Source: Candidatus Bathyarchaeota archaeon (GTDB lineage Archaea > Thermoproteota > Bathyarchaeia > 40CM-2-53-6 > RBG-13-38-9). Taken from it: 64,000 bases of DNA. The stretch covers positions 288,001-352,000 of the forward strand of contig CAWECG010000003.1 in the NCBI GenBank assembly GCA_963807605.1. The letters run 5' to 3'. The notes under the pieces are model-generated. The model saw only the letters and a program-made list of their open reading frames with translations. It did no database searches and was not told the origin of the DNA. Below, in pieces: positions 1 to 64,000 of this stretch. How positions within the stretch are numbered: the first letter of the stretch is position 1; every line of letters starts with the position of its first letter. The position numbers and the translations under genes are program-made.

Positions 1-298
1 GCGTATGCTCTGCGCCTACTTTGAGGCATATCCTGTACCTTCCAAGTCCCTATCGGGCAAATGTAAAGCTTTTCATGTTATATAAATCTTATCACCGCAA
101 TTTTGTCTGGCGTTATCTAAGCCAGGCACCTCCAGATCACGCGCCTTCTATGAATTATTTCATTAGGAGATTTCTTTCAGAGCATCACTTCACTGCTTTC
201 TTCAGAGCCTGATCTGTACCTTCGATCATTGTCTGAATGTCTTCGAGATGATGGATGTCTGATAATAGATTCTCAGCTCTCGGTAAAGCTCGGTAAGC

Positions 299-319
299 AA
301 AAAAAGAAGAGGGGGAAGG
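299..319 (-). terminator. Pyrimidine/oligo-T terminator of the surface protein gene
   Basis: Minus strand reads CCTTCCCCCTCTTCTTTTTTT about 20 nt after the stop at 337; typical archaeal T-tract. Confidence 0.55.
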
Positions 320-336
320 TAAAATCCGATTCGGTC

Positions 337-3300
337 TTACCTTACTGGTATTGCTAGTCTTCTTTTCCAGCGTAGTAGGAACAGCGACGCTGCTAATGCT
401 GAGACCAGGGCTACTAGTCCTGTTGCTGGGAACTCGGGTATCGGTACGCCAGACTCTTGTAGATAGAAGGGCGCTACGCCCGCTCCACCCCAAGTTACGA
501 CTTCCGACACTGTTCCACTCTTGTAGCCTGGTCCTCCTGCGGATATTGTGTAGGTGTCAGGCTTAGCGTAGGTGTAGTACCATCCATCGTAGGGTCCCCA
601 CGCAGTGTATGTTGTTATTGAGCCCACTGCTGATACTGTCTGCCATGATCCCAAGTTGTAGTCACCCATGAAGTTGCGTGTGTATTCGAATCCGGCGACT
701 CTTGCTAGTCTGTCCATTTCGAAGATGACTGTTGTTATGCCTTGGCATGACGGGGTTGCTGTGACTGTGGAGAGCTGGATGTAACCTATCTGGTTCTCCT
801 CGGTCACCACAATCGTGTAGGTTGTACCCCACATGAGGCCATATCCAGCATGGTCACCGTGCGGTCCATTGGAGAATTGGTAGATAGTCTTAGGTCCTTT
901 ATCGTTGTAGCCTAGAAGCTCCCAAATCGCGGCTCCGCCTGTTCCTGGATCAAAGCTTCCTGTTGCTGGTTTGTTGACTGGTGTGCTATAGGTGCTGAAG
1001 CCTTGTAGTTGGAAGACCCATGTCTGCACACCTGTGTTCTGTCCAGGGTTGAGTGCTCCATCCCATGGATACTGGCTTACAGTCGAGTAGGTTGCCTGTG
1101 GTACTGCCGTTATGTTGCCTGCTCTTAAGGTTCCGTTCGAGTCGTAGGCTTCTACTCGGAAGTAGTAGCTGTAGAAGTCTTTCGGTAATGGTGCTGGTAT
1201 GAGTTCAGTCTTAAAGTCTACGACAACATTGATGGTCGGGCCTGCCAGCAGATATATTGGAGAGTCACCTACGCTACTTCCCACCTGCGCGTAAACCGCT
1301 GGGAACTGTACCTGGACGTATCCAGGAGTCATAGCCATCAATGTGTAGGTGTCGGTTGGTAATCCGGCGCCTTTGATTGCTCCGCCTGTTCTAAAGTAGT
1401 CTGTGAGGAATCCTCCTCCTCCATTCCCGTTCAACGTTACGCTGTTCGATGAGGCGCTCTGTTCGCTCCAACTCTCGGCCCAGATGTAGGGATTGAGCCA
1501 AGAGGTCTTTGAGTTGTAGAGATCAAGCATTATGTTCTCACCAGGATGGATCCAGTTGACTGGTTGAGATGGGTCTTGGCAGTCGCGGCTGTAAACGGTC
1601 GCTATTACCGATGCGCCCCTGTATATGTGGAAGCTGAGTGTGCCGTTTGAGCAGTACTGTACTGTAAATTGTGGGAAGTCTTGCTGTACCCATTCATTCT
1701 TGAAAGCCTTGATTGTGTAGGTTCCGTCAGGCATACCGTGGACTTCTCCTACTGTAGAGAGGCTTGCGGTTTTTCCGTCAATCCAGGCGTTGCTGTCACC
1801 TATGAGCATCATTGAGATGCCGGTTGCGTGTGGCAGATTGTTGGTAAAGTCACCTGTTGAATTCCACGCTTGCAGTACACCGTTGGCATCGTAGGCCTCG
1901 AAGACTAATGGTAACGCTATGTTATTGTTGGGAATGGTCGGACTGTTGGGGTCGACTTCTTGTGATGGTAGTGGCTGTAGTTGGAAGTGGACTGTTGCGT
2001 TGATGCTTCCTCCCTTGTAGAGGTCCATCTCCAAGTAGGCTGTTCCTGGGAACTCTACTGCTGGAAAGTTCACAGTGTACTCCTGAGTCTGGACGTATCC
2101 GTAGACCCATGTTTTCACTGTGTAGGTTCCAGGAGTGATTCCAGATGTGAAGTCTGCAAGGAAGGTTGGTACGTGTCCATCCCAACTAGTCTCGATTCCG
2201 CTGTAGCCTGACGGGTCACCCCAGAATGTTCCGAAGGTCCTGGGATCAGCTTTTATGTCGAAGGAGAAGTCCTTGTAGGCTTCTTTTGTACCGTTGCTGT
2301 TAATTAGTTCTTGCCATGCCCAGCCGTACGTGTTGTTTATGTTATTCATTATCGCTGGAGTGTTGTATCCATTCATTAGAGTTCCTAGGTTAGCTGGACT
2401 TGGGTTGAACGGGCCGGGTGCATTCTTGGATGTTAGGTCGTTCCAGATGTTCTTAGCCTGGACTGTGGTTGCTCCCTCAGTGAACCAGTACCATACTGCG
2501 TTAGGTCCGACAGGTGCGCCTTGAGCACCAGTGGATGATGTTCCTCTGACGTCAGCTCCACCTGGGACAACAGGCAGAATGGCAAAGCTTGCTGGGAAGC
2601 CGTCCATAGTCACATATTTAGGCCAGTCTATTGGGCCTGTTGGGCATTTACTGTAGACTTTTGTCTGGAGTTTGGCTGTTGGAGAGACGTAGATGTCTAC
2701 ACCGTGGATTGACTGCCCAGTGCTAACTGTTATCTGGGTTGCTAAGGTTTCTGGAACAAACCCAGCCGCGTAAGCGGTTAAGGTGTAGACTCCAGGTGCT
2801 AGGCCTTCTATTTCATAGTAGCCATTGCTTCCTGTTCCCCTGTCCTTCCATGCTCCGCCTTGGCCTGGCAGTTCGCCGAGGAACCAGCCTTCACCAGAGA
2901 CAGCTGCGCCTGAGGGTGAGGTTCCCATAGCAATAACCTTGCCTGAAGTTGCGACTCCGGCGCCATAGTATGAGCCGTAGTAGTACTGGCTGTGTCCACT
3001 GTATCTTATTGTACCGCTGATGTATCCTGGGTCAACGTCACCCTTAACCACAATACATGGATAGTTCTCTGGTGGGATGGTCTGGTACTTTTCAAAGTAG
3101 CCGTTCAGGTAGCCTGCCCACGGATCGTTGTTGATGCTGCCCCACTTGAAACCATTTGTGTTTGGAGCCACATAACCCATAAGTTGGGGTGCTTGTGGTG
3201 CTTGCCACAGGCCTGGCCATCCACCATTGCTGCCATAGATCTTGCTGCTAGCAGTGCTGCTAACAGTTTGATTTTGGTTGTATGGTATTATGCCGATATC

Positions 3301-4353
3301 TCTCTCTGGCTGGTCTGTTGATGTGTAGAAGATTTTGAAGAAGTATTTGCCTGCGATGCTCGGAGCTTGCATGTTCAGGATCTTTACCCTGTAGTATCCG
3401 GCGAAGTTTTTCTCAATTCCGTTGGTGTCTTGGGTACTGATCTGGCGGTCTTGCCATGGGTCCATGTGGGGCGGATACAGGAATCCAGAGCTGCCCTGAT
3501 AGACCTTGTCACTTGTGTATTTCATATTGAAGCTCGGGTCGTTTGCTGTTAGGTCTGAATAGCGGCTTGCTGGGAAGATAGTTGGCTCGGCTGTTATTCG
3601 GACAAACCACCAGTTTGGTGCGACTGGGTTCATTGGGCCGAATTTGCCGGTCATGATCATGTTGTGGTCGTTGGTTATTGTTGTCTCAATGTTTGAGGTG
3701 TCACCGAAGCCCTGGTTTGTTGTCAGTGAGTCAGGCCATCCTGCTGCCCAGTTCGAGCTATTTGGTGGAGAGAACTCAGGCGGAATGGCGATGTACAGGT
3801 ATTTGCTGAGTTCGAAGAGGCTGCCTGGCTGGGTGTAAGGCCAGCTTGGTGGTTGCTGCGGGGTTCGCCATGAGATGTTGATTGGACCTGATTGTTCATT
3901 TGGTGCTAGATGACCTGGTGTTCCGTGGTCGGATGTTGTGTTTGTGAAGTCTGATATGCCGATATAAATGAAGAAGTCGCCGACCGTGTCTGTGACTACG
4001 GCGCCATCGGGGGAGTAGTATTGTTGTTGATCGCTTGGTGGAACGTAGAGGCTTCCAGGAAGCACGAATGCTTGATGTCCTGGAACATGTCCGCCAGTGG
4101 GGGCGGTCGCGTTAAACCCGGTTCCAGGAGATTGATACTGGGAGGGGTATTGTTGGTACCCGTTTCCGGCCCCACCTGTTGTTACATTATACGGGAGGCC
4201 TCCTGCGTTGGACTCACCAATCTTGTTTGGCAGCTGGTCACCCAACGTGTAGATGGCTGAGACCTGCTGTACAGTAGCTAATGTAGCTAATACAAATATA
4301 GTTACGCAAAGCGTCGCTAGTATTCTCTTATTCAATTTTTCTTTTTCTCCCAT
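337..4353 (-). CDS. Large secreted cell-surface (S-layer-like) protein with carboxypeptidase-regulatory-like beta domains and a PEF-CTERM sorting signal
   Basis: N-terminal signal peptide; G/T/N/Y/P-rich; repeated GxYTL/TYTV beta motifs; C-terminus GVPIPEF + TM helix + RWKRR. Confidence 0.85.
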   Translation of the reverse strand: MGEKEKLNKRILATLCVTIFVLATLATVQQVSAIYTLGDQLPNKIGESNAGGLPYNVTTGGAGNGYQQYPSQYQSPGTGFNATAPTGGHVPGHQAFVLPGSLYVPPSDQQQYYSPDGAVVTDTVGDFFIYIGISDFTNTTSDHGTPGHLAPNEQSGPINISWRTPQQPPSWPYTQPGSLFELSKYLYIAIPPEFSPPNSSNWAAGWPDSLTTNQGFGDTSNIETTITNDHNMIMTGKFGPMNPVAPNWWFVRITAEPTIFPASRYSDLTANDPSFNMKYTSDKVYQGSSGFLYPPHMDPWQDRQISTQDTNGIEKNFAGYYRVKILNMQAPSIAGKYFFKIFYTSTDQPERDIGIIPYNQNQTVSSTASSKIYGSNGGWPGLWQAPQAPQLMGYVAPNTNGFKWGSINNDPWAGYLNGYFEKYQTIPPENYPCIVVKGDVDPGYISGTIRYSGHSQYYYGSYYGAGVATSGKVIAMGTSPSGAAVSGEGWFLGELPGQGGAWKDRGTGSNGYYEIEGLAPGVYTLTAYAAGFVPETLATQITVSTGQSIHGVDIYVSPTAKLQTKVYSKCPTGPIDWPKYVTMDGFPASFAILPVVPGGADVRGTSSTGAQGAPVGPNAVWYWFTEGATTVQAKNIWNDLTSKNAPGPFNPSPANLGTLMNGYNTPAIMNNINNTYGWAWQELINSNGTKEAYKDFSFDIKADPRTFGTFWGDPSGYSGIETSWDGHVPTFLADFTSGITPGTYTVKTWVYGYVQTQEYTVNFPAVEFPGTAYLEMDLYKGGSINATVHFQLQPLPSQEVDPNSPTIPNNNIALPLVFEAYDANGVLQAWNSTGDFTNNLPHATGISMMLIGDSNAWIDGKTASLSTVGEVHGMPDGTYTIKAFKNEWVQQDFPQFTVQYCSNGTLSFHIYRGASVIATVYSRDCQDPSQPVNWIHPGENIMLDLYNSKTSWLNPYIWAESWSEQSASSNSVTLNGNGGGGFLTDYFRTGGAIKGAGLPTDTYTLMAMTPGYVQVQFPAVYAQVGSSVGDSPIYLLAGPTINVVVDFKTELIPAPLPKDFYSYYFRVEAYDSNGTLRAGNITAVPQATYSTVSQYPWDGALNPGQNTGVQTWVFQLQGFSTYSTPVNKPATGSFDPGTGGAAIWELLGYNDKGPKTIYQFSNGPHGDHAGYGLMWGTTYTIVVTEENQIGYIQLSTVTATPSCQGITTVIFEMDRLARVAGFEYTRNFMGDYNLGSWQTVSAVGSITTYTAWGPYDGWYYTYAKPDTYTISAGGPGYKSGTVSEVVTWGGAGVAPFYLQESGVPIPEFPATGLVALVSALAASLFLLRWKRRLAIPVR

Positions 4354-4374
4354 TTAGTTTTGTCTATATGGTAA

Positions 4375-4397
4375 TGCTTTACAATCTCTGTAAAGCA
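4375..4397. promoter_or_regulatory. Palindromic operator TGCTTTACA-N5-TGTAAAGCA upstream of the surface protein
   Basis: Perfect 9-bp inverted repeat between a minus-strand TATA-like TTAAAATA (~4422-4429) and the ATG at 4353; recurs at 6220, 12342 and 14255. Confidence 0.75.
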
Positions 4398-4562
4398 CAG
4401 ACCACGCTACGTATAGAAGTAGTATTTTAACTCTGTGACGGCATCCGACATATGGTAAAAATAACAAAATAGAGAGATTCATCGAAGCAAGAGACAGAGA
4501 AGCTTATTCGTGGATTGAAACGGGGAAGTACACCCGATCTAGACCGTGTTTCCATTTTGACA

Positions 4563-5126
4563 TTACAGTTTGACACTTATCTCGAGGCCATCTCCACCTA
4601 CAGGAACGTATCTGCTGTTATATTTTCCCGAGAACCTGACATAATCTAGGTAGTTTCTCATCTGGTTTGCGAATATTCCAGCGTTGTCTGCGACTACAAC
4701 TCCTCCGTTGTGAATCTTGCCCTCGACTAGTTGCAGATAGTCAAAGTACTCTTTCTTATCTGCGTCTATGAAGACTAGGTCAAACGTGCCCTCCAGCTGG
4801 GGTATAATCTCCTTTGCGTCACCAATCATTATTTCGACGGTCGGCAATATCTCTGCTTTTCTTATGTTCTGCTGTGCAATCTTGGCTTCGTCTGTATGGT
4901 TCTCAATGGTGATTAAATGAGCCTCGTTTCCAAGCTCCTTTCCCATTAGAATTGCCGAGTAGCCCGTAAGGGTCCCAACTTCTAAAACGCGCTTGGGCTT
5001 GACTGCTCGAATCACGTCTGCCAAGACTTGGCCCTTCTTAGGGCCTACTATAGGCAGGGTCTCGTTGTCCTCCGAGAGTGTAGCGGGCGAGTTGTAGTCA
5101 GGTTTCTGATAGAGTTTGTTCATCAA
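4563..5126 (-). CDS. SAM-dependent O-methyltransferase (caffeoyl-CoA/COMT family); N-terminus possibly truncated or chimeric
   Basis: VLEVGTLTGYS SAM motif, FDLVFIDADK, VVADN. Confidence 0.85.
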   Translation of the reverse strand: MMNKLYQKPDYNSPATLSEDNETLPIVGPKKGQVLADVIRAVKPKRVLEVGTLTGYSAILMGKELGNEAHLITIENHTDEAKIAQQNIRKAEILPTVEIMIGDAKEIIPQLEGTFDLVFIDADKKEYFDYLQLVEGKIHNGGVVVADNAGIFANQMRNYLDYVRFSGKYNSRYVPVGGDGLEISVKL

Positions 5127-5149
5127 CTCTATTGCGCCCCCAGAATGTC

Positions 5150-6211
5150 TTAGTGGCTGACAACTATCGCGTTCGGAATCTTATCGATCCTGCTCTTCAA
5201 GGGGCCGGCGTCGACCAACGTTTCTTGTTCTCTTTCCAGAAAGCCTTGTTCAATCATCCACTGGTCCGAAAAGATCTTGCTCAGATAGTTCCTTCCGGTG
5301 TCTGGTAACAGTGCAACAATGACCTCATTCTTGTTAAGGCCCCTCGCGATATTGATAGCTGCATGGACTGCGGCTCCAGAAGATCCCCCGACGAGGAGAC
5401 CCTCCTCCCTAGCTAGGCGCCTAGCCATGAGAAAAGCATCTTTGTCACTAACTTGGATTATCTCGTCCACAACCTTCAGATCCAAGGTCTCAGGCATGAA
5501 GTCCTCACCTATGCCTTCAACCTTGTACGCATGCGCAGCCTCCTTCAATCCATGGTATCTAGATTGATAGATAGAACCTTCAGGATCGACGCCAATGACT
5601 CGAACTCGAGGGTTCTGCTGCTTAAGATATCTTCCCGTGCCCGTTATAGTTCCTCCTGTTCCCATGCCCGCCACGAAGACTTTCACACGCCCTCCAGTCT
5701 GATCCCAGATCTCCGGGCCAGTTGTCTCGTAATGTATTTTTGGGTTGTTTGGGTTGGCATATTGATTTGGCATGAATGCGTTAGGTATCTCTCTAACCAG
5801 CCTTTTTGCCACTTCACAGTAGTTCGCGGGTGAGTCCGGTGGAACGCTGGTAGGGGCAATAATAACTTCGGCGCCAAACGCCTTCAGCACCTTCCTCTTC
5901 TCCTCACTCATCTTATCAGGCATCGTGAAGATCATCTTGTAGCCCTTAATCGCTGCGACTAGAGCCAACCCGAACCCGGTGTTACCAGAGGTCGGTTCCA
6001 CAATCGTCCCCCCCGATTTCAATAAACCCTTCTTCTCAGCATCCTCAATCATAGCTAAACCAATACGATCCTTGACGCTTCCTCCTGGATTAAAGTACTC
6101 GACTTTGGCCAAGACTGTAGCTTCAAGAGCCTTGGTTATGTTGTTCAGTTGGACAAGAGGAGTGCCCCCTATTGTCCCCAAAATGTTTTCATGGTATTTC
6201 AAAGCCATCAC
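5150..6211 (-). CDS. cbs: Cystathionine beta-synthase / PLP-dependent cysteine synthase family; C-terminal CBS module lost
   Basis: [48 protein letters not shown]. Confidence 0.9.
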   Translation of the reverse strand: MMALKYHENILGTIGGTPLVQLNNITKALEATVLAKVEYFNPGGSVKDRIGLAMIEDAEKKGLLKSGGTIVEPTSGNTGFGLALVAAIKGYKMIFTMPDKMSEEKRKVLKAFGAEVIIAPTSVPPDSPANYCEVAKRLVREIPNAFMPNQYANPNNPKIHYETTGPEIWDQTGGRVKVFVAGMGTGGTITGTGRYLKQQNPRVRVIGVDPEGSIYQSRYHGLKEAAHAYKVEGIGEDFMPETLDLKVVDEIIQVSDKDAFLMARRLAREEGLLVGGSSGAAVHAAINIARGLNKNEVIVALLPDTGRNYLSKIFSDQWMIEQGFLEREQETLVDAGPLKSRIDKIPNAIVVSH

Positions 6212-6219
6212 ATCGCTCG

Positions 6220-6240
6220 GCTTTACAATTTATGTAAAGC
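6220..6240. promoter_or_regulatory. Palindromic operator GCTTTACA-N5-TGTAAAGC
   Basis: Perfect 8-bp inverted repeat 9 nt upstream of the cbs start, downstream of TTATATAA (~6268-6275). Confidence 0.75.
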
Positions 6241-6390
6241 TTCTGGGTGAAGGCGACTATAACACCGTTATATAAGTCTAACGTCACCTTGTGAGGTCGA
6301 GGAGAAACTACGTTGGTAGTTGCATACGCGCGCTTATGGAATCGGTTGTAGCATGATTGTGAGAGTTATGAAAATCATGGATGTGATCTT

Positions 6391-7533
6391 GTGAAATTCT
6401 CAACAAAGGCTATCCACTTAGGTCAAGAATCTGACAGGACCACAGGTTCGGTGACCGTCCCAATATATCAAACCTCCACCTACGCTCAGCTAGCGCCGGG
6501 GAAGCATAGAGGATATGAGTACTCGCGCACCGGGAACCCTACCCGAGCAGCTCTTGAAAAGAACCTTGCCGCCCTTGAGAATGGAAGATTAGGTCTTGCC
6601 TTTGCCTCAGGAATGGCGGCCATCTCAGCGATAATGACATTGCTGGAGAAGGGAGATCACGTTGTGGCCTGCGACGATGTGTATGGTGGAACCTACAGAC
6701 TCTTCAACAGCGTCCTTAGAAAATTTGGTTTGGAATTCACTTTCGTGGACGCATCTGCCTTGGAGAACGTCGATGCGGCGATCCGTTCTGATACCAAGAT
6801 AATTTGGGTTGAGACCCCCACAAATCCCCTCTTGAAACTAGTAGATATAGCTGGCATGTCAAAGGTAGTGAAGAAACATCAGGCAATACTCGTTGTGGAC
6901 AACACCTTCATGAGCCCTTATTTTCAAAGGCCGTTAGAACTTGGAGCCGATATCGTCATGCATAGCACAACAAAGTACATAGGTGGACATAGCGACCTAA
7001 TCGGTGGAGCAGTAATAACCTCAAACAAAGATATCTACGAGAAACTAAGATTCATTCAGAATGCCGTAGGCGCAGTCCCTAGCCCGTTTGACTGTTGGCT
7101 TGTCCTGAGGGGTGTGAAGACTCTCGCTCTGAGAATGGAAAGACACAACACCAACGCACAGAAGATTGCTGATCACATTGAGTCACATCCAAAAGTTAAG
7201 AAAGTGAACTACCCCGGATTGAAAAGCCATCCCCAACATGACCTTGCCAAAAGCCAAATGTCAGGTTTCGGAGGCGTAATATCGTTCGAATTGAAAGGTG
7301 GGTTAAGGTCATGTATGAAGCTCCTGACCAATCTCAAGATTTTCTTACTTGCCGAAAGTCTAGGCGGGGTTGAATCGCTCATAGAGCATCCAGCAATAAT
7401 GACGCATGCTTCGATCCCAGAGGAAAGGAGGATCAAGCTTGGAATAAATGAGAGCCTAATTAGAATGTCCGTTGGAATAGAGGATGTTGAGGATCTTATC
7501 GAAGACTTAGATCAAGGATTGAAGAAGGCATAG
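6391..7533 (+). CDS. Cystathionine gamma-lyase/synthase (Cys/Met metabolism PLP enzyme)
   Basis: YEYSRTGNPTR, ETPTNP, VDNTF, HSTTKYIGGHSD, AESLGGVESL. Confidence 0.92.
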   Translation: MKFSTKAIHLGQESDRTTGSVTVPIYQTSTYAQLAPGKHRGYEYSRTGNPTRAALEKNLAALENGRLGLAFASGMAAISAIMTLLEKGDHVVACDDVYGGTYRLFNSVLRKFGLEFTFVDASALENVDAAIRSDTKIIWVETPTNPLLKLVDIAGMSKVVKKHQAILVVDNTFMSPYFQRPLELGADIVMHSTTKYIGGHSDLIGGAVITSNKDIYEKLRFIQNAVGAVPSPFDCWLVLRGVKTLALRMERHNTNAQKIADHIESHPKVKKVNYPGLKSHPQHDLAKSQMSGFGGVISFELKGGLRSCMKLLTNLKIFLLAESLGGVESLIEHPAIMTHASIPEERRIKLGINESLIRMSVGIEDVEDLIEDLDQGLKKA

Positions 7534-8058
7534 GGCTCAGCAATTTTACAGAACACTATAGATCTGCCCAGTGAGCTTACACCTTCTTAGTTCTCTGAAC
7601 CCGATTTTCTAGTCTTCTCTGCTACTCTTCTTCCAAATCATTATTCTGCATCTAGAAGTCTGCCAAGTCCGAAGGCTCGGCAAATCTCTTTTGGAACGGT
7701 TTATCCACACTGCTACCAATATTAGGTTCTAGGCTTTCACTAATGCTGGAAACGAAGGAAAAAAGGAGTGTATGACAAGATTGATCTGCAGTGTTTCAAC
7801 CTGTACATAAAGATGTAATGAAATCTTGGATTAATTCTCGATAAACGGCTCTCGCGATTTCGATACATCCTTTTGTAGACAGCGCGATCTTATGCAAATG
7901 TTAGAAGTCCTACTGTTCTGAATATTTGTTCAGAAGCCTATGGTTGCCGCGGCTTTCTTCTGTCTAACGAGTGCTAGGGTTATGAACGCCTTAAAAGTTG
8001 CACTTTGAGAGCATCGCTCTGCCAGAGCATACAAATTGAAACAATAGAAGAACGAACT

Positions 8059-9180
8059 CTATGCCCTGCTAGCTTCTTTGGCGGTTAGGATGGCGTGAAC
8101 GAAATCGTCAACGTTTACCCCTACGACTTTAAGTCCAAAATCGTTGAAGCACGTGAGAATTTTCTCCCGCAGTGCCTCCTTATCGAGCAATACTCCGACG
8201 AGTGACTGCTCCAACTTTTCGATCATGCCGGTGTGTGGCTCGGTGAAGAAGTCTCCTGAGATCGATATGTCTCCGATTCTATCGTCGATTATCTCCATTG
8301 TGATTCGGACCATCTTCTGAGCCTTGTAGATGCCTTCACATATGCGCACTCCTTCTTTCACCTTGATTTGCCGAACAGGCGCACCTGCAGCTTGAAAGAG
8401 TCGTTCATGACTTAGATCCTTCATGAATGTCCATTCTCTTTCTCTTCTCTCGGCTAAGAGTTCATTCAGGTATTGTCTCTCCTCGGAGGAGGGTTCTCCC
8501 TTCTCGAGCGTAACGCCAATTTGTCTTTCAAACTCATTGATCAGGTTTTGCTTAAGCTCATCTCTGGTCGGGGGCTCTCCTAATTCCAGTCTTAATGATG
8601 TCATCCATTCCGACAATGATTTCTTCAACTTATCCCGAAACTTCTCGTCGGGCACTCTAAGTACCCTCGTCATGAGTTCAGTCGGAAGGTCGATGAGAAT
8701 ATCACCGGCGAGAACCATCGCCTCTTCTATGGATAATCCGCCATTTCCAGAGATCTTCCTGTCTTTCACGATTATGTCGTTTATCGGTTTGTACTTAGCA
8801 TGGACACCAAAGCTTCGCAAAGCGTCGGCCACAAGGGAGAGGAATTGTTTATAGAAGTCCTTAATGTCGACTGGGCATTCGTTGCTCCTCCTTCCGACTA
8901 TGAAGAAGTAGTCCTGCTCCCAAGGACCGTCAAGAATGGTTCCACCACCAATCGAGCGTCTGACGATAGGAAAACCCTGCTGTTTAGCGAAGTCGACATC
9001 AACTTCTTTTTCCACAACTTGGTGAAATCCCACATTCACAAATGGCTCCACCGGATAATTGAGGACTAATGTGTTTGGGGAATTCTGTTCACTAACGACT
9101 CTTGCAACCGCTTCATACAGGCTCGTCATTGTAAAGCCGTCGACGGCCCCCATATCCAATAGTCTCCAACTCACATCCAT
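8059..9180 (-). CDS. lplA: Lipoate-protein ligase A
   Basis: RRSIGGGT, NDI...RKISGNG, C-terminal ISISGDFF domain. Confidence 0.88.
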   Translation of the reverse strand: MDVSWRLLDMGAVDGFTMTSLYEAVARVVSEQNSPNTLVLNYPVEPFVNVGFHQVVEKEVDVDFAKQQGFPIVRRSIGGGTILDGPWEQDYFFIVGRRSNECPVDIKDFYKQFLSLVADALRSFGVHAKYKPINDIIVKDRKISGNGGLSIEEAMVLAGDILIDLPTELMTRVLRVPDEKFRDKLKKSLSEWMTSLRLELGEPPTRDELKQNLINEFERQIGVTLEKGEPSSEERQYLNELLAERREREWTFMKDLSHERLFQAAGAPVRQIKVKEGVRICEGIYKAQKMVRITMEIIDDRIGDISISGDFFTEPHTGMIEKLEQSLVGVLLDKEALREKILTCFNDFGLKVVGVNVDDFVHAILTAKEASRA

Positions 9181-9299
9181 TCACACTCTTTTGTTCGTGA
9201 TTGACGACCCACCATAGGTTATAAAAAGCGCGGTAGGTAATTTGAATATCTTCAATTCAACAATTGAAGTACAGGTCTCGTTGACCAATTGACTATGGG

Positions 9300-9866
9300 C
9301 TTCCAGTCTTTGGTACCTGACAGAGCGATGTTCATAGTTTTCAGAGAAACAATTCGTACTCTCGATGGGTGAAGACGCTGTACAGGCACCACTTACGCCT
9401 TTGAAAGTCTCGGCGTACCATCTCGTTCCACATTTGCTGCAGACCACCTGTTCACCATCCAGCCAGAAAGAGCTTGACTCACACGGGTCGCATTTACTTG
9501 TGGCCGTTATGATTCTCCTTGAGGAAGCAATGTAGGCCATTATAGGAACAGTCTTGCCAGCCTAGGTGGAATCTGGGATGATGTAGCCTATCGACTGGAC
9601 TTTCGCGAGCGATAGGACTATGTTCTCCCCCTCTACTGTATATCCAGCTCTTGTTGCATTTGGCGGCGGGCTAAATCGGACATTGGTTTGGGAACGGTAA
9701 CCACGCCTTTCTCTATGCCCACGAAAAAGAATCCAACTGCTACTGCTGCAAGCAGCAGCAAAGGTACCACTACAATCCTAGATATTCGTGTCTGTCCACT
9801 CATGAGGATCCTTTCTCTTTTTTCATTGCTTAGATAACTCACCTCCTGATGTTCGTGTAATCGCAC
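9300..9866 (-). pseudogene. Fragmented paralog of the DUF2318 Fe-S protein
   Basis: TM piece at 9633-9866 and CDPC...CSKCGTRW...GAC piece below 9540 match the intact gene at 9874-10467 but are separated by stops; boundaries approximate. Confidence 0.7.
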
Positions 9867-9873
9867 TCTGGTG

Positions 9874-10467
9874 CTAGACGCGTGGTTTCCAGTTTAGAAT
9901 CTGGGTTTCACCTATCAGCAACTTTTCGCCTACTGTGACGGACTTCATCTCAGCCGGCGGATAGTCCGGGCAGCCACCGCTAATTCCCTTCAGGGATTCC
10001 GCGTCCCAACGAGTTCCACATTTGCCGCACACTAACTCGCGGCCTTCGAGCGTAAAGCTAGTTGACTGACACGGCTCACATAGTCTGACTGCTACAACGA
10101 TCCTACCAGATGGTGTGACGTAAACCATCATTGGAATAGTCTTGGAGGAATTCTTGTAGTCGAAGATAACGTATTTCTTTGAGGTTATCTCGTTCATCGA
10201 GAGGACAATGTTTCCACCCTGTTCAGTGTAGTTTATTATGCTTGGTACAATTGTAGTCTGAGAACTCTGGGGGGGCACTGACTGAGTATTCTGAGTGGGT
10301 TGCTCTCCTTTCAATTCTGCGCCTACACTTTTACTTCCTGAGGTAGTGATGTAGAAAAGTCCGGCCGCCACTATTACAACGGTTAATAGGACGATGGCTG
10401 TGGGGAGATTGCTTCTCCTCTTGGATCTCAAGACTTGCTCACGTTTTCTTTTTCCCATTCTTATCAC
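9874..10467 (-). CDS. Membrane-anchored DUF2318 (FtrD-like) Cys-rich Fe-S protein
   Basis: N-terminal TM; CEPC...CGKCGTRW...GGCPDYPP. Confidence 0.8.
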   Translation of the reverse strand: MIRMGKRKREQVLRSKRRSNLPTAIVLLTVVIVAAGLFYITTSGSKSVGAELKGEQPTQNTQSVPPQSSQTTIVPSIINYTEQGGNIVLSMNEITSKKYVIFDYKNSSKTIPMMVYVTPSGRIVVAVRLCEPCQSTSFTLEGRELVCGKCGTRWDAESLKGISGGCPDYPPAEMKSVTVGEKLLIGETQILNWKPRV

Positions 10468-10477
10468 CTCCCTGTTC

Positions 10478-11155
10478 CTAAGCGTTCACCAATCGACCGT
10501 CGACGAGTTTGATCGTCCTCTTGGCCATGGCAGCGTTTTTCTCATTATGTGTCACCAATATCACAGTCGATCCTTCCTGATTCAGCTCGCTCAGCAAATC
10601 CATTATCTGTTGTCCCGTCGCAGTATCCAAGTTACCAGTAGGCTCATCCGCCAAGATTATCTGCGGCTCACTGACTATGGCTCTGGCGATCGCAACTCTC
10701 TGCTGTTCCCCGCCTGAAAGTTGCCCGGGAAGTTTTTCCTCTTTTCCTGAAAGGCCAACCTTTGAAATTGCTCTTCTTGCAACTTCATCTTTGGTTTTGC
10801 TGGATCCGTATGCTATCACTAGTGGAAGCATCACGTTCTCGAGTACGTTTAGATGTTTTATGAGGTGGAATTGTTGAAAGATGAACCCGACATAGTTGCG
10901 TCTGTACTCGGCTAGCTGCGTGGTTCCCAGTTTGTGTACAGGTATTTCGTCCACTACGATCTCTCCGCTGGTTGGGTAGTCCAAGCCTCCCACGAGGGAT
11001 AGAAGAGTTGTCTTGCCAGAACCCGAAGGTCCCATTATTGCAATAAACTCGTCCATTGCAACGTCCAGGGTGACAGCGTTGAGGGCTCTTGTTCCCGTCC
11101 CGCCATTGAATTCCTTTGATACTTCTGTCAAATTGATCAGGGCATTGTTACTCAT
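10478..11155 (-). CDS. ABC transporter ATP-binding protein (LolD/MacB type)
   Basis: GPSGSGKT, LSGGEQQRVAIARA, ILADEPTGNLD. Confidence 0.95.
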   Translation of the reverse strand: MSNNALINLTEVSKEFNGGTGTRALNAVTLDVAMDEFIAIMGPSGSGKTTLLSLVGGLDYPTSGEIVVDEIPVHKLGTTQLAEYRRNYVGFIFQQFHLIKHLNVLENVMLPLVIAYGSSKTKDEVARRAISKVGLSGKEEKLPGQLSGGEQQRVAIARAIVSEPQIILADEPTGNLDTATGQQIMDLLSELNQEGSTVILVTHNEKNAAMAKRTIKLVDGRLVNA

Positions 11156-11165
11156 CGGTTCTCAC

Positions 11166-12329
11166 CTACAGAGATCTCAAGGTTATGGATGGAAGGGTAT
11201 TCGCCGCCCTCCAAGATGGGTAGATGGATGCTAAGCCGCATACGACTAAGCCCAGAGTCAGGGATGTAGGGATTAGTGATGGTTGGAGAGAAACAGTGGT
11301 GTTGGCTAGGAGTGGTCCCATAAAAATCCCCATTGCAGAGCCTACGGCGAAGCCGGTCAGACCGGCAAGCGCTCCTATGATGAGAGCCTCTAGAAGGAAA
11401 ATGGATGCTATGTCCCATTGGTTGTAGCCGATGGCTCTCATGACTCCAATTTCGTTCTTTCTCTCATTGATCGAGGACATCATTGCGCCTGCAGTTCCGA
11501 GAACGCCAACCGTCAAGACGATTGCAAGTATGACTGTGGAGAAGCCATTCATCTGGTACAGAATATTCATCTCGGCCCTGGCAACCTGTCTCACTGGAAC
11601 TGCTCTAGCTGCTATTGCATGGTCTTTGAAGATCTCATTCATCTCGGAAGCCATCTCTTCAATAGGGCAGCTATTACAGTATGCTCGTACGTCTACGAGT
11701 GTGAGTCTGCCAATCTTGCCTGTCAGACTTTGTAGAAGCTTGAGATCGGTGAAGATTAGATAGTCATCTTGTGAACCTGACTCTTTTATCTCTCCGACAA
11801 CAGTGAAGGTGTGGTTGAGCAGCGAGATATTGGAGCCCACACTCTTGTCGAGGATCCGCTTGGGTTCTTGACCGATAAGGACCTCGTCTTCGCGTTGGGG
11901 CCATCGACCATCTATTTCCAAGTATTGTTTCAATGTCTTCTCTGAGGGGAAGTCGACGCCGGCAAGGATGACATCTTTATCCTCAATATTAGCTTGAAGG
12001 AAGAGTTTTGGCGATACTATTGCAATACTACCGTTGTCCTTTATTGTGCGTATGCTTGCTATTTCCCGTTCAAGCAATTCATTAGAACCCACGTTCAACG
12101 AACCCAACGTCAGCGAGCCAGCTGTGAGAGATAACGAACTCGTCTTTGGCATCACAGCTAAGTTGGCCCCAAAACTCTCAAGTTCTTTGTCGATCCTGCT
12201 TCGCATTGAAACACTCACGGAGAGCATTGAGGTTACCGTGGCGACACTAACGGCTACTGTGAGGACAAGCAGCAGCGCTCTAGTCTTTCTCCTCGTTAAG
12301 GCTTTGATTGACAGATCGAAAAGACGCAA
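11166..12329 (-). CDS. ABC transporter permease (MacB/FtsX type) with extracytoplasmic CxxC
   Basis: TM1, large extracytoplasmic domain with YCNSCP, ERKNEIGVMRAIG, three further TMs. Confidence 0.9.
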   Translation of the reverse strand: MRLFDLSIKALTRRKTRALLLVLTVAVSVATVTSMLSVSVSMRSRIDKELESFGANLAVMPKTSSLSLTAGSLTLGSLNVGSNELLEREIASIRTIKDNGSIAIVSPKLFLQANIEDKDVILAGVDFPSEKTLKQYLEIDGRWPQREDEVLIGQEPKRILDKSVGSNISLLNHTFTVVGEIKESGSQDDYLIFTDLKLLQSLTGKIGRLTLVDVRAYCNSCPIEEMASEMNEIFKDHAIAARAVPVRQVARAEMNILYQMNGFSTVILAIVLTVGVLGTAGAMMSSINERKNEIGVMRAIGYNQWDIASIFLLEALIIGALAGLTGFAVGSAMGIFMGPLLANTTVSLQPSLIPTSLTLGLVVCGLASIYPSWRAANTLPSITLRSL

Positions 12330-12341
12330 ATGAGGAGGCGA

Positions 12342-12362
12342 CCTTTACATTTCCTGCAAAGC
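12342..12362. promoter_or_regulatory. Operator CCTTTACA-N5-TGCAAAGC in the divergent ABC/blaI promoter
   Basis: Two-mismatch copy of the 6220 palindrome, 13 nt from the permease start; a second half-site TGCAAAGCA lies at 12415-12423. Confidence 0.65.
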
Positions 12363-12457
12363 AGCAGCTACAGAAACAATATATAAGGGTTATGATAAAA
12401 GCATCGATATCACATGCAAAGCATTGTGGGAATTCAAAAACTTCAGAGGCAAACGAA

Positions 12458-12838
12458 TTGTCAAATGTCAGAAGAATCCGCATGGAGAAGAAGGGGCTCG
12501 AGACAGTTCTAAGTGCTCTGGAATCAGACATCATGAACCTTCAATGGAAGAAAGGTCCACTACGAGTTAGAGACATACACGAAACACTAGGCAAGAAACA
12601 CAATGTCGCTCTCACTACTATAGCAGTCACAATGGATCGTCTCCACCAGAGGAAGATAGTTGAAAGAGAGATCGAAACAGGCCGTGGCGGACTCCACTAC
12701 ATATATCATCCTTCCAAAAGTAAGAAGGAATTCGAGAGGTCAATAGTAGATCAAGCAGTCAACAAACTGATTGAGGTCTTCGGAACAACTGCGGTTTCCT
12801 ATTTTGACGAAAGGTTCAAGAAGAGCGCCAAGACATAG
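12458..12838 (+). CDS. BlaI/MecI/CopY family transcriptional repressor
   Basis: LSALESDIMN..W...VRDIH...ALTTIAVTMDRL..RK.V.R winged helix; TTG start at 12458 after GAGG; no CopY-type C-terminal CxC. Confidence 0.88.
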   Translation: MSNVRRIRMEKKGLETVLSALESDIMNLQWKKGPLRVRDIHETLGKKHNVALTTIAVTMDRLHQRKIVEREIETGRGGLHYIYHPSKSKKEFERSIVDQAVNKLIEVFGTTAVSYFDERFKKSAKT

Positions 12839-12855
12839 ATCCGCCACCGACGGCG

Positions 12856-13596
12856 TTGATTCTGTTGACTCTGCTATATCCGACGAACTGCCTGCTTGCC
12901 TGCGTAACGACACCACCAGTCTCGTCAGTACTGGCAGCCTCAGCGACCGTAGGGGTGCTAAGCTTCCTACCCGTGAGATTTGGCAATTTCGGCAACAATA
13001 CACGTCTTGCCTCCATCTATTTGCATATAACATCTTTCATTTTCCTAATCGCCACACTTTCCATATCGATGATTTGTGGCATGTTTCTTCTGAACGTACT
13101 ACTGCCTGCGGTACCTATTCTATTACTAGTGGGCATGGTTGCAACGTATCTCTTGGGACCACGGTTATATCTGTCATCTCTGAAGGCAAGTCAGTCGAGA
13201 AATCAGGACCTAATCAAATGGGCGGCACATTACTCCAGAATTATGGGAATAAGAACTCCAGATATATACACAATGAATGAAATGGAGCCTGCTGCTTTTG
13301 CGATACATAGCATCAGACCGAAAATATGCTTCTCGAACCCAATTCTGAAAAGATTGACAACAGAAGAGATAGGAGCGATACTGATCCATGAAATCGCACA
13401 TATACGAATGAAGACACAAATCTTCAAAATTTCCTTATCATTCTTAAGATACCTAACACCTTTCTCGTTTATTCATTCATTTCTAGGAGACCTTCGTCCA
13501 GTGGAAGATCGGGCTGACGAATACGTCAAAACGATTCAAGGAACGTCAGAACATCTGGACAATGCCAGAGATAAAGTCGCACGACCTTATTCTTAG
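12856..13596 (+). CDS. M56/M48 membrane zinc metallopeptidase (BlaR1-like, no sensor domain)
   Basis: Three N-terminal TMs, AILIHEIAH, EDRAD; directly behind the BlaI homolog. Confidence 0.8.
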   Translation: MILLTLLYPTNCLLACVTTPPVSSVLAASATVGVLSFLPVRFGNFGNNTRLASIYLHITSFIFLIATLSISMICGMFLLNVLLPAVPILLLVGMVATYLLGPRLYLSSLKASQSRNQDLIKWAAHYSRIMGIRTPDIYTMNEMEPAAFAIHSIRPKICFSNPILKRLTTEEIGAILIHEIAHIRMKTQIFKISLSFLRYLTPFSFIHSFLGDLRPVEDRADEYVKTIQGTSEHLDNARDKVARPYS

Positions 13597-13707
13597 AGTA
13601 TGCCGCCCAGAGTTCTTGTTGAGGATCAAAAGAAATGAGTATGTCGTTCCTGCCTGGATACTATTCCTAATGAAATATTGTGGGCAACTAAATTACCCTA
13701 AGCTAAT

Positions 13708-14239
13708 GTGGCCTTCATAATCAAGACGAGGGTTCAGTTGCAGCGAGACCTAGGTGCTGCCCTTGAGTCCCTTCAACGCCTTTCTGTTTCTCCAAGGGCT
13801 AGAAACCTTACCCTTGCGAGTAAGGAAACATTCTGAAAATGCTCTTGAAGTAGCAAAATTCTTTAAGGATCATCCCCTGGTGGCCTGGGTTAACTATCCT
13901 GGATTGAAAGAACACCCGAGCCATGAGTTGGCCACAAAATACCTTGGAGGGTATTATGGAGGACTGGTGGGCTTCGGGATAAAAGGTGGACTGGAAGCTG
14001 GAAAGAGATTCATCGAATCAGTGAAGCTATTCTCGCATCTTGTCAATATAGGTGATGCCAAGAGCCTAGTAGTTCATCCTGCCTCAATAACTCATCAGCA
14101 ATTAACGCCAGAAGAGCAGAGGGCAACAGGGGTAACGGAAGACTACATCAGACTATCCATTGGACTGGAGAACGTAGAAGGCATAATCGACGATATTGAC
14201 CAGGCCCTAAGGAAAGCTGTACAACCTACTAGCCAATAA
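13708..14239 (+). pseudogene. metY: C-terminal fragment of O-acetylhomoserine/O-acetylserine sulfhydrylase (MetY)
   Basis: [17 protein letters not shown] then a frameshift into [16 protein letters not shown]...NIGDAKSL...HPAS.THQQL; PLP lysine region absent. Confidence 0.85.
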
Positions 14240-14254
14240 CTCTTATATCCTTGT

Positions 14255-14277
14255 TGCTTTACAATTGATGTAAATCA
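14255..14277. promoter_or_regulatory. Operator TGCTTTACA-N5-TGTAAATCA upstream of cysK
   Basis: One-mismatch palindrome just downstream of TATA CTTATATC (14242-14249). Confidence 0.72.
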
Positions 14278-14320
14278 TCATTCATAAGAAGTCCTGACTG
14301 AAGTGGTTTGAGACTGATCT

Positions 14321-15283
14321 ATGACAAAGAAAATCTATGATAATGTTCTAGAGACGGTAGGCCAAACCCCTCTGGTAAAACTGAACAGGATAACCAGAGG
14401 TATTGAGGCAACCATCCTTGCCAAGCTCGAAGCTCGAAATCCTGCCGGAAGCGTCAAAGATAGAATCTGCCTCAGCATGATCGAGGAGGCTGAAAAGCAA
14501 GGTCTGCTTAACCCTAACTCAGTCATAATAGAGCCCACAAGCGGCAATACAGGCATAGGCTTAGCAATGGTTGCAGCTGTCAAAGGTTATCGGCTGATCC
14601 TGACCATGCCGGATACGATGAGCTTGGAAAGAAGAACCCTGCTGATGGCCTACGGTGCCGAGCTCGTATTGACTCCGGGAGCAAAAGGCATGGGAGGAGC
14701 TATTGAGAAAGCTGAGGAATTAGCCAAGACCATTCCCAATTCCTTCGTACCGCAACAATTCAAGAATCCCGCAAACCCTAAGATTCACCGGGAAACAACA
14801 GCCATCGAGATCTGGGAAGACACCGAGGGACGTGCGGACATTTTCGTGGCCGGCGTCGGAACCGGCGGAACCATAACAGGTGTTGCCGAAGTGATCAAAC
14901 CTAAGAAGCCATCTTTCAAAGCAGTCGCTGTCGAGCCATTTGATTCGCCAGTTCTTTCAGGAGGTAAACCAAGTCCGCACAAGATCCAGGGAATCGGAGC
15001 AGGGTTCATTCCTGAAGTCCTGAATATCGAACAGGTGGATGAAGTAGTCAAGGTAAAGAACGAAGAAGCTATCGACACGACCCGTCAACTTGTCAAGGAA
15101 GAGGGAATCCTGTGCGGCATCTCTTCTGGAGCAGCGGTATTTGCCGCAATTCAAATTGCAAAAAGACCAGAAAACAAGAACAAACTAATAGTCGCAGTGC
15201 TACCAGATACTGGAGAGCGATACCTCTCTTCAGTACTGTTCAAAGAGTTACACGAGGCAGCGGCAAAGCTGCAGGTAAACTAG
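14321..15283 (+). CDS. cysK: Cysteine synthase A
   Basis: [45 protein letters not shown]. Confidence 0.95.
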
Positions 15284-15308
15284 TACCACGATAATTGAGG
15301 GGTTTTTT

Positions 15309-16478
15309 ATGAGTGAACTTCAGCCTAGCAAATTGCGTATTCACCTTGCATCAATATCACTGGTAGTTATGCTTGTGATTGCAGGCATGGTAGGATACTT
15401 TTATGTTCAGACTCGATCTCAACTAAGCACCCTTCAAGGCAGGTTTGATAATCTTCAGTCACTTGTGGAAAAGCTTAATCAGACACAAAGCGAAGGGGCT
15501 GGAGCCCATGGGGTCTACGTTGGCGTAGAACAGTCCGTCGTGCAAGTATTGAATATGCAGAGGGGAACTAATGGACTTACACTCTCGGCACGGGGCACAG
15601 GTTTCACCTATGACGGAGACGGTCACATCATAACAAATGACCATGTAGTAGCGGGAGCGGACGCGGTGGAGGTAGGCTTTCTGGACGGCACCACTATCAC
15701 AACAGTAGTCGTTGGCACTGATGTATACTCCGATTTAGCAGTCTTGAAGGTACAGACATCGCCGGGGGAGCTTAAACCTGTCACCTTAGGCAACTCATCG
15801 CAGCTGCTCGTGGGGGAGGCGATATATGCGGTCGGAGCTCCTTTTGGACTTGGTTGGTCGCTGACACAAGGGATTGTAAGTCAGATTGGGAGGTCACTCC
15901 CGACTACCGGTGGGTATGTGATACCTGGCGAAATTCAGGTAGATGCTGCCATAAATCCGGGCAACAGCGGTGGCCCACTACTTAATAGTCTCGGAGAGGT
16001 CGTTGGGGTTAACGAGGCCATCGAATCTCAGACAGGGCAGTTCTCAGGCGTCGGCTTTGCAATCCCATCGAATTTGGTTAAGAGAGTCGCACCATCACTT
16101 ATACGAACAGGGCATTATGATCATCCTTGGCTGGGAGTTGCCGGCACAGACGTAACCTCCTCAATAGCCGAAAAGCTGAACCTCCCAGAGACACGAGGCT
16201 TCCTAGTCACATCTGTGATGAACAGTAGTCCTGCGGAGAAGGCGGGAGTACGCGGTGGAAATACGATGACAATCATTGAGGGAAGTAATGTAACCTTAGG
16301 CGGAGACGTGATAACGGGCATTGACGGCAGAAACGTGAACAAACTTGAGGATATACTTTACTATATTGAGTATTTCAAGAATCCTGGAGATAAGATTGTT
16401 CTAAACATAATCAGGAACAACGAGGCGCTGACAGTTGAGGTTGCGCTGGGAGCAAGGCCCGCTCCATCCTCACCCTGA
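15309..16478 (+). CDS. Membrane-anchored HtrA/DegP-like serine protease with PDZ domain
   Basis: TM plus coiled coil, ITNDHVV, SDLAVL, INPGNSGGPL, C-terminal PDZ. Confidence 0.92.
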   Translation: MSELQPSKLRIHLASISLVVMLVIAGMVGYFYVQTRSQLSTLQGRFDNLQSLVEKLNQTQSEGAGAHGVYVGVEQSVVQVLNMQRGTNGLTLSARGTGFTYDGDGHIITNDHVVAGADAVEVGFLDGTTITTVVVGTDVYSDLAVLKVQTSPGELKPVTLGNSSQLLVGEAIYAVGAPFGLGWSLTQGIVSQIGRSLPTTGGYVIPGEIQVDAAINPGNSGGPLLNSLGEVVGVNEAIESQTGQFSGVGFAIPSNLVKRVAPSLIRTGHYDHPWLGVAGTDVTSSIAEKLNLPETRGFLVTSVMNSSPAEKAGVRGGNTMTIIEGSNVTLGGDVITGIDGRNVNKLEDILYYIEYFKNPGDKIVLNIIRNNEALTVEVALGARPAPSSP

Positions 16479-16849
16479 AAGCTTCTTACCAACGGAGCTT
16501 ATTCTAATCTAACTTTGCGGGACGGCTTGCTCACATCGATTCATTCTGAGATCTACAATTTGCTGACAGTAGCCGATTATTTGCAAGCTTGTTAGTCAGG
16601 AATTAGTTCGTTTTTTCTTGGAGAGAAATATGATTCAGCTTGACTTCCGTGGCCACTATTTGGGTTAGATTTGGTGGCGAAGTGGGCTAAATTCTGGAAA
16701 CTCCTAGATAGTCTGTGATACCCTGCATCCAACAAATACAGGATGTTGCTAAATATTGTGTAAGAAAGGTTTCTTTGGAATAGCCTTCTTGGCGAGGAAC
16801 AAAATGATTTTATCGAGCTTTGAACACAAAAATAAACTGAGATGAGTGT

Positions 16850-17233
16850 ATGAGCGATAGAAGTAGCGGTTGGATCATCCTCTTAGTCATTATCTTGATA
16901 ATAGTCTTCGCAGGGCCCTTGATGTTCATGGGAGGAGGGTTTATGGGGCCAAGCATGATGGGTGGCTACGGCCCGAACGGTGGCATGATGGGCTATGGAG
17001 GATATGGCTATGGTTACGGCTTCAACTGGCTCGGCGCAATCGTCCGAATAATCGTATTCCTGATCTTCATCGGTCTGATAGCGTTTGGAATCTACTACCT
17101 CGTAGGAGCAGGCAGACCAACACCAACAAGTCCAGCACCAAGCAACAGACCACTTGAGATTCTAAAGGAACGATATGCCAAAGGCGAGATAACAAAAGAA
17201 GAGTACGAACGAATGAAGCAGGAACTCTCCTAA
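16850..17233 (+). CDS. SHOCT-domain membrane protein with Gly/Met-rich loop
   Basis: Two TMs flanking GMMG repeats; LEILKERYAKGEITKEEYERMK. Confidence 0.85.
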   Translation: MSDRSSGWIILLVIILIIVFAGPLMFMGGGFMGPSMMGGYGPNGGMMGYGGYGYGYGFNWLGAIVRIIVFLIFIGLIAFGIYYLVGAGRPTPTSPAPSNRPLEILKERYAKGEITKEEYERMKQELS

Positions 17234-17246
17234 GAGGAGTAACAGA

Positions 17247-18041
17247 ATGAACAGAAGGATCCTACTTGGAGTACTTCTAATCATAATAGGCATCGTAGGG
17301 TTAGCCGCATTCTCAACAGTACAATGGGCGCCAACATACACAGGCCAGATAACTACATTTCCACTGCAAACGACTCCCTTCCCAACAGTTCCAACTCCAA
17401 CTATAGGATCCTACCAACCTTACCAGGCAATTCCAAGGAATATCGATGAGGCCGCACAGGTGGCGAAGAGTTGGGTAGCATCCTTAGGATACCCTGACTT
17501 AGCTGTCAAGGAGATCATGGAGTTCCAGTATAACTACTACTTCATTGCCTACGAGAAGAGCACAGGGATCGACGCCTTCGAAGGAATCATCGAGAAAGCG
17601 GTCGGCCTGAGCGGAATGGGAGGGATGATGGGAATAATCCATCCAGAGCAGGGGCCGAGCATGATGTGGAACACTAAGTACGGCAGTATGATGGGAGGCA
17701 TGATGGGCAGTTGGGGACCACTAGGCGGCTGGAGTCAAGGCGGAGGAATGATGGGCCCCGGTATGATGGGCCGTGGATGGGGATACCAGCCATACGGTGG
17801 AGTGCCAACAGCTAATATGTCGGTTACAAAGACAGATGCAAAGCAACTAGCCCAAACCTACCTAGACTCGAACCTTCCAGGCGCCTCACTAGAAGAACCA
17901 GAAACCTTCTACGGATACTATACCCTGCATGTACTCAAGGATGGCAAGATATACGGAATGTTAAGCGTCAACGGCTACACCGGTCAGGTATGGTACCACA
18001 CTTGGCACGGCGCCTTCATACAAGAGAAAGAACTAACTTGA
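17247..18041 (+). CDS. Secreted or membrane-anchored Gly/Met-rich protein (PepSY-like repeats, putative copper binding)
   Basis: Signal/TM, GMMG repeats, PEQGPSMMWNTKYG, MLSVNGYTGQVWYHTWHG. Confidence 0.7.
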   Translation: MNRRILLGVLLIIIGIVGLAAFSTVQWAPTYTGQITTFPLQTTPFPTVPTPTIGSYQPYQAIPRNIDEAAQVAKSWVASLGYPDLAVKEIMEFQYNYYFIAYEKSTGIDAFEGIIEKAVGLSGMGGMMGIIHPEQGPSMMWNTKYGSMMGGMMGSWGPLGGWSQGGGMMGPGMMGRGWGYQPYGGVPTANMSVTKTDAKQLAQTYLDSNLPGASLEEPETFYGYYTLHVLKDGKIYGMLSVNGYTGQVWYHTWHGAFIQEKELT

Positions 18042-18058
18042 ATGGGGGTAGAACGAAA

Positions 18059-18571
18059 ATGAATAATGTCAATTTGGATCAGATGCAGAAATTCGTAGAG
18101 GCCGTGAAAAAGGACCAAAAACAAGCACTGAAAGAGAAAAGCGTCACGGGCGAATGGATTCTGCAAGAAGGCAAACCTCAGTTCGTCGCCGAGCTTCCCT
18201 ATCAGAAAGGCAAGATCTTATTGAGCTGTGAGATGCCTCCATTCGCTGGCGGATGGGGAAGCAGCCCCGACCCCCTGCAATACTGCCTCTACGGGTTGGC
18301 CGCTTGCTTTGCAACAACTCTGGTGGCCACAGCGACAAGTGAGAATATTGAATTGAAAACCCTACGGGTCACCGCCGAGAATAAAGTGGATCTCAGAAAA
18401 CAGCTGGGGCTCTCAAAGGAACCTATAATACAGAAAGTCGGACTGAAGGTTCACGTGGACGCTGACGTTCCAAGAGCCACCTTAGAACGGCTTGTAAAAC
18501 TGACTGAGGAACGTTGCCCAGGAACAGAATGCGTCACACGAAGCATACCACTTTCCGCCGAACTAGAGTAG
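18059..18571 (+). CDS. OsmC family protein
   Basis: PDPLQYCLYGLAAC and EERCP conserved cysteines; ATG at 18059. Confidence 0.85.
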   Translation: MNNVNLDQMQKFVEAVKKDQKQALKEKSVTGEWILQEGKPQFVAELPYQKGKILLSCEMPPFAGGWGSSPDPLQYCLYGLAACFATTLVATATSENIELKTLRVTAENKVDLRKQLGLSKEPIIQKVGLKVHVDADVPRATLERLVKLTEERCPGTECVTRSIPLSAELE

Positions 18572-18588
18572 TTTGGAGGTGGATCTGA

Positions 18589-18879
18589 ATGTGTTTTGCA
18601 TGCGGATTGGGCGGCCCACTCCTAGGATTTGCCGGAGGGTACCTAGTGGGGAGAAAGACCGTTCCAAGAACGGAACACCCACATCCTAGCAGATACTGCC
18701 AGAATTGCGGCACAAGCATCGACGCAACGTCGAGGTTCTGCTCATATTGCGGTAAGGAACAGCTTACCTATGGGGCCTCTTACAGCGACAGAGGAGCAAT
18801 CGAGATTCTTAAAGAGCGTTACGCTAGAGGCGAGATCTCCACAGAAGAATTCCAGAAGATGAAGAGAGAAGTAGCATAG
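18589..18879 (+). CDS. Zinc-ribbon plus SHOCT domain protein
   Basis: CQNCG...FCSYCG; ILKERYARGEISTEEF. Confidence 0.8.
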   Translation: MCFACGLGGPLLGFAGGYLVGRKTVPRTEHPHPSRYCQNCGTSIDATSRFCSYCGKEQLTYGASYSDRGAIEILKERYARGEISTEEFQKMKREVA

Positions 18880-18959
18880 CTGGCTCATGAAGACTTGACA
18901 TCACCAGTGTCAACATCGGCACTTGGACCAACTTGGTGAGGCGATTTGGATTCTCTGTA

Positions 18960-19422
18960 TGAAGTGATGAAGTTCCTTCATATCCTACCCGTGGTCTTCA
19001 TGTCCGCTCCTCTTTACAACAATAGTAGTAGGTGAGAGGGCCCGACTAGAAAAGCACCGATCCAAGTTGACAGATACCTTGAGAACGTTCTTAGAGGCAA
19101 CTCAACCCGCTGCTACATCTACCAGTTGACTGCACTCTTTACTGGCGTATTTCTAGTTGCTATACACGGTGACCCACTTTCATCGATCTTTACGAATAAA
19201 GTCATCCTCTTGAAGGGGATATTTCTTGGCGTATTGATGAGCATGCTGTCGATCGTTCATTTCCACATACAGCCAACTATAGATGAACTCCTCTCAAGAG
19301 TAAACAAAGAGAGTATTCCAGAAGATGTTGCTCGCAAACTTATCCCGTTAAGCACCTTCAGAAAAAGGATGGCAGCACACGCTTTAGAGGCGGATTCTAT
19401 TCCTACGGCAAGCGATTCATAG
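18960..19422 (+). pseudogene. Frameshifted membrane protein remnant
   Basis: MKFLHILPVVFMSAPLYN and DRYLENVLRGNSTRCYIYQLTALFTG read in different frames. Confidence 0.5.
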
Positions 19423-20194
19423 AGAAACTTCCAATCAAGATCCCTGGCAAAGGGGATGAAGAAACGAAGACTATCGAGTCGTTAGTGCATAGAGCAATCG
19501 AGCTCAGAAAGATGAGACGCAGGCTTCTCTCTCTGTGGAAGACAACATCAATCACAATGAAAAATAGCGAACGCACATTGGCGGCCTTGCTTTCGCAAGA
19601 TGCAACCAACACAAGAGAGCGTAAGTTTCAGGACACATGGTCTCGGACTGTTCCCTTCTATCCTAAGGGGAATAACGAGGCATTGGCAAAACGAGTTGGA
19701 TAGGCAGAATGTGGGCTTGGGCTCATAACACATCAATGTATGGCTGCCTGAATATTCCCGCCAGTAAACTCTTCGACCCAAAGGACGCTGAAATCGCCAT
19801 ATACTACGGGGACGAAGTACTGAAGAATTGCACGCTAATTTTCTACTCTGTTAGAGATGGTCGAACGAAGATTAAATCCCCACCGTCACAGAAAGACGCT
19901 AGGAATTGACGCAGGCTAGTCTGGCTCAAGAGGACATCAACTTGCCTGAATCGTCCGAGCATGAAGCTCTGAAGAAGTTGCTTGAAGCCAAGCTAAGATA
20001 ATGGTTTGGCTTAGCCATAACTGAATATCCATCATCAGGACATGAATTGGATGTCGTCGGGGTAACTCCTGAAGGGCTCAAGATATACGTTGGTGATTTG
20101 GTCACACTCACAAGCCCAGTTCCATAAAGATATGAGCATGCTCCAGCACTGACGCGAACATGAACTTTCCAAGAATATGTTGGTTGATGTCTTC

Positions 20195-20332
20195 AGTAAA
20201 GAAAAAAATCGCAGTCTGGTCACCATTCACTACGTAAAGGAAAACTCCGTTGTTTTAGATCTCAACCATCCTCTAGTTGGAAGGACTTTGGTTCACATCA
20301 AGGTAGTGCACATATTTCCAAGGCGCGTGTAA
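20195..20332 (+). pseudogene. Remnant of an FKBP-type peptidyl-prolyl isomerase (SlyD-like) C-terminus
   Basis: Translates VKENSVVLDLNHPLVGRTLVHIKVV, matching the DFNHPLAGKTL signature; no N-terminus. Confidence 0.6.
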
Positions 20333-21103
20333 TCACCAAGATCTGCGTTGAAACCATTGACTTTTTAACGCTAGGATCCAGCAAACGTAAGCTGAAAGAA
20401 GGATAAGAAGAGCGTAGGCGACGAGATCTAAATATCTGAAGGCTTCAACGACTCTACTCCAAGATGATCCAAGCAACCAACCTAAATAGACAAGTATAAA
20501 ATTCCAAGTCAGACAACCTAGAGCAGTGTATATTACAAATTTTGGCCTGCTCATCCTATAGGCTCCGGCTGGAAATGAGATAAGAACTCTCGCTGCTGGA
20601 ACCAAACGGAAAAGAGCCACAGCCCCAGTTCCATAGCGATTGAACCACATGTGAATTCTTTGAAGATGATCAGAACTAACGAATGGTATCTTTTTTGATG
20701 TAAGAAGAGGCGCACCAATTATCCATCCAATATAATAGTCTACGAAAGACCCGATAAGCGCTGCAACAACACTCAACAATACCACAGGCCAGAAACTTAG
20801 AGTCCCTTTCCAAACCAAATACCCTGCAAAGGGCAAGATTATCTCGCTAGGCACGGGCAAAGCCGCAGCCTCCAGCAACATTAAGATGAATATGCCACCG
20901 TAACCAGCACTAGAAGCGAAACCAATAGCACCAATTTGCAGAGAGGCTGCAAAGGAAACTAGTAATTGAGTTCCTTGAGTGCCACCTATCTCCGCAATGT
21001 CTTCGAGGTATTCGAGTGAGAACAACATGGCCAAGATAAATATCAGGACTACTACGGCGAGTTTTCGATGACGACCTAGCGTAGCGGCAGTCTTGGAGAC
21101 CAA
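20333..21103 (-). CDS. DedA family membrane protein
   Basis: LEAAALPVPSEIILPFAG, FRLVPAARVLISFPAG. Confidence 0.92.
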   Translation of the reverse strand: MVSKTAATLGRHRKLAVVVLIFILAMLFSLEYLEDIAEIGGTQGTQLLVSFAASLQIGAIGFASSAGYGGIFILMLLEAAALPVPSEIILPFAGYLVWKGTLSFWPVVLLSVVAALIGSFVDYYIGWIIGAPLLTSKKIPFVSSDHLQRIHMWFNRYGTGAVALFRLVPAARVLISFPAGAYRMSRPKFVIYTALGCLTWNFILVYLGWLLGSSWSRVVEAFRYLDLVAYALLILLSAYVCWILALKSQWFQRRSW

Positions 21104-21375
21104 CCTACATCTCTCGGTCCTTTAGTGTAGTCGTCACGCCGTCTTAACGCGTGCTTTCAAAAGCAGAACCTACATTCCAATCTTAACTCTTTGCATACGT
21201 TATCCGCCTTCATTTTGAAGTTCTGGTAGTAGTCACTTCTTCCTAGGAGTATGTCTTGCCAGTCCTTGTGAAGATGTGGAAAGTTGCTCTGCAGGAGTCT
21301 TTCGAGAGTGAACTAGCTACCAACATGTGTCAGTGATAAAAAGATCTTGATTAATGAAGAGTTGGGGTTAGTTGA

Positions 21376-21800
21376 TTGGATACCGTTCTCAAAAGAAGAA
21401 GATGGATCGTTCACAGAAAGCTGGAAGGTTAGAGAACGATTGAAGTCGCTACGGCTCTGGGGATAGATGAGAGGAGAGTCTACCGTTGGTGGAGTGTCTA
21501 CCGGAAATATGGGTGGGAGGGTTACAGGCCAAGTCTAGAAAGCCTCACCGATACTACAAGGCTCCACAGTCAACAGTGAACCTCATCATAGAGCTCAGAC
21601 GAAGTAAACGTTGGGGACCGAACAAGATAGAAGGCTACCTATGCAACTACAGACCTAAAGGAATAGTGCCTGTAAGCTATAGAACCATCCATCGAATACT
21701 GGTCGAAGCCGGATTGAACAATCCAATCCCCGCTCCGAGAAAGACCTGGGGCAAACATAGATTCGAGCGTTTATATAGCAACAGCCTATGGCAAGCCGTC
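21376..21800 (+). pseudogene. IS481-family transposase remnant
   Basis: HTH (VYRWW..Y...G..GL..KSRKPH), WGPNKI, TIHRIL, RFER..SNSLWQ; internal TAG and frameshift; DDE core missing. Confidence 0.75.
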
Positions 21801-21997
21801 AAATTCTGGTGGTGGGTATCTTTTGATGAGGGCGTCCAAATTTGAACCGTTAGGCACTAGTACTAATTGCTGCATCCAGTAAATTCATTTGACCAAGCGC
21901 GATGTAATGATGCGCCCGCCGGTATGCACACCTATTCATTGCCATTAAAGCGAACCGCGAGTTAACATACTAGGCAACGAAAAGGAGGTGAACACGT

Positions 21998-22141
21998 TTG
22001 GCGAAAGATCCCGTATGTGGAATGAACGTAGATGAGAAGACGGCTAAGATCAAATCAGAATATAGTGGAAAGTCATACTACTTCTGCAATCTGGCATGCA
22101 AACAGACTTTTGACAAGAATCCGAGTAAATTCACAAAGTAG
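21998..22141 (+). CDS. YHS domain protein, 47 aa (not in the ORF track)
   Basis: MAKDPVCGMNVDEKTAKIKSEYSGKSYYFCNLACKQTFDKNPSKFTK; strong RBS AGGAGGTGA before the TTG. Confidence 0.9.
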   Translation: MAKDPVCGMNVDEKTAKIKSEYSGKSYYFCNLACKQTFDKNPSKFTK

Positions 22142-22206
22142 AGCTGTAATGAAGCATCACTAGCTAGACAGAGCCTTCTTCTTATATGAAATGGTTATGT
22201 TAGATT

Positions 22207-24297
22207 CTAGAGTTTTGGCTTGAACCTGTTCAGCAGCAGTGAGTTGCTTACCACGGTGACAGAACTGAATGCCATTGCTCCGGCCGCTAGGAAAGGAAGA
22301 ACATTGTAGATCTGTGGACCGAAGAAGGGAACCAAGCCTCCTGCAGCAACAGGAATCAGGCCGATGTTGTAGAAGAACGCCCAAAAGAGGTTCTGCTTTA
22401 TCTTAGCAACAGTCTTCCGACTGAGTTCTATAGCGGTGACTACTCCTCTCAAATCATCTCTAATGAGGACTACCCCGCTAGTCTCTTTTGCTACATCTGT
22501 TCCGCTCCCAATTGCAATTCCGAGGTCTGCTTTCGCCAATGCGGGTGCATCGTTGACACCGTCTCCCACCATTCCGACCCTGTTGCCTCCTTCTTTGAGC
22601 TTGTCGATGACCTCCACTTTCTGGTGTGGCAAGACATTAGCGATAACCTTCTGTATCCCGAGCTTCTTCGCAATAGAGTTGGCTGTACGCTCATTATCTC
22701 CCGTCAACATGACGACCTCGATTCCCATATCTCTGAGTTGTTGAATTGCTTCAACCGAATACTCCTTCAGTGTATCAGCCACCGCAATTAGGCCGACGAG
22801 GCGTTCGTCTGAGGCCTCCATCATCACTGTTTTTCCGTCTTCCTCCAATCGTCTAATCTTTTTTTCAGCAGTCTCGAAGATGATTCCATTTTCCGTCATC
22901 AGTGTTCTGTTGCCCAGGAGAACTCTGTGTCCGGAAATCTCGGCTAAGACTCCTTTCCCAGGGATTGCTTCGAAAGACTCAGCTTCCTCGATTAGCAGTT
23001 GTTTCTCTGTGGCTGCTCTTACTATGGCTTCGCCAAGTGGGTGCTCTGATCCTTTCTCAGCAACGGCGGCCAGCCGCAGAATCTCATCTTCGGGCAGGTC
23101 ACTTGTTACAGCTATGTCTGTGACTGATGGTTGGCCTTTTGTCAGAGTTCCAGTCTTGTCGAAGACAAGCGTTTTCACGCGGTGTGCCATCTCAAGGTTC
23201 TCTCCTCCTTTGAAGAGTACTCCGCTTTCGGCTGCTTTCCCTGTTCCAACCATAAGTGCCGCGGGAGTGGCTATTCCCAATGCGCAGGGACATGCGATGA
23301 CAATGACTGAGACAAAGGATAGAAGCGCAAAGTTCAGTCCTATTCTTCCAACGAAATACCAACCTAGGGCAGACGTTGTAGCGATGATGATTACTGCGGG
23401 AACAAAATATGCCGCTATCTGATCTGCTATTCGTTGAATTGGAGCTCTTCCCGCCTGAGCCTCTTCGACCATTTTCACTATATGGGCTAGGACTGTATCC
23501 TGACCTATCTTTTCGGCCCTGATCTTAACCATTCCTGCTTTGTTTGTTGTTGCACCTATGACTTCATCGCCTGTTTTTCTTTCAACTGGCATGCTTTCTC
23601 CGGTGATCATTGACTCGTCCACCGATGTGTGCCCAGTTACGACTACTGCGTCTACTGGAATCCTCTCTCCGGGTCTTACTGCCAGTTCATCTCCGACAGA
23701 GACTTGCTCAACCGGAATCTCCGTCTCTTGCCCATTCTTGACCAAGCGGGCCATGGTTGGTTGAAGATCCATAAGACGTCTGACCGCTTCTGACGCCCTG
23801 CTCTTGGTGAGGTGCTCAAGATATCGGCCCATCAGGATGAGAGTTATGATTGCAGCTGACGTGTCGAAATAAGGCATTACCTCCTGTATTGGCAGTATTC
23901 TCGGAAAGAAGACGACTACAGTGCTGTAGGCCCATGCAGCCGTAGTTCCCAGAGCGATCAGCGTATCCATGTTGCCCATACGTGCCTTGATCGAGTGGTA
24001 CAAGCCACGGTAGAACCTGAAACCTATGATGAACTGTATTGGCGTAGTGAGGACGAAAAGAACCAAGAGTCGGACTTGCATAGGCAAAATCTGAAGGTAT
24101 GTTAGAGCGATCACAGGCACTGTGAGGACTACCGAAATGGCCAGAGATATCTTCAGCCGTTTAATCTCACGTTCCGGAGCAATAAACTCGTCAAGACATG
24201 ATTTGCTGCAGAAATAGTAGGTTGTTCCACGAACCACTGCCTTAAGTTCCGCAGTTTTTTCATCCACATACATTCCACAGATTGGATCTTTGGCCAT
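22207..24297 (-). CDS. copA: Cu(I)-translocating P1B-type ATPase with N-terminal YHS domain
   Basis: KDPICGM, TGES, CPCALG, DKTGTLT, SEHPL, GDGVNDAP, YN and MAFSS motifs. Confidence 0.95.
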   Translation of the reverse strand: MAKDPICGMYVDEKTAELKAVVRGTTYYFCSKSCLDEFIAPEREIKRLKISLAISVVLTVPVIALTYLQILPMQVRLLVLFVLTTPIQFIIGFRFYRGLYHSIKARMGNMDTLIALGTTAAWAYSTVVVFFPRILPIQEVMPYFDTSAAIITLILMGRYLEHLTKSRASEAVRRLMDLQPTMARLVKNGQETEIPVEQVSVGDELAVRPGERIPVDAVVVTGHTSVDESMITGESMPVERKTGDEVIGATTNKAGMVKIRAEKIGQDTVLAHIVKMVEEAQAGRAPIQRIADQIAAYFVPAVIIIATTSALGWYFVGRIGLNFALLSFVSVIVIACPCALGIATPAALMVGTGKAAESGVLFKGGENLEMAHRVKTLVFDKTGTLTKGQPSVTDIAVTSDLPEDEILRLAAVAEKGSEHPLGEAIVRAATEKQLLIEEAESFEAIPGKGVLAEISGHRVLLGNRTLMTENGIIFETAEKKIRRLEEDGKTVMMEASDERLVGLIAVADTLKEYSVEAIQQLRDMGIEVVMLTGDNERTANSIAKKLGIQKVIANVLPHQKVEVIDKLKEGGNRVGMVGDGVNDAPALAKADLGIAIGSGTDVAKETSGVVLIRDDLRGVVTAIELSRKTVAKIKQNLFWAFFYNIGLIPVAAGGLVPFFGPQIYNVLPFLAAGAMAFSSVTVVSNSLLLNRFKPKL

Positions 24298-24331
24298 TAC
24301 CGATCCCTTAAATCATCGAAGGCTACAAAAG

Positions 24332-25410
24332 TGCTGTGTTGCATGACTAGACATTTTTGTTTATGGATGTAGGTTTGAGTTTTCGGTTTATTGACGTGGA
24401 AGTGGTTGGATGATCTATATTGCCTGTGAGAGAACTATTCCACGATTGTGATTGGCTGCTAGAGATTGGAGACGCATCAATGAGGGTCTCGTGAAGCGTG
24501 GGGAGATCCTGCTTGACCCACGCATCCTTGACAGGTGGAACATTGAGCTTGAAAAGATGAATACTGGGAAGGAAGGTGGACAATACGTCTACCCTGAGAT
24601 CTTCATCAGGCTTCTAGGCTACATGCACCTGCTATTCCACCTACCCTACAGGCAGACAGAAGGATTCCTCAAAGCCCTGAGAAGATTCGACTCAAGGATC
24701 CATGTGCCTGACTATTCAACCATAGATAGACGCGTGAACAGGTTAGATGTGAAGCTGGATGAGAAAGATTATGGCGACGACATAGTCCTGGCGGTGGACG
24801 CATCAGGCATCAAGGTGGCTAACCACGGCGAATGGATACGCCATAAATGGAAGGTGAGACGCGGATACCTCAAGATCCATATCGCCGTTGATGTAAAGCG
24901 GAAGAAGATACTCGCCTTGAAGGTGACGGATGAGAAGACAGGTGACGGAGGGATGCTCCAGCCGCTTGTTGATGAAGCCTCCAAGAAAGGTAAGGTCGCC
25001 AAGGCAATTGGCGACGGAGCATACGATATGAAAAGCAACTTCCGCTATCTCAACGCAAAAGGGATTGAGCCAGCCATCAAGGTGCGCAAGAACACATCCA
25101 GCAGGGCCGGAGGATGCATGCCCAGAAAGCTCGTAGCCCAAGAATACCTCAAAGACCCTGAAGCCTGGAAACACAATCATGGCTACGGGTATAGATGGAT
25201 GGCTGAATCAGCCTTCTCATCGCTGAAGCGAACCTTCGGAGAATACGTCTCAGCCAAAACGATGCAAAACATGGCACAGGAGATGATGATCAAAGCCTCA
25301 CTATACAACATGCTGATAGAAACAACCACAGCAACACACGGCTAGACGAAACCTGAAGACAGCCAACAAAAGCGAAAAACATCACTGAAACCTAGTCGCG
25401 CAACACAGCA
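24332..25410 (+). mobile_element. IS5-family insertion sequence, 1079 bp
   Basis: Terminal inverted repeats TGCTGTGTTGCATGACTAG / CTAGTCGCGCAACACAGCA (17 of 19 match); 8-bp target duplication TACAAAAG at 24324-24331 and 25411-25418. Confidence 0.93.
24452..25345 (+). CDS. IS5-family DDE transposase
   Basis: LPYRQTEG, PDYSTI, VDASG, KIHIAVD, GDGAYD, Y.YRW.AESAFS.LK. Confidence 0.93.
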   Translation: MAARDWRRINEGLVKRGEILLDPRILDRWNIELEKMNTGKEGGQYVYPEIFIRLLGYMHLLFHLPYRQTEGFLKALRRFDSRIHVPDYSTIDRRVNRLDVKLDEKDYGDDIVLAVDASGIKVANHGEWIRHKWKVRRGYLKIHIAVDVKRKKILALKVTDEKTGDGGMLQPLVDEASKKGKVAKAIGDGAYDMKSNFRYLNAKGIEPAIKVRKNTSSRAGGCMPRKLVAQEYLKDPEAWKHNHGYGYRWMAESAFSSLKRTFGEYVSAKTMQNMAQEMMIKASLYNMLIETTTATHG

Positions 25411-26106
25411 TACAAAAGATCAACTATATAACAGCAAATCTTCTGCGCACTCGGTATTCACCTCAATAAGGATCGAGCTCCCGCGGGCCCGCTACCATTC
25501 AGATCCAGTGTGTGGGAGACAGGAGAGCATGGATCCCCGCCCAGTTCATCAACTACAGCTATATCGAGCTGATCTTAAGCTTGTCTTCGGCTCCCATTCC
25601 GTTCTCTTTCGTCTGAAAATCCGCTTGGTTGACAGTTCTAAACAACAGTTTAAAGCTATCCCGGTCCACCACAATTTTTTCGGCCTATCGGAAAATTCGG
25701 TTCTTGAGTTCTCGTGGATGTAGACGCTTAGCGTCCTAAGAGGTGACAACATTAGAGGTCTAAGAAAAAGCCTTCCTTACATCTTTGCAGAAACACGGCA
25801 AATGTCAGAGGAGGCGGCATCTCTCCCTAATAGCTCGAAGACACACACACTAGCGCCCCAATAGAGGACATATTAGGGTGCGTTAAGATGACACCACATC
25901 TATATTTGGTTGACATGATCTTAATATTGGAATACTACATGCTCCTAAGCGTACTCTCTCCTTTTGGATCAAACGAAGATAATTGAGGTTTGAGGGCAAT
26001 GGATGAGTTAGAGGCCATACGTGCAAGAAAGACTGGATTCCGCTTTTTTGGTACTAAATGAGGAGAAACTTGATAGAATCGCAGTCAACATAACTACTAG
26101 AATAAT

Positions 26107-26766
26107 ATGAAGCAGAAGGACATCCCGCTAAAGGAGAAGAGGAGAATCTCCAACATCTTAGAGATTCTCGAAAAAACCTACCCCACCGCCAAGGTCGCCC
26201 TGAACTTCTCGAACCCGCTTGAGATACTTGTCGCAACGATTCTTTCAGCCCAGTGTACCGATAAAAGAGTGAACTTAGTAACACAAGAGCTTTTCAAGAA
26301 GTACAAGACTCCAGAGGATTACGCGAATAGCGATATCAAAGAATTAGAAAGCGACATCAAAACCTCTGGATTCTACAGGGCCAAATCCAAGAACATAAGA
26401 AATGCCTGCAAAATGATTGTTGAGAAGTTCAATTCCAAAGTCCCCAAGACGATGGAAGAGCTTACAACGCTACCAGGAGTTGGCAGGAAGACTGCGAATA
26501 TCGTCCTCTCAAATGCTTACGGTATTGTCGAGGGAATAGCTGTAGACACACATGTTGCACGAGTCAGCAAGAGGCTTGGCTTGACAAAGTGGGACGACCC
26601 AGACAAGATCGAGCAAGACCTGATGAGAATAATACCAAGAGAACTCTGGTTTTACTTCACCTATCGAACCATAGAACATGGCAGAAACATTTGCATGGCA
26701 AGAAGACCGCTCTGTGCTAGCTGCTCACTTAACAAGGTCTGTCCTTCAGCATTCAAATTCGACTAG
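26107..26766 (+). CDS. nth: Endonuclease III
   Basis: LSAQCTD, Hh[17 protein letters not shown], CxxxxxxCxxCxxxxxC Fe-S motif. Confidence 0.95.
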
Positions 26767-26779
26767 AGATGTGCCTCTA

Positions 26780-27241
26780 ATGAGCCTCAAAGAGTACCAA
26801 TCTAAACGAGACTTTGAGAAGACCGAAGAACCGGCAGGCTCTGTCAGACCCACTCCACCTAGAGAACTGGTATACGTCATCCAAAGACACCAAGCAACCC
26901 ACCTTCACTATGACCTTCGGCTCGAAATGAACGGGGTCCTCAGAAGCTGGGCCTTACCAAAGGGCCCTCCTCTGCAAGCCAACGTAAAGAGACTGGCTGT
27001 ACAGGTGGAAGACCATCCGCTCGAGTATGGAAGCTTTGAAGGAACTATCCCAGAAGGGGAATATGGAGCTGGAAAGGTTGAGGTTTGGGATAGTGGAACC
27101 TACAAGCCCATCGAAGTCGACGAGAACAAGGTGATAGTCACCATCGAAGGACGAAAGTTGCAAGGGGATTACTGCCTCATCAAACTCAGGCCTACGACGG
27201 ACCCGAAGAACTGGCTATTCTTCAAGAAGAAGACAAAATGA
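26780..27241 (+). CDS. Stand-alone LigD-type DNA 3'-phosphoesterase (PE domain)
   Basis: [52 protein letters not shown]. Confidence 0.92.
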
Positions 27242-27312
27242 CTCTCTGTCGTGGAAATTCAAAGCACCTTATATTCGCCCTCAAGGAAAGAAGAGACTCG
27301 TAGGGGTGCATA

Positions 27313-27513
27313 ATGCCAACGGTGAAAGTCGATTGGAAGAAATGTAATGGAAGCGCAACCTGCGTCGGAGTATGCCCAGTCAATGTCCTTGATATTCAAA
27401 ATCTACCTGAATACCCAGACACTCCCAAATCTGTGCCTGTGTGAGAGAAGGAGTGCATACTATTCATGGCTTGCGTCACAGCATGCCCAGTAGCGATCGA
27501 GGTTCAGGAATAG
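27313..27513 (+). pseudogene. 4Fe-4S ferredoxin pseudogene
   Basis: MPTVKVDWKKCNGSATCVGVCP...PV*EKECILFMACVTACP; in-frame TGA at 27442 and an apparent Cys-to-Phe change in the second cluster motif. Confidence 0.8.
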
Positions 27514-27596
27514 GTTTTACCCGAGCCCAATCCACAACCGTCTGAAGCCTCTTTCAAGACGTAACAGACATGAAGTCAATCGAAGGCGTCTAGATC

Positions 27597-28625
27597 GTGG
27601 TTGGTTTAGGCAGAAAGGAGGCTATGTTCTACGATGTTCTTGAGCAATCGACGGTGAAGTGTCGACTCTGCTACCAGCTATGCACGATCCCCGAGGGTAA
27701 GCGCGGCCTTTGCGGAGTCAGAGTCAACGAGGGAGGAAGTCTCTATACCCTAGTCTATGGCAAGGCCGCCGCGACTGGACTCGATCCAGTCGAGAAGAAG
27801 CCGCTATTTCACTTCCACCCTGGGACCTCGACATATTCAATATCTACTGTCGGATGCAACTTCAGGTGTAAAAACTGTCAGAATCATGAGATCTCTCAGA
27901 TGCCGAAGAATTACGGCCCAATAGTAGGCGAAGATCTTCCGCCCGAGGAAGTCGTTAAGGCCGCTAAGCGTTATGAATGCAAGAGCATAGCCTACACCTA
28001 CACTGAACCAGCTATCTTTTTCGAGTACGCATACGAGACAGCACGGCTCGCAAGCGAGGAGGGAATCAAAAATATCTTCGTCACAAACGGATACATATCT
28101 GAGGAAGCCCTGAGAACAATAAGGCCCTACCTTGATGCAGCTAATATAGACCTGAAAAGCTTCTCAGACGAGTTTTATAGAGAGAGCTGCGGTGCCCGAC
28201 TCCAACCAGTCCTTGACAACATTAAGCTACACAAAGAACTAGGGATATGGATAGAGATAACAACGCTCATAATACCAACCCTCAACGATTCGGAAGAGGA
28301 ACTGAGAAAAATTGCTAGATTCATAAAAGACGTTGGAGAGGAGATTCCTTGGCATGTCTCCAAGTTCTATCCAATGTACCAGCTTCTACAATTGCCAAGA
28401 ACACCAGTCTCAACCCTAGAAATGGCCCGGAAGGTTGGAATCGATGAGGGCCTGAGATACGTCTATGAAGGCAACGTTCCGGGAGCGGAAGGTGAGAATA
28501 CGTACTGCTACAAGTGCAAACAGAGATTGATACGCAGATTCGGATATGAGATTTTAGAGAACAATGTCAAAGACTCCAAGTGCCCCAAATGTGGAGCCGG
28601 TGTAGACGGCGCTGGACTCGCATAG
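27597..28625 (+). CDS. amrS: AmmeMemoRadiSam system radical SAM enzyme
   Basis: C..C...C......G.CGVR, DPVEKKPLFHF, GCNFRCKNCQN, IAYTYTEP, C-terminal zinc ribbons. Confidence 0.92.
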   Translation: MVGLGRKEAMFYDVLEQSTVKCRLCYQLCTIPEGKRGLCGVRVNEGGSLYTLVYGKAAATGLDPVEKKPLFHFHPGTSTYSISTVGCNFRCKNCQNHEISQMPKNYGPIVGEDLPPEEVVKAAKRYECKSIAYTYTEPAIFFEYAYETARLASEEGIKNIFVTNGYISEEALRTIRPYLDAANIDLKSFSDEFYRESCGARLQPVLDNIKLHKELGIWIEITTLIIPTLNDSEEELRKIARFIKDVGEEIPWHVSKFYPMYQLLQLPRTPVSTLEMARKVGIDEGLRYVYEGNVPGAEGENTYCYKCKQRLIRRFGYEILENNVKDSKCPKCGAGVDGAGLA

Positions 28626-28665
28626 ATTATGCTCAAGCTTTTATCAAAGCACAAGCGTATCTGTA

Positions 28666-28908
28666 ATGGAGGAGCAATTGATGGAGCCCTCTGAAGAGAA
28701 GAAGAGATACTATTATTACGGCAAAGAAGAGGTTGAGGCGGCGAAGGTTTTAGAGGAAGCTGAAGAGGCGCCCATTGTAACACCTGCCATTGAGGAAGCT
28801 GTGGCGAAACCAGCACGCAAGCCAAAGAAGCCTGCAAGTAAAGCTAAGAGGAAGGCTGTCAAGAAGAAGGCTAAGCCGAAGAAAAAGTTCAAACGTAGTC
28901 GGCGCTAG
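28666..28908 (+). CDS. Small protein with acidic N-half and Lys/Ala/Pro-rich basic tail
   Basis: KPARKPKKPASKAKRKAVKKKAKPKKK; TATA-like CTTTTATC about 25 nt upstream (leaderless). Confidence 0.65.
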   Translation: MEEQLMEPSEEKKRYYYYGKEEVEAAKVLEEAEEAPIVTPAIEEAVAKPARKPKKPASKAKRKAVKKKAKPKKKFKRSRR

Positions 28909-29681
28909 TCCTTCAGAAACTTCGGAAGACAAATAGGGCTCTTCACCGGGTCGAATGCTTCAGTTTGCCGGATACTCAGTGGTGCAACTATTCTTGAAAC
29001 CATTCCGTGCAGGGAATAAGGGAGCCTGATGAGTCGCATTCCACCTGTCGTAACCCACTCGTCTATAGGATAGCCCTCACTCTTCATATCTGTGGCTAAT
29101 TTCTTTCTCCGCCTTCGTGGCCAAGTCCATGTCTCAGGATCAAGAACATGGATGTGGAATCCCCTGCCAGAATAGACCACGGATAGCTCAGAGAAGAGAC
29201 CGGATAGTCTCTCGCATAGGTCCACAGTCTTTTCCTTCACCACATTGAACTCCCAGACACAGAAGCTCAGTCCTTGTCCACGTCGCATCTTCTCCCTAAG
29301 CGATCCATGTACCGGGCACGTTATGTTCTCGGGGTCTAGATTGAAAGCTAACTCCTGGCCAAGAGTTCTTCTCGGCTCATCTGTCCTCTTATTGTAAATG
29401 TTTCTGTCGTAATAGACTGCCTCCGGCTTGAACTCAAGTAGAAGGTTCTTAACATCTTCAAGGCTTCCGTACTTCTTTATCAGTATCGATTTTGAAAAGC
29501 TCCGTTCATACTTCTTTGGATAGATTTTGGTATGTCTTCCAATTATTACCGCAAAGACGTTATGTCCTGAGCGTCGGCTAAGCCACCTGGAGACTTTGTC
29601 GAGGCTGAACTCATCTCGATAGAATCTCTCTCTTTCACTGAGCGTCGAGTAGTGCATTCCTGTCGGGAGACTGTACCTCAA
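28905..29681 (-). CDS. Archaeo-eukaryotic primase (PriS-like/Prim-Pol) domain protein; motif I reads NxD
   Basis: ELAFNLD, YSGRGFHIHV, PID..VT....LIRLPYSLH; CPVH...C zinc knuckle. Confidence 0.82.
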   Translation of the reverse strand: MRYSLPTGMHYSTLSERERFYRDEFSLDKVSRWLSRRSGHNVFAVIIGRHTKIYPKKYERSFSKSILIKKYGSLEDVKNLLLEFKPEAVYYDRNIYNKRTDEPRRTLGQELAFNLDPENITCPVHGSLREKMRRGQGLSFCVWEFNVVKEKTVDLCERLSGLFSELSVVYSGRGFHIHVLDPETWTWPRRRRKKLATDMKSEGYPIDEWVTTGGMRLIRLPYSLHGMVSRIVAPLSIRQTEAFDPVKSPICLPKFLKD

Positions 29682-29958
29682 TATCTAAACCAGATCTGGG
29701 ATTGTTGTATACGTTAAGTACACTTTTGTACACAACTACGCGCGCGCGTTTTGACTTTGATTCTTTCTATGGGGGTTCTGAAGGATCATCATGTTTCACT
29801 CAATCATACTTTGGTTTTAAAGTGTTCCTTTGCGTTCGATCATTGATTATCTTCCACTTAGGTGATTAATGCTACAAGGTTGATCGACTTGAACACCAAA
29901 TATGTGTAAAGCTAAATACGTCCCAACGATCGGCTAATCAAGATTGAGGCTACGGGAT

Positions 29959-31290
29959 TTGAGTGAAGACAAGATTAGTCGTCGTAAGTATCTGAAATAT
30001 GCTGGAGCTGCTGTTGTTGCAGGCGCTGCAGCGATTGCTGGATATGGAGCATATAGCTACTATGGGCAGCCTACTACTTCACTTCTCAGTACCACCTCCC
30101 CCACGTTAGGCCTTGGCAGCCAGAAACTGACAGTAAAAATCGGTGGAACCAAACCTCTAACCGGTACTATGGCACTAGGCGGCATAGATGAAGATAGGGG
30201 GCTGGAAATCTGGGCGAATACATGGGTCAACGACCAAGGTGGAATAAAAGCTGGAGACGGGAACACATACGAAGTCGAATTAGTTATCTATAATGACGAG
30301 TCAAAACCTGAGAACGTGAGCAGACTCTATGAGAAACTGATCAACGAGGACAAAGTCGACTTCCTAATGGGCCCAGTGTGGGGGCCTCTTGGCCAAGCTA
30401 CGGTTTCTGCTGTGGAGAAATACAAGAAACTGGAGATCTACGGAAACGCTAGCTTCGACCCAACACTGTGGAAAGATTGGAAATACGTAATGATGGTGCA
30501 GACCAACGGAAGCGAGTACCTGAACATCCTAAACGAAATGATCATCAACAAGATCCTACCCAACGATCCGGATGCAAAGAACATAGCGATAGTCCACACC
30601 GACGATGCATTTGGAAACGTAGCTGGAACATATGGCTATCAATGGGCGAAGCAGCAGCCTCAACTGAACATAGTCTACTATGAAAAGGTAGCTTTTGATT
30701 CAACAGATTTCACCCCGGTACTCACAAAGGTCAAAGCAGCCAACCCATCAATACTCTTATTCGAATCCGGCTCCAAAGCACCACTTGTTGGAAAGAATGT
30801 CAGGGAGATCGGGCTAGACCTGAAACTGTTTTACCCCGGCACCTACGGCGTGTACAAGCAGTTCTACGACGGACTCGGCCCCAAGTACGGCGAAAACATA
30901 GTCTCTATAACCCAGTGGGTTGTAGGAGAGAACTACCCGGCTAACTATGGACCAACCGAAGACTGGTTCGTCTCACAATACAAACAAGACTTCAACGTAG
31001 CATCGCCTGCGTACGCAGCAGGGATAGGTTTCACGCAGGGCCTTATCTTGCAGGCAGCCATGGAGAAGTGTAGTAAGCCATTGGACTCCGATGCATTGAG
31101 ACAGGTTGTCGGGAATGTAAGCTTCACCGGTTTCTTCGGGGATATAGCGTTTGACCCTGTAACAGGGTGGCAGACAGGCCACAAGATGTCAGCGCTTCAG
31201 TGGCAGGATGGAAAACCAGTCTGCGTCTACCCAGACAAAGTTGCAAAAGCACCGCTGAGATATCCAATGGCAAAATGGTCTACCCTTTAG
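29959..31290 (+). CDS. Branched-chain amino acid-type ABC substrate-binding protein with Tat-like signal
   Basis: SRRKYLKY signal, IYNDES.P, YEKLI.EDKVDFL.GP, DFTPVLTKVKA, QWQDG. Confidence 0.88.
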   Translation: MSEDKISRRKYLKYAGAAVVAGAAAIAGYGAYSYYGQPTTSLLSTTSPTLGLGSQKLTVKIGGTKPLTGTMALGGIDEDRGLEIWANTWVNDQGGIKAGDGNTYEVELVIYNDESKPENVSRLYEKLINEDKVDFLMGPVWGPLGQATVSAVEKYKKLEIYGNASFDPTLWKDWKYVMMVQTNGSEYLNILNEMIINKILPNDPDAKNIAIVHTDDAFGNVAGTYGYQWAKQQPQLNIVYYEKVAFDSTDFTPVLTKVKAANPSILLFESGSKAPLVGKNVREIGLDLKLFYPGTYGVYKQFYDGLGPKYGENIVSITQWVVGENYPANYGPTEDWFVSQYKQDFNVASPAYAAGIGFTQGLILQAAMEKCSKPLDSDALRQVVGNVSFTGFFGDIAFDPVTGWQTGHKMSALQWQDGKPVCVYPDKVAKAPLRYPMAKWSTL

Positions 31291-31493
31291 GACCACAAAT
31301 ACCTATGCTTAATGCTTTCTAATGTTGCGAGGGGTGGTTCTACTCGTGACAATGTCTGGTTCTTTTCATTTAATCGGAATGGACAGCTGAATTACCGGTC
31401 TCAAGATCTCTCTATTCGTTTTCTATAGTTTAGTCGTCGCCTAGAAGGGGCCTGCACGCGCACCTACATATATCATTCGCACCTAATAGTATC

Positions 31494-32657
31494 TCAAAAC
31501 CTCTCCAATTTCAAAGCTTTCTGAAGTTTCCTGTCACATGAGTCGAGGAAGCACTCTGAGACCACATCCTTTGCCTTCTCTCTTTTTATTTGATATTGAT
31601 TCAGAAACTTGAGGACTTTTGGGGCTAGTGAGGCCTTATGTTCCCCACAGAGAAGTTCGCCACTCTTGCATGTTCTTTCTATCTCAGCAAGCTTGGCATC
31701 ATCAGACTCAAAGAGAAAGCGCTCATAATAGTAGATGGGGCATATGTAAGGGTCGGCACCGAGCCTCCTCTGCTCCTCAACAGTAGCTTTACCACCGGTG
31801 AAGGCATTCATTATCTTCTTCTCAGCAACTTTAGGAGGGTCTTTTGTGAAAATGGCCGTCTCGGGTATAGACGAGGACATCTTTCCGCCCTTACCAAGTC
31901 CAGGCAGAAACTTGCAGTGCAACTGTGCAGGCTTGTAATATCCCAGCTTGGGCGCTGCGTCCCTAGCTATTCTCCAATATGGATCTTGGTCTATAGCTGC
32001 TGGAATCAGACATGGAACATTTCTCCCTGATATTGCGGACTCGAGAAAACAGGGAGCGGCCTGAATAGCTGGAAAGAATACTATGCCTATGTTTGAGCTC
32101 TCCTTGAAACCGAAGACCGCCTTCGCTGTCGAGTACGTGACGTGCTTTGCAACCTCGACCCCGATCTTGTAAAGGGTCTGAGCGTTCTTCACGTCGGAGA
32201 TGAGGCATGTCTTTTTGGGGTCAAAGCCTGCGGCCAAGACATCAAGGGCATTGTCATAAGTAAGCCGGAGTGTATCCTCAAGAGTGAGGTTCTGATTGAC
32301 TAGAAACTTCTCATCATCTGTCAATTGGAAGTAGAGTCTTGCGTCGAAAGTTTCTTGGAGATACTTTGTGAACAGCCAAGGTATCACATGCCCTAAGTGA
32401 ACATCTCCTGAGGGCCCTCTTCCCGTATAGAGTATGAACTTCTCGCCAGCATCGTGCCTGTCAAGCAGCCAGTCTAGGTCTCTGTGGGAGAAGAACACGC
32501 TTCGCCTGAGCTGCATGTGAAGCTCACCAGAGTATTTCTTCAGTCTGTTGAGTAGGGAGTCTGTCAGGGGATGTGTTCCAAATTGCTCCATCAATTTTGA
32601 ATAATCGATTTCTCCAGCAACTTCCCAGGGTGTTACAATCATCTCTTCATTTGTCAA
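31494..32657 (-). CDS. trpS: Tryptophanyl-tRNA synthetase (archaeal type)
   Basis: VTPW, YTGRGPS..HLGH, AIDQDPY, KMSSS; TTG start at 32657 likely. Confidence 0.96.
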   Translation of the reverse strand: MTNEEMIVTPWEVAGEIDYSKLMEQFGTHPLTDSLLNRLKKYSGELHMQLRRSVFFSHRDLDWLLDRHDAGEKFILYTGRGPSGDVHLGHVIPWLFTKYLQETFDARLYFQLTDDEKFLVNQNLTLEDTLRLTYDNALDVLAAGFDPKKTCLISDVKNAQTLYKIGVEVAKHVTYSTAKAVFGFKESSNIGIVFFPAIQAAPCFLESAISGRNVPCLIPAAIDQDPYWRIARDAAPKLGYYKPAQLHCKFLPGLGKGGKMSSSIPETAIFTKDPPKVAEKKIMNAFTGGKATVEEQRRLGADPYICPIYYYERFLFESDDAKLAEIERTCKSGELLCGEHKASLAPKVLKFLNQYQIKREKAKDVVSECFLDSCDRKLQKALKLERF

Positions 32658-32848
32658 GTTCTTCACGAGCCTTTGACATATGTTGAAGATTCGCCTCAAT
32701 GTGATCTACTGGTAATTCCAAGATAATGTTTCGTTCGTCCATCTCAAGGGAGCTGAAGTATGTTAGATGTTCACAAACTTTAAGACTGCGAATACTCTCT
32801 CACTTCATAAAATCTTTGTCTTACATTAAAAGACAGGTGTTTTTGCAA

Positions 32849-33973
32849 TTGGCCAAGCCTCAACTTAAAGTCTGGGGGGCACTCTACAAAGAGGTTGTTA
32901 CCACGAATCTCTGCATGTTCTGCGGAACATGCATCGCATCATGTCCAGTAAACGTTCTAATCCCAACAGACGACGAGAAGCCTACAATAAAGGGAATGTG
33001 CGTTCTATGCGGCCTGTGTTATCACGGTTGTCCGAGAGTTGAGTTGCCAATAGACGATATAGAAGAACGTTTCTATGGTCGCACGAGAAATGAGCAGGAA
33101 CAATACACGGGAGTCCTCCGCGGAGCCTACTCTGTGAGGTCAACCGACCCAAAGGTACAGATGATAGCTCAAGATAGTGGAGCTACAACAAGCATACTCG
33201 CGCACGCTCTCTCTCAGGGTTTTGTAGACTACACAGTTACCACGGGGATTCGTGGCAACGAGTCTTGGAGGCCCGAGCCTTATGTCTCGAATAATCTCGA
33301 TGAACTATCGAGGACTGCAAAGTCAAAGTATACAGCAGGACACGTAATGAGTGGGTTAGCAGATAGTGCTGCTGGCTATCCGCGAGCCAAAGTGGGCCTT
33401 GTAGGTCTGCCATGCCAGATTGAAGGTCTCAGACGACTGACAACGTCTCCTCTTGGACACAGGAAGCTTGGAGAACTGGTCAAACTTGCCATAGGTTTAT
33501 TCTGCTTTGATAGCTTCAAGTTTAACCAGCTCTTTCTGGACTTTGTCCAGACAAAGAATCAGATATCACTGCAACAGATCGAGAAGGTGGATATCAAGAA
33601 TAATAGATTCATTCTCTCCGCTGGAGAGAAGATCCTGATGGATCTACCGGTCAAAGAATTGAATCCATTTATGCTTCCGGCGTGTCTTAAATGCCAAGAT
33701 TTCTGCGCCGAACTGTCAGACATATCAATAGGGGCTGTCGGATCGCCCAAGGGTTGGACCACTGCTCTTATCCGTTCGGAGTTCGGAGAGGAAGTCTTCA
33801 AGACCGCCGTCGAGAAGGGCGTCATCGAATCTAAACCGCTGAGCGAGGTAAAACCTGGCATCTCGCTCGTGGCAAAGCTGTCTGAGAAGAAGAAGGAGCG
33901 CCAAGCCCCCTACATCAGGCGACGCTCAGCCTTCGATTCAACATTCAGAGAAGATGGAGTAATAAAAGCGTAA
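32849..33973 (+). CDS. Coenzyme F420 hydrogenase/dehydrogenase beta subunit family (FrhB/FdhB/FpoF-like) with N-terminal ferredoxin
   Basis: Two CxxCxxCxxxCP motifs, QDSG, SKY, GLPCQ, IGLFC, C.KC.DF.AEL.DIS.G. Confidence 0.88.
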   Translation: MAKPQLKVWGALYKEVVTTNLCMFCGTCIASCPVNVLIPTDDEKPTIKGMCVLCGLCYHGCPRVELPIDDIEERFYGRTRNEQEQYTGVLRGAYSVRSTDPKVQMIAQDSGATTSILAHALSQGFVDYTVTTGIRGNESWRPEPYVSNNLDELSRTAKSKYTAGHVMSGLADSAAGYPRAKVGLVGLPCQIEGLRRLTTSPLGHRKLGELVKLAIGLFCFDSFKFNQLFLDFVQTKNQISLQQIEKVDIKNNRFILSAGEKILMDLPVKELNPFMLPACLKCQDFCAELSDISIGAVGSPKGWTTALIRSEFGEEVFKTAVEKGVIESKPLSEVKPGISLVAKLSEKKKERQAPYIRRRSAFDSTFREDGVIKA

Positions 33974-34147
33974 TCAAGGTCTCATACGCTGCGGTAAACA
34001 AGTGCAACGCTAGGCCGATTTTAGGGACCTATTTAGATAGTAGAACCAACTCTTCATGACGAGCTCAGATGCTCTGAGGATCCTACGCACATCTATCCGA
34101 AAAACAAGCCTCCAAAACAAAAGGACTATTGGAGGGGTAACTAAGAA

Positions 34148-35029
34148 ATGGAAGACCGCCCTTTGGGAAAACGCAAGCCTGACTGGTTGAAGGTGCAAAT
34201 CGGAAGCTCGGACGAATACTATGAGACTGCAAAGACTCTGAGAGATCTGAACCTTCATACCGTCTGTGAGGAGGCGCACTGTCCGAATTCAACAGACTGT
34301 TGGGGAAGAAGGAACGCAACATTCATGATTCTGGGCGACATATGCACGCGCTCCTGCCGTTTCTGCGCCGTCAAGAATGCAAGAATAGGCAAACCAGTCG
34401 ATTACGAAGAACCTGAACGGCTTGGCACAGCCGTCAGGAGACTGAGAATAAAGTACGCAGTCATAACTTCTGTCGACAGAGACGACCTGCCTGATGGTGG
34501 TGCCGAACACTTCGCGAAGTGCGTAAGATCAATCAAGAGTCTTTCACCTGGATCTAAAGTCGAAGCCCTGATACCGGATTTTCACGGTGACCTTGAATCT
34601 CTGAGAAAGCTTGCAGACGCTCAACCTGATGTTATCGGACATAACATTGAAACAGTTAGAAGATTACAGGGCCAGCTCAGAGACCCACGTGCAAGCTACG
34701 AGACCTCGCTTAACGTTCTTCAGAATATCAAGAGACTGAAGAGCAACATCTATACAAAGTCGTCCTTGATGGTCGGCATTGGCGAGTCTAAAGAAGATAT
34801 CTTGGGGGCTCTCAACGATCTGGCGGCTAGAGCAGTCGACATAGTGACGATTGGCCAGTATCTCCAGCCGAGTAGAAAACATCATCCAGTTGTAGAATAC
34901 GTCACGCCTGAGATCTTTGAGCACTACAAGATCGAGGCTCAGAGGCTTGGCTTCAAACATGTGTTCTCAGGACCCCTAGTTAGGAGTTCGTATCATGCTG
35001 AAGAATCGTTTTGCGAACGAACAGGCTAG
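34148..35029 (+). CDS. lipA: Lipoyl synthase
   Basis: TVCEEAHCPN..DC, CTRSCRFC, GQYLQP, VRSSY. Confidence 0.96.
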   Translation: MEDRPLGKRKPDWLKVQIGSSDEYYETAKTLRDLNLHTVCEEAHCPNSTDCWGRRNATFMILGDICTRSCRFCAVKNARIGKPVDYEEPERLGTAVRRLRIKYAVITSVDRDDLPDGGAEHFAKCVRSIKSLSPGSKVEALIPDFHGDLESLRKLADAQPDVIGHNIETVRRLQGQLRDPRASYETSLNVLQNIKRLKSNIYTKSSLMVGIGESKEDILGALNDLAARAVDIVTIGQYLQPSRKHHPVVEYVTPEIFEHYKIEAQRLGFKHVFSGPLVRSSYHAEESFCERTG

Positions 35030-35276
35030 TTCAATATCCTCCTTTAGAGTACGGGATTTCAGACAGTCCACATCAGTGTCTTCGTCCATCGACCATTCTT
35101 TCCAGTTGAGTTCCTAGCTAAATGGCCCAAAGGCTGTTTGGGCAGAGCACCCGTTCTAAGGGTCGAGGGTAAGGTTCATAAGCAGGTTTGTTACCTAGGG
35201 TAACAACAGGTCCTGATCCAACTCCACCACATAACGCATTATCAGAAGTAAAAGAAACGGAGACCGAAGTTAGCAT

Positions 35277-35768
35277 ATGCATTCATTAACTGGATACATC
35301 AAGAGACTTGATCAGAGCAGAGACTTCAGCGACATCTTTGCCTTGGTTAAGAAGGCTGTCAAAGAGACAATCAATGAAGCTCGCGTAGGATTGATGCTGG
35401 TGCTAGCGGACCTCCCACCACAGGTTGGAGCATTCCATGAGATCGGATCTAACTCGATTGTGCTGAATCGCAAGCTACTTAATGCTGTTATAAAGTCCTG
35501 CAAATCATTTCGGGAAATCAATGCATACATATTTTCAATACTCCTACATGAGTACTTACACTCTCTTGGACACTTGCACGAACATGAAGTTAGAGAACTA
35601 TCTTTCCAAATCTCCAAGAAAATACTAGGCGAGAATCATCCAGCAACTGAATTCATTACTAAGGGCTTCTCGGAGAAGAAGATAAACAGACTCCCCGACA
35701 AAGGACCCCCCGATCTCCCCCAAATAATTCCCGACCTAGAAAAGACAGCCCAATCGTACGTACAGTAG
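35277..35768 (+). CDS. Small HEYLH zincin-like protein, paralog 1
   Basis: GAFH.IGSN.IVLN, LLHEYLHSLG, E.EVR, HPA. Confidence 0.7.
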   Translation: MHSLTGYIKRLDQSRDFSDIFALVKKAVKETINEARVGLMLVLADLPPQVGAFHEIGSNSIVLNRKLLNAVIKSCKSFREINAYIFSILLHEYLHSLGHLHEHEVRELSFQISKKILGENHPATEFITKGFSEKKINRLPDKGPPDLPQIIPDLEKTAQSYVQ

Positions 35769-35842
35769 AGAACCATCAACAAGGCGACCAAAGCATACTC
35801 ACACACTTCCCGCTTGTATTTTATAGTAGCAAGCCAGATCCT

Positions 35843-36310
35843 ATGCCAGACGTTAGTGGCATCAGATATAATAAGTCAAATACATACTGTACCCAACTTC
35901 AAGAATCTAACGACTTCGAAGAGATCTTTGAAGTGGTGAAACGTTCCGTCAAAGATTTCTTGAACATGGAGAGGACGGGACTAGAACTGTATCTCAGAGA
36001 ACTGCCGCTTGAAGTCGGAGCCTTTCACAAGATTGGAACAAACATAATAGTGATGAACAGGGCTTTAATCGATCGCGTTATCGACGCTCAAGTGAGCTTT
36101 GCGGAGATGAGATCATTCATCTATAACATTCTACTTCACGAGTATCTTCACTCTCTTGGAATCTACGATGAGCTTAAGACAAGAAGATTGACCTACAAGA
36201 TTTCAAAGATAAGCCTGGGAGGGAAACACCCCGCAACTATTCTCGCAAGGAAAGGACCATGGGCCATTCTAGACTGCGAACTGACTTCCAGGGACAGGCC
36301 GTGGAATTAG
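35843..36310 (+). CDS. Small HEYLH zincin-like protein, paralog 2
   Basis: Same motifs as 35277 and 54881. Confidence 0.7.
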   Translation: MPDVSGIRYNKSNTYCTQLQESNDFEEIFEVVKRSVKDFLNMERTGLELYLRELPLEVGAFHKIGTNIIVMNRALIDRVIDAQVSFAEMRSFIYNILLHEYLHSLGIYDELKTRRLTYKISKISLGGKHPATILARKGPWAILDCELTSRDRPWN

Positions 36311-36481
36311 ATCTCTCTTTGGTTGAGATGTCAAGACAATTGAGACAGGTGAATAAAGCCCCAACGATGTCGGGAAGACACAGTCTAGTTCTCGTCTAGT
36401 TTCCTAGATTTAGCTATTCAGGTAACTGTACCATAAAGAATATTTCAAGTCCCAACCAGCACTTGGATTTGAGGTGCAGCA

Positions 36482-36904
36482 ATGAAAAGAAATGTTCTAA
36501 CATGTACAGTCTTGGTGCTTACGGTCTACTTGGCAATACTTCTGCCAACAGCCGCGTTAGCCTACACACCTTCACCGGGCTACAGTGGAACACCAATCAA
36601 TTATGGAGGATGGCTCCTAGGAGAAGTCGATATGAACATACGTAACATCGTAGAGAAAGTCCCGTGGGCGCAGATAACCGTTACTGGCACAGATAGTACC
36701 GGAAAAGCCGTTACTGATGTGGTACATTCGAATGGATTCGGCACTTACCGAGTCTACCTGTCCCCTGGGACCTATACTGTCACTGTCAGCTACTTGCAGT
36801 ACAGCCAGACCTACAACGTCAAAATAAATGTGGACCAAATCTATTACCTCTTGAACATCTACATTGAAAGGCCTGACGCGGGATTCAAAAACTATCTATC
36901 TTGA
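36482..36904 (+). CDS. Secreted carboxypeptidase-regulatory-like domain protein
   Basis: Signal peptide; G.Y..YL.PGTYTVTV; resembles the last domain of the 1338-aa surface protein. Confidence 0.7.
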   Translation: MKRNVLTCTVLVLTVYLAILLPTAALAYTPSPGYSGTPINYGGWLLGEVDMNIRNIVEKVPWAQITVTGTDSTGKAVTDVVHSNGFGTYRVYLSPGTYTVTVSYLQYSQTYNVKINVDQIYYLLNIYIERPDAGFKNYLS

Positions 36905-36948
36905 ACATCTACATTGAAAGGCCTGACGCGGACTTCAAAGACTGTCTA
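36849..36948 (+). repeat. 50-bp tandem duplication across the 3' end of the gene
   Basis: TCTTGAACATCTACATTGAAAGGCCTGACGCGG twice (33 identical nt) followed by 17 nt with 4 mismatches. Confidence 0.9.
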
Positions 36949-37192
36949 CAGTAAAAATCGCGTCCCCCTCCCTTTTTTTGGCTGTTCGCTACGAAATTTG
37001 TTCTCTAGGTTACTTCATTGATACTCGGGCCATCCCCAGAGACCCAAGATGCTATCATTCCATGACCATCAATTCATTTTTCATATGTCGTAAACTGCAG
37101 AACAGCCATATCCAGTGTTACTGCCCAGCGTTCACTCACACACGATCTAGCCAAGCTTTGCTGGGGATTTCGAACGGATTTGGATCGAAAAA

Positions 37193-37711
37193 CTATCCCT
37201 TAAAAGGGATAGATGTGGCGACGCCCTCACTGCAACTGACAACAATGTTGAATTCAACACCGTATTCCTGCGTCGTAGGGAGATTCAACTTCTTTGTTAT
37301 ATTTATCGACTCCTGAGTTTTCAGGATGTCAATAACTTGAATTGAAAGCTTGCCCTTCGCGGATAGCAAATCAACTGCAACTGAATGCGCGTCTGCCGTA
37401 CCTGTATTCTTGATAGTTAAGGTTAACGTATTATTTACAATCGTAGGAGTTGAGACCTCGAAGTTAGGTCTGCTAGACGAGCTAGACGACCTCAGAAATA
37501 ACGCTGTTACCACGACAACTATGGCGATAACCGCTATCACAATAAGCCTTACTCGTTTCTGCTTGCGAGGCTTCTTCGCACCAGGTATTCTCCGCTCAAG
37601 TTCATGGCGCAGGGTTCCATAATCTTGAGGACTCATAATGCCCTTCGAGTAGGCAGCATCGAGACGGCGGATTAGGTGGGAAATTCGTTCTCTCTCATTA
37701 ACGTTGGACAA
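37193..37711 (-). CDS. Single-TM protein with a short cytoplasmic helical N-terminus and Ig/CARDB-like ectodomain
   Basis: TM at residues ~55-73; TIKNTGTADA motif. Confidence 0.6.
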   Translation of the reverse strand: MSNVNERERISHLIRRLDAAYSKGIMSPQDYGTLRHELERRIPGAKKPRKQKRVRLIVIAVIAIVVVVTALFLRSSSSSSRPNFEVSTPTIVNNTLTLTIKNTGTADAHSVAVDLLSAKGKLSIQVIDILKTQESINITKKLNLPTTQEYGVEFNIVVSCSEGVATSIPFKG

Positions 37712-37837
37712 CCTGCTCTGCTCCCGCCTTAGAATAACGATCTGGAAACTAATACGGTTTGCGAATAGGCTAGTCTTTGGTCGCTGGACATCTGAAGACG
37801 AGTTCGAGGTTCTGTGTTTTATTCAATCATTATGGTT

Positions 37838-37936
37838 TGGTGGGGTCGGTGGGATTTGAACCCACGACCTCGCGGGTTCTTGAAGCCTCGGGGCTACCCA
37901 AGCCGCGTAGCGTAGACCAGACTAGCCCACGACCCC
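37838..37936 (-). tRNA. tRNA-Pro(TGG) with a 20-nt canonical 37/38 intron (37877-37896); CCA encoded
   Basis: GGGGTCG/CGACCCC acceptor, CGCGG-CT-TGG-G[intron]C-CCGCG, GTGGG-TTCAAAT-CCCAC; central helix CTTG/CAAG. Confidence 0.93.
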
Positions 37937-38019
37937 CACGTAGGTTAATAACGTATTTTTCTGATTTCTAACCCGCTTCTCTTACGTTTGAGTTTCTACT
38001 GAAGAAAAGTCTTCCGGTT

Positions 38020-38223
38020 TCATCGCAGTCTTCGGGAGATAAGATCGTGAGTTTCATCACGCGCGAACTGTTTCCTTTTCTGCTGGTGTCTTGTGTAGCG
38101 AGCGCTAGGAAACAAAGAGACTAACTCCTCCACCCTTTTTATCTTCTTAAGCTTCTTTTCATACCGGGGAGTCTGCAGTCTCTTCATTCCGGCAACGACA
38201 GTCGTCAAGTCTTTTGTTCCCAA
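38020..38223 (-). pseudogene. Possible transposase remnant
   Basis: KKLKKIKRVEELVSLFP resembles the linker of archaeal IS5/ISL2-like transposases; weak similarity. Confidence 0.25.
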
Positions 38224-38472
38224 TCAGTGCAAGGTTACGGCCGCACTCTCAAAGGCATTTTCACTGTTCTCTATGCCACTTATGTTCTAAGATGTTTCCA
38301 TCGACACATGGTGGAGGGATTCTAGTTGAATCCTCATTCGTCACACAAGCTGGTAGGAATAAAAATCGTGAACACTGAGATACGGTATTGCGATTACTGT
38401 AGCCTCTCCGCAACTCATCGTGAGATGAGCAGCCATGCAGACGCGACCTAACTTGCTCGAAAGGGGCGCCTG

Positions 38473-39204
38473 TTAGGGGAGCGCCCGTATCCACTCCGCC
38501 GCTTCCTGCGTCTTTTGTGGGGAGACCCAGCGAGGGGTACTTCGTTGAATTGCATTGAGTTTCGTGAAGGAACCAAGATGAGTCTTCGCCTCATCAGACA
38601 AGACGTATACCTTATGTCCTCCATTATCGAGACCTACTTTACTTATTGGTTGGGCGGATTCTAGGAGCCTGCTTCTTGAATTGCCCTTAACCAAGATCAG
38701 GCTTTTCTCGCCTCTTCCATATTTCACATGGTAATTATTGCCGAAGAACGTGTGTAGATCATTGTCGGAGAAATCGGTAAACTCTCCTGCAGTTTTGACA
38801 TCAAAATATCCAATAATGTACAAACCGCGTTTCTTGTCATCCTTGAAATCATATGGCTCCAGTCCAGCATAGAACACGAGCAAATCACCGGTGTGGAGCT
38901 TCCTCAGACTCCGTTTTGATTTGGCAGGATCTCCATATGTGAAGGTGTCAAACTCAGGATCATGATGAACGACGGTTTTGACGGTATCCGCTTGACGAAG
39001 TCGCGGGAAGAATTTCCAGAGTGGCCTTTTAGTCTTCTTACCCTTGATCTCACCGTACGTCTTACCTGGTTTGCCACGACCTTCGGGGATGGGAATATAT
39101 TCGAAGGTGCTGTCAGAGAAAAGCGGACCTAGCATTCCACCCGATCCCGTATCAATTCCCACACGTAGCAAGCAGACCTGCATTGGCTCGCTGCTGGAGG
39201 TCAT
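38473..39204 (-). CDS. Nucleotide modification-associated domain 3 (Nmad3-like) protein
   Basis: VGIDTG.GG..GP.F.D.TFEYIPIPE, H.DPEF..FTYGD, GDLLVFY.GL, YIIGYF.V, N.H. Confidence 0.72.
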   Translation of the reverse strand: MTSSSEPMQVCLLRVGIDTGSGGMLGPLFSDSTFEYIPIPEGRGKPGKTYGEIKGKKTKRPLWKFFPRLRQADTVKTVVHHDPEFDTFTYGDPAKSKRSLRKLHTGDLLVFYAGLEPYDFKDDKKRGLYIIGYFDVKTAGEFTDFSDNDLHTFFGNNYHVKYGRGEKSLILVKGNSRSRLLESAQPISKVGLDNGGHKVYVLSDEAKTHLGSFTKLNAIQRSTPRWVSPQKTQEAAEWIRALP

Positions 39205-39405
39205 TCATCATCAACGCAAGCGAGCTATCCGTCCAGCCCTAACCATGGCATGCTCCCAAGCTGGATCAACTGGGTGATTGCCATGTTTGTCTAACCCTCC
39301 AGCTATCGGTAGCATAATCCCGTCGACACGAAACAATTAATCATTTCAGCTGTCGGTGATTATGTGCGCGCGGTTTCTAGTTCGAAAAAGAATGGGGTTT
39401 GCGAG

Positions 39406-39433
39406 AAAACTAGTTCAGTGATGAACTAGTTTT
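39406..39433. terminator. Perfect 12-bp hairpin AAAACTAGTTCA-GTGA-TGAACTAGTTTT
   Basis: Inverted repeat directly after the stop of the small Cys-rich gene. Confidence 0.5.
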
Positions 39434-39598
39434 ACTTTCTCTTTTTCTTGGCCGCTGTCTTCCTACTCGTTTTTCTGCCAGTTTTTCTCATTGGCGTGTT
39501 GCAACATACTAGGTCGCATTCAGTGCACCACATACGCTGTCTACGCTGCATACGACGCCACATAAATCACATTTGTACAGGTCGCCTTTAACCACCAA
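39432..39598 (-). pseudogene. Small Cys-rich desulforedoxin-like protein with basic tail; 1-nt frameshift
   Basis: MVVKGDLYKCDLCGVVCSVDSVCG then shifted frame CTECDLVCCNTPMRKTGRKTSRKTAAKKKRK*; length 167 nt. Confidence 0.75.
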
Positions 39599-39787
39599 GT
39601 TCTCATACTCCACTTGATAATACGACACCACACAGAATATATATTTCTCTTGATGCGTGCATTAGATGAAGTTAACAACCCTAGCCTCTGCTCATAATTT
39701 CCTCAATTCATAAGATGACTGTTGCGCATAGCAATCTGAGAAACCCGTTGATGGAGTCGTGAAATCTCGGCAAAGGACAAGACGTTT

Positions 39788-40324
39788 GTGACTGTACAGA
39801 ACGTTGTCGCCACGGCAAATCTAAAACAACATCTAGATCTCGACACTATTGCACGATTATTCCCTGGAGTTCAGTATCGACCGCGAGAGTTTCCAGGACT
39901 CGTTTTCCGGTTGAAGAACCCTAAGACCGCGACACTCATCTTCAGCACTGGAAAGATGGTCTGCACCGGATCCAAGTCAGAACGGCAGGCAAAAAGAGCA
40001 GTGGCAAATATTGCGGCTGAACTCAAGAGAAATGGAATTGTAATCGTCGGAAGAATCGACATTCAGGTGCAGAACATAGTAGCTTCAGGTGGACTAGGCG
40101 GCTCCATCGACCTAGATAAGACAATCTATTCATTGAAGAAGACGATCTATGAGCCTGAGCAGTTTCCAGGACTCATCTATCGTATGGACGAGCCTAAAGT
40201 GGTTATGCTCCTCTTCGCAAGTGGAAACTTTGTCTGCACTGGAGCGAAGAAGGAAGAAGATGTTCGCCGTGCCGTAACCAAACTTCAGGAGACGCTTGAA
40301 GAGAAAGAGCTCATCAGCTATTAG
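39788..40324 (+). CDS. tbp: TATA-box binding protein
   Basis: Two repeats QNVVAT...FPGLVFRL...LIFSTGKMVCTG and QNIVAS...YEPEQFPGLIYR...LFASG..VCTG. In-frame upstream TCG-GCA-AAG may be a mutated TTG start. Confidence 0.95.
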   Translation: MTVQNVVATANLKQHLDLDTIARLFPGVQYRPREFPGLVFRLKNPKTATLIFSTGKMVCTGSKSERQAKRAVANIAAELKRNGIVIVGRIDIQVQNIVASGGLGGSIDLDKTIYSLKKTIYEPEQFPGLIYRMDEPKVVMLLFASGNFVCTGAKKEEDVRRAVTKLQETLEEKELISY

Positions 40325-40667
40325 ACAGATGAGATGATGCGCTATTCAAACGCGACATCAATAATATTGCTTTTATGCAGGCGTCAAAAGAGTAGAGAAG
40401 ATCAGTCCCTTGAGGAAGGCGTACTCGAGGACAGTGAAGTCGTAGAAACTTAGGTGTCTTTCAGGAACTCGTCTAGAGACTTATTCTGACTTAACACGAG
40501 CCACAGCTTCACTTTTTCGACACCATATTTATTCCAGACTGACATTTTAGACCCGAGAAATCAGAGATCTAAGATAGATATCAAGGATAGAGGAAAGTGA
40601 ACGAAATCCCCTATCGGGGGATGGGGAGAAACCGTGCGAGTAACCGCGTACCAAGAGAAACTTAGAA

Positions 40668-41678
40668 ATGTGGGAAAAGGGAGATGTGACAACTATGCAG
40701 TGTACTCTGCCATCCTTTGATGAGATGCTTACGAAGTTCTCTGCAAGACTGGTGAGGTCAAGAACAGAGGTTTTGCAGGTCAATGTCACCAATACCTGTA
40801 ACCAAGAATGTAACCACTGCTATGTCGATGCTGGACCTTACAGAACAGACACAATGGATTTGAATACTCTGAGTGCTTGCCTGGAGTTCCTCAGATTGTC
40901 AAAGGTTGAAAGAGTAGAGATTACCGGAGGGGCTCCGGAACTGTATCCTAACTTCGAGGAATTGATCAAGTCCATTTCCAGGATAAAGAAAAAGATAGTT
41001 GTGAGATCCAATCTGACAGTACTTCTTGAACCAGGCAAAGAGCATCTGCCAGACTTCTACAGGAGGTACAAAGTAGAGCTCTACTGCTCACTACCATGCT
41101 ACACCAAAGAGAACGTCGACAGACAAAGGGGAGAGGGAACATTCTGGAAAAGTATCCGCGCTCTACACCTCCTCAATGATGCTGGTTACGGGAAAGACCA
41201 ATCATTAGTTCTCAATCTAGTTTATAATCCAGGTGGGGCCTTCCTCCCGCCACCTACGCAGGAGTTAGAAGAGGATTACAGAGAAGTACTTCGCAAAGAG
41301 CATGGAATATTCCTTGATCATGTTATAACCCTGACTAATATGCCGATAAATCGTTTCGACAGATGGCTGAGAACCGAGGGACTGTACGAACAATACATGA
41401 CTCTCCTCTACGAGAGCTTCAACCCGGCAACTCTACAGGGCCTCATGTGCAAATACTACTTGAACGTGGGATGGGACGGAAGGCTCTACGACTGTGACTT
41501 TAACCAAATGCTCAGCTTTAATATCCGTGACCCACAGACAGGAAAACTGTTGACCATAGACTCAGTCGATGATAGAAGTCTGGAAGGCATGAAGATACGC
41601 ACTGGCACACACTGCTATGGTTGCACTGCTGGGAGGGGCAGTAGCTGCAAAGGCGAGATAGTAAATAAAGGAACCTAA
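40668..41678 (+). CDS. arsS: ArsS-family radical SAM protein (arsenosugar biosynthesis type, DUF3641 tail)
   Basis: LQVN....CNQECNHC.V.AGP, ITGGAPEL, SLPCY, LVYNP.G..LP, YDCDFNQML, HCYGCTAG.GSSC.G. Confidence 0.85.
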   Translation: MWEKGDVTTMQCTLPSFDEMLTKFSARLVRSRTEVLQVNVTNTCNQECNHCYVDAGPYRTDTMDLNTLSACLEFLRLSKVERVEITGGAPELYPNFEELIKSISRIKKKIVVRSNLTVLLEPGKEHLPDFYRRYKVELYCSLPCYTKENVDRQRGEGTFWKSIRALHLLNDAGYGKDQSLVLNLVYNPGGAFLPPPTQELEEDYREVLRKEHGIFLDHVITLTNMPINRFDRWLRTEGLYEQYMTLLYESFNPATLQGLMCKYYLNVGWDGRLYDCDFNQMLSFNIRDPQTGKLLTIDSVDDRSLEGMKIRTGTHCYGCTAGRGSSCKGEIVNKGT

Positions 41679-41800
41679 TCGAGTCAGTTCAGGCAGTTGT
41701 CATTATTCTCACATCGCTGCCAAGAATGGTGTACAAATGCGTTTTGGAGCTGCACATGAACATAGGATTAATAGCGCGCGCTATTGGTTTTTAATGGTTT

Positions 41801-42190
41801 TTATTCTTCTCTGATCATATGGGGGCAGACGTACGGACTACAGTTTCTCCTCTTTGTCCTGCAGAATCCACCTTTGCTGTGCTTGCATATTTGCTTGAGC
41901 TTGGTGAAGGTGAGGGTGACAAGGCTTGTGTGAGGTTCTTTGAGAGTGGGATCGACTTGTCGCCTGAGTTTTGGGGTCAAAGTGTAACTGTATTTCGGTC
42001 TACCACGTCTATTTTCAACCTTTTCTGTTCTTAGAATTAAGCCTTCATTTATCAAGCGTTGCAGGTGACGCTTCAACGTATTATGGGAGAGCCCACTTTT
42101 GGCAAGGATCTCTTTGAAAGTCTTTGCTGAGCCGTCTTTCAGTGGGTCTAGGATAAGCCGATCTAAGGAATCCATACCATCAAGATACAA
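41801..42190 (-). CDS. Winged-helix transcriptional regulator with Cys-rich C-terminus
   Basis: LSHNTL..HL..L, RGRP.Y.Y, CKH.KGGFC......C....CP. Confidence 0.75.
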   Translation of the reverse strand: MYLDGMDSLDRLILDPLKDGSAKTFKEILAKSGLSHNTLKRHLQRLINEGLILRTEKVENRRGRPKYSYTLTPKLRRQVDPTLKEPHTSLVTLTFTKLKQICKHSKGGFCRTKRRNCSPYVCPHMIREE

Positions 42191-42297
42191 AAAGACGAAT
42201 ATTAAAAGCCATTTTTAGCCATTTTTGCAAGAAGCTCGCGCACACGAGGTAGACATATAAGGACGGATTTCCCTTTGCGATAGTGTAGGTGTTCAAT

Positions 42298-43680
42298 TTG
42301 AGTGATGAAAAACCTAGCGAAGAAAAGAAGGTTGAAGAGAAGACGACTGAAGAGAAGAAGAATATTACTAGACGTGCCTATCTGAAATACGCTGGCGGCA
42401 TTGTTGCTGTGGGTGTGATAGCTGCTGCTGGATACGGAGCTTACCAGTTTTACGGAAAGCCTGCGACCCCAACTGGCACTACTCCAACTCCAACTATGAC
42501 AAGCACTGGCGGCCAGAAACTGACAGTGAAAGTTGGTGGAACCAAGCCTCTAACCGGCGTTGTGTCTCTATTCGGTATAGATGAAGATCGTGGGTTGACA
42601 ATCTGGGCGAATAAGTGGGTCAACGACAAAGGTGGGATAAAGGCTGGAGACGGAAACACGTACATGGTCGATTTGGATATCTACAATGATGAGTCAAAGC
42701 CTGAGAATGTCAGCAGATTCTATGAGAAACTGATCAGCGAGGATAAAGTCGACTTCCTGGTGGGCCCTGTTTGGGGGCCTCTTGGCCAAGCAACGGTTGC
42801 TACAGTGGAGAAGTATCATAAACTGGAGATATGGGGAGAGTCTACCTTTGACCCGTCACTGTGGAAAGACTGGAAATATTGCATGATGGTGCAGACTAAC
42901 GGAAGCGAGTATCTGAACAGTCTAAACGACATGATCATCAGCAAGATCCTCCCCCAAGATCCTACTGCAAGTAACATAGCGATAGTTTACACCGACGACG
43001 CGTTTGGAAACGTAGCTGGAACATATGGTCTTGCGTATGCGAAGAAGCAATCTCAGCTTAACATAGTCTTCAATGAGAAGGTGTCTTTTGACTCAACAGA
43101 TTTTACTCCGGTACTCACAAGGGTCAAAGCGGCTAACCCAACGATTCTATTATTCGAAGCCGGCGTTAAAGCACCGCTTGTTGCAAAGGGTGTTCGGGAG
43201 ATCGGGCTTGATCTGAAAATGCTGTACTGTGGCACAGGAGCAGTCTACCCGTCATTCTACAGCGGACTAGGCCCCAAGTATGGTGAAGACCAGGTCTCTA
43301 TAACTCAGTGGGTTGTAGGAGAGGATTACCCGGTCACTTATGGGCCGACGGAGGACTGGTTCGTTTCACAATACGAGGCTCTCTCCAGCGGCACAGCGCC
43401 CGGCTACACGTCGGGGACGGGTTTCACGCAGGGCCTTATCCTGCAAGCCGCGATGGAGAAGTGTAGTAACCCGCTGGACTCGGACGCGATGAGGCAGGCT
43501 GTCAGTGCTGTGAAATTCACCGATTTCTTCGGTGACATTGCATTCGACCCGGTGACAGGCTGGCAGACAGGCCACAAGATGTCAATCCTCCAGTGGCAGG
43601 ACGGCAACCCAGTCTGCGTCTACCCGGTTGAAAGGTCGCCGCTGAGATATCCAATGGCAAAATGGTCTACAATTAAGTAG
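42298..43680 (+). CDS. Branched-chain amino acid-type ABC substrate-binding protein, paralog of 29959
   Basis: TRRAYLKY Tat-like signal; long identical stretches shared with the 29959 protein. Confidence 0.88.
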   Translation: MSDEKPSEEKKVEEKTTEEKKNITRRAYLKYAGGIVAVGVIAAAGYGAYQFYGKPATPTGTTPTPTMTSTGGQKLTVKVGGTKPLTGVVSLFGIDEDRGLTIWANKWVNDKGGIKAGDGNTYMVDLDIYNDESKPENVSRFYEKLISEDKVDFLVGPVWGPLGQATVATVEKYHKLEIWGESTFDPSLWKDWKYCMMVQTNGSEYLNSLNDMIISKILPQDPTASNIAIVYTDDAFGNVAGTYGLAYAKKQSQLNIVFNEKVSFDSTDFTPVLTRVKAANPTILLFEAGVKAPLVAKGVREIGLDLKMLYCGTGAVYPSFYSGLGPKYGEDQVSITQWVVGEDYPVTYGPTEDWFVSQYEALSSGTAPGYTSGTGFTQGLILQAAMEKCSNPLDSDAMRQAVSAVKFTDFFGDIAFDPVTGWQTGHKMSILQWQDGNPVCVYPVERSPLRYPMAKWSTIK

Positions 43681-43994
43681 GCCACACTTCCCCTTTTTCT
43701 TTTTTGTTAGACGTATTGACACAGCATTGGCAATTTTCGCGTAAAATTGAAACCGTACGCCATACTGCTACCGATATGTTCTGCGAGTGCAGCGAGCAGT
43801 TTTTTTTGGGTGGTGGTGGCCATAGTTGGTGAGGGCACCTGAATTTGAACCGTTAGGTATTGATTTGTGAGTGTATCCTTAGGTGAGAGCATCTTGATTG
43901 TATTAGTCGCAGCCAGCCCTACAGAGGGAAAGGATCTCGTGTTAAATGTTGATTGCATCTATCAAAAACTGATGGAATAGGTGGCGCTTCTCAT

Positions 43995-44780
43995 ATGAGG
44001 ATCCAGTTTCTTGGTTCAGGAACTATAATTCCAACAGCCAAAAGGTCTTACGCTTCAATAATTGTGGATGTGGCTTCGGAGAAGATCCTCATGGATATCG
44101 GTCCAGCCACTCTGTACAAACTCTACAAATCTGGTTCGAAATTGGATGAGATAAATCAGTTGTTGCTGACCCACTTCCATATTGACCATGCTGCCGACTA
44201 CCTTCCACTGATACATTCCAAAGCCTTCAATCCTGAAACCGGGGAGATGGAGCCGAAAGGAACACTCACAATTTATGGACCAAAGGGTCTAATGACTTTC
44301 ACAAGGGATCTCCTTGAGAAGGTCGAGCCTTGGAACCGAGTCTCTGAAGCCATTAGTCGCAGCAGATACCTGGTTCTCTATGAAGTTAGCGCAGGCACCT
44401 TCAAGAAAGGCCCCAATTGGGCCGGAGGTGCGACCTCGGTCCAACACGCAGGCGGAGTAGCATACAGAGTAGAGAGTGAAGGCCGGTCAATCACCTACTC
44501 AGGCGATACCGTACCAGATAAGAACCTGATCGAGTTGGCAAAGCGAACAGACCTACTCATATACGAATGCTCCTTCCCAAGCAAGGATCTCCTCGTTGGT
44601 CTGCACACAACGGCTTCGGAGCTCGGGCTGATAGCCGCTGATGCGGAATGCAAAAGACTCGTGTTAACGCATCTCTATCCAGTGTGCGAAGGAAGAATAG
44701 ACGAGATGGTCAGAAGAATCTCAGAAGATTATGATGGCGAGATTATCGTCGCGGAAGACTACATGCAACTATCAGTGTAG
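43995..44780 (+). CDS. MBL-fold metallo-hydrolase (RNase Z-like)
   Basis: FLGSG, THFHIDH, YSGDT, LH, LTHLY. Confidence 0.85.
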   Translation: MRIQFLGSGTIIPTAKRSYASIIVDVASEKILMDIGPATLYKLYKSGSKLDEINQLLLTHFHIDHAADYLPLIHSKAFNPETGEMEPKGTLTIYGPKGLMTFTRDLLEKVEPWNRVSEAISRSRYLVLYEVSAGTFKKGPNWAGGATSVQHAGGVAYRVESEGRSITYSGDTVPDKNLIELAKRTDLLIYECSFPSKDLLVGLHTTASELGLIAADAECKRLVLTHLYPVCEGRIDEMVRRISEDYDGEIIVAEDYMQLSV

Positions 44781-44907
44781 GTCTCCGATTTCAAGACTGT
44801 CTGTGACTGATAAATATCTATGTGTTAACAGCTCAAGTGCGCGTATGCACCGAAAGTGCGTTGATCGGATTGCGGGATCCGGCGTGTACTTCTTTGTGAG
44901 CGTTGTT

Positions 44908-45960
44908 CTAGGCCCGCTCTCTTTTTGGAGGTTGGTAGATGCAATATGGCTCCTCACCTAGTACGTCACCGCTGGTTGCATATGCTCGCGCCCTGCACCC
45001 TCCACAGACCTCTTGGTAGAGGCAGCCTCCACATTTCCCCTTCAAGAGTTTCCTGTCTCTCAGTTGAAGGAATAGAGGGGATGAATTGTAGATTTCGGAG
45101 AAGGTTTTTTGCCTGATGTTGCCTGCCGAGACAGGTAGATAACCGCATCCGTAGACGTCGCCGATATGGGAGACAAAGCAGAAGCCGTCTCCTGTCATGC
45201 ATCCTCGGCCGATTCCGGTTCCATGCCTGCCCAAACTGGATGTTGCAGGGCGGTCTTGCGCCCCTTTGGTTTGGAGCAGGATACGATTGTACTGGGGTGC
45301 GCATGTCAATCTTATTGGGATCTTGGATCGGCGAGACAGATCATAAGCAAACCTAAGTACATTTTCATATTCTGTTGGAGAAACTTCCATCTCACTTGTT
45401 GCTCTTCCTGTTGGAACTAGCATGAAGATGTCCCAACATTCAGCGCCAAGATCCACCGCGAGATTATGCAGGTTATCCAAGTCGTGGAGATTGTACTTGG
45501 TGATTGTTGTAAGGATCCTGAAGAGCAATCCAGCGCTTTTTATGGACTCCACAGTCTGCATAGCCATTTTGAAAGCGCCCTCGATACCCCTGAAATTATC
45601 ATGCACAACCGGCTTCGAACCGTCTATGCTTAGCGAGACACGCCTGACGCCTGTTGAATAGATGTTCGAAGCCGTTTCTGGGGCTACATCACCATTCAGA
45701 GCTATCGCCACGTGAAACTCTCTATCCACCGCGTATCGGGCTATTTTGAAGATATCATCTCTGAGCAACGGATCCCCCCCTGTGATTATGAAGACTGGCT
45801 TTGCTATCTGCGCGATCTCGTCTATCAATTCCTTGGCTTCTTGAGTACTCAATTGTCTTGGATCAGGATGAAGTTGCGCAATAGCCCTGCAGTGCTTACA
45901 GGCAAACTTACATGCCCTCGTGGACTCCCATGCCACTAAGCGTAGTCTATCGCCGCTCAA
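44908..45960 (-). CDS. Radical SAM/SPASM protein, AhbD/NirJ-like (heme b synthase family)
   Basis: AWESTRACKFACKHCRA, TGGDPLLR, LVPTGR, TCAPQY, GC..G..FCFVSH.G.V.GCGY, CGGCRARA. Confidence 0.8.
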   Translation of the reverse strand: MSGDRLRLVAWESTRACKFACKHCRAIAQLHPDPRQLSTQEAKELIDEIAQIAKPVFIITGGDPLLRDDIFKIARYAVDREFHVAIALNGDVAPETASNIYSTGVRRVSLSIDGSKPVVHDNFRGIEGAFKMAMQTVESIKSAGLLFRILTTITKYNLHDLDNLHNLAVDLGAECWDIFMLVPTGRATSEMEVSPTEYENVLRFAYDLSRRSKIPIRLTCAPQYNRILLQTKGAQDRPATSSLGRHGTGIGRGCMTGDGFCFVSHIGDVYGCGYLPVSAGNIRQKTFSEIYNSSPLFLQLRDRKLLKGKCGGCLYQEVCGGCRARAYATSGDVLGEEPYCIYQPPKRERA

Positions 45961-46052
45961 CTTGTCTTCCTCATAAGTCGGGTTTGTAGATAATGAGTCT
46001 CAGCGCCCTTAGCGTTGGATCATGGCAGGCGATATCTGTTTCGTCTTTATCC

Positions 46053-46577
46053 TCATCCACTTTTGTCAGTGCACACGACCCCCAGTCGTTCAGCCAATTC
46101 CTTAAGCTCTGATTCTGATATCCAATCGACCCTCATATACTCGTAGATCTCTAGGTCAGAGAGCCCTATCCTTCTCGCTTCAGCAACAGCATTTGAAAAA
46201 GCCTCCAGCTCTGTGGGCCTCCTAACGTAGCTGTACTTTTGGTCGTAAAGGCCGTAACCTTGCTTGAATTGTTTGATGTGAGTCAACTCATGCACTAGAT
46301 CTAGATAGATGAATTCCTTTCTTCCTCTCCTCAAATAATCCGGGCGGATCAATAGTCTGCCGTCAACATCTCTGACTCTCATATACCATACATCGGTTGT
46401 CGTTAGCTCAAGATCCAACTCTCGGAGTTCATCGATTTCTCGTTGATCCTTGAAGAGTCTCCGAATAGCAGGTGAATCCTCAAATCCTGAAAAGATCTCC
46501 TTGAACTTATATCTGCCCGGCGTTGTGTTTCTTGATATCTTGAATCTCTTAATCGCAAAATCTTCCTCAGCGCTCAC
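46053..46577 (-). CDS. Small HExxH zincin-like protein
   Basis: LVHELTH..Q, Y.RRPTELEA. Confidence 0.65.
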   Translation of the reverse strand: MSAEEDFAIKRFKISRNTTPGRYKFKEIFSGFEDSPAIRRLFKDQREIDELRELDLELTTTDVWYMRVRDVDGRLLIRPDYLRRGRKEFIYLDLVHELTHIKQFKQGYGLYDQKYSYVRRPTELEAFSNAVAEARRIGLSDLEIYEYMRVDWISESELKELAERLGVVCTDKSG

Positions 46578-46813
46578 CTTCCAACACCATCAGCGTTACT
46601 TCCGACACCGATCCAATTGATCTACCACAGGATCAGCAGAGACAGATCTGAATCAATATACAGATTCCACTCGACATATGCCCGCAGCCAGAATATTTAG
46701 TTACCTCAGGTGCTACAACAAGGTTCTTATGCCCAGAATGAAGAGAGGCAATCGTCAGAGTCTGACAGAAAAAATGTTTTCAGCAATAACATCACGAGAC
46801 GAAAGATAGTCAA

Positions 46814-47830
46814 ATGAAACGTATCATACTTCTGATAATATTCTTACAGATTCTTGAAGTTACTCCAGCCGTAAATGTCTCACTGGGCATGGCACCCTCA
46901 ACAGAACCTAAAGTCTCACTCGGCACACTCACTGTTCCTGAGAAAGTCCTGCCCAGCCAGAAGTTTGAGGTCAACATCTCAGTAACATACTCCTGTAAGG
47001 AAAGGACAATGAGCAACATCGGAATCTACGACTTCAGCTCTGAAATGATCAGCGAGCCCAGAGTGTTTTTCCTCGAAGGGAACGGTTCCAAGTCCTTTCT
47101 ATTCAACTTCCAAGCTGCCCCCACGGAGAGTGAGCTGAAGTACGAGGCTCTATTGAGATATTGGTACCAGGGGGGATGGATTTATGAAAACAAGTCGCTC
47201 CAACAACCCTTCTCCGTAAATGTTACTGATGAGATACGAATGAGCATAATTCTACCCGAGCCTGATTCGAAAATCAAGATAGATGAAATGGAAAACCACA
47301 CAGATAGTTACGGAGTCTTCACAAGTACTGTGAAGCCGGGAAGGCATCTGATCAACGTTCCCAGAGAGATAAACTTGACAAAAGATTCGAGGTTGATTTT
47401 TCTGCGTTGGAGCGACGGCTCAACAAGCAACCCTACAGTGGCTGAAATTCAAGGGGATACAAATCTAACTGCCCAATACGAGACTGAATACTACCTGACT
47501 GTCAGGTCAGATTTTGGAGAGACTCAAGGCGAAGGTTGGTATCCTTCAGGATCAACTGCAACCTTCTCAGTTCCAAGGTCAGTACGAAATTCCATTCTGA
47601 ATCCTTTTGAAGAAAACGTCTTCGAGAAATGGAGCGGAGACTCAGATGCTCTGACACCTACCGCCCAGATCACGATGACTTCTCCAAGAAATGTTGTAGC
47701 TCAGTGGCAAGTATGTCAGACGTCTAACATTGTCATTTCAATCATCCCAATTGCGTTGATCGTCATGATCATCGACACTGGAATACTTGCATACATCGTT
47801 CTTAGAAGGAGGCGTTCAGGGCGTGGTTAG
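46814..47830 (+). CDS. Cell-surface protein with InlB B-repeat-like domains and C-terminal TM
   Basis: Signal, F..WSDG, YYLTV.S..G...GEGWY..G, F..WSGD, TM plus RRRR. Confidence 0.75.
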   Translation: MKRIILLIIFLQILEVTPAVNVSLGMAPSTEPKVSLGTLTVPEKVLPSQKFEVNISVTYSCKERTMSNIGIYDFSSEMISEPRVFFLEGNGSKSFLFNFQAAPTESELKYEALLRYWYQGGWIYENKSLQQPFSVNVTDEIRMSIILPEPDSKIKIDEMENHTDSYGVFTSTVKPGRHLINVPREINLTKDSRLIFLRWSDGSTSNPTVAEIQGDTNLTAQYETEYYLTVRSDFGETQGEGWYPSGSTATFSVPRSVRNSILNPFEENVFEKWSGDSDALTPTAQITMTSPRNVVAQWQVCQTSNIVISIIPIALIVMIIDTGILAYIVLRRRRSGRG

Positions 47831-49625
47831 GTTGGAAGTAGTGTTAACCCTCACGATCATAATGATCTTGTTGCCTTTCAACGCTGCAACGGCTGAGACT
47901 CCTCACAGAGAGGCTTCCATTGAAAAGATAGTTGGTTACAGTTGGTATTATTGGCCTAAGCCCGAGTCCGATTCTTGCATTTTGTGGCTGGGGGGCGGTC
48001 AAACTCTGCCCAGCTATGTTACGGTAAACCCGTACAGATTAGAGTCCTTGAATACCATGCGTTTCATAGACGATCTGTCGAGACGATATGGTATGCTGGC
48101 CCTAAGTGAAGGGGAGATTACGTATGGAACTGATAGCAAGCTTGTGTCTAAAATATGCGCGTGGATCCGAGACGCTGGCTACAAGTTTGCATTTGTCGTA
48201 GGGTACTCAACTGGAGGCAACGCACTCGCATATGAACTTACAATCCCTGAGCAGAATGAGGTCGGCCCAGACGGTGCTATAGTAATTAGCTCGATGTTAA
48301 ATTGGGAACAGATGTTCGAGCAGCACACAACATCAAGTGGTATCGAACTCTACATGAGCGCTCACAACGCTGGAAACGTCCGAAGCAGCATACTTCTGAT
48401 GTACGGTGATGTAGCATGGTTCTGGCACCAGGGAGAAGAGTACTATAGAAACCTTCCCAATGAAGGATGGACTGGGAAACACTGGTTTCTCAAAGACTGG
48501 AGACTCCTGAAGGGTGTCGAACATGAAGTCTTTACCCTAGAGACCGACGGATCTTATGATACAAAACCTCTTGCTATAGCGATAGATTTCATGGAAAGAG
48601 TCAGAGCCTCTAGTTTGAAGAGTATGGAAGGTCTTGTACCTGAAGCACTCCTGCCAGCATCCACGAATAAAACCGGCATGAACAATATTCAGACTTCTTA
48701 TCCCGCGAATGTCCGCGCATACGAACCCTTCCAGATCAACGTGACAATCTCAAATATCGAAGCGGGAGGATTGGGAAAAGTTGCACTCTACGACGAAGAC
48801 ATGCAGTCGTTTGTGACCGTAGCGGAGGGAAATTCCGACAATGCGACACAGTACTCTCTTCCAGTAGTCTGTGTCATGAATCAATCTGTGAGGTGGCTAG
48901 TAGCCGTAGCAATAACAGGCCGGGACGATCCTGGGCGAATTCTTGGAGTCTCAGCGCCCATGCAGATAAGCGTTGAAGACAGACCATTACTCAAGGTTCA
49001 AACTGGGGTAGCATCACTGAGCTTCAAAATTGATGGAGAAGCCTACAACACAGACAATGACGGCATTCTGGAAGTATTTCTAGAAAGAGGAAACCATACG
49101 ATCGAACTTCCCCAAACAGTTCAAATCTCCCAGAATGAAAGGTTGCTCTTCATATCTACGTTAGGTGGTATAGGAAATAACACAATCGAACTGTCTCTGG
49201 ACAAAGATTTCTCAATCGATGCCAGATACAAGACTCAGTACCTCCTAACGGTTGACTCTGAATACGGAACCCCCCAAGGCGGCGGATGGTATGATGCAAA
49301 TAGTACCGCAATTGTAGCTGTGAATACTAGTCTCCAAAAGCCGTCTGATGCAGAGGAGAATCTTGTGTTTAATGGTTGGAGTGACGAGGCGAACAGTAGA
49401 AACCTGCTTCACCGGGTCTATATGGACTCACCCAAAATGATTACAGCGAATTGGACTCATCGTTCTTTGATGCAGGTAGTCGACTCAGCACCAGTCTGGC
49501 CATTCGAGGTTGCGTCAGTTGTTCTGTCGATCGCAACTGTGATTATCTATCTTTTTAGTTTACATGGGTTGAAGATATTTTCGCGCGCGATAGCAAGACT
49601 ATCCAAGATGCACAGGTCAATTTGA
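47823..49625 (+). CDS. Cell-surface alpha/beta-hydrolase-like protein with B-repeat stalk and C-terminal TM
   Basis: LGGG, GYSTGG nucleophile elbow, YGD, GVEHE; YLLTV.S.YG.PQGGGWY repeat; GTG start at 47823. Confidence 0.7.
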   Translation: MVRLEVVLTLTIIMILLPFNAATAETPHREASIEKIVGYSWYYWPKPESDSCILWLGGGQTLPSYVTVNPYRLESLNTMRFIDDLSRRYGMLALSEGEITYGTDSKLVSKICAWIRDAGYKFAFVVGYSTGGNALAYELTIPEQNEVGPDGAIVISSMLNWEQMFEQHTTSSGIELYMSAHNAGNVRSSILLMYGDVAWFWHQGEEYYRNLPNEGWTGKHWFLKDWRLLKGVEHEVFTLETDGSYDTKPLAIAIDFMERVRASSLKSMEGLVPEALLPASTNKTGMNNIQTSYPANVRAYEPFQINVTISNIEAGGLGKVALYDEDMQSFVTVAEGNSDNATQYSLPVVCVMNQSVRWLVAVAITGRDDPGRILGVSAPMQISVEDRPLLKVQTGVASLSFKIDGEAYNTDNDGILEVFLERGNHTIELPQTVQISQNERLLFISTLGGIGNNTIELSLDKDFSIDARYKTQYLLTVDSEYGTPQGGGWYDANSTAIVAVNTSLQKPSDAEENLVFNGWSDEANSRNLLHRVYMDSPKMITANWTHRSLMQVVDSAPVWPFEVASVVLSIATVIIYLFSLHGLKIFSRAIARLSKMHRSI

Positions 49626-49741
49626 CAGTGTGAAGATTATTGTAGGCTTCCTTACTCATCTGGAGTAGCCTTTTGAACGGCAAGTTCATAATTCCCAAGC
49701 TTTAAACAGTCGCTAGGCGGAAGGAGTTTTGGCGAGACATC

Positions 49742-50293
49742 TTGGATTCAACAATCATTTCACCATTAGATTTCATCAAATCTTACAAAGACTCAGGAGT
49801 CTCAGTCCTGGTATGGAAGCCCCCTGGGAACTCAGGAACTCTTCATTCGGAAGGACTTGCCAGCAAGCTTGTTGAGAGGGGTTTCAAAGCAGAGACGCTG
49901 GCAATGCCTGAGCCGCCCCCTGGATATCCTGCTCCTTCTTACTATCCTGAGTTCACTCTGACTATTCTCGATCCGTCGATTGTCGATGCGGTTCTGGGCA
50001 TAGCTTCAGATCGCTTACAGGAGACTTTTCAAGGGGTAAGTAAGGTGACTGTAAAGATAGATGTAGTTCTAAACCAACGGTTCGTTTCTGTCGAAGCAAA
50101 TGGCGCTGCATCCGACGTTGCGAAGACCATTAAAGGTATACCGAAAATAGAGAAATTGGCGTCGTCAAACCTTGTTGCAATCGTAACACAAAACGAGTTG
50201 GACAAAACCACGGCGTCGGAATTCTGTTCGAAGTGTGGAGCGACGATCCCTGCACAATCAGAGTTCTGCTACAAGTGTGGGCAAAGACAATGA
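49742..50293 (+). CDS. Hypothetical protein with C-terminal zinc ribbon
   Basis: FCSKCG......FCYKCG. Confidence 0.65.
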   Translation: MDSTIISPLDFIKSYKDSGVSVLVWKPPGNSGTLHSEGLASKLVERGFKAETLAMPEPPPGYPAPSYYPEFTLTILDPSIVDAVLGIASDRLQETFQGVSKVTVKIDVVLNQRFVSVEANGAASDVAKTIKGIPKIEKLASSNLVAIVTQNELDKTTASEFCSKCGATIPAQSEFCYKCGQRQ

Positions 50294-50395
50294 CTGTAAC
50301 CCGCCTCTATCAGGCCTCCAAACAATTTGAATAAAGTTTAGAAGCCGAGAGACCGTTCTCGTCACTAAAGAAATTAATTCTGGAAAAGCCGCCTT

Positions 50396-51478
50396 GTGTT
50401 TGAACGATATTTCAGAGTGATCATAATGTATTTCCTGAATGCATTTGCATTGTTTCTTGGGGGCTTGATCCCTCTACTCGCAGCTTCGAAGAAGGTACGT
50501 CTCAATCGTGGCCTTTTCCTATTGGGGTGGCTAAGTTGGGCGTGCGCAATTTCTCCCAAGATAGTCTTGACATGGGGTCTTTGGAACTTTTTCCCTTTCC
50601 TGTCCAAGCCTGACACAACCCCATACGTTCTGACGCTGCTATCCCTAGAATTGCTGGAGATTCTATCAGCTTACCTATTTCTCACGAGACACCCTCGTCT
50701 GGAGAAATTGAACCTTAATGGGCGTTTCACCTTTGCGCTAGGTTTCGGGGCTGGCGAAGCTTTCACCCTTGCAATTTCGGCATTGCTTCTTGTTGATATC
50801 TCTCCATCCTTGTCAACCATGATGGTGATGCTCGAAAGACTCTCTCTTGTAGTGACCCAGTTTGGATGGGTATCGCTGCTCGCATTCTATGTAGCAACCG
50901 ATAAAACAGTCAACTTGGCTTTGGCAGTTTTCTTCAAAATCTTTTCATCATTTATGGCTCTAACCTTGCCAATATTCTTGTTCTTGTACAGCATCTCCTT
51001 TGAGATCTCGTTAACTATCTTTGAGGGAATCTTGGCAACATTTGCTCTAATCATCTTGGTGAGTGTCTTGATTTTGCGAAAGCGGGTAGAAGACGCGGGT
51101 TCTGGGGCCACATCATTTGATTCGAGTTTCACTCTTGCGGGCATAGTTTCTTTCTGCGGTCTGGCTTTCTCAGTCGACATGTCAATTCCTCTTATTCACC
51201 TGACCCAGCCGCTGGCATTAATGACACGATATCTGATCTTCATAGTTGCAACGATGGTACTGCTTGAACTTTTTTGCTGGGCAGCCGGAAGAGCTGAATT
51301 ATCAGAAATCGCTCTAGGAGCATTCATTGGATTGTTGCTAGAGTACCTGTTCAGGCTCAACGCTGTCGGTGAATCCTTTCTCCGAGGATTGACTGTTCAG
51401 GCCATCCTTTTTTCCCCAACCTCGGCCTTCCTTGCGATATTGTCTGGGATTGCTCTTTGGAGATACGCAAGACAGTAG
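50396..51478 (+). CDS. Polytopic membrane protein, YhfC/PrsW-like intramembrane protease fold possible
   Basis: About 10 TMs; GFGAGE and ER motifs; expected His appears as Gln. Confidence 0.5.
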   Translation: MFERYFRVIIMYFLNAFALFLGGLIPLLAASKKVRLNRGLFLLGWLSWACAISPKIVLTWGLWNFFPFLSKPDTTPYVLTLLSLELLEILSAYLFLTRHPRLEKLNLNGRFTFALGFGAGEAFTLAISALLLVDISPSLSTMMVMLERLSLVVTQFGWVSLLAFYVATDKTVNLALAVFFKIFSSFMALTLPIFLFLYSISFEISLTIFEGILATFALIILVSVLILRKRVEDAGSGATSFDSSFTLAGIVSFCGLAFSVDMSIPLIHLTQPLALMTRYLIFIVATMVLLELFCWAAGRAELSEIALGAFIGLLLEYLFRLNAVGESFLRGLTVQAILFSPTSAFLAILSGIALWRYARQ

Positions 51479-51740
51479 ACCTCTACATAATTGACTGCGG
51501 CTATGCACCTTCAAATTCGATTGGACTTGCTTAACGTTCGCATGGATGAGGCTTGCTCTAAGTCAGGTTTAGCTAACTCGTAAGAACACGGTGTCACGAT
51601 TAACTGAAGTGAAGAAAGAGAACGGCTCCAGAAAAGGTCTCTCAAGCGACCCCGGATGCCGTCGTTTATTTGGCAGTCGACCCGATTTAGGATATCGTCT
51701 CCTGAGCATTAGCACTTTCAGAATCGATTTCTGATTAATT

Positions 51741-52700
51741 CTAGTCTAACCTTTTGCCCCATTTCCTCAAGACTCTGTTGATGAGCCCTAAGATGCCTTC
51801 GGGGATGAATAGTATAAGCGCTATCAAAGCAATGCCAAAGGCAATTTGAGCATAGAAGGGAAATTTGATCAGCAAAGCATCTTCTAACACATAGTATATT
51901 ACTGAACCGATTAGGGGTCCAAGTATAGTTCCAATACCGCCGAGCACCAAGCTCGCCAACATGTCAAGAACGCGACTAATTAGGAAGTAGTCAGGAAATG
52001 TATAAGCATACACTAATGTTATAACGCCGCCAGCCAGACCTGCGAAAAATGCCCCCAAAGCATACGACATGATTTTGTATCTTCGTGTGTTAACCCCCAT
52101 AGCCTCCGCGACATCCTCATCAGCCTTTATCGCTCTGAGACCATAACCCAGCCGAGACCTGTAAACGAAGTGAGTAGTCAGAAGAACAGCGAAGAAAGTT
52201 GCCAACAACATAGCAAATAGACTCTTGATGTCAAAGCTCGGAATATAACCCAAAATAGCTATGCCTCTACTTTCGCCTAATTGTTTAATATTGATTATGG
52301 TGACCCTTACAGCTTCATTTACCCCTAGCGTCGCAATCGCGAAGTAATCGCCTCTTAGTTTTAACACGGGGAATCCTATTAGCATGGCAATGCCACTTGC
52401 AAACACCCCTGCCGCAATCACGTAGACGAAGGTGGGCAATGGAGTAGCAACGAGATTAAAAGCCAATACCGCAACCACGTAGGCACCTATGCCGTAATAG
52501 ATCACGTGGCCAAAATTAATGTACCCCGAAAACCCAGTGAAGATATTCAAGCTATAGGTCAAAATCAACAATTCAATCATTGAATATAGATAAGCGGTTG
52601 TAGCATCTCCACCCACGAAACCTATGATGCCAACTACAACAGCAAAGGCGAGGCATATGGTTATACTGTTCATTCCAAAGGGATTCTTAGAGGGCATCAT
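51741..52700 (-). CDS. livM: Branched-chain amino acid ABC permease LivM
   Basis: NIFTGFSGYINFGH, LRGDYFAIATL, SRLG.GLRAI..DE..A..MGVN. Confidence 0.9.
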   Translation of the reverse strand: MMPSKNPFGMNSITICLAFAVVVGIIGFVGGDATTAYLYSMIELLILTYSLNIFTGFSGYINFGHVIYYGIGAYVVAVLAFNLVATPLPTFVYVIAAGVFASGIAMLIGFPVLKLRGDYFAIATLGVNEAVRVTIINIKQLGESRGIAILGYIPSFDIKSLFAMLLATFFAVLLTTHFVYRSRLGYGLRAIKADEDVAEAMGVNTRRYKIMSYALGAFFAGLAGGVITLVYAYTFPDYFLISRVLDMLASLVLGGIGTILGPLIGSVIYYVLEDALLIKFPFYAQIAFGIALIALILFIPEGILGLINRVLRKWGKRLD

Positions 52701-53572
52701 TGTTCCCGCCTCTTTCCGAACAGACCTTGAGGTCTAAGGAAGAAGGTCAGTACCAGTATTATGTAGGATACCGCAGGGGACATTCCTTGAGTCCAGTAGC
52801 TCCCCGTAAAGCTGGTTGCCAAACCAATTAGAAGGCCCGCAACTAGGCAGCCGACCGGGTCGCCCACCGTTCCTAGGATAACGATTGTGAAGGAGTAAAG
52901 CGTAAAGGACATGCCACCGTACGGGTCGAACGGGTATACGAGCGTGATAAGCCCTCCTGCGAACACTGTAAGAGTAATGCCAATCGCGAATCCTGCGGCG
53001 TAGATCCTATCAACATTGATCCCGACGAGACTGGCAGCTCTCCAATCTGACACCGTAGCCCGGACACTCCTCCCAAAATATGTGTACTTCAAAATCACCA
53101 GCACCAAGATTGTTGCGGCAACTGAAACAATTGCTGGAAGCAATTTGTTTCCCGGAACTATTACCGTACCCACCGCGAAGTTCGGATAGAAGACCGGTAT
53201 GGATCTGGTAAGTGGTTCCCAAGCAACCAACATGGAGTTTGATAATACGCTTGATAACCCAAAAAGTACCAGTAATGATCTCAAGCTTACTTTTCTCACA
53301 ACATGTCGAATAAGAATATAGTAGGCTGCCAAACCTAGAGCTGCCCCTATCAAGGCGGCAACTGGAAACCCAAAGATCGGATCAAGAGAAAACATTGCAT
53401 TCAGCCAAAAGACGACGTAACATCCAAGTATCAACATGTCCCCGCTTGCTATGTTGAATATCTTCATTATGCCAAATATCAACGTCATACCGACCGATGC
53501 TAATGCCATGATCAGTCCTACAAGAAGACCCGTAACAACAGTCTGCGCAAAAAGCTCCATCACCATGCTCAT
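52697..53572 (-). CDS. livH: Branched-chain amino acid ABC permease LivH
   Basis: G.TLIFG.MKIFNIA.G, T.FGR..RA......A.L.GIN. Confidence 0.9.
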   Translation of the reverse strand: MSMVMELFAQTVVTGLLVGLIMALASVGMTLIFGIMKIFNIASGDMLILGCYVVFWLNAMFSLDPIFGFPVAALIGAALGLAAYYILIRHVVRKVSLRSLLVLFGLSSVLSNSMLVAWEPLTRSIPVFYPNFAVGTVIVPGNKLLPAIVSVAATILVLVILKYTYFGRSVRATVSDWRAASLVGINVDRIYAAGFAIGITLTVFAGGLITLVYPFDPYGGMSFTLYSFTIVILGTVGDPVGCLVAGLLIGLATSFTGSYWTQGMSPAVSYIILVLTFFLRPQGLFGKRREQ

Positions 53573-53630
53573 TCATCCCATGAAAAGCGAGTGCTATTCC
53601 ATACAAGAGAAGAAAGAAAAGATTTGCGGT

Positions 53631-53831
53631 CTAAAGAGTGGACCATTTTGCAATTGGATATCTCAGCGGGGCTTTGGCAACTTTGTCTGGGTAGGCGTAG
53701 ACTGGTTTGCCATCCTGCCATTGGAGCGCTGACATCTTGTGGCCTGTCTGCCAGACGAGGGCGCCACCGGCGTATTTCAGATACTTTCGTCCAGTAACCT
53801 TGTTATAATCGCTCTTCTTCTCATCACTCAA
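53631..53831 (-). pseudogene. Internally deleted substrate-binding protein
   Basis: Signal MSDEKK...RKYLKYAGGA joined directly to WQTGHKMSALQWQDGKP...KWSTL, near-identical to the end of the 29959 protein; about 380 codons missing. Confidence 0.9.
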
Positions 53832-54021
53832 GTCGAGCACCCAGAACTGCCAGTAAAGAATGTCCATATTTATGCGTTTCTAAGGGTGCTAGGATTGTTC
53901 GTGCCATAAGGCGTATTCCCGGCGTCGTCTGTAATATGGTTGATGAGAAGTCTCTTCGATGATATTTCGAAAGAGGTTGAGAAAGCACCATGATAGATGG
54001 TTGCTCGCACCTAGCCGGCTG

Positions 54022-54429
54022 CTATTGACTGTTTTTCTCGTCGAACTCCTTCCTTAACTCTTTGTCAAGCTGTTCCTTCAGAGAGAAATACTTTTTGAAC
54101 CTACTATTCCATTTCGAGAGAAAGGTATATTCTCTAATTCCGACTGCAAGCCAGAGTGAAGCCACAATTAGGATAATGCCAAAATAGATGAGTGATATGG
54201 CTCCCAGTATAGGATCCACCCTGAAGATGATGAAAACCAATCTTCTGTGAAGCAGAAGAGACAGTGTGAAGAAGAGAGATATCGGTGCTGCGAGAATCGA
54301 TGTCAAGACAAGAATGTTAAACCAAGTCCTCTCCGCATTTATATGAAGAATCAACGCATCGATCATCTCCAAGAGCCCCCCCTCCTCTTGACCGCCTTCT
54401 TGTTCGTTCTGAGTCATTTTCTCAGCCAA
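54022..54429 (-). CDS. Two-TM membrane protein of unknown function
   Basis: Two hydrophobic helices followed by a charged C-terminal helix. Confidence 0.65.
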   Translation of the reverse strand: MAEKMTQNEQEGGQEEGGLLEMIDALILHINAERTWFNILVLTSILAAPISLFFTLSLLLHRRLVFIIFRVDPILGAISLIYFGIILIVASLWLAVGIREYTFLSKWNSRFKKYFSLKEQLDKELRKEFDEKNSQ

Positions 54430-54473
54430 TTCAAACTCGACCCATCACTAATAAATTGATTCCGTAACTTTGT

Positions 54474-54800
54474 TCATATACCCTTCTTTATTCTCGGAAA
54501 CATCGCCTCGTAAGGTTCGAGTATTCTCTTGCAGAAGGCCAAGCCGGCTTCTGTCGCTCTGTAAATGGTCACTCTCCTACGTCCGTGTAGCGCCTCACTC
54601 TTAGTTATGAGGCCTTTCGCCTCCATATCGTCTAGTATGGGCTTGTGTTTTCGCAGGTTGAGCCCACAGTAACTAAGAAGCGCAGTCTGATTCAGAGATC
54701 CGTATTGAATCAGTTTCAATATTATGTCTTTACGGATGTATACTCTGTCGCGGTATTCGCTAGTTGTCGACAATGTTCTCACCGGCGACCATCGTGACAC
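54474..54800 (-). CDS. Winged helix-turn-helix protein
   Basis: YRDRVYI..DI, T.L.SYCGLN, L.DME.KGLI, Y..T..G. Confidence 0.75.
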   Translation of the reverse strand: MSRWSPVRTLSTTSEYRDRVYIRKDIILKLIQYGSLNQTALLSYCGLNLRKHKPILDDMEAKGLITKSEALHGRRRVTIYRATEAGLAFCKRILEPYEAMFPRIKKGI

Positions 54801-54880
54801 CTAAAGGACTTTCGGGCATCCGTGTCTTTTCCCGAAGCGATATGTCCTCAAGCTTGGATCTCCAGCGATTGCAGATCGAG

Positions 54881-55417
54881 TCAGATGATATATCTCTGGT
54901 TTTCCCTCTCAAGATCCTTTACTATTTCAACAACCCTCTTGGGCGCCTCAATCTCATCCAACGGCAAACCCTTAAGGATAGACCATGGACCTAATCTGGC
55001 CAGATGAGAAGCTACGTGATTCTCTCCGAAAGATTCGTTAGATATCTTGTACACCAACGGTCTCACGCTATACTCCTCAACGTACCCTAGCGAATGAAGA
55101 TACTCATGCAGAAGGATTGTGTATATGAAGGCATTAATTACATTTCTCGACTTTGCTGTTGACTCTACGATTTGGAGGAGAGCCCCCTTCACGATTATTG
55201 CATTTGAACCCAGCGGATGATAAGCTCCCAATTGTAGCGGGAGATCATCAAGGTAAACCATAAGTCCAACCCTATATCTGTCCAGCGATCTCTTCACAGT
55301 GTCTTTGACGATTTCGTATACGTCGCTGAGACTCTTTGCCTCAGCCAGGCGGACCCTGAACTCTTTCACTGAGGATTCTTTTGCGTCAGATCCTCCCAAT
55401 TCGCTATGAGTATTCAA
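54881..55417 (-). CDS. Small HEYLH zincin-like protein, paralog 3
   Basis: GAYHPLGSN.I, LLHEYLHSLG, E..VR, GPW. Confidence 0.7.
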   Translation of the reverse strand: MNTHSELGGSDAKESSVKEFRVRLAEAKSLSDVYEIVKDTVKRSLDRYRVGLMVYLDDLPLQLGAYHPLGSNAIIVKGALLQIVESTAKSRNVINAFIYTILLHEYLHSLGYVEEYSVRPLVYKISNESFGENHVASHLARLGPWSILKGLPLDEIEAPKRVVEIVKDLERENQRYII

Positions 55418-55673
55418 CCGGAGTAACCGCCAGTCTCTCAGTGCATGCTGTTTAGATCTTCATGGAGAAGACAAAATAGCTTTAGCCTCTGTCCAACAGG
55501 CATTCCTACTAACAGGAACATGTTCTGTTTTGCGCTTGGGGCTTTCGCTAAGGAGACGGCTCTTCTGGAACTTACTCCTGCCAGCACGTAAGTGCGCGTT
55601 TTTGAGTTAGACGATGCCCGAGCCTTTTGTGAATTCTCCAAACTGGAGTCTGTCTCCGAGTGATTTTCTGGTT

Positions 55674-56384
55674 CTATGGCAGAAGTCTATAGTAGACCCG
55701 TCTGTTGTTCCTACCTTTGTTTTCGGCTTTTAGAAACTCTATTTGGCCAACCTCTCTTAGGCTCCGGACGTGGGTTCCAGCGTCAGCCTGTTTATCGACA
55801 CCCTCTATCTCCACGATCCTTAACTCGGATACTTGCGGTGGCAAGGCTTCAGCCATCTTGATTACGCCTGGAATCTTGAGTGCTTCCTCGCGTGGAAGAG
55901 TGTAGGTTTTTACTGGCACATCCTTCTTGAAGAGTTGATTGGCCTTATCGATACATTCCATGAAGAGATCTCTATCAAAAATCTCCAAGTTGAAGTCAAA
56001 TCTAGACTTTTCCATGGTCAACTCGTTTCCAGTGACCAGTGCGTTTGTCTTATTGCAGAGAACTGCTATTAGAACATGGGCAGCCGTGTGGCTTCGCATC
56101 ATGCGGTATCTTCTGTTCCAATCAATCTGGCAGTGTAGTGTATCCCTAATTCTTAGTCCTTCTCGATCGACCTCATGAGAAATCTCGCCGAAGGACTTTC
56201 CGACATTCATGACATTGAAGACTTCACCTTTTCTTGTCATGTCTCCTACATCATTGAGTTGACCTCCGCCTTTAGGGTAGAATACTGTTTGGTCCAGAAC
56301 TACGTACTTGGAGTCGCTGATCTTGGTGATTGTTGCATCGCATTCTTTCAGGTACGCGTCATCCATGTAAAGCAGCTTGCTCAT
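55674..56384 (-). CDS. alaX: Alanyl-tRNA editing protein AlaX-M
   Basis: LYMDD, T.FYP.GGGQ..D, MRSHTAAH, ADAGTHV. Confidence 0.92.
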   Translation of the reverse strand: MSKLLYMDDAYLKECDATITKISDSKYVVLDQTVFYPKGGGQLNDVGDMTRKGEVFNVMNVGKSFGEISHEVDREGLRIRDTLHCQIDWNRRYRMMRSHTAAHVLIAVLCNKTNALVTGNELTMEKSRFDFNLEIFDRDLFMECIDKANQLFKKDVPVKTYTLPREEALKIPGVIKMAEALPPQVSELRIVEIEGVDKQADAGTHVRSLREVGQIEFLKAENKGRNNRRVYYRLLP

Positions 56385-56465
56385 CGTGTGTAACCTCAAG
56401 AGAACCTGTTGGATCTGTATTTTAAGTCAAGCTGTCAAACATCAGAAGTGCTTGAAGGTGAGTTA

Positions 56466-56566
56466 TGGAGCCCCGGCTGGGCTTCGATCCCAGGACTTAC
56501 GGCTTACGAAGCCGTCGCTCTGCCAGGCTGAGCTTTCCCGCCTGTACTATCTTCAGGAACCGGGGC
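56466..56566 (-). tRNA. tRNA-Thr(CGT) with a 24-nt intron at non-canonical position 8/9 (56535-56558); CCA encoded
   Basis: Spliced sequence: GCCCCGG TA GCTC AGCCTGGCA GAGC G ACGGC TT CGT AA GCCGT AAGTC CTGGG ATCGAAG CCCAG CCGGGGC T CCA; strict BHB at the junctions. Confidence 0.9.
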
Positions 56567-56672
56567 GGAAAAACCGGGGCACGACGATCTTGATTGGTGA
56601 TACTCATAAGGATTTTTAGGTGCGTTCGATTGGGATCCATTCAGTATTCCATGAACGTGGACGAAGATCCCC

Positions 56673-57665
56673 ATGTCAAGCAAACAAGGATTGGGCGAGA
56701 GAAGAATCATTGAGGTTATAGTTGATCTGCAAGACAAGATGCGCAATAACCCTCTGCCGTTCGGTGACGATGTCTCGGCTGTGCGAATAGGTGGAGGAAA
56801 ACTGGCCGTCTTAAAATGCGACATGCTAGTAGGGCTCACAGACGTTCCCAAGGGTATGAGCCTCCGGCAGGCCTCAAGGAAAGCTGTTGTCTCTAGCGTA
56901 AGCGACTTCGCCGCCAAAGGAGTTCAACCTCAGGCTCTGCTGGCCTCGCTGGGATTGCCCAGAAGATTTGGCTATGAAGATGTCAAAGAGATCGGTTTGG
57001 GACTCAACTCCGGCGCAAGAGAGTATAATACGTACGTCCTAGGCGGGGACACTAACGAATCTACAGATCTCACCGTAGATGTTTCCGCTTTCGGCATTTG
57101 CAGAGAGAAGGAACTTGTCCGTCGTGACACGGCAAAGCCAGGAGACGTGGTCGCAGTGACAGGCGACTTCGGACTGACTGCGCTGGGTCTGAGAGTGACT
57201 AAGGACCACTTGGAAGTTCCTCAGAAACTAAAGGAGGCAGCAGCTCACTCGATATACATGCCTAAGGCGAGACTGATTGAGGGTCTGGCACTTGCCGGGA
57301 ATCACCTCGTTTCCGCATCCATTGACTCGAGCGACGGCCTAGCTTGGAGTCTGTATGAACTTGCTAGATCAAGTAAAGTTGGATTCGAGATCGAGAACCT
57401 ACCGATTGATAGAAAAGTCGAAGAATTCGCTCTCAGAAATAACCTAAGTCCTTCGGATCTTGCTCTGTACGGTGGGGAAGAATACGAGTTGGTCGTAACC
57501 ATTAAACCCACAATGCTCGGAAAAGCCAAGAGGAAAGTCTCCGGACTAAAACCTATAGGGAGGGTCACGACGGAGCACGGTAAGATCAATCTGAAATCGG
57601 GCGGTGAGATCCATGAGATCGCGCCTAGAGGCTACGAGCACCTGGTGCACGGAGGATCTTCCTAG
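56673..57665 (+). CDS. thiL: Thiamine-monophosphate kinase
   Basis: GDDV, CDML, SDFAAKG, GGDTN, IDSSDGL, GGEEYEL, GYEH. Confidence 0.93.
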   Translation: MSSKQGLGERRIIEVIVDLQDKMRNNPLPFGDDVSAVRIGGGKLAVLKCDMLVGLTDVPKGMSLRQASRKAVVSSVSDFAAKGVQPQALLASLGLPRRFGYEDVKEIGLGLNSGAREYNTYVLGGDTNESTDLTVDVSAFGICREKELVRRDTAKPGDVVAVTGDFGLTALGLRVTKDHLEVPQKLKEAAAHSIYMPKARLIEGLALAGNHLVSASIDSSDGLAWSLYELARSSKVGFEIENLPIDRKVEEFALRNNLSPSDLALYGGEEYELVVTIKPTMLGKAKRKVSGLKPIGRVTTEHGKINLKSGGEIHEIAPRGYEHLVHGGSS

Positions 57666-57998
57666 AGCTTTTTCTTAACTGGGTCTTGAGAGCAGACTGT
57701 ATATTAAGGGCTGATTCCAATGTCTGGCATGCTTGTCAGGCCTCACATGAGGTGGGCATGTGCAACCTCTAATCACATATCTAGTGATCGTTGCATTGAA
57801 GAATGCTGATACTGTCTGTAGACTAGAAACTCGTTGATGTTTTAGGGGAGGCTTCGACCGTGCTCGACATATCTCGTCGGCTAACAGGCGGGCGCGCACT
57901 GATTGGTGGAACCAATCTCGACTTGCGTTCACGTTTGTCGAGTACGTACTCTCAGACGAAAGCACGTAGGTCATCTGGAAAATGGGGGTTCACAACAA

Positions 57999-58814
57999 TT
58001 GAAGCTTGATCTGGGTCTCTTGTCTGACAGTATACTTATGCTGTTCTTAGGCGTAGTCTGCCTAGTCTTCGTACTGTTCATCTCACTCCCGTTGGTAGCT
58101 GTCTTCCTGAATCTCGACCTTAACAAGGTATTAGTGCAATTGAAGAACCCGGAGATCGTAAGTGCCCTAACAATCGGTTTGGTAACATCCTTCCTGGCCA
58201 CTCTGGCTTCTTTTGTCTTTGGAGTTCCGACAGCCTATCTGCTGGCGACTAGAAAGTTCCCTGGAAGGACACTAATCGATACTATACTTGATGTTCCAAT
58301 AGTCCTGCCGCCAGCAGTCGCCGGTGTAGCGCTCCTGCTGGTTTTTGCTCCAAGAGGCCTCCTCGGGCCTATGCTACGGAAATCCGGGATAATCCTGCCA
58401 GGGAGCACAGTCGCCGTTATTATAGCGCAGGTATTTGTCGCATCCCCGTTTCTGTTGAGATCCGCAAAGACAGCATTTGAGAGCATCGACCGAACGCTTA
58501 TCGATAGCGCTAAAATGTTGAACCCTTCAAGGTTCAGAGTCTTCGTGACTGTCACTTTGCCTCTGGCTACACATGGTCTCCTGGCTGGAACGATAATGAC
58601 CTGGGCCAGGTCTATGGGTGAGTTTGGTGCAACCCTGATGTTTGCGGGAAACCTGCCTGGTGTAACCCAGACTATGCCTCTGGCAATCTACATGCTGCTT
58701 GCTGAGGATCCTCTGGCATCGAATGTGTTATCCGCGATTCTGGTGGCAGTCTCATTCTCTGTCCTCGCCGTCTTCAAACTTCTGGGACGGAAAAGGTACG
58801 GTGCAAGACTGTAA
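57999..58814 (+). CDS. modB: Molybdate/tungstate ABC permease (ModB type), orphan in this window
   Basis: PIVLPPAVAG, FVASPF, ARSMGEFGAT..FAGN..G.TQTMPLAIY; start uncertain. Confidence 0.85.
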   Translation: MKLDLGLLSDSILMLFLGVVCLVFVLFISLPLVAVFLNLDLNKVLVQLKNPEIVSALTIGLVTSFLATLASFVFGVPTAYLLATRKFPGRTLIDTILDVPIVLPPAVAGVALLLVFAPRGLLGPMLRKSGIILPGSTVAVIIAQVFVASPFLLRSAKTAFESIDRTLIDSAKMLNPSRFRVFVTVTLPLATHGLLAGTIMTWARSMGEFGATLMFAGNLPGVTQTMPLAIYMLLAEDPLASNVLSAILVAVSFSVLAVFKLLGRKRYGARL

Positions 58815-59228
58815 TCAAACTCAAGAATGCCAAGAAACAATTGGCAGGCAGTACTGAGAGGAATAACATCAAATGTGCGAAAGCATGAACTTCTAACAGC
58901 AGCGGGCCCCGTCCTATTCGAACCCGTATAGGTATGAACCGGCGTGAATTCTATAGGCGATTCTAAAAGCGAGAACGCTGCGAATCCCGCCCGGTCCACC
59001 ACAAAAATTATCCGAACCCTTTTCTTCTTGGCGGGCCCGGTGGAACTCGCCTAGAAGATTAAGCGAATCTCTTCACATGCATAACTTTAGGCTGTCGGGA
59101 AATTCCAGATTTGTGTGTGGTTTTCAATTGGCTAAGTTTTCCTGTGGGTGCTAATGACTTAAGAGTTTAGGACCTAATTGCCTAAGTCTTTTTGAATTGC
59201 TAAAGGCTTATATCGTTACAAGCCGCGC

Positions 59229-59402
59229 TTGTCGAAGAAATCGAAGCCACACTTGCCAGGGATTCTGAAACACAACATACCGAGGCTCATAGAAGAGATC
59301 GGCAGAACATATGGGAAAGAAGGCTCCAAGGCGGCAGAAGAGTTGGGGAAGGCTGTCCAATCATCGATAAGACAGGTTGAGAGCCTGAAGAGAAGGAAAT
59401 AG
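59229..59402 (+). CDS. Small 57-aa helical hypothetical protein (not in the ORF track)
   Basis: MSKKSKPHLPGILKHNIPRLIEEIGRTYGKEGSKAAEELGKAVQSSIRQVESLKRRK; BRE/TATA AAAGGCTTATAT about 20 nt upstream. Confidence 0.45.
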   Translation: MSKKSKPHLPGILKHNIPRLIEEIGRTYGKEGSKAAEELGKAVQSSIRQVESLKRRK

Positions 59403-59564
59403 GCTCCCACGAAACCTTAACTAAAAGACCAAAAAGTCACAAGCTAATCCCACACTATGAAATGCACGGAATACTACGTGGAGATCTAGCGTGCCTGCGC
59501 GCATACTCTTGCCGCAGATGAATGCGTGATAACGTGTCTTATTGAATGGACGCGGGTTCTTAGC

Positions 59565-60710
59565 TCATTGCTTTCTCTTGGTCTTCAAGCCTCTTCGCAA
59601 GAATCTCTTCTTCGATCTTGATTTCTCTGTCAGGAGGCGTTTGAGTCTGCTGGCCAGCTCATCATAGACGTTAGGTAACTCCCACCCCGCATGACTGTAT
59701 GTTACTTTGCCTCCGGGAGTTGTTATCGCAACGTCGACCTCGTACCTTCGCCTCTCCTTTCCTTTGACAGACTCGGAGGTCTTTATGATAGAGCGTGCCT
59801 CCTCGATCTCTGGGAAGACTTTTCTGAGGTTGTTTACGACATTTACAAACTTGGTTTTGGCAACCTCGGATTCGAAGGGGTCTTCTGGCAACCCGATTAT
59901 GTAGACTGGAATCTCCGCCTTGATCTCGGGCTCCGCGATCAACTTGATGTAGTCTCTTGGGGTGACTATCCCTTCAATCTCATCCAAGACAGTGATGAGA
60001 GCATAGGTCTTCTCCGCCCGCAGCATATCCCTCAACACTTCAGAGGCCTCTTTTTCAGCCTGACATTGCAATGGCTCCGTCTCCATCAGAGATTTGACTT
60101 GGAACCCGAGATTCCTTTGACCATCCAGTCCTAAGGTCTCACTTCCAATCCTCTCTCTGGGAACTAGATGGAAGACTATCTGACTTGACGTGATGATGCC
60201 TGAGACTTTCCTATCAGACGTCGCCGGCAGATGGTCGATCTTCTTATCAACCATCAGATTCTTGGCTTTTGCAACGGTATCTTCCTGAGATATCGTCATC
60301 AGACTACCTGAGGTCAAGGATTTTACTTGGAAATTCAGGAATCCCTTCTCCGACAATATCTCAAGGATCCTCTTCGCTGTCACCGCACCTGTGACTTCGC
60401 CATCTTCCACCACTGGCAGTGCTCTGAGTCGGAAGTCGGTCATGATCCTTGCAGCCCGGCCCAGACTGGTTGTCGGTGAAAGTCTAGTAGGATGTTCCAT
60501 CAGCGTAGCAGTCTTCGTGCTTGTCAGCTGGGGCACCTTCAGGATATCCCTCATAGTGACCATTCCAATCCTGCCGTTTTCGACAATGAAGATCTCATAC
60601 GCATTAAGCTCCTCCAGTACGCCGACAATCTTGGATATCGTATATGTCGGTGGAACGATCACAGCTGGGGTTTGGATTTCCTTAACTTCGATTCCCTTCA
60701 TAGCTTCCAT
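59565..60710 (-). CDS. Four-CBS-domain protein with C-terminal HPF/RaiA-like domain (candidate ribosome hibernation factor)
   Basis: Two Bateman modules, then a beta-alpha-beta-beta-beta-alpha domain (VYIIGL...YEVDVAI.T......S..GWEL..VYDEL..RL) and a basic tail. Confidence 0.75.
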   Translation of the reverse strand: MEAMKGIEVKEIQTPAVIVPPTYTISKIVGVLEELNAYEIFIVENGRIGMVTMRDILKVPQLTSTKTATLMEHPTRLSPTTSLGRAARIMTDFRLRALPVVEDGEVTGAVTAKRILEILSEKGFLNFQVKSLTSGSLMTISQEDTVAKAKNLMVDKKIDHLPATSDRKVSGIITSSQIVFHLVPRERIGSETLGLDGQRNLGFQVKSLMETEPLQCQAEKEASEVLRDMLRAEKTYALITVLDEIEGIVTPRDYIKLIAEPEIKAEIPVYIIGLPEDPFESEVAKTKFVNVVNNLRKVFPEIEEARSIIKTSESVKGKERRRYEVDVAITTPGGKVTYSHAGWELPNVYDELASRLKRLLTEKSRSKKRFLRRGLKTKRKQ

Positions 60711-60822
60711 GCCACAGCCGCTCCCATGGTTGATTCGGCAGAGAGAGTTAGAAGCCTGTTCTTAAATGTTGACATAGAATCGCCGCTTGGCAGCATGTAG
60801 ATTCTAACAGGCTTTCTCCATA

Positions 60823-62199
60823 TCAAGTCTTGTTGAACTTGTTCAATTGAGCGTGAATTCTTCTAATTGTCTCCGGAACATCCTGTTCATTGAGTACAAG
60901 GATTATCTGAGAGGTATGAGGTGCGAAAACGCCCCTCTTTATGTTTATGTCAGGAATGGCACCGATCGATATCGATGCTACTCCCGGTGAGTTTCTCATC
61001 TTGTCCCCGATGAGAGCGACTATTCCTAAACCATACTCCACGTTCATTTCTTTATCGAATGATTTGAGCTGCTCTTCGTGCCTCCTCACGAAGTTCGCGT
61101 CTAGAATCAAGAAGTCTCGTATGACTTGGCCGGTCTCCAGGACTTCGGCCCCAAGATCGAGAAAACCCTCGTAACCCTCCCATAATCTGAGGCAGTCTTC
61201 AAATGACCTGCTTCTATTGTTATTCATGGTGACGATAGCGCAGTCCCTCAGGCCGGTTATGCACTTGACAGTGTATGACGTCGGATCCTCAGCTTGGATT
61301 GTGGTTCCAAGGCTCAAATCTTTTAGTGGCGCGACCTTCATTTGCAGCCTCTGGGACATGGCCAGCCTTACAGCGGCGTTCTGAATTATTGTCATTCCGG
61401 AGATTGTAGCCTTGGATGCTTCATTGTAGGTCATTACTGGAATGTTCTGTAGTGTCTGATCATTGACTATTGCAGGATCCGCGCTCTGAACAGGCGTGTC
61501 CTTGAGAAGAACCGTTTCAAGGTCGTAATACTCCTTCAGGAGGCAGGAGAGAAATACTGCTGTCTGATCTGAACCACCTCTTCCCAACAGTGTTTCCAAG
61601 CCGTCATGCGTGATGCCTAGGAAGCCTGCGACTGAGACGGCGTTTCCCTCCTCCAAATATTGGAGAAGTCGTGACAGCCTTCTGCGGCTCCGCTCAAAAT
61701 CCAAGGCGGCATTTTCAAAGTCGTCGTCGGTTAATAGTGGCCAATCTGCCTTCCTTAGATAGCATGACTTAACGCCGTGAGATCTCAACACATAGCTCAT
61801 AAGAATCGAAGTCGGCAGTTCGCCTCCACTGGTGAGAACCTTGGCTCGCGCTGAACCGTCGAACCGTTTATCCACCTTGAGCAGTGTATCCTCAACATCA
61901 CGTCTACAATCTTGGAGAGCACTTCGAAATTCCTTGAGGAGAGCTTCTTCAACATAACGAGAAGATAGCTCTAAGAATGGAGTGAATACGGAGTCTAAGT
62001 CATAGACTCTACCTGCAGCCTTTGCTTCACCAATAGCCTGGAGCGTGTCGGTGACACCTTTTGGCGCCGAGAACACCGCGAGGGGTCCCACATCTTTGGT
62101 CGCTTTCATCTTCGAGAGGCACTTTACTATAGCTGGGATGTTCGTTCCAGAGAAATCTATCAGGCTGCCTCCGAATTTCGCAACGGCCAAGCTCTTCAA
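60823..62199 (-). CDS. lysC: Aspartate kinase
   Basis: VAKFGGS, FSA..GVTD, S.GE, GFLG....G..TLLGRGGSD, SADP, C-terminal ACT-like region. Confidence 0.9.
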   Translation of the reverse strand: MKSLAVAKFGGSLIDFSGTNIPAIVKCLSKMKATKDVGPLAVFSAPKGVTDTLQAIGEAKAAGRVYDLDSVFTPFLELSSRYVEEALLKEFRSALQDCRRDVEDTLLKVDKRFDGSARAKVLTSGGELPTSILMSYVLRSHGVKSCYLRKADWPLLTDDDFENAALDFERSRRRLSRLLQYLEEGNAVSVAGFLGITHDGLETLLGRGGSDQTAVFLSCLLKEYYDLETVLLKDTPVQSADPAIVNDQTLQNIPVMTYNEASKATISGMTIIQNAAVRLAMSQRLQMKVAPLKDLSLGTTIQAEDPTSYTVKCITGLRDCAIVTMNNNRSRSFEDCLRLWEGYEGFLDLGAEVLETGQVIRDFLILDANFVRRHEEQLKSFDKEMNVEYGLGIVALIGDKMRNSPGVASISIGAIPDINIKRGVFAPHTSQIILVLNEQDVPETIRRIHAQLNKFNKT

Positions 62200-62203
62200 T
62201 ATT

Positions 62204-62671
62204 TCACCTCAAGTGATTATTCGATCCTTCAGGTGAATCTAAGCAAGTATCATTCTGTTGTACCTTGAGTTCCTCAGCCCTAAATTCAATTCCGTCCCAC
62301 TGAAATGATCTGACTTCATCATCCATATTTGAGTAAATGAGGTGGGAAGACGAGGGGTGGTTAGCTTTGTGCTTGTCTGTTTCCGAGGGCTGGGCACGCC
62401 AGTGTGGATGACTATGATAGTATCCGAGAACCTCAAGGGATAGTTCATCAGCCTTCGTGAAGATGTCAAGTTGGTCTTGTGGGTTAATCTGATATGTGGT
62501 TTCGGATTCGAGTAGGTTCCTTGTAGGAAAAATCATTAGTACTCTCTTGGAGTCATTTTTTTTCGTTCCTAGAAGTATGCCGCAGGCTTCGATCGGAAAC
62601 ACCAGTCGGGAATGCTCAATGATTTTGTTCAAGTCTGATCTCTTGATTATGACGGTCATTTTGATTGCCAT
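62204..62671 (-). CDS. JAMM/MPN+ (M67) metalloprotease
   Basis: EACGILLG, YHSHP....PS..D. Confidence 0.9.
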   Translation of the reverse strand: MAIKMTVIIKRSDLNKIIEHSRLVFPIEACGILLGTKKNDSKRVLMIFPTRNLLESETTYQINPQDQLDIFTKADELSLEVLGYYHSHPHWRAQPSETDKHKANHPSSSHLIYSNMDDEVRSFQWDGIEFRAEELKVQQNDTCLDSPEGSNNHLR

Positions 62672-62685
62672 CTGCTATGAAATTC

Positions 62686-63033
62686 TCATGTTTCTGGAGA
62701 GGTTTCTTTTGTGAGCCATTGGAGGTATTCTCTTGAACCTCCAATTATTGGTAGTGCGACTATCTCTGGAATTTGGTAAGGATGGTTCTGTTTGACATCT
62801 TGCGTGATCTTCTTCAGAAGTCGTCTGCTAGACTTAATCAAAAGGAGTTTCTCGGACGTCTCTTCGACCTTCCCTTTCCATCGATAGACGCTCCTGACGC
62901 CTGTTATGATGTTGACGCATGCAGCCAATCTCTTTCTGATAATCGATGAGACTATTCTCTTTGCAGTCTTCGCGTCTGGACATGTGACAATAATCATTAT
63001 CAACAAATCTTCATGATTTCTTGTCTTGAACAT
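62686..63033 (-). CDS. cutA: Divalent-cation tolerance protein CutA
   Basis: RLAACVNI, S.YRWKG, HPYQIPEI. Confidence 0.93.
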   Translation of the reverse strand: MFKTRNHEDLLIMIIVTCPDAKTAKRIVSSIIRKRLAACVNIITGVRSVYRWKGKVEETSEKLLLIKSSRRLLKKITQDVKQNHPYQIPEIVALPIIGGSREYLQWLTKETSPET

Positions 63034-63130
63034 TTTACCACCTGAAGGCAGTAATTGTCGTTCATGAGGCGCGCGCGTTGGCACCGCCTCAAATAACGGG
63101 CTAGATATGTCATACTCAACTTTCGTTTAG

Positions 63131-63598
63131 TTACTTCTTCAATCTGACCTCTAGTACTCCATTATTGTAGGCCGTGTTGAAGCTGACCGCCCTAGCTGGT
63201 AACTTGATCACTTCATTGAACTCGAGTCCACCCTTAACCTCAAGCAGATCTTCATGAAGTAGAACCCTTATCTTCTCTTTGGGGCCAGGGACTTTGCCAA
63301 CTACCAAGATCTGGTTCCGGTCCTCTATAATGTCGGGGCTCCACCCTCTCGCCTCGAATGGTCTGATTCTCATCTCTTTCTTGAGGGTTCTTCTCGTCTC
63401 CAAAATCCAATAAACAGCAAGAACGGCGGCGAGACCTCCGAGTACGACTCCCAAGAGTCCTCTTTGGAGGCGTACAAGCATGGCCAGTATTACGGCGACC
63501 ACTACCACGCCTACCAAAACAGTCATTATGTCCGTTGTATCTGCGAGCTGTGGTCCGCGACGTTTCTTATAGAGAGTCATCGACAACTCCTCCAGCAC
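63131..63598 (-). CDS. Membrane-anchored Hsp20/alpha-crystallin-like protein
   Basis: Two TMs, then VPGP...LEV...LP...YNNGVLEVRL. Confidence 0.7.
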   Translation of the reverse strand: MLEELSMTLYKKRRGPQLADTTDIMTVLVGVVVVAVILAMLVRLQRGLLGVVLGGLAAVLAVYWILETRRTLKKEMRIRPFEARGWSPDIIEDRNQILVVGKVPGPKEKIRVLLHEDLLEVKGGLEFNEVIKLPARAVSFNTAYNNGVLEVRLKK

Positions 63599-64000
63599 TT
63601 AACTTTCAAGATTCACTGTTATGTAATGGAGCTCGACTACACCATCGATGTTTATGAGTACACCGAAGTTTAAATTTGATTCTTCCTGCCACATAAGAAT
63701 TCTGTCTGTCTTATCCTTCCAAGTTGATATGAAATTCTCCAGCAGTTGCTTTGTATTGTTCCACTGGCTGCTGGTAGTATAGTTCACTACTCCCTCATTG
63801 TATGATACTTGAGGGTTCAAAGCCGTAGGGGTTACGAGGTTTACTCTGGCTTGCTTGAACATATTTACAACAGTCATTCTTCTCTGTTCCAAGCTCTCTG
63901 TAGCTTGTGGAGGAGCTTTCTCTATCTTCGATACTTCAGTAAGATATTTTCTGTAAGCTTCCTCGGCGGTGTTACCGAGCCCGACGTAGTACTCGCCTGT
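63599..64000 (-). CDS. C-terminal part of a probable UPF0182-family membrane protein (runs off the window)
   Basis: Frame open to the window edge: TGEYYVGLGNTAEEAY...LNFGVL....GVVELHYI, recalled as the archaeal UPF0182 tail. Confidence 0.55.
   Translation of the reverse strand, partial: TGEYYVGLGNTAEEAYRKYLTEVSKIEKAPPQATESLEQRRMTVVNMFKQARVNLVTPTALNPQVSYNEGVVNYTTSSQWNNTKQLLENFISTWKDKTDRILMWQEESNLNFGVLINIDGVVELHYITVNLES

Follow-up and report, generated by a model that had tools for sequence, protein, structure and literature searches.

Introduction

Where along a tRNA can an archaeal gene accept an intron, and what must the precursor do to lose it? [quoted passage not shown] The tRNA-Thr(CGT) gene of a Candidatus Bathyarchaeota archaeon resembles these in its 4-bp central helix, two 3-nt bulges and intron length of 24 nt, as well as in an encoded splicing endonuclease (EndA) of the (αβ)2 type, an intron-rich tRNA set and the failure of a standard caller to find it. 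Unlike the known non-canonical introns, its central helix borrows nt 3-6 of the acceptor stem, and a copy of those bases in the 5' leader appears to replace them.

The intron lies at position 8/9, which an earlier note on this DNA, made from the letters alone, did not count among the established sites. The position lists accessible to us, the main catalogues not among them, do not contain 8/9: they give 3/4, 20/21, 22/23, 25/26, 29/30, 30/31, 45/46, 53/54, 56/57, 59/60 'etc.'. The site is no one-off, however, as 88 genes for Thr-CGT, Thr-GGT and Asn-GTT carry an 8/9 intron across Bathyarchaeia. In the Asgard preprint, introns of the acceptor stem and of the junctions are lumped together as 'other', and the word leader does not occur (bioRxiv 10.64898/2026.10.13.758758). 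An acceptor-stem intron at 3/4 of Thermoproteales tRNAs is already published (Sugahara 2008, as relayed in PMC4090602), and, as far as that account goes, its removal likewise needs acceptor-stem bases. By its geometry, a 3/4 BHB would use leader bases within the central helix, whereas the Thr-CGT leader would pair with the opposite acceptor strand, outside the BHB. Given the spread of 8/9 introns in Bathyarchaeia and the precedent at 3/4, the position by itself is of modest novelty.

Two further systems bear comparison. Split and permuted tRNAs (Nanoarchaeum, Caldivirga, Thermofilum; PMC3218864, PMC4033280) also have leaders or trailers selected to base-pair and thereby enable splicing; unlike these, Thr-CGT is encoded as one transcript in normal exon order, and its leader pairs with the mature tRNA and not with a second leader or a trailer. 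Caldiarchaeum tRNA-Thr(GGU) (PMC3293823) shares a copy of the 5' end upstream of an intron-bearing gene. That fragment measures 27 nt and is separated from its gene by 1.8 kb, with an insert bearing a recombinase in between, in contrast to a conserved copy of 7 nt at a distance of 7 nt, with no element between thiL and the Thr-CGT tRNA. In the literature that we covered, neither an 8/9 intron nor a leader copy replacing an acceptor strand was described, nor any tRNA intron of Bathyarchaeia; this is weak evidence of absence, because most subscription journals and GtRNAdb lay outside the search.

Results

The window, a stretch of 64,000 nt (contig CAWECG010000003.1 of assembly GCA_963807605.1, positions 288,001 to 352,000), holds on its minus strand the tRNA-Thr(CGT) gene, in which the earlier note had placed a 24-nt BHB intron at position 8/9 (56558-56535). 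All of its coordinates hold (Table 1). [quoted passage not shown] Both cuts fall after the second base of a 3-nt bulge and would leave a 77-nt tRNA. When the intron was shuffled 200,000 times, a complete central helix with at least 2 inner pairs arose in a fraction of 0.0011, and with at least 4 inner pairs in 0.00004. The exons are 24 nt apart behind a single putative promoter, so that the gene is not split, and their normal order sets it apart from permuted tRNAs. The intron belongs to the BHB class, though its site is unusual, and is very probably spliced.

Table 1. Features of the tRNA-Thr(CGT) locus, in coordinates of the window
Feature	Position	Strand	Remarks
Putative BRE and TATA box (A-run, then TTATGAG)	56603..56617	-	Kept in five aligned orthologs; author's own score; 29 nt before leader copy, 43 nt before G1
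Putative leader splint, exact copy of tRNA nt 1-7	56574..56580	-	Complementary to 3' acceptor strand; at predicted transcription start
Spacer, 7 nt (5-9 nt in orthologs)	56567..56573	-	With nt 1-3 also able to form a hairpin competing for the intron 3' end
Exon 1, tRNA nt 1-8	56559..56566	-	5' strand of the BHB central helix formed by nt 3-6 (56564-56561); U8 is the last base before the 5' cut
Intron 8/9, 24 nt	56535..56558	-	Inner helix 56557-56554 with 56544-56541; central-helix 3' strand 56540-56537; 3' bulge AA plus A9
Exon 2, nt 9 to encoded CCA, 69 nt	56466..56534	-	Anticodon CGT 56508-56506; 3' acceptor strand 56476-56470; discriminator T 56469
thiL (thiamine-phosphate kinase)	56673..57665	+	TIGR01379, E 1.6e-70; divergent neighbour, synteny marker; context
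AlaXM-like alanyl-tRNA editing gene	55674..56399	-	NF040865, 299.9 bits against a cut-off of 300; downstream neighbour; context

The gene escapes a standard caller, as had been foreseen. ARAGORN makes no call on the unspliced locus and, once the intron is removed, reports tRNA-Thr(cgt) of 77 nt, which 4 substitutions and 1 gap separate from its near-identical intronless paralog Thr(TGT). The Rfam model RF00005 matches the locus over model positions 9-63 only. Within the window ARAGORN calls the Pro gene alone, and at a lowered threshold it produces hundreds of false calls; this tRNA-Pro(GGG) gene (37838-37936, minus strand) has an anticodon-loop intron of about 20 nt. A search for a second Thr-CGT gene, suggested as a check, found none in the genome, which is 94% complete. 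Most tRNA genes of this genome contain non-canonical introns.

What holds the 3' acceptor strand while nt 3-6 are engaged in the BHB? The gene had been recognised by the want of a 5' strand able to pair with the 3' acceptor strand. The gene is real, but an exact second copy of nt 1-8, at 56580-56573 and thus 14 nt upstream, lay beyond the coordinates considered and was overlooked. An exact 7-mer of this kind occurs by chance in 0.06% of random 35-nt windows of the genome. Since the copy follows a conserved TATA-like box by 29 nt, it probably opens the transcript; the first paired leader base comes a median of 30 nt (IQR 28-33) after the TATA start. A sigma-70 promoter scan, a model unsuited to archaea, found none. 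The leader can form 7/7 pairs with the 3' acceptor strand in 11 of 11 intron-bearing Thr-CGT orthologs, and the copy is absent from intronless Thr genes. Its next base is T in 4/11 Thr-CGT and 3/65 Asn genes, whereas T8 is retained in the proximal copy of nt 1-8 in every Thr-CGT ortholog but one (L011).

As a separate observation, the spacer and nt 1-3 can pair with the intron 3' end and nt 9-11, over about 6-11 bp by eye (56567-56573 in the window; orthologs L002-L009). Among Thr-CGT spacers, an AA bulge tends to go with a T-rich sequence and an AG bulge with a CTC-like one. This pairing may be a folding intermediate or a switch.

We calculated the energies of fixed structures and of ensembles with a folding model that covers RNA alone, excluding EndA binding and tertiary contacts. 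For Thr-CGT, forming the BHB costs 9.7 kcal/mol with no leader and gains 6.6 kcal/mol with the splint. The earlier note supposed that splicing leaves the 3' acceptor strand unpaired; it need not, since the leader offers a second nt 1-7 to hold that strand. Opening of the D stem, which had also been thought necessary, is dispensable too: the HBh' form with an intact D stem is favoured by about 5 kcal/mol over the full hBHBh' with its 2-bp outer helix, and (αβ)2 enzymes accept relaxed motifs such as HBh' (PMC3239211). In ensemble calculations the BHB is cheaper to form with the native leader than with none in 66/67 genes, and cheaper than with shuffled leaders in 57/67. The native leader of Thr-CGT does no better than shuffled ones (3.4 against 3.3). 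The leader raises the probability of the Thr-CGT central helix 600-fold, from 7e-6 to 0.4%, and the lowest-energy fold is the competing spacer-intron hairpin (-51.2 against -48.2 kcal/mol). After splicing, the splint stays on the 3' strand 97% of the time in the unconstrained model. Fixed cloverleaf folds are equal for both strands (-33.9 and -33.7 kcal/mol), which makes strand exchange plausible.

The 88 distinct genes with 8/9 introns comprise 11 Thr-CGT, 12 Thr-GGT and 65 Asn-GTT genes. Their introns range from 15 to 46 nt at a constant register. Inner pair 1 forms in 87/88 genes, and the central helix is complete in 10/11 Thr-CGT and 12/12 Thr-GGT genes. Compensatory pair types occur in the intron helix of Asn and Thr-GGT; inner pair 2 of Asn is AT in 34, CG in 12, GC in 10 and GT in 4. 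In-register pairs number 178/195 for Asn, against 35-109 in slid registers. Two kinds of deviation were seen among the Asn introns: a C5-A mismatch in the central helix of 27/65 (loci among L114-L117, L127, L129, L130, L179-L191, L220-L231), and in L123 an exon T5 that restores the pair while the leader copy keeps C.

Thr-CGT carries the intron in families f1 and f6, and the orthologs seen from f5, f7 and f2 have none. Thr-GGT carries it in f5, f8 and f10; it is missing from Thr-GGT in the host genome. For Asn-GTT, every gene that the order yielded carries it, as do genes of some further families of Bathyarchaeia. The sole Asn-GTT gene found in the host genome bears it, so an intron of this kind must be spliceable. 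The gene thiL adjoins Thr-CGT in 23/30 loci, with the intron present or not. A leader-blind search for the Thr pattern across genomes returned 17 Bathyarchaeia matches and 27 chance matches in bacteria; every archaeal match was from Bathyarchaeia. Two members of the family agree in sequence with the named records LacPavin MAG_47_8 and RBG_13_38_9. Matches in a metagenome scan were mostly not tRNAs, and the six that passed the filter were five Asn genes with intron and copy and one false junction (L260). We looked for the Asn pattern of copy plus intron, with one acceptor sequence covered, in about 330 other genomes of Thermoproteota and obtained nothing but a probable chance match in G447.

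Some lineages show patterns of their own. In f1, the family of the host genome, Thr-CGT has the 8/9 intron and Thr-GGT has none; in f5 the reverse holds. The Thr introns of both families end in CGGG plus two bases, a likeness in sequence that fits intron transfer between isoacceptors. Genus g5 (L010 in G005; L011 in G011, at C72:4257-4335 and upstream) has a G-A mismatch in the central helix. Exon 1 of L011 ends C7-G8 instead of G7-T8, so that G7 and U8 are lost, with the upstream copy intact; its intron has changes matching C7-G8 that lengthen a different hairpin. This may be a decaying gene, an assembly error or an altered splicing route.

Is the leader copy a peculiarity of Thr-CGT? Five of five genes found in the host genome (G000) with a first intron at 8/9 to 10/11 have a candidate splint, namely those for Thr, Asn, Lys, Tyr and Trp; of these, Tyr and Trp served as out-of-sample tests. 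Among 151 genes, the best duplex between leader and 3' end had a median of -18.7 kcal/mol with an 8/9 or 9/10 intron (n=67) and of -7.05 kcal/mol without one (n=84). At or below -15.5 kcal/mol, a cut-off picked after the data had been seen, were 56/67 of the former and 1/84 of the latter; for Thr genes alone the figures were 15/23 and 0/24. Some BLAST queries included leaders and may favour leader-bearing matches, but the Thr-pattern, Asn and Tyr sets are leader-blind. In leader-blind sets of relatives, the splint occurs in 42/43 intron-bearing and 0/20 intronless Asn genes, and in 17/17 intron-bearing and 0/10 intronless Tyr genes. The genomes are related and not independent. Because kinship inflates p-values, we relied upon paired contrasts within genera: for Tyr, G027 against G019 and G028 against G020, each pair consisting of an intron-bearing and an intronless member of one genus. 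In the Asn set, one family of another order holds both intron-bearing and intronless genera.

The 21 other tRNA genes of the host genome have duplexes of -2.1 to -11.6 kcal/mol, with the exception of Gln-CTG (G000:C4:321502), whose strong leader pairing of -15.6 kcal/mol occurs with no 8/9-10/11 intron. The same is true of Val-GAC L161 (14/15 intron; -17.0 kcal/mol). Introns at 15/16, which borrow D-stem bases, go with no splint, and the iMet leader duplex reaches -1.1 kcal/mol. On sequence comparison, the putative splint tracks introns at 8/9 to 10/11 whose central helix borrows acceptor bases.

Several other genes deserve mention. Introns near 15/16 and leaders lacking a splint are seen in iMet (G000:C3:1038863-1039001, L101; BHB checked) and in Ser, Leu and Gly genes of G000. 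The iMet gene has an exact copy of nt 1-7 at 67 nt upstream, apparently before its promoter. A tRNA-Asp (G000:C3, about 457,910-458,080), whose putative introns lie at 4/5 and 68/69, lacks a splint (-7.7 kcal/mol) and may need none because its own 3' acceptor strand is interrupted. In L078 (G050), a Lys-TTT gene with a 9/10 intron, a wobble copy of nt 1-7 sits a single base before G1; Lys-TTT of G000 lacks both intron and copy. In L133 (G008) and L135 (G012) the Lys-CTT 3' end is repeated close to the gene, in the manner of an att remnant; G000 has no such repeat.

The candidate splints differ in design. Those of Thr-CGT and Asn are full copies followed by a variable spacer. The Asn leader keeps 7/7 pairs in 63/65 genes from several orders, next to a spacer free in sequence and length (5-13 nt). 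In tRNA-Lys-CTT (G000:C3:610580; first intron 9/10) the leader complements the 3' end including CCA, with TGGCGGGC directly before G1 as the complement of nt 69-76. The leaders of tRNA-Tyr (G000:C2:53336; first intron 9/10; -24.4 kcal/mol) and tRNA-Trp (G000:C1:70173; first intron 10/11; -18.8 kcal/mol) also complement the 3' end with its CCA. Lys, Tyr, Trp and many Asn leaders are extended with TGG or GGT, which pairs with the discriminator and CCA. The tRNA-Asn(GTT) gene of the host (G000:C4:65450-65612; L098/L102), mis-called by ARAGORN as Ala, has three introns (8/9, 30/31, 37/38) and a CCA-covering splint; the Thr-CGT splint of this genome leaves CCA uncovered. Thr-GGT splints are weak, partial or with wobble pairs (5-6 of 7 pairs in 10/12). 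This variety of copies, CCA extensions and wobble pairs points to selection on pairing with the 3' end and not on being a duplicate. We also asked whether the last leader bases lengthen the outer helix. This fits Thr-GGT (G-1:C12, 10/12) and Asn (55/65), but we dropped it as a general feature, given 1/11 in Thr-CGT and GA ends in 6/20 intronless Asn leaders as well.

The genome encodes two PF01974 EndA proteins, one α-like and one β-like, together with RtcB and RNase P RNA. EndA α (L051) has the loop GKPVGIPKPK; its best PDB match is 2cv8 (E 1e-38), and it aligns over its full length, loop included, with 2cv8 and 3p1z_B. EndA β (L052) lacks the catalytic motif and matches β-subunit models. Judged by these matches, the host enzyme is of the (αβ)2 type with the Crenarchaea-specific loop (Lys-Pro-Lys/Arg) and separate catalytic and structural subunits, predicted to form a tetramer.

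Discussion

We consider it quite probable that this locus is a functional tRNA-Thr(CGT) gene with an 8/9 BHB intron and a 5' leader that acts as a splint in cis. With equal confidence we take the splint for an accessory element not described before; comparative support is strong, and the proposed function is drawn from it. How might such a precursor be processed? Transcription probably begins near the upstream copy of nt 1-7, to judge from the TATA spacing. The real nt 3-6 and the intron 3' end, whose pairing is visible in the sequence and conserved, would form the BHB. Left to itself, the 3' acceptor strand would pull nt 1-7 out of the 4-bp helix; conservation and energies suggest that it pairs with the leader copy instead. 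The (αβ)2 EndA would then cut each bulge behind its second base, and ligation would fall to RtcB; both enzymes are encoded, with activities assigned by family. Finally, the real nt 1-7 would displace the splint in a near-isoenergetic strand exchange, made irreversible by the RNase P cut at G1. This is the weakest step. Splints that cover CCA may also delay RNase P.

Could the upstream copy be a neutral relic of an intron that arrived by integration or recombination, with splicing achieved by breathing of the acceptor stem or by co-transcriptional cleavage? An intron gain that left a 5' tRNA fragment upstream is on record for Caldiarchaeum tRNA-Thr (PMC3293823), some spacers resemble the spliced continuation (the copy, then AGCTC or TGCTC; L008-L011), and a BHB transcribed ahead of the 3' strand could be cut first. 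We nevertheless regard this as unlikely: the copy sits at the predicted start site and keeps its 7/7 pairs in 63/65 Asn genes beside a freely varying spacer, and duplication of a 5' end would not yield Lys, Tyr, Trp and Asn leaders that complement the discriminator and CCA. At Thr-CGT itself no mobile element or integrase separates copy and gene, merely 7 nt, and the flanks are thiL and AlaXM; an old element, since fully deleted, may have been there. The copy may well have originated by duplication or integration, which is compatible with a splint and leaves its retention unexplained. Retention could also be ascribed to a quality-control lock, in which the leader mainly keeps RNase P, tRNase Z and the synthetase away from the 3' end and CCA for as long as the precursor is unspliced, and does not free the BHB. 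Many splints do cover the discriminator and CCA, and pairing of a leader with RCCA inhibits bacterial RNase P (PMC9433436). Introns at 15/16, in the D loop and at 37/38 would gain equally from such a lock, yet have no splint, and the Thr-CGT splint does not cover CCA. As the main function it is very unlikely, although locking and freeing the BHB are mutually compatible roles.

A different reading makes the upstream copy the true exon 1 and the intron 38 nt long (56572-56535). It predicts the identical 77-nt tRNA from a formally valid BHB (4 central, 3 inner and 2 outer pairs), the upstream copy is paired with the 3' strand in the lowest-energy fold, and in G011 damage has struck the proximal copy and spared the upstream one. 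Against this reading stands the base that follows the copy: with T there in just 4/11 Thr-CGT and 3/65 Asn genes, the upstream copy could not supply U8 and is not exon 1. It moreover tolerates wobble changes and truncation, the conserved inner helix begins right after the proximal copy, and the inner helix of the longer intron is weak (two G-U, one A-U). We rate this reading marginally below the lock; as a minor parallel route, in the host genome only, it could operate. That the locus is a pseudogene or misassembly whose insert stays in is scarcely credible. Thr-TGT might read ACG by wobble, and Thr-CGT could then be dispensable, but its tRNA body shows no damage and is conserved, BHB geometry is maintained in the insert across independent assemblies of two families, and the sole Asn gene found has the same arrangement.

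Returning to the splint, we think it likely, with slightly less confidence than for Thr-CGT itself, that it represents a general device of archaeal pre-tRNAs. Encoded in cis at the start of the transcript, it would take the 3' acceptor strand, and often CCA too, enable splicing at 8/9 to 10/11 and force splicing to precede 5' maturation, in at least six Bathyarchaeia tRNA types, being gained and lost with the intron. Because such genes offer two candidate 5' strands, callers overlook essential tRNAs of Bathyarchaeia, Asn among them, or give them the wrong ends. The leaders of tRNA precursors are usually treated as disposable; that of Thr-CGT appears to be a required RNA chaperone. A splint would account for an intron at a site where the splice motif has to compete with the tRNA's strongest helix, and would give a rule for the positions able to accept introns in the course of archaeal intron gain. 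It also predicts an order of processing, EndA before RNase P.

Follow-up and report, generated by a model that had tools for sequence, protein, structure and literature searches.

How can a tRNA be spliced when its splicing signal and its acceptor stem lay claim to the same nucleotides, and why does the leader of such a gene carry a second copy of the 5' acceptor strand? Both questions are raised by the minus strand at 56566-56466 of the window (the whole 64,000-nt stretch of Candidatus Bathyarchaeota DNA that was analyzed), which holds a Bathyarchaeia tRNA-Thr(CGU) with a 24-nt BHB intron at position 8/9. Read in order from 56580 to 56466 on that strand, the gene presents a 7-nt copy, a 7-nt spacer, an 8-nt exon 1, the 24-nt insert, and exon 2. 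We consider it likely that the leader is a selected cis RNA chaperone that enables the splicing of an intron overlapping the acceptor strand.

Gene anatomy and promoter

The features of the locus and its neighbours, by position and strand:

56603-56617, minus: BRE/TATA-like element, an A-run followed by CTTATGAG at 56610-56603; it gives the putative start site
56574-56580, minus: candidate stand-in acceptor strand, a 7-nt copy of nt 1-7 complementary to nt 66-72, identified by conservation, predicted pairing, and the genome control
56567-56573, minus: variable spacer, 7 nt, able to pair over the 3' splice site in a competing helix
56559-56566, minus: tRNA-Thr exon 1 (nt 1-8), with nt 1-2 in the outer helix, nt 3-6 in the central helix, and nt 7-8 in the first bulge
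56535-56558, minus: intron at 8/9, 24 nt, identified by Rfam, ARAGORN, and ortholog comparison
56557-56554 with 56544-56541, minus: inner helix of the intron, 4 bp
56540-56537, minus: central-helix partner within the intron, CGGG, followed by the bulge AA at 56536-56535
56466-56534, minus: tRNA-Thr exon 2 (nt 9-76), with the anticodon CGU at 56508-56506 and an encoded CCA at 56468-56466
56470-56476, minus: 3' acceptor strand (nt 66-72), the target of both copies
55674-56381, minus: AlaXM alanyl-tRNA editing protein, the downstream neighbour (299.9 bits against a cut-off of 300)
56673-57665, plus: thiamine-phosphate kinase ThiL, the divergent upstream neighbour, given for context

The Rfam tRNA match at the locus begins at model position 9 (at 56534), and ARAGORN did not call the tRNA-Thr(CGU) gene on the unspliced window. 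With 56558-56535 removed, ARAGORN reported a 77-nt tRNA-Thr(cgt), the 5' end of which is that of the intron-less Thr(UGU) paralog. The BHB consists of a 4-bp central helix (nt 3-6, CCCG, with CGGG at 56540-56537), two 3-nt bulges (GT/T and AA/A) in which cutting after the second base gives U8-A9, and flanking helices of 4 bp on the inner side and 2 bp on the outer side (G1C2 with G10C11). The letters of the inner helix vary across orthologs while its pairing is kept, and the central-helix partner in Asn genes is GGCG. Judged by these elements, the insert is a complete member of the archaeal BHB (hBHBh') tRNA intron family. The host genome encodes RNase P RNA and RtcB, together with two EndA-family proteins from separate genes; the first scores above the endA cut-off, the second is beta-like, and the pair would assemble as (alpha-beta)2, a type that cuts non-canonical introns.

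Other gene architectures were set aside. A split, trans-spliced tRNA was ruled out because the gene is contiguous behind one promoter, the leader is predicted to pair with nt 66-72 instead of with a trailer, and exon 1 and the intron together build the BHB. A permuted tRNA was ruled out by the normal gene order. A riboswitch or regulatory leader was rejected, with no Rfam match beyond the tRNA and a spacer that is not conserved.

The BRE/TATA-like AAAATCCTTATGAG that had been read upstream of the gene is present at 56616-56603, and 30 nt separate its TATA-like box from the leader copy and 44 nt from G1; the promoter score was generic and blind to the copy. The box lies 30-31 nt before the copy in 10/10 same-family Thr orthologs, 30-35 nt before it in 37 of 39 Asn genes, and 28-33 nt before the start of the leader helix in 43/46 Lys and 16/16 Tyr genes. 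The distance from TATA to helix start was 28-35 nt in most genes and that from TATA to G1 ran from about 35 to 54 nt, while in intron-less Thr genes with a clear box TATA lay 33-39 nt before G1. Placement was ambiguous in two AT-rich genes with degenerate copies, and a regression of TATA distance on copy distance (slope 2.25) was distorted by AT-rich outliers, so that the distributions were used instead. The spacing puts the copy at the predicted start site, in agreement with the earlier proposal that transcription begins just before it, and the copy probably stands at the very start of the transcript.

Distribution of the leader copy

The exact 9-mer at 56580-56572 is found again 14 nt downstream, at 56566-56558, as the initial annotation had described, although the conserved part of this duplicate spans only 7 nt (56580-56574) rather than 9. 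Copy positions 8 and 9 each agree with the true strand in 4 of 15 Thr genes, and position 8 does so in 0/40 Asn genes; because these positions rarely match in relatives, the TT of the 9-mer is incidental, and because the letters flanking the 7-mer do not match the true strand, the conserved unit corresponds exactly to the acceptor strand. Across the genome, 0.1% of positions have a GC-rich 9-mer repeated in the 30 nt upstream and 2.8% have an all-GC 7-mer so repeated, and shuffling the leader of the tRNA-Thr(CGU) gene gave p = 0.006.

Ortholog genes were gathered by intron pattern, blind to the leader. Among the 19 Thr genes carrying the 8/9 intron (CGU and GGU, from five families in two orders), the 7-mer was fully pairable with nt 66-72 in 16, whereas no pairable leader copy was found in 14 Thr genes without the intron, counts that overstate independence because genes within a family are kin. 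This bears out the expectation that copy and intron would co-occur. The remaining three, all Thr(GGU), have degenerate copies with 5-6 of 7 positions, and in metagenomes 30 of 31 distinct Thr 8/9 copies were fully pairable. The spacer between copy and G1 varies from 3 to 20 nt in Thr and Asn relatives, and its sequence varies as well.

A few Thr genes depart from this pattern. L011 (G011:C72, Thr CGU) has an intact upstream copy but GCCCCGCG (G7C, U8G) as its true strand, with substitutions there that complement changes in its intron; its sister L010 (G005:C18) has a G-A mismatch in the central helix. These two may reflect a broken gene, an assembly error, or another route. In the intron-less Thr(CGU) genes L019, L020, and L022, a 6-of-7 look-alike occurs 24 nt before G1, and it is probably not transcribed, being 11 nt after the TATA box.

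The association extends to other isotypes. The genome that carries the tRNA-Thr(CGU) of the window also contains an Asn gene with an 8/9 intron, the leader of which copies its own, different acceptor strand, and the copy was fully pairable in 40/40 Asn 8/9 genes from three families. A helix between leader and 3' end, 7-11 bp long overall, was found in Lys and Tyr genes with 9/10 introns, reaching at least 7 bp in 45 of 46 Lys and at least 9 bp in all 16 Tyr genes, and it was present in 6/6 Lys genes in other classes. Covariation of the copy with the acceptor sequence, which the initial annotation had named as a check, was thereby observed across four isotypes. Exact copies were seen in only 12/46 Lys leaders, and most of the others carry C-to-U changes that retain G-U pairs; from these alignments, selection is seen to act on complementarity, not identity. 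Pairing with N73-CCA is a further property of Lys and Tyr leaders, whose letters there follow the discriminator, and 35/46 Lys and 16/16 Tyr leaders pair into position 74 or beyond. No duplication of the 5' end could generate letters that complement N73-CCA; this largely disposes of a relic and indicates pairing at the RNA level.

Among the Lys leaders L214-L263, 12 are exact without CCA pairing and 33 are wobble-bearing and reach C75 or beyond, never both, as if the strength of the Lys helix were capped, a pattern that is confounded by clade and not shared by the Tyr leaders, which have both. A search for intron-less Asn controls found one match, without a tRNA 3' end, and so yielded no same-isotype control for Asn; order-wide, this match made up the 1/105 genomes with an uninterrupted Asn 5' end of this sequence. 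Families without the Asn 8/9 pattern must differ in sequence or carry another early intron. Within the Asn gene L054 (G294:C189), a segment of the D-arm is repeated around NN, which looks like an assembly artefact.

The genome itself provided a further control, in which 36 tRNA genes were scored, leaving out Cys, one Leu, and Asp. The duplex between leader and 3' end measured -16.7 to -24.4 kcal/mol in the Thr, Asn, Lys, and Tyr genes, the four that have an 8/9 or 9/10 intron, and no better than -11.6 kcal/mol in the other 32, so that strong pairing was found in 4/4 with such introns versus 0/32 others. The Tyr gene of this set has an intron in its T-loop as well. The chance that the top four would be those four is 1 in 58,905, with the reservation that two of them were not picked blind. 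Leader shuffling gave p <= 0.006 for each, and each of the four leaders pairs best with its own 3' end. That the leader element is real, conserved, and under selection for pairing is, in our judgment, very probable.

Predicted folding and alternative readings

In ViennaRNA folding, which ignores enzyme binding and co-transcriptional order, the precursor without its leader adopted the true acceptor stem (P about 0.97) and the BHB did not form, whereas with the leader the copy took the 3' strand (P about 1.0), as had been anticipated for this pairing. The BHB probability was near 0 without the leader in every gene set folded. With it, the central helix reached P of 0.71 in Lys and 0.77 in Tyr genes (versus 0.01 and 0.00 without), and the cost of the BHB was lowered in 57 of the 58 8/9 genes, the strict-BHB medians falling from 11.8 to 7.8 and from 14.5 to 6.6 kcal/mol and still remaining positive. 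The mean BHB probability with the leader was 0.21 for Thr, 0.01 for Asn, and 0.00 for the tRNA-Thr(CGU) gene in the window, whose best fold is more stable than the BHB by about 8 kcal/mol even when the leader is present. Replacing the copy alone changed the cost in this gene from 7.9 to 9.0 kcal/mol, a loss of only about 1 kcal/mol of the gain, and about 2 kcal/mol was lost in the medians. The cost stays high here because a helix formed by the spacer over the 3' splice site wins. The idea that the copy stops the acceptor helix from out-competing the BHB was consequently upheld as regards the occupied 3' strand and the falling cost, but not to the point of making the BHB the lowest-energy fold in this gene.

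A leader clamp at another site was found in the Nitrosocaldaceae genes L328-L338 (G702:C1 at about 261,470-261,630, plus strand), which encode a CAU tRNA with a 9/10 intron. The proteins of this genome match Ca. Nitrosocaldus cavascurensis, which has been grown in enrichment culture. An acceptor copy was looked for in the leader of the Ca. Nitrosocaldus CAU tRNA and none was found; in 10 of the 11 family members the leader pairs with the D-stem 3' strand and the anticodon 5' strand over 11-14 bp (-18.5 to -22.8 kcal/mol, with G-U variants), and the eleventh has a short acceptor copy instead. This leader abolished the predicted acceptor stem, and in eight of those ten the probability of the BHB helix at 60 C rose from 0 to 0.49-0.83. 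As modelled, it is a second solution to the same folding conflict. The feature common to both solutions, a leader clamp on exon 2, favours a chaperone that also tethers over masking of the 3' end alone.

Masking alone would make the leader a checkpoint, hiding the 3' end from RNase P, tRNase Z, the CCA enzyme, or the synthetase until splicing is complete, with the BHB forming and being cut co-transcriptionally without help from the leader. We regard this as unlikely, even though the pairing covers N73-CCA in Lys, Tyr, and some Asn leaders and the copy changes the BHB energy little in this gene, because Thr leaders pair to N73 at most, the Nitrosocaldus leader leaves the 3' end free yet favours the BHB, and the BHB is nearly absent from leaderless folds in every set. 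The checkpoint and the chaperone are compatible and not mutually exclusive.

The initial annotation had also described a second helix and a possible two-state precursor. The complementarity is present, between TTTTCCGCC (56572-56564) and GGCGGGAAA (56542-56534), and the resulting spacer helix over the 3' splice site is part of the minimum-energy fold of the precursor. As a regulated switch, it would constitute a splicing-off cloverleaf with an extra arm, opened before EndA acts, and we consider this quite improbable. Same-family Thr(CGU) genes have the helix as well, and there is a loose correspondence between spacers and bulge letters (cognate versus permuted, p = 0.011 in 25 sequences), but that value rests on two clades, the permutation on the genome set gave p = 0.13, and the helix here is no better than that of shuffled spacers (p = 0.11). 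Moreover, it is confined to Thr(CGU), being absent from Asn and Thr(GGU), is incompatible with splicing, and comes with no Rfam regulatory match and no evident ligand or signal. A functional two-state switch is weakly supported, and we treat the spacer helix as unexplained. In Thr(GGU) and many Asn genes (L035-L038, L044, and L051-L080), the 3' end of the spacer adds pairs with nt 12-16 to the BHB outer helix, which is not so in Thr(CGU) of the window's family.

It is very doubtful that the upstream copy is the true 5' exon and that the spacer with the second copy forms a nested intron, removed second. The copy does sit at an ordinary G1 distance from TATA, and in L011 the second copy is damaged and the first intact; however, a full 4-bp central helix can be drawn in at most 7 of 55 genes in any register and in none for registers 6-9, the base after the copy is not U8, and Lys leaders abut or overlap G1, where their G-U substitutions would enter the mature tRNA. 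A functionless relic of a short tandem duplication at intron gain is equally hard to credit, since, easily as exact direct repeats arise and although some copies are decaying (L026, L034, and L036), the seven letters persist in families whose spacers differ in both length and sequence, the same association appears in at least four isotypes and at two intron positions, and the N73-CCA complement stands against it.

Proposed route to the mature tRNA and related systems

For a leader acting as a chaperone, the events would run as follows. Transcription would begin at or just before the copy, as the TATA spacing suggests. The 8/9 BHB, as the sequence shows, uses nt 1-8 and excludes the acceptor stem. 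According to folding models, and with strong backing from the comparison of genes, the copy would pair with nt 66-72, and with N73-CCA too in sister genes, leaving nt 1-8 free. We propose that G1, not being at the foot of an acceptor helix, thereby avoids an early cut by RNase P, and the leader would delay this enzyme for as long as the copy is in place and G1 is hidden. In M. kandleri, end-trimming comes before splicing (PMC3695527); such an order would lock the precursors considered here in the acceptor stem. By analogy with established BHB chemistry, the two-subunit EndA, for which the enzymes are encoded, would then cut both bulges, and the helix of leader and 3' strand would tether the 8-nt exon 1 until RtcB joins U8 to A9. 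This tethering after cleavage is likely a second job of the leader; the outer helix alone contributes -0.5 kcal/mol, and the leader duplex has a median of -17.7 kcal/mol.

The last step is the weakest. The true strand would replace the copy by near-isoenergetic branch migration, tertiary contacts of the L-shape would lock it, and RNase P would then remove the leader. Bare cloverleafs with the copy or the true strand are isoenergetic (-33.9 versus -33.7), but the full ensemble after splicing keeps the copy on the 3' strand (P 0.99) and does not show the exchange after ligation that had been envisaged. Since the copy stays bound in the model, hand-back would need tertiary folding, an enzyme, or irreversible RNase P cleavage, and it would be harder still for Tyr leaders with their 10-11 perfect pairs. 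Taken as a splicing aid, the copy described in the initial annotation is thus backed by co-occurrence, covariation, start-site position, and predicted pairing with the 3' strand, and not by its hand-back and switch components.

On balance, we lean toward a general, undescribed archaeal class of cis pre-tRNA leader chaperones: wherever the BHB uses the acceptor strand, the leader would clamp exon 2, reverse the trim-then-splice order, tether the halves, and give way by strand exchange, the clamp being a precondition for introns near the 5' end. As part of the same reading, Bathyarchaeia and other classes would have the clamp on the 3' acceptor strand and CCA, and Nitrosocaldus would have it on the D/anticodon strand. 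If this is true, tRNA 5' leaders, usually seen as disposable, have a required structural job, which would explain both why introns are tolerated where splicing signal and acceptor stem exclude each other and why the processing order must be reversed for such genes. For annotation, the rule would be that of two candidate 5' ends the downstream one is real, which helps with genes missed by standard finders.

A disposable strand that, by pairing with mature RNA, blocks a premature helix and is later displaced is familiar from rRNA, in U3 snoRNA and in bacterial rrn leader helices. Those chaperones differ in substrate and machinery, and the leader here is 7-11 nt long, acts in cis, and is specified gene by gene. 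Trans-spliced split tRNAs (Nanoarchaeum equitans, Caldivirga; PMC4090602, PMC3218864) resemble our case in that flanking pairing holds the pieces for EndA and ligase; in them, however, leader and trailer come from separate transcripts, pair together, form the BHB, and are removed by EndA, whereas the tRNA-Thr comes from one transcript, the leader of which pairs with mature tRNA well away from the BHB and would presumably be taken off by RNase P. Permuted tRNAs (Cyanidioschyzon merolae, Thermofilum pendens; PMC3218864, PMC3978253) share the precedence of splicing over acceptor-end maturation and an unusual promoter distance as a clue, but the tRNA-Thr has normal gene order and implies no circular intermediate. 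Synthetic leader riboswitches acting on RNase P (PMC8925977) likewise let leader pairing govern pre-tRNA 5' processing; they are engineered and ligand-dependent, and the leader here has no aptamer.

The non-canonical BHB introns of Thermoproteales, Thaumarchaeota, and Asgard (PMC4090602; PMC8450103; bioRxiv 10.64898/2026.10.13.758758) share the motif, the cut rule, the two-subunit EndA, and RtcB. An acceptor-stem intron at 3/4 is known in Thermoproteales, and the list of intron positions in the same review, which ends in 'etc.', does not include 8/9 (PMC4090602). The word 'leader' is absent from the Asgard tRNA intron preprint (bioRxiv 10.64898/2026.10.13.758758), and a leader standing in for the acceptor strand was not described in the literature searched, the primary surveys of Marck and Grosjean 2003 and Sugahara 2008 lying outside it.

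Other tRNA genes and database records also drew attention. Outside the window, a tRNA-Asp(GUC) (G000:C3 at about 457,900-458,090, plus strand) has each acceptor strand interrupted by an intron (at 4/5 and 68/69); two leader bases are borrowed for the first BHB, and no acceptor copy was obvious. Inside the window, the tRNA-Pro at 37838-37936 (minus strand) carries an intron near the anticodon arm, and its anticodon was given by ARAGORN as ggg without intron mode and as tgg with it. Most close homologs of the neighbouring ThiL that carry a name come from Bathyarchaeia; three matches among them (P0018, P0025, and P0028, 63% identity) are labelled '[Eubacterium] cellulosolvens' and are probably mislabelled archaeal bins.
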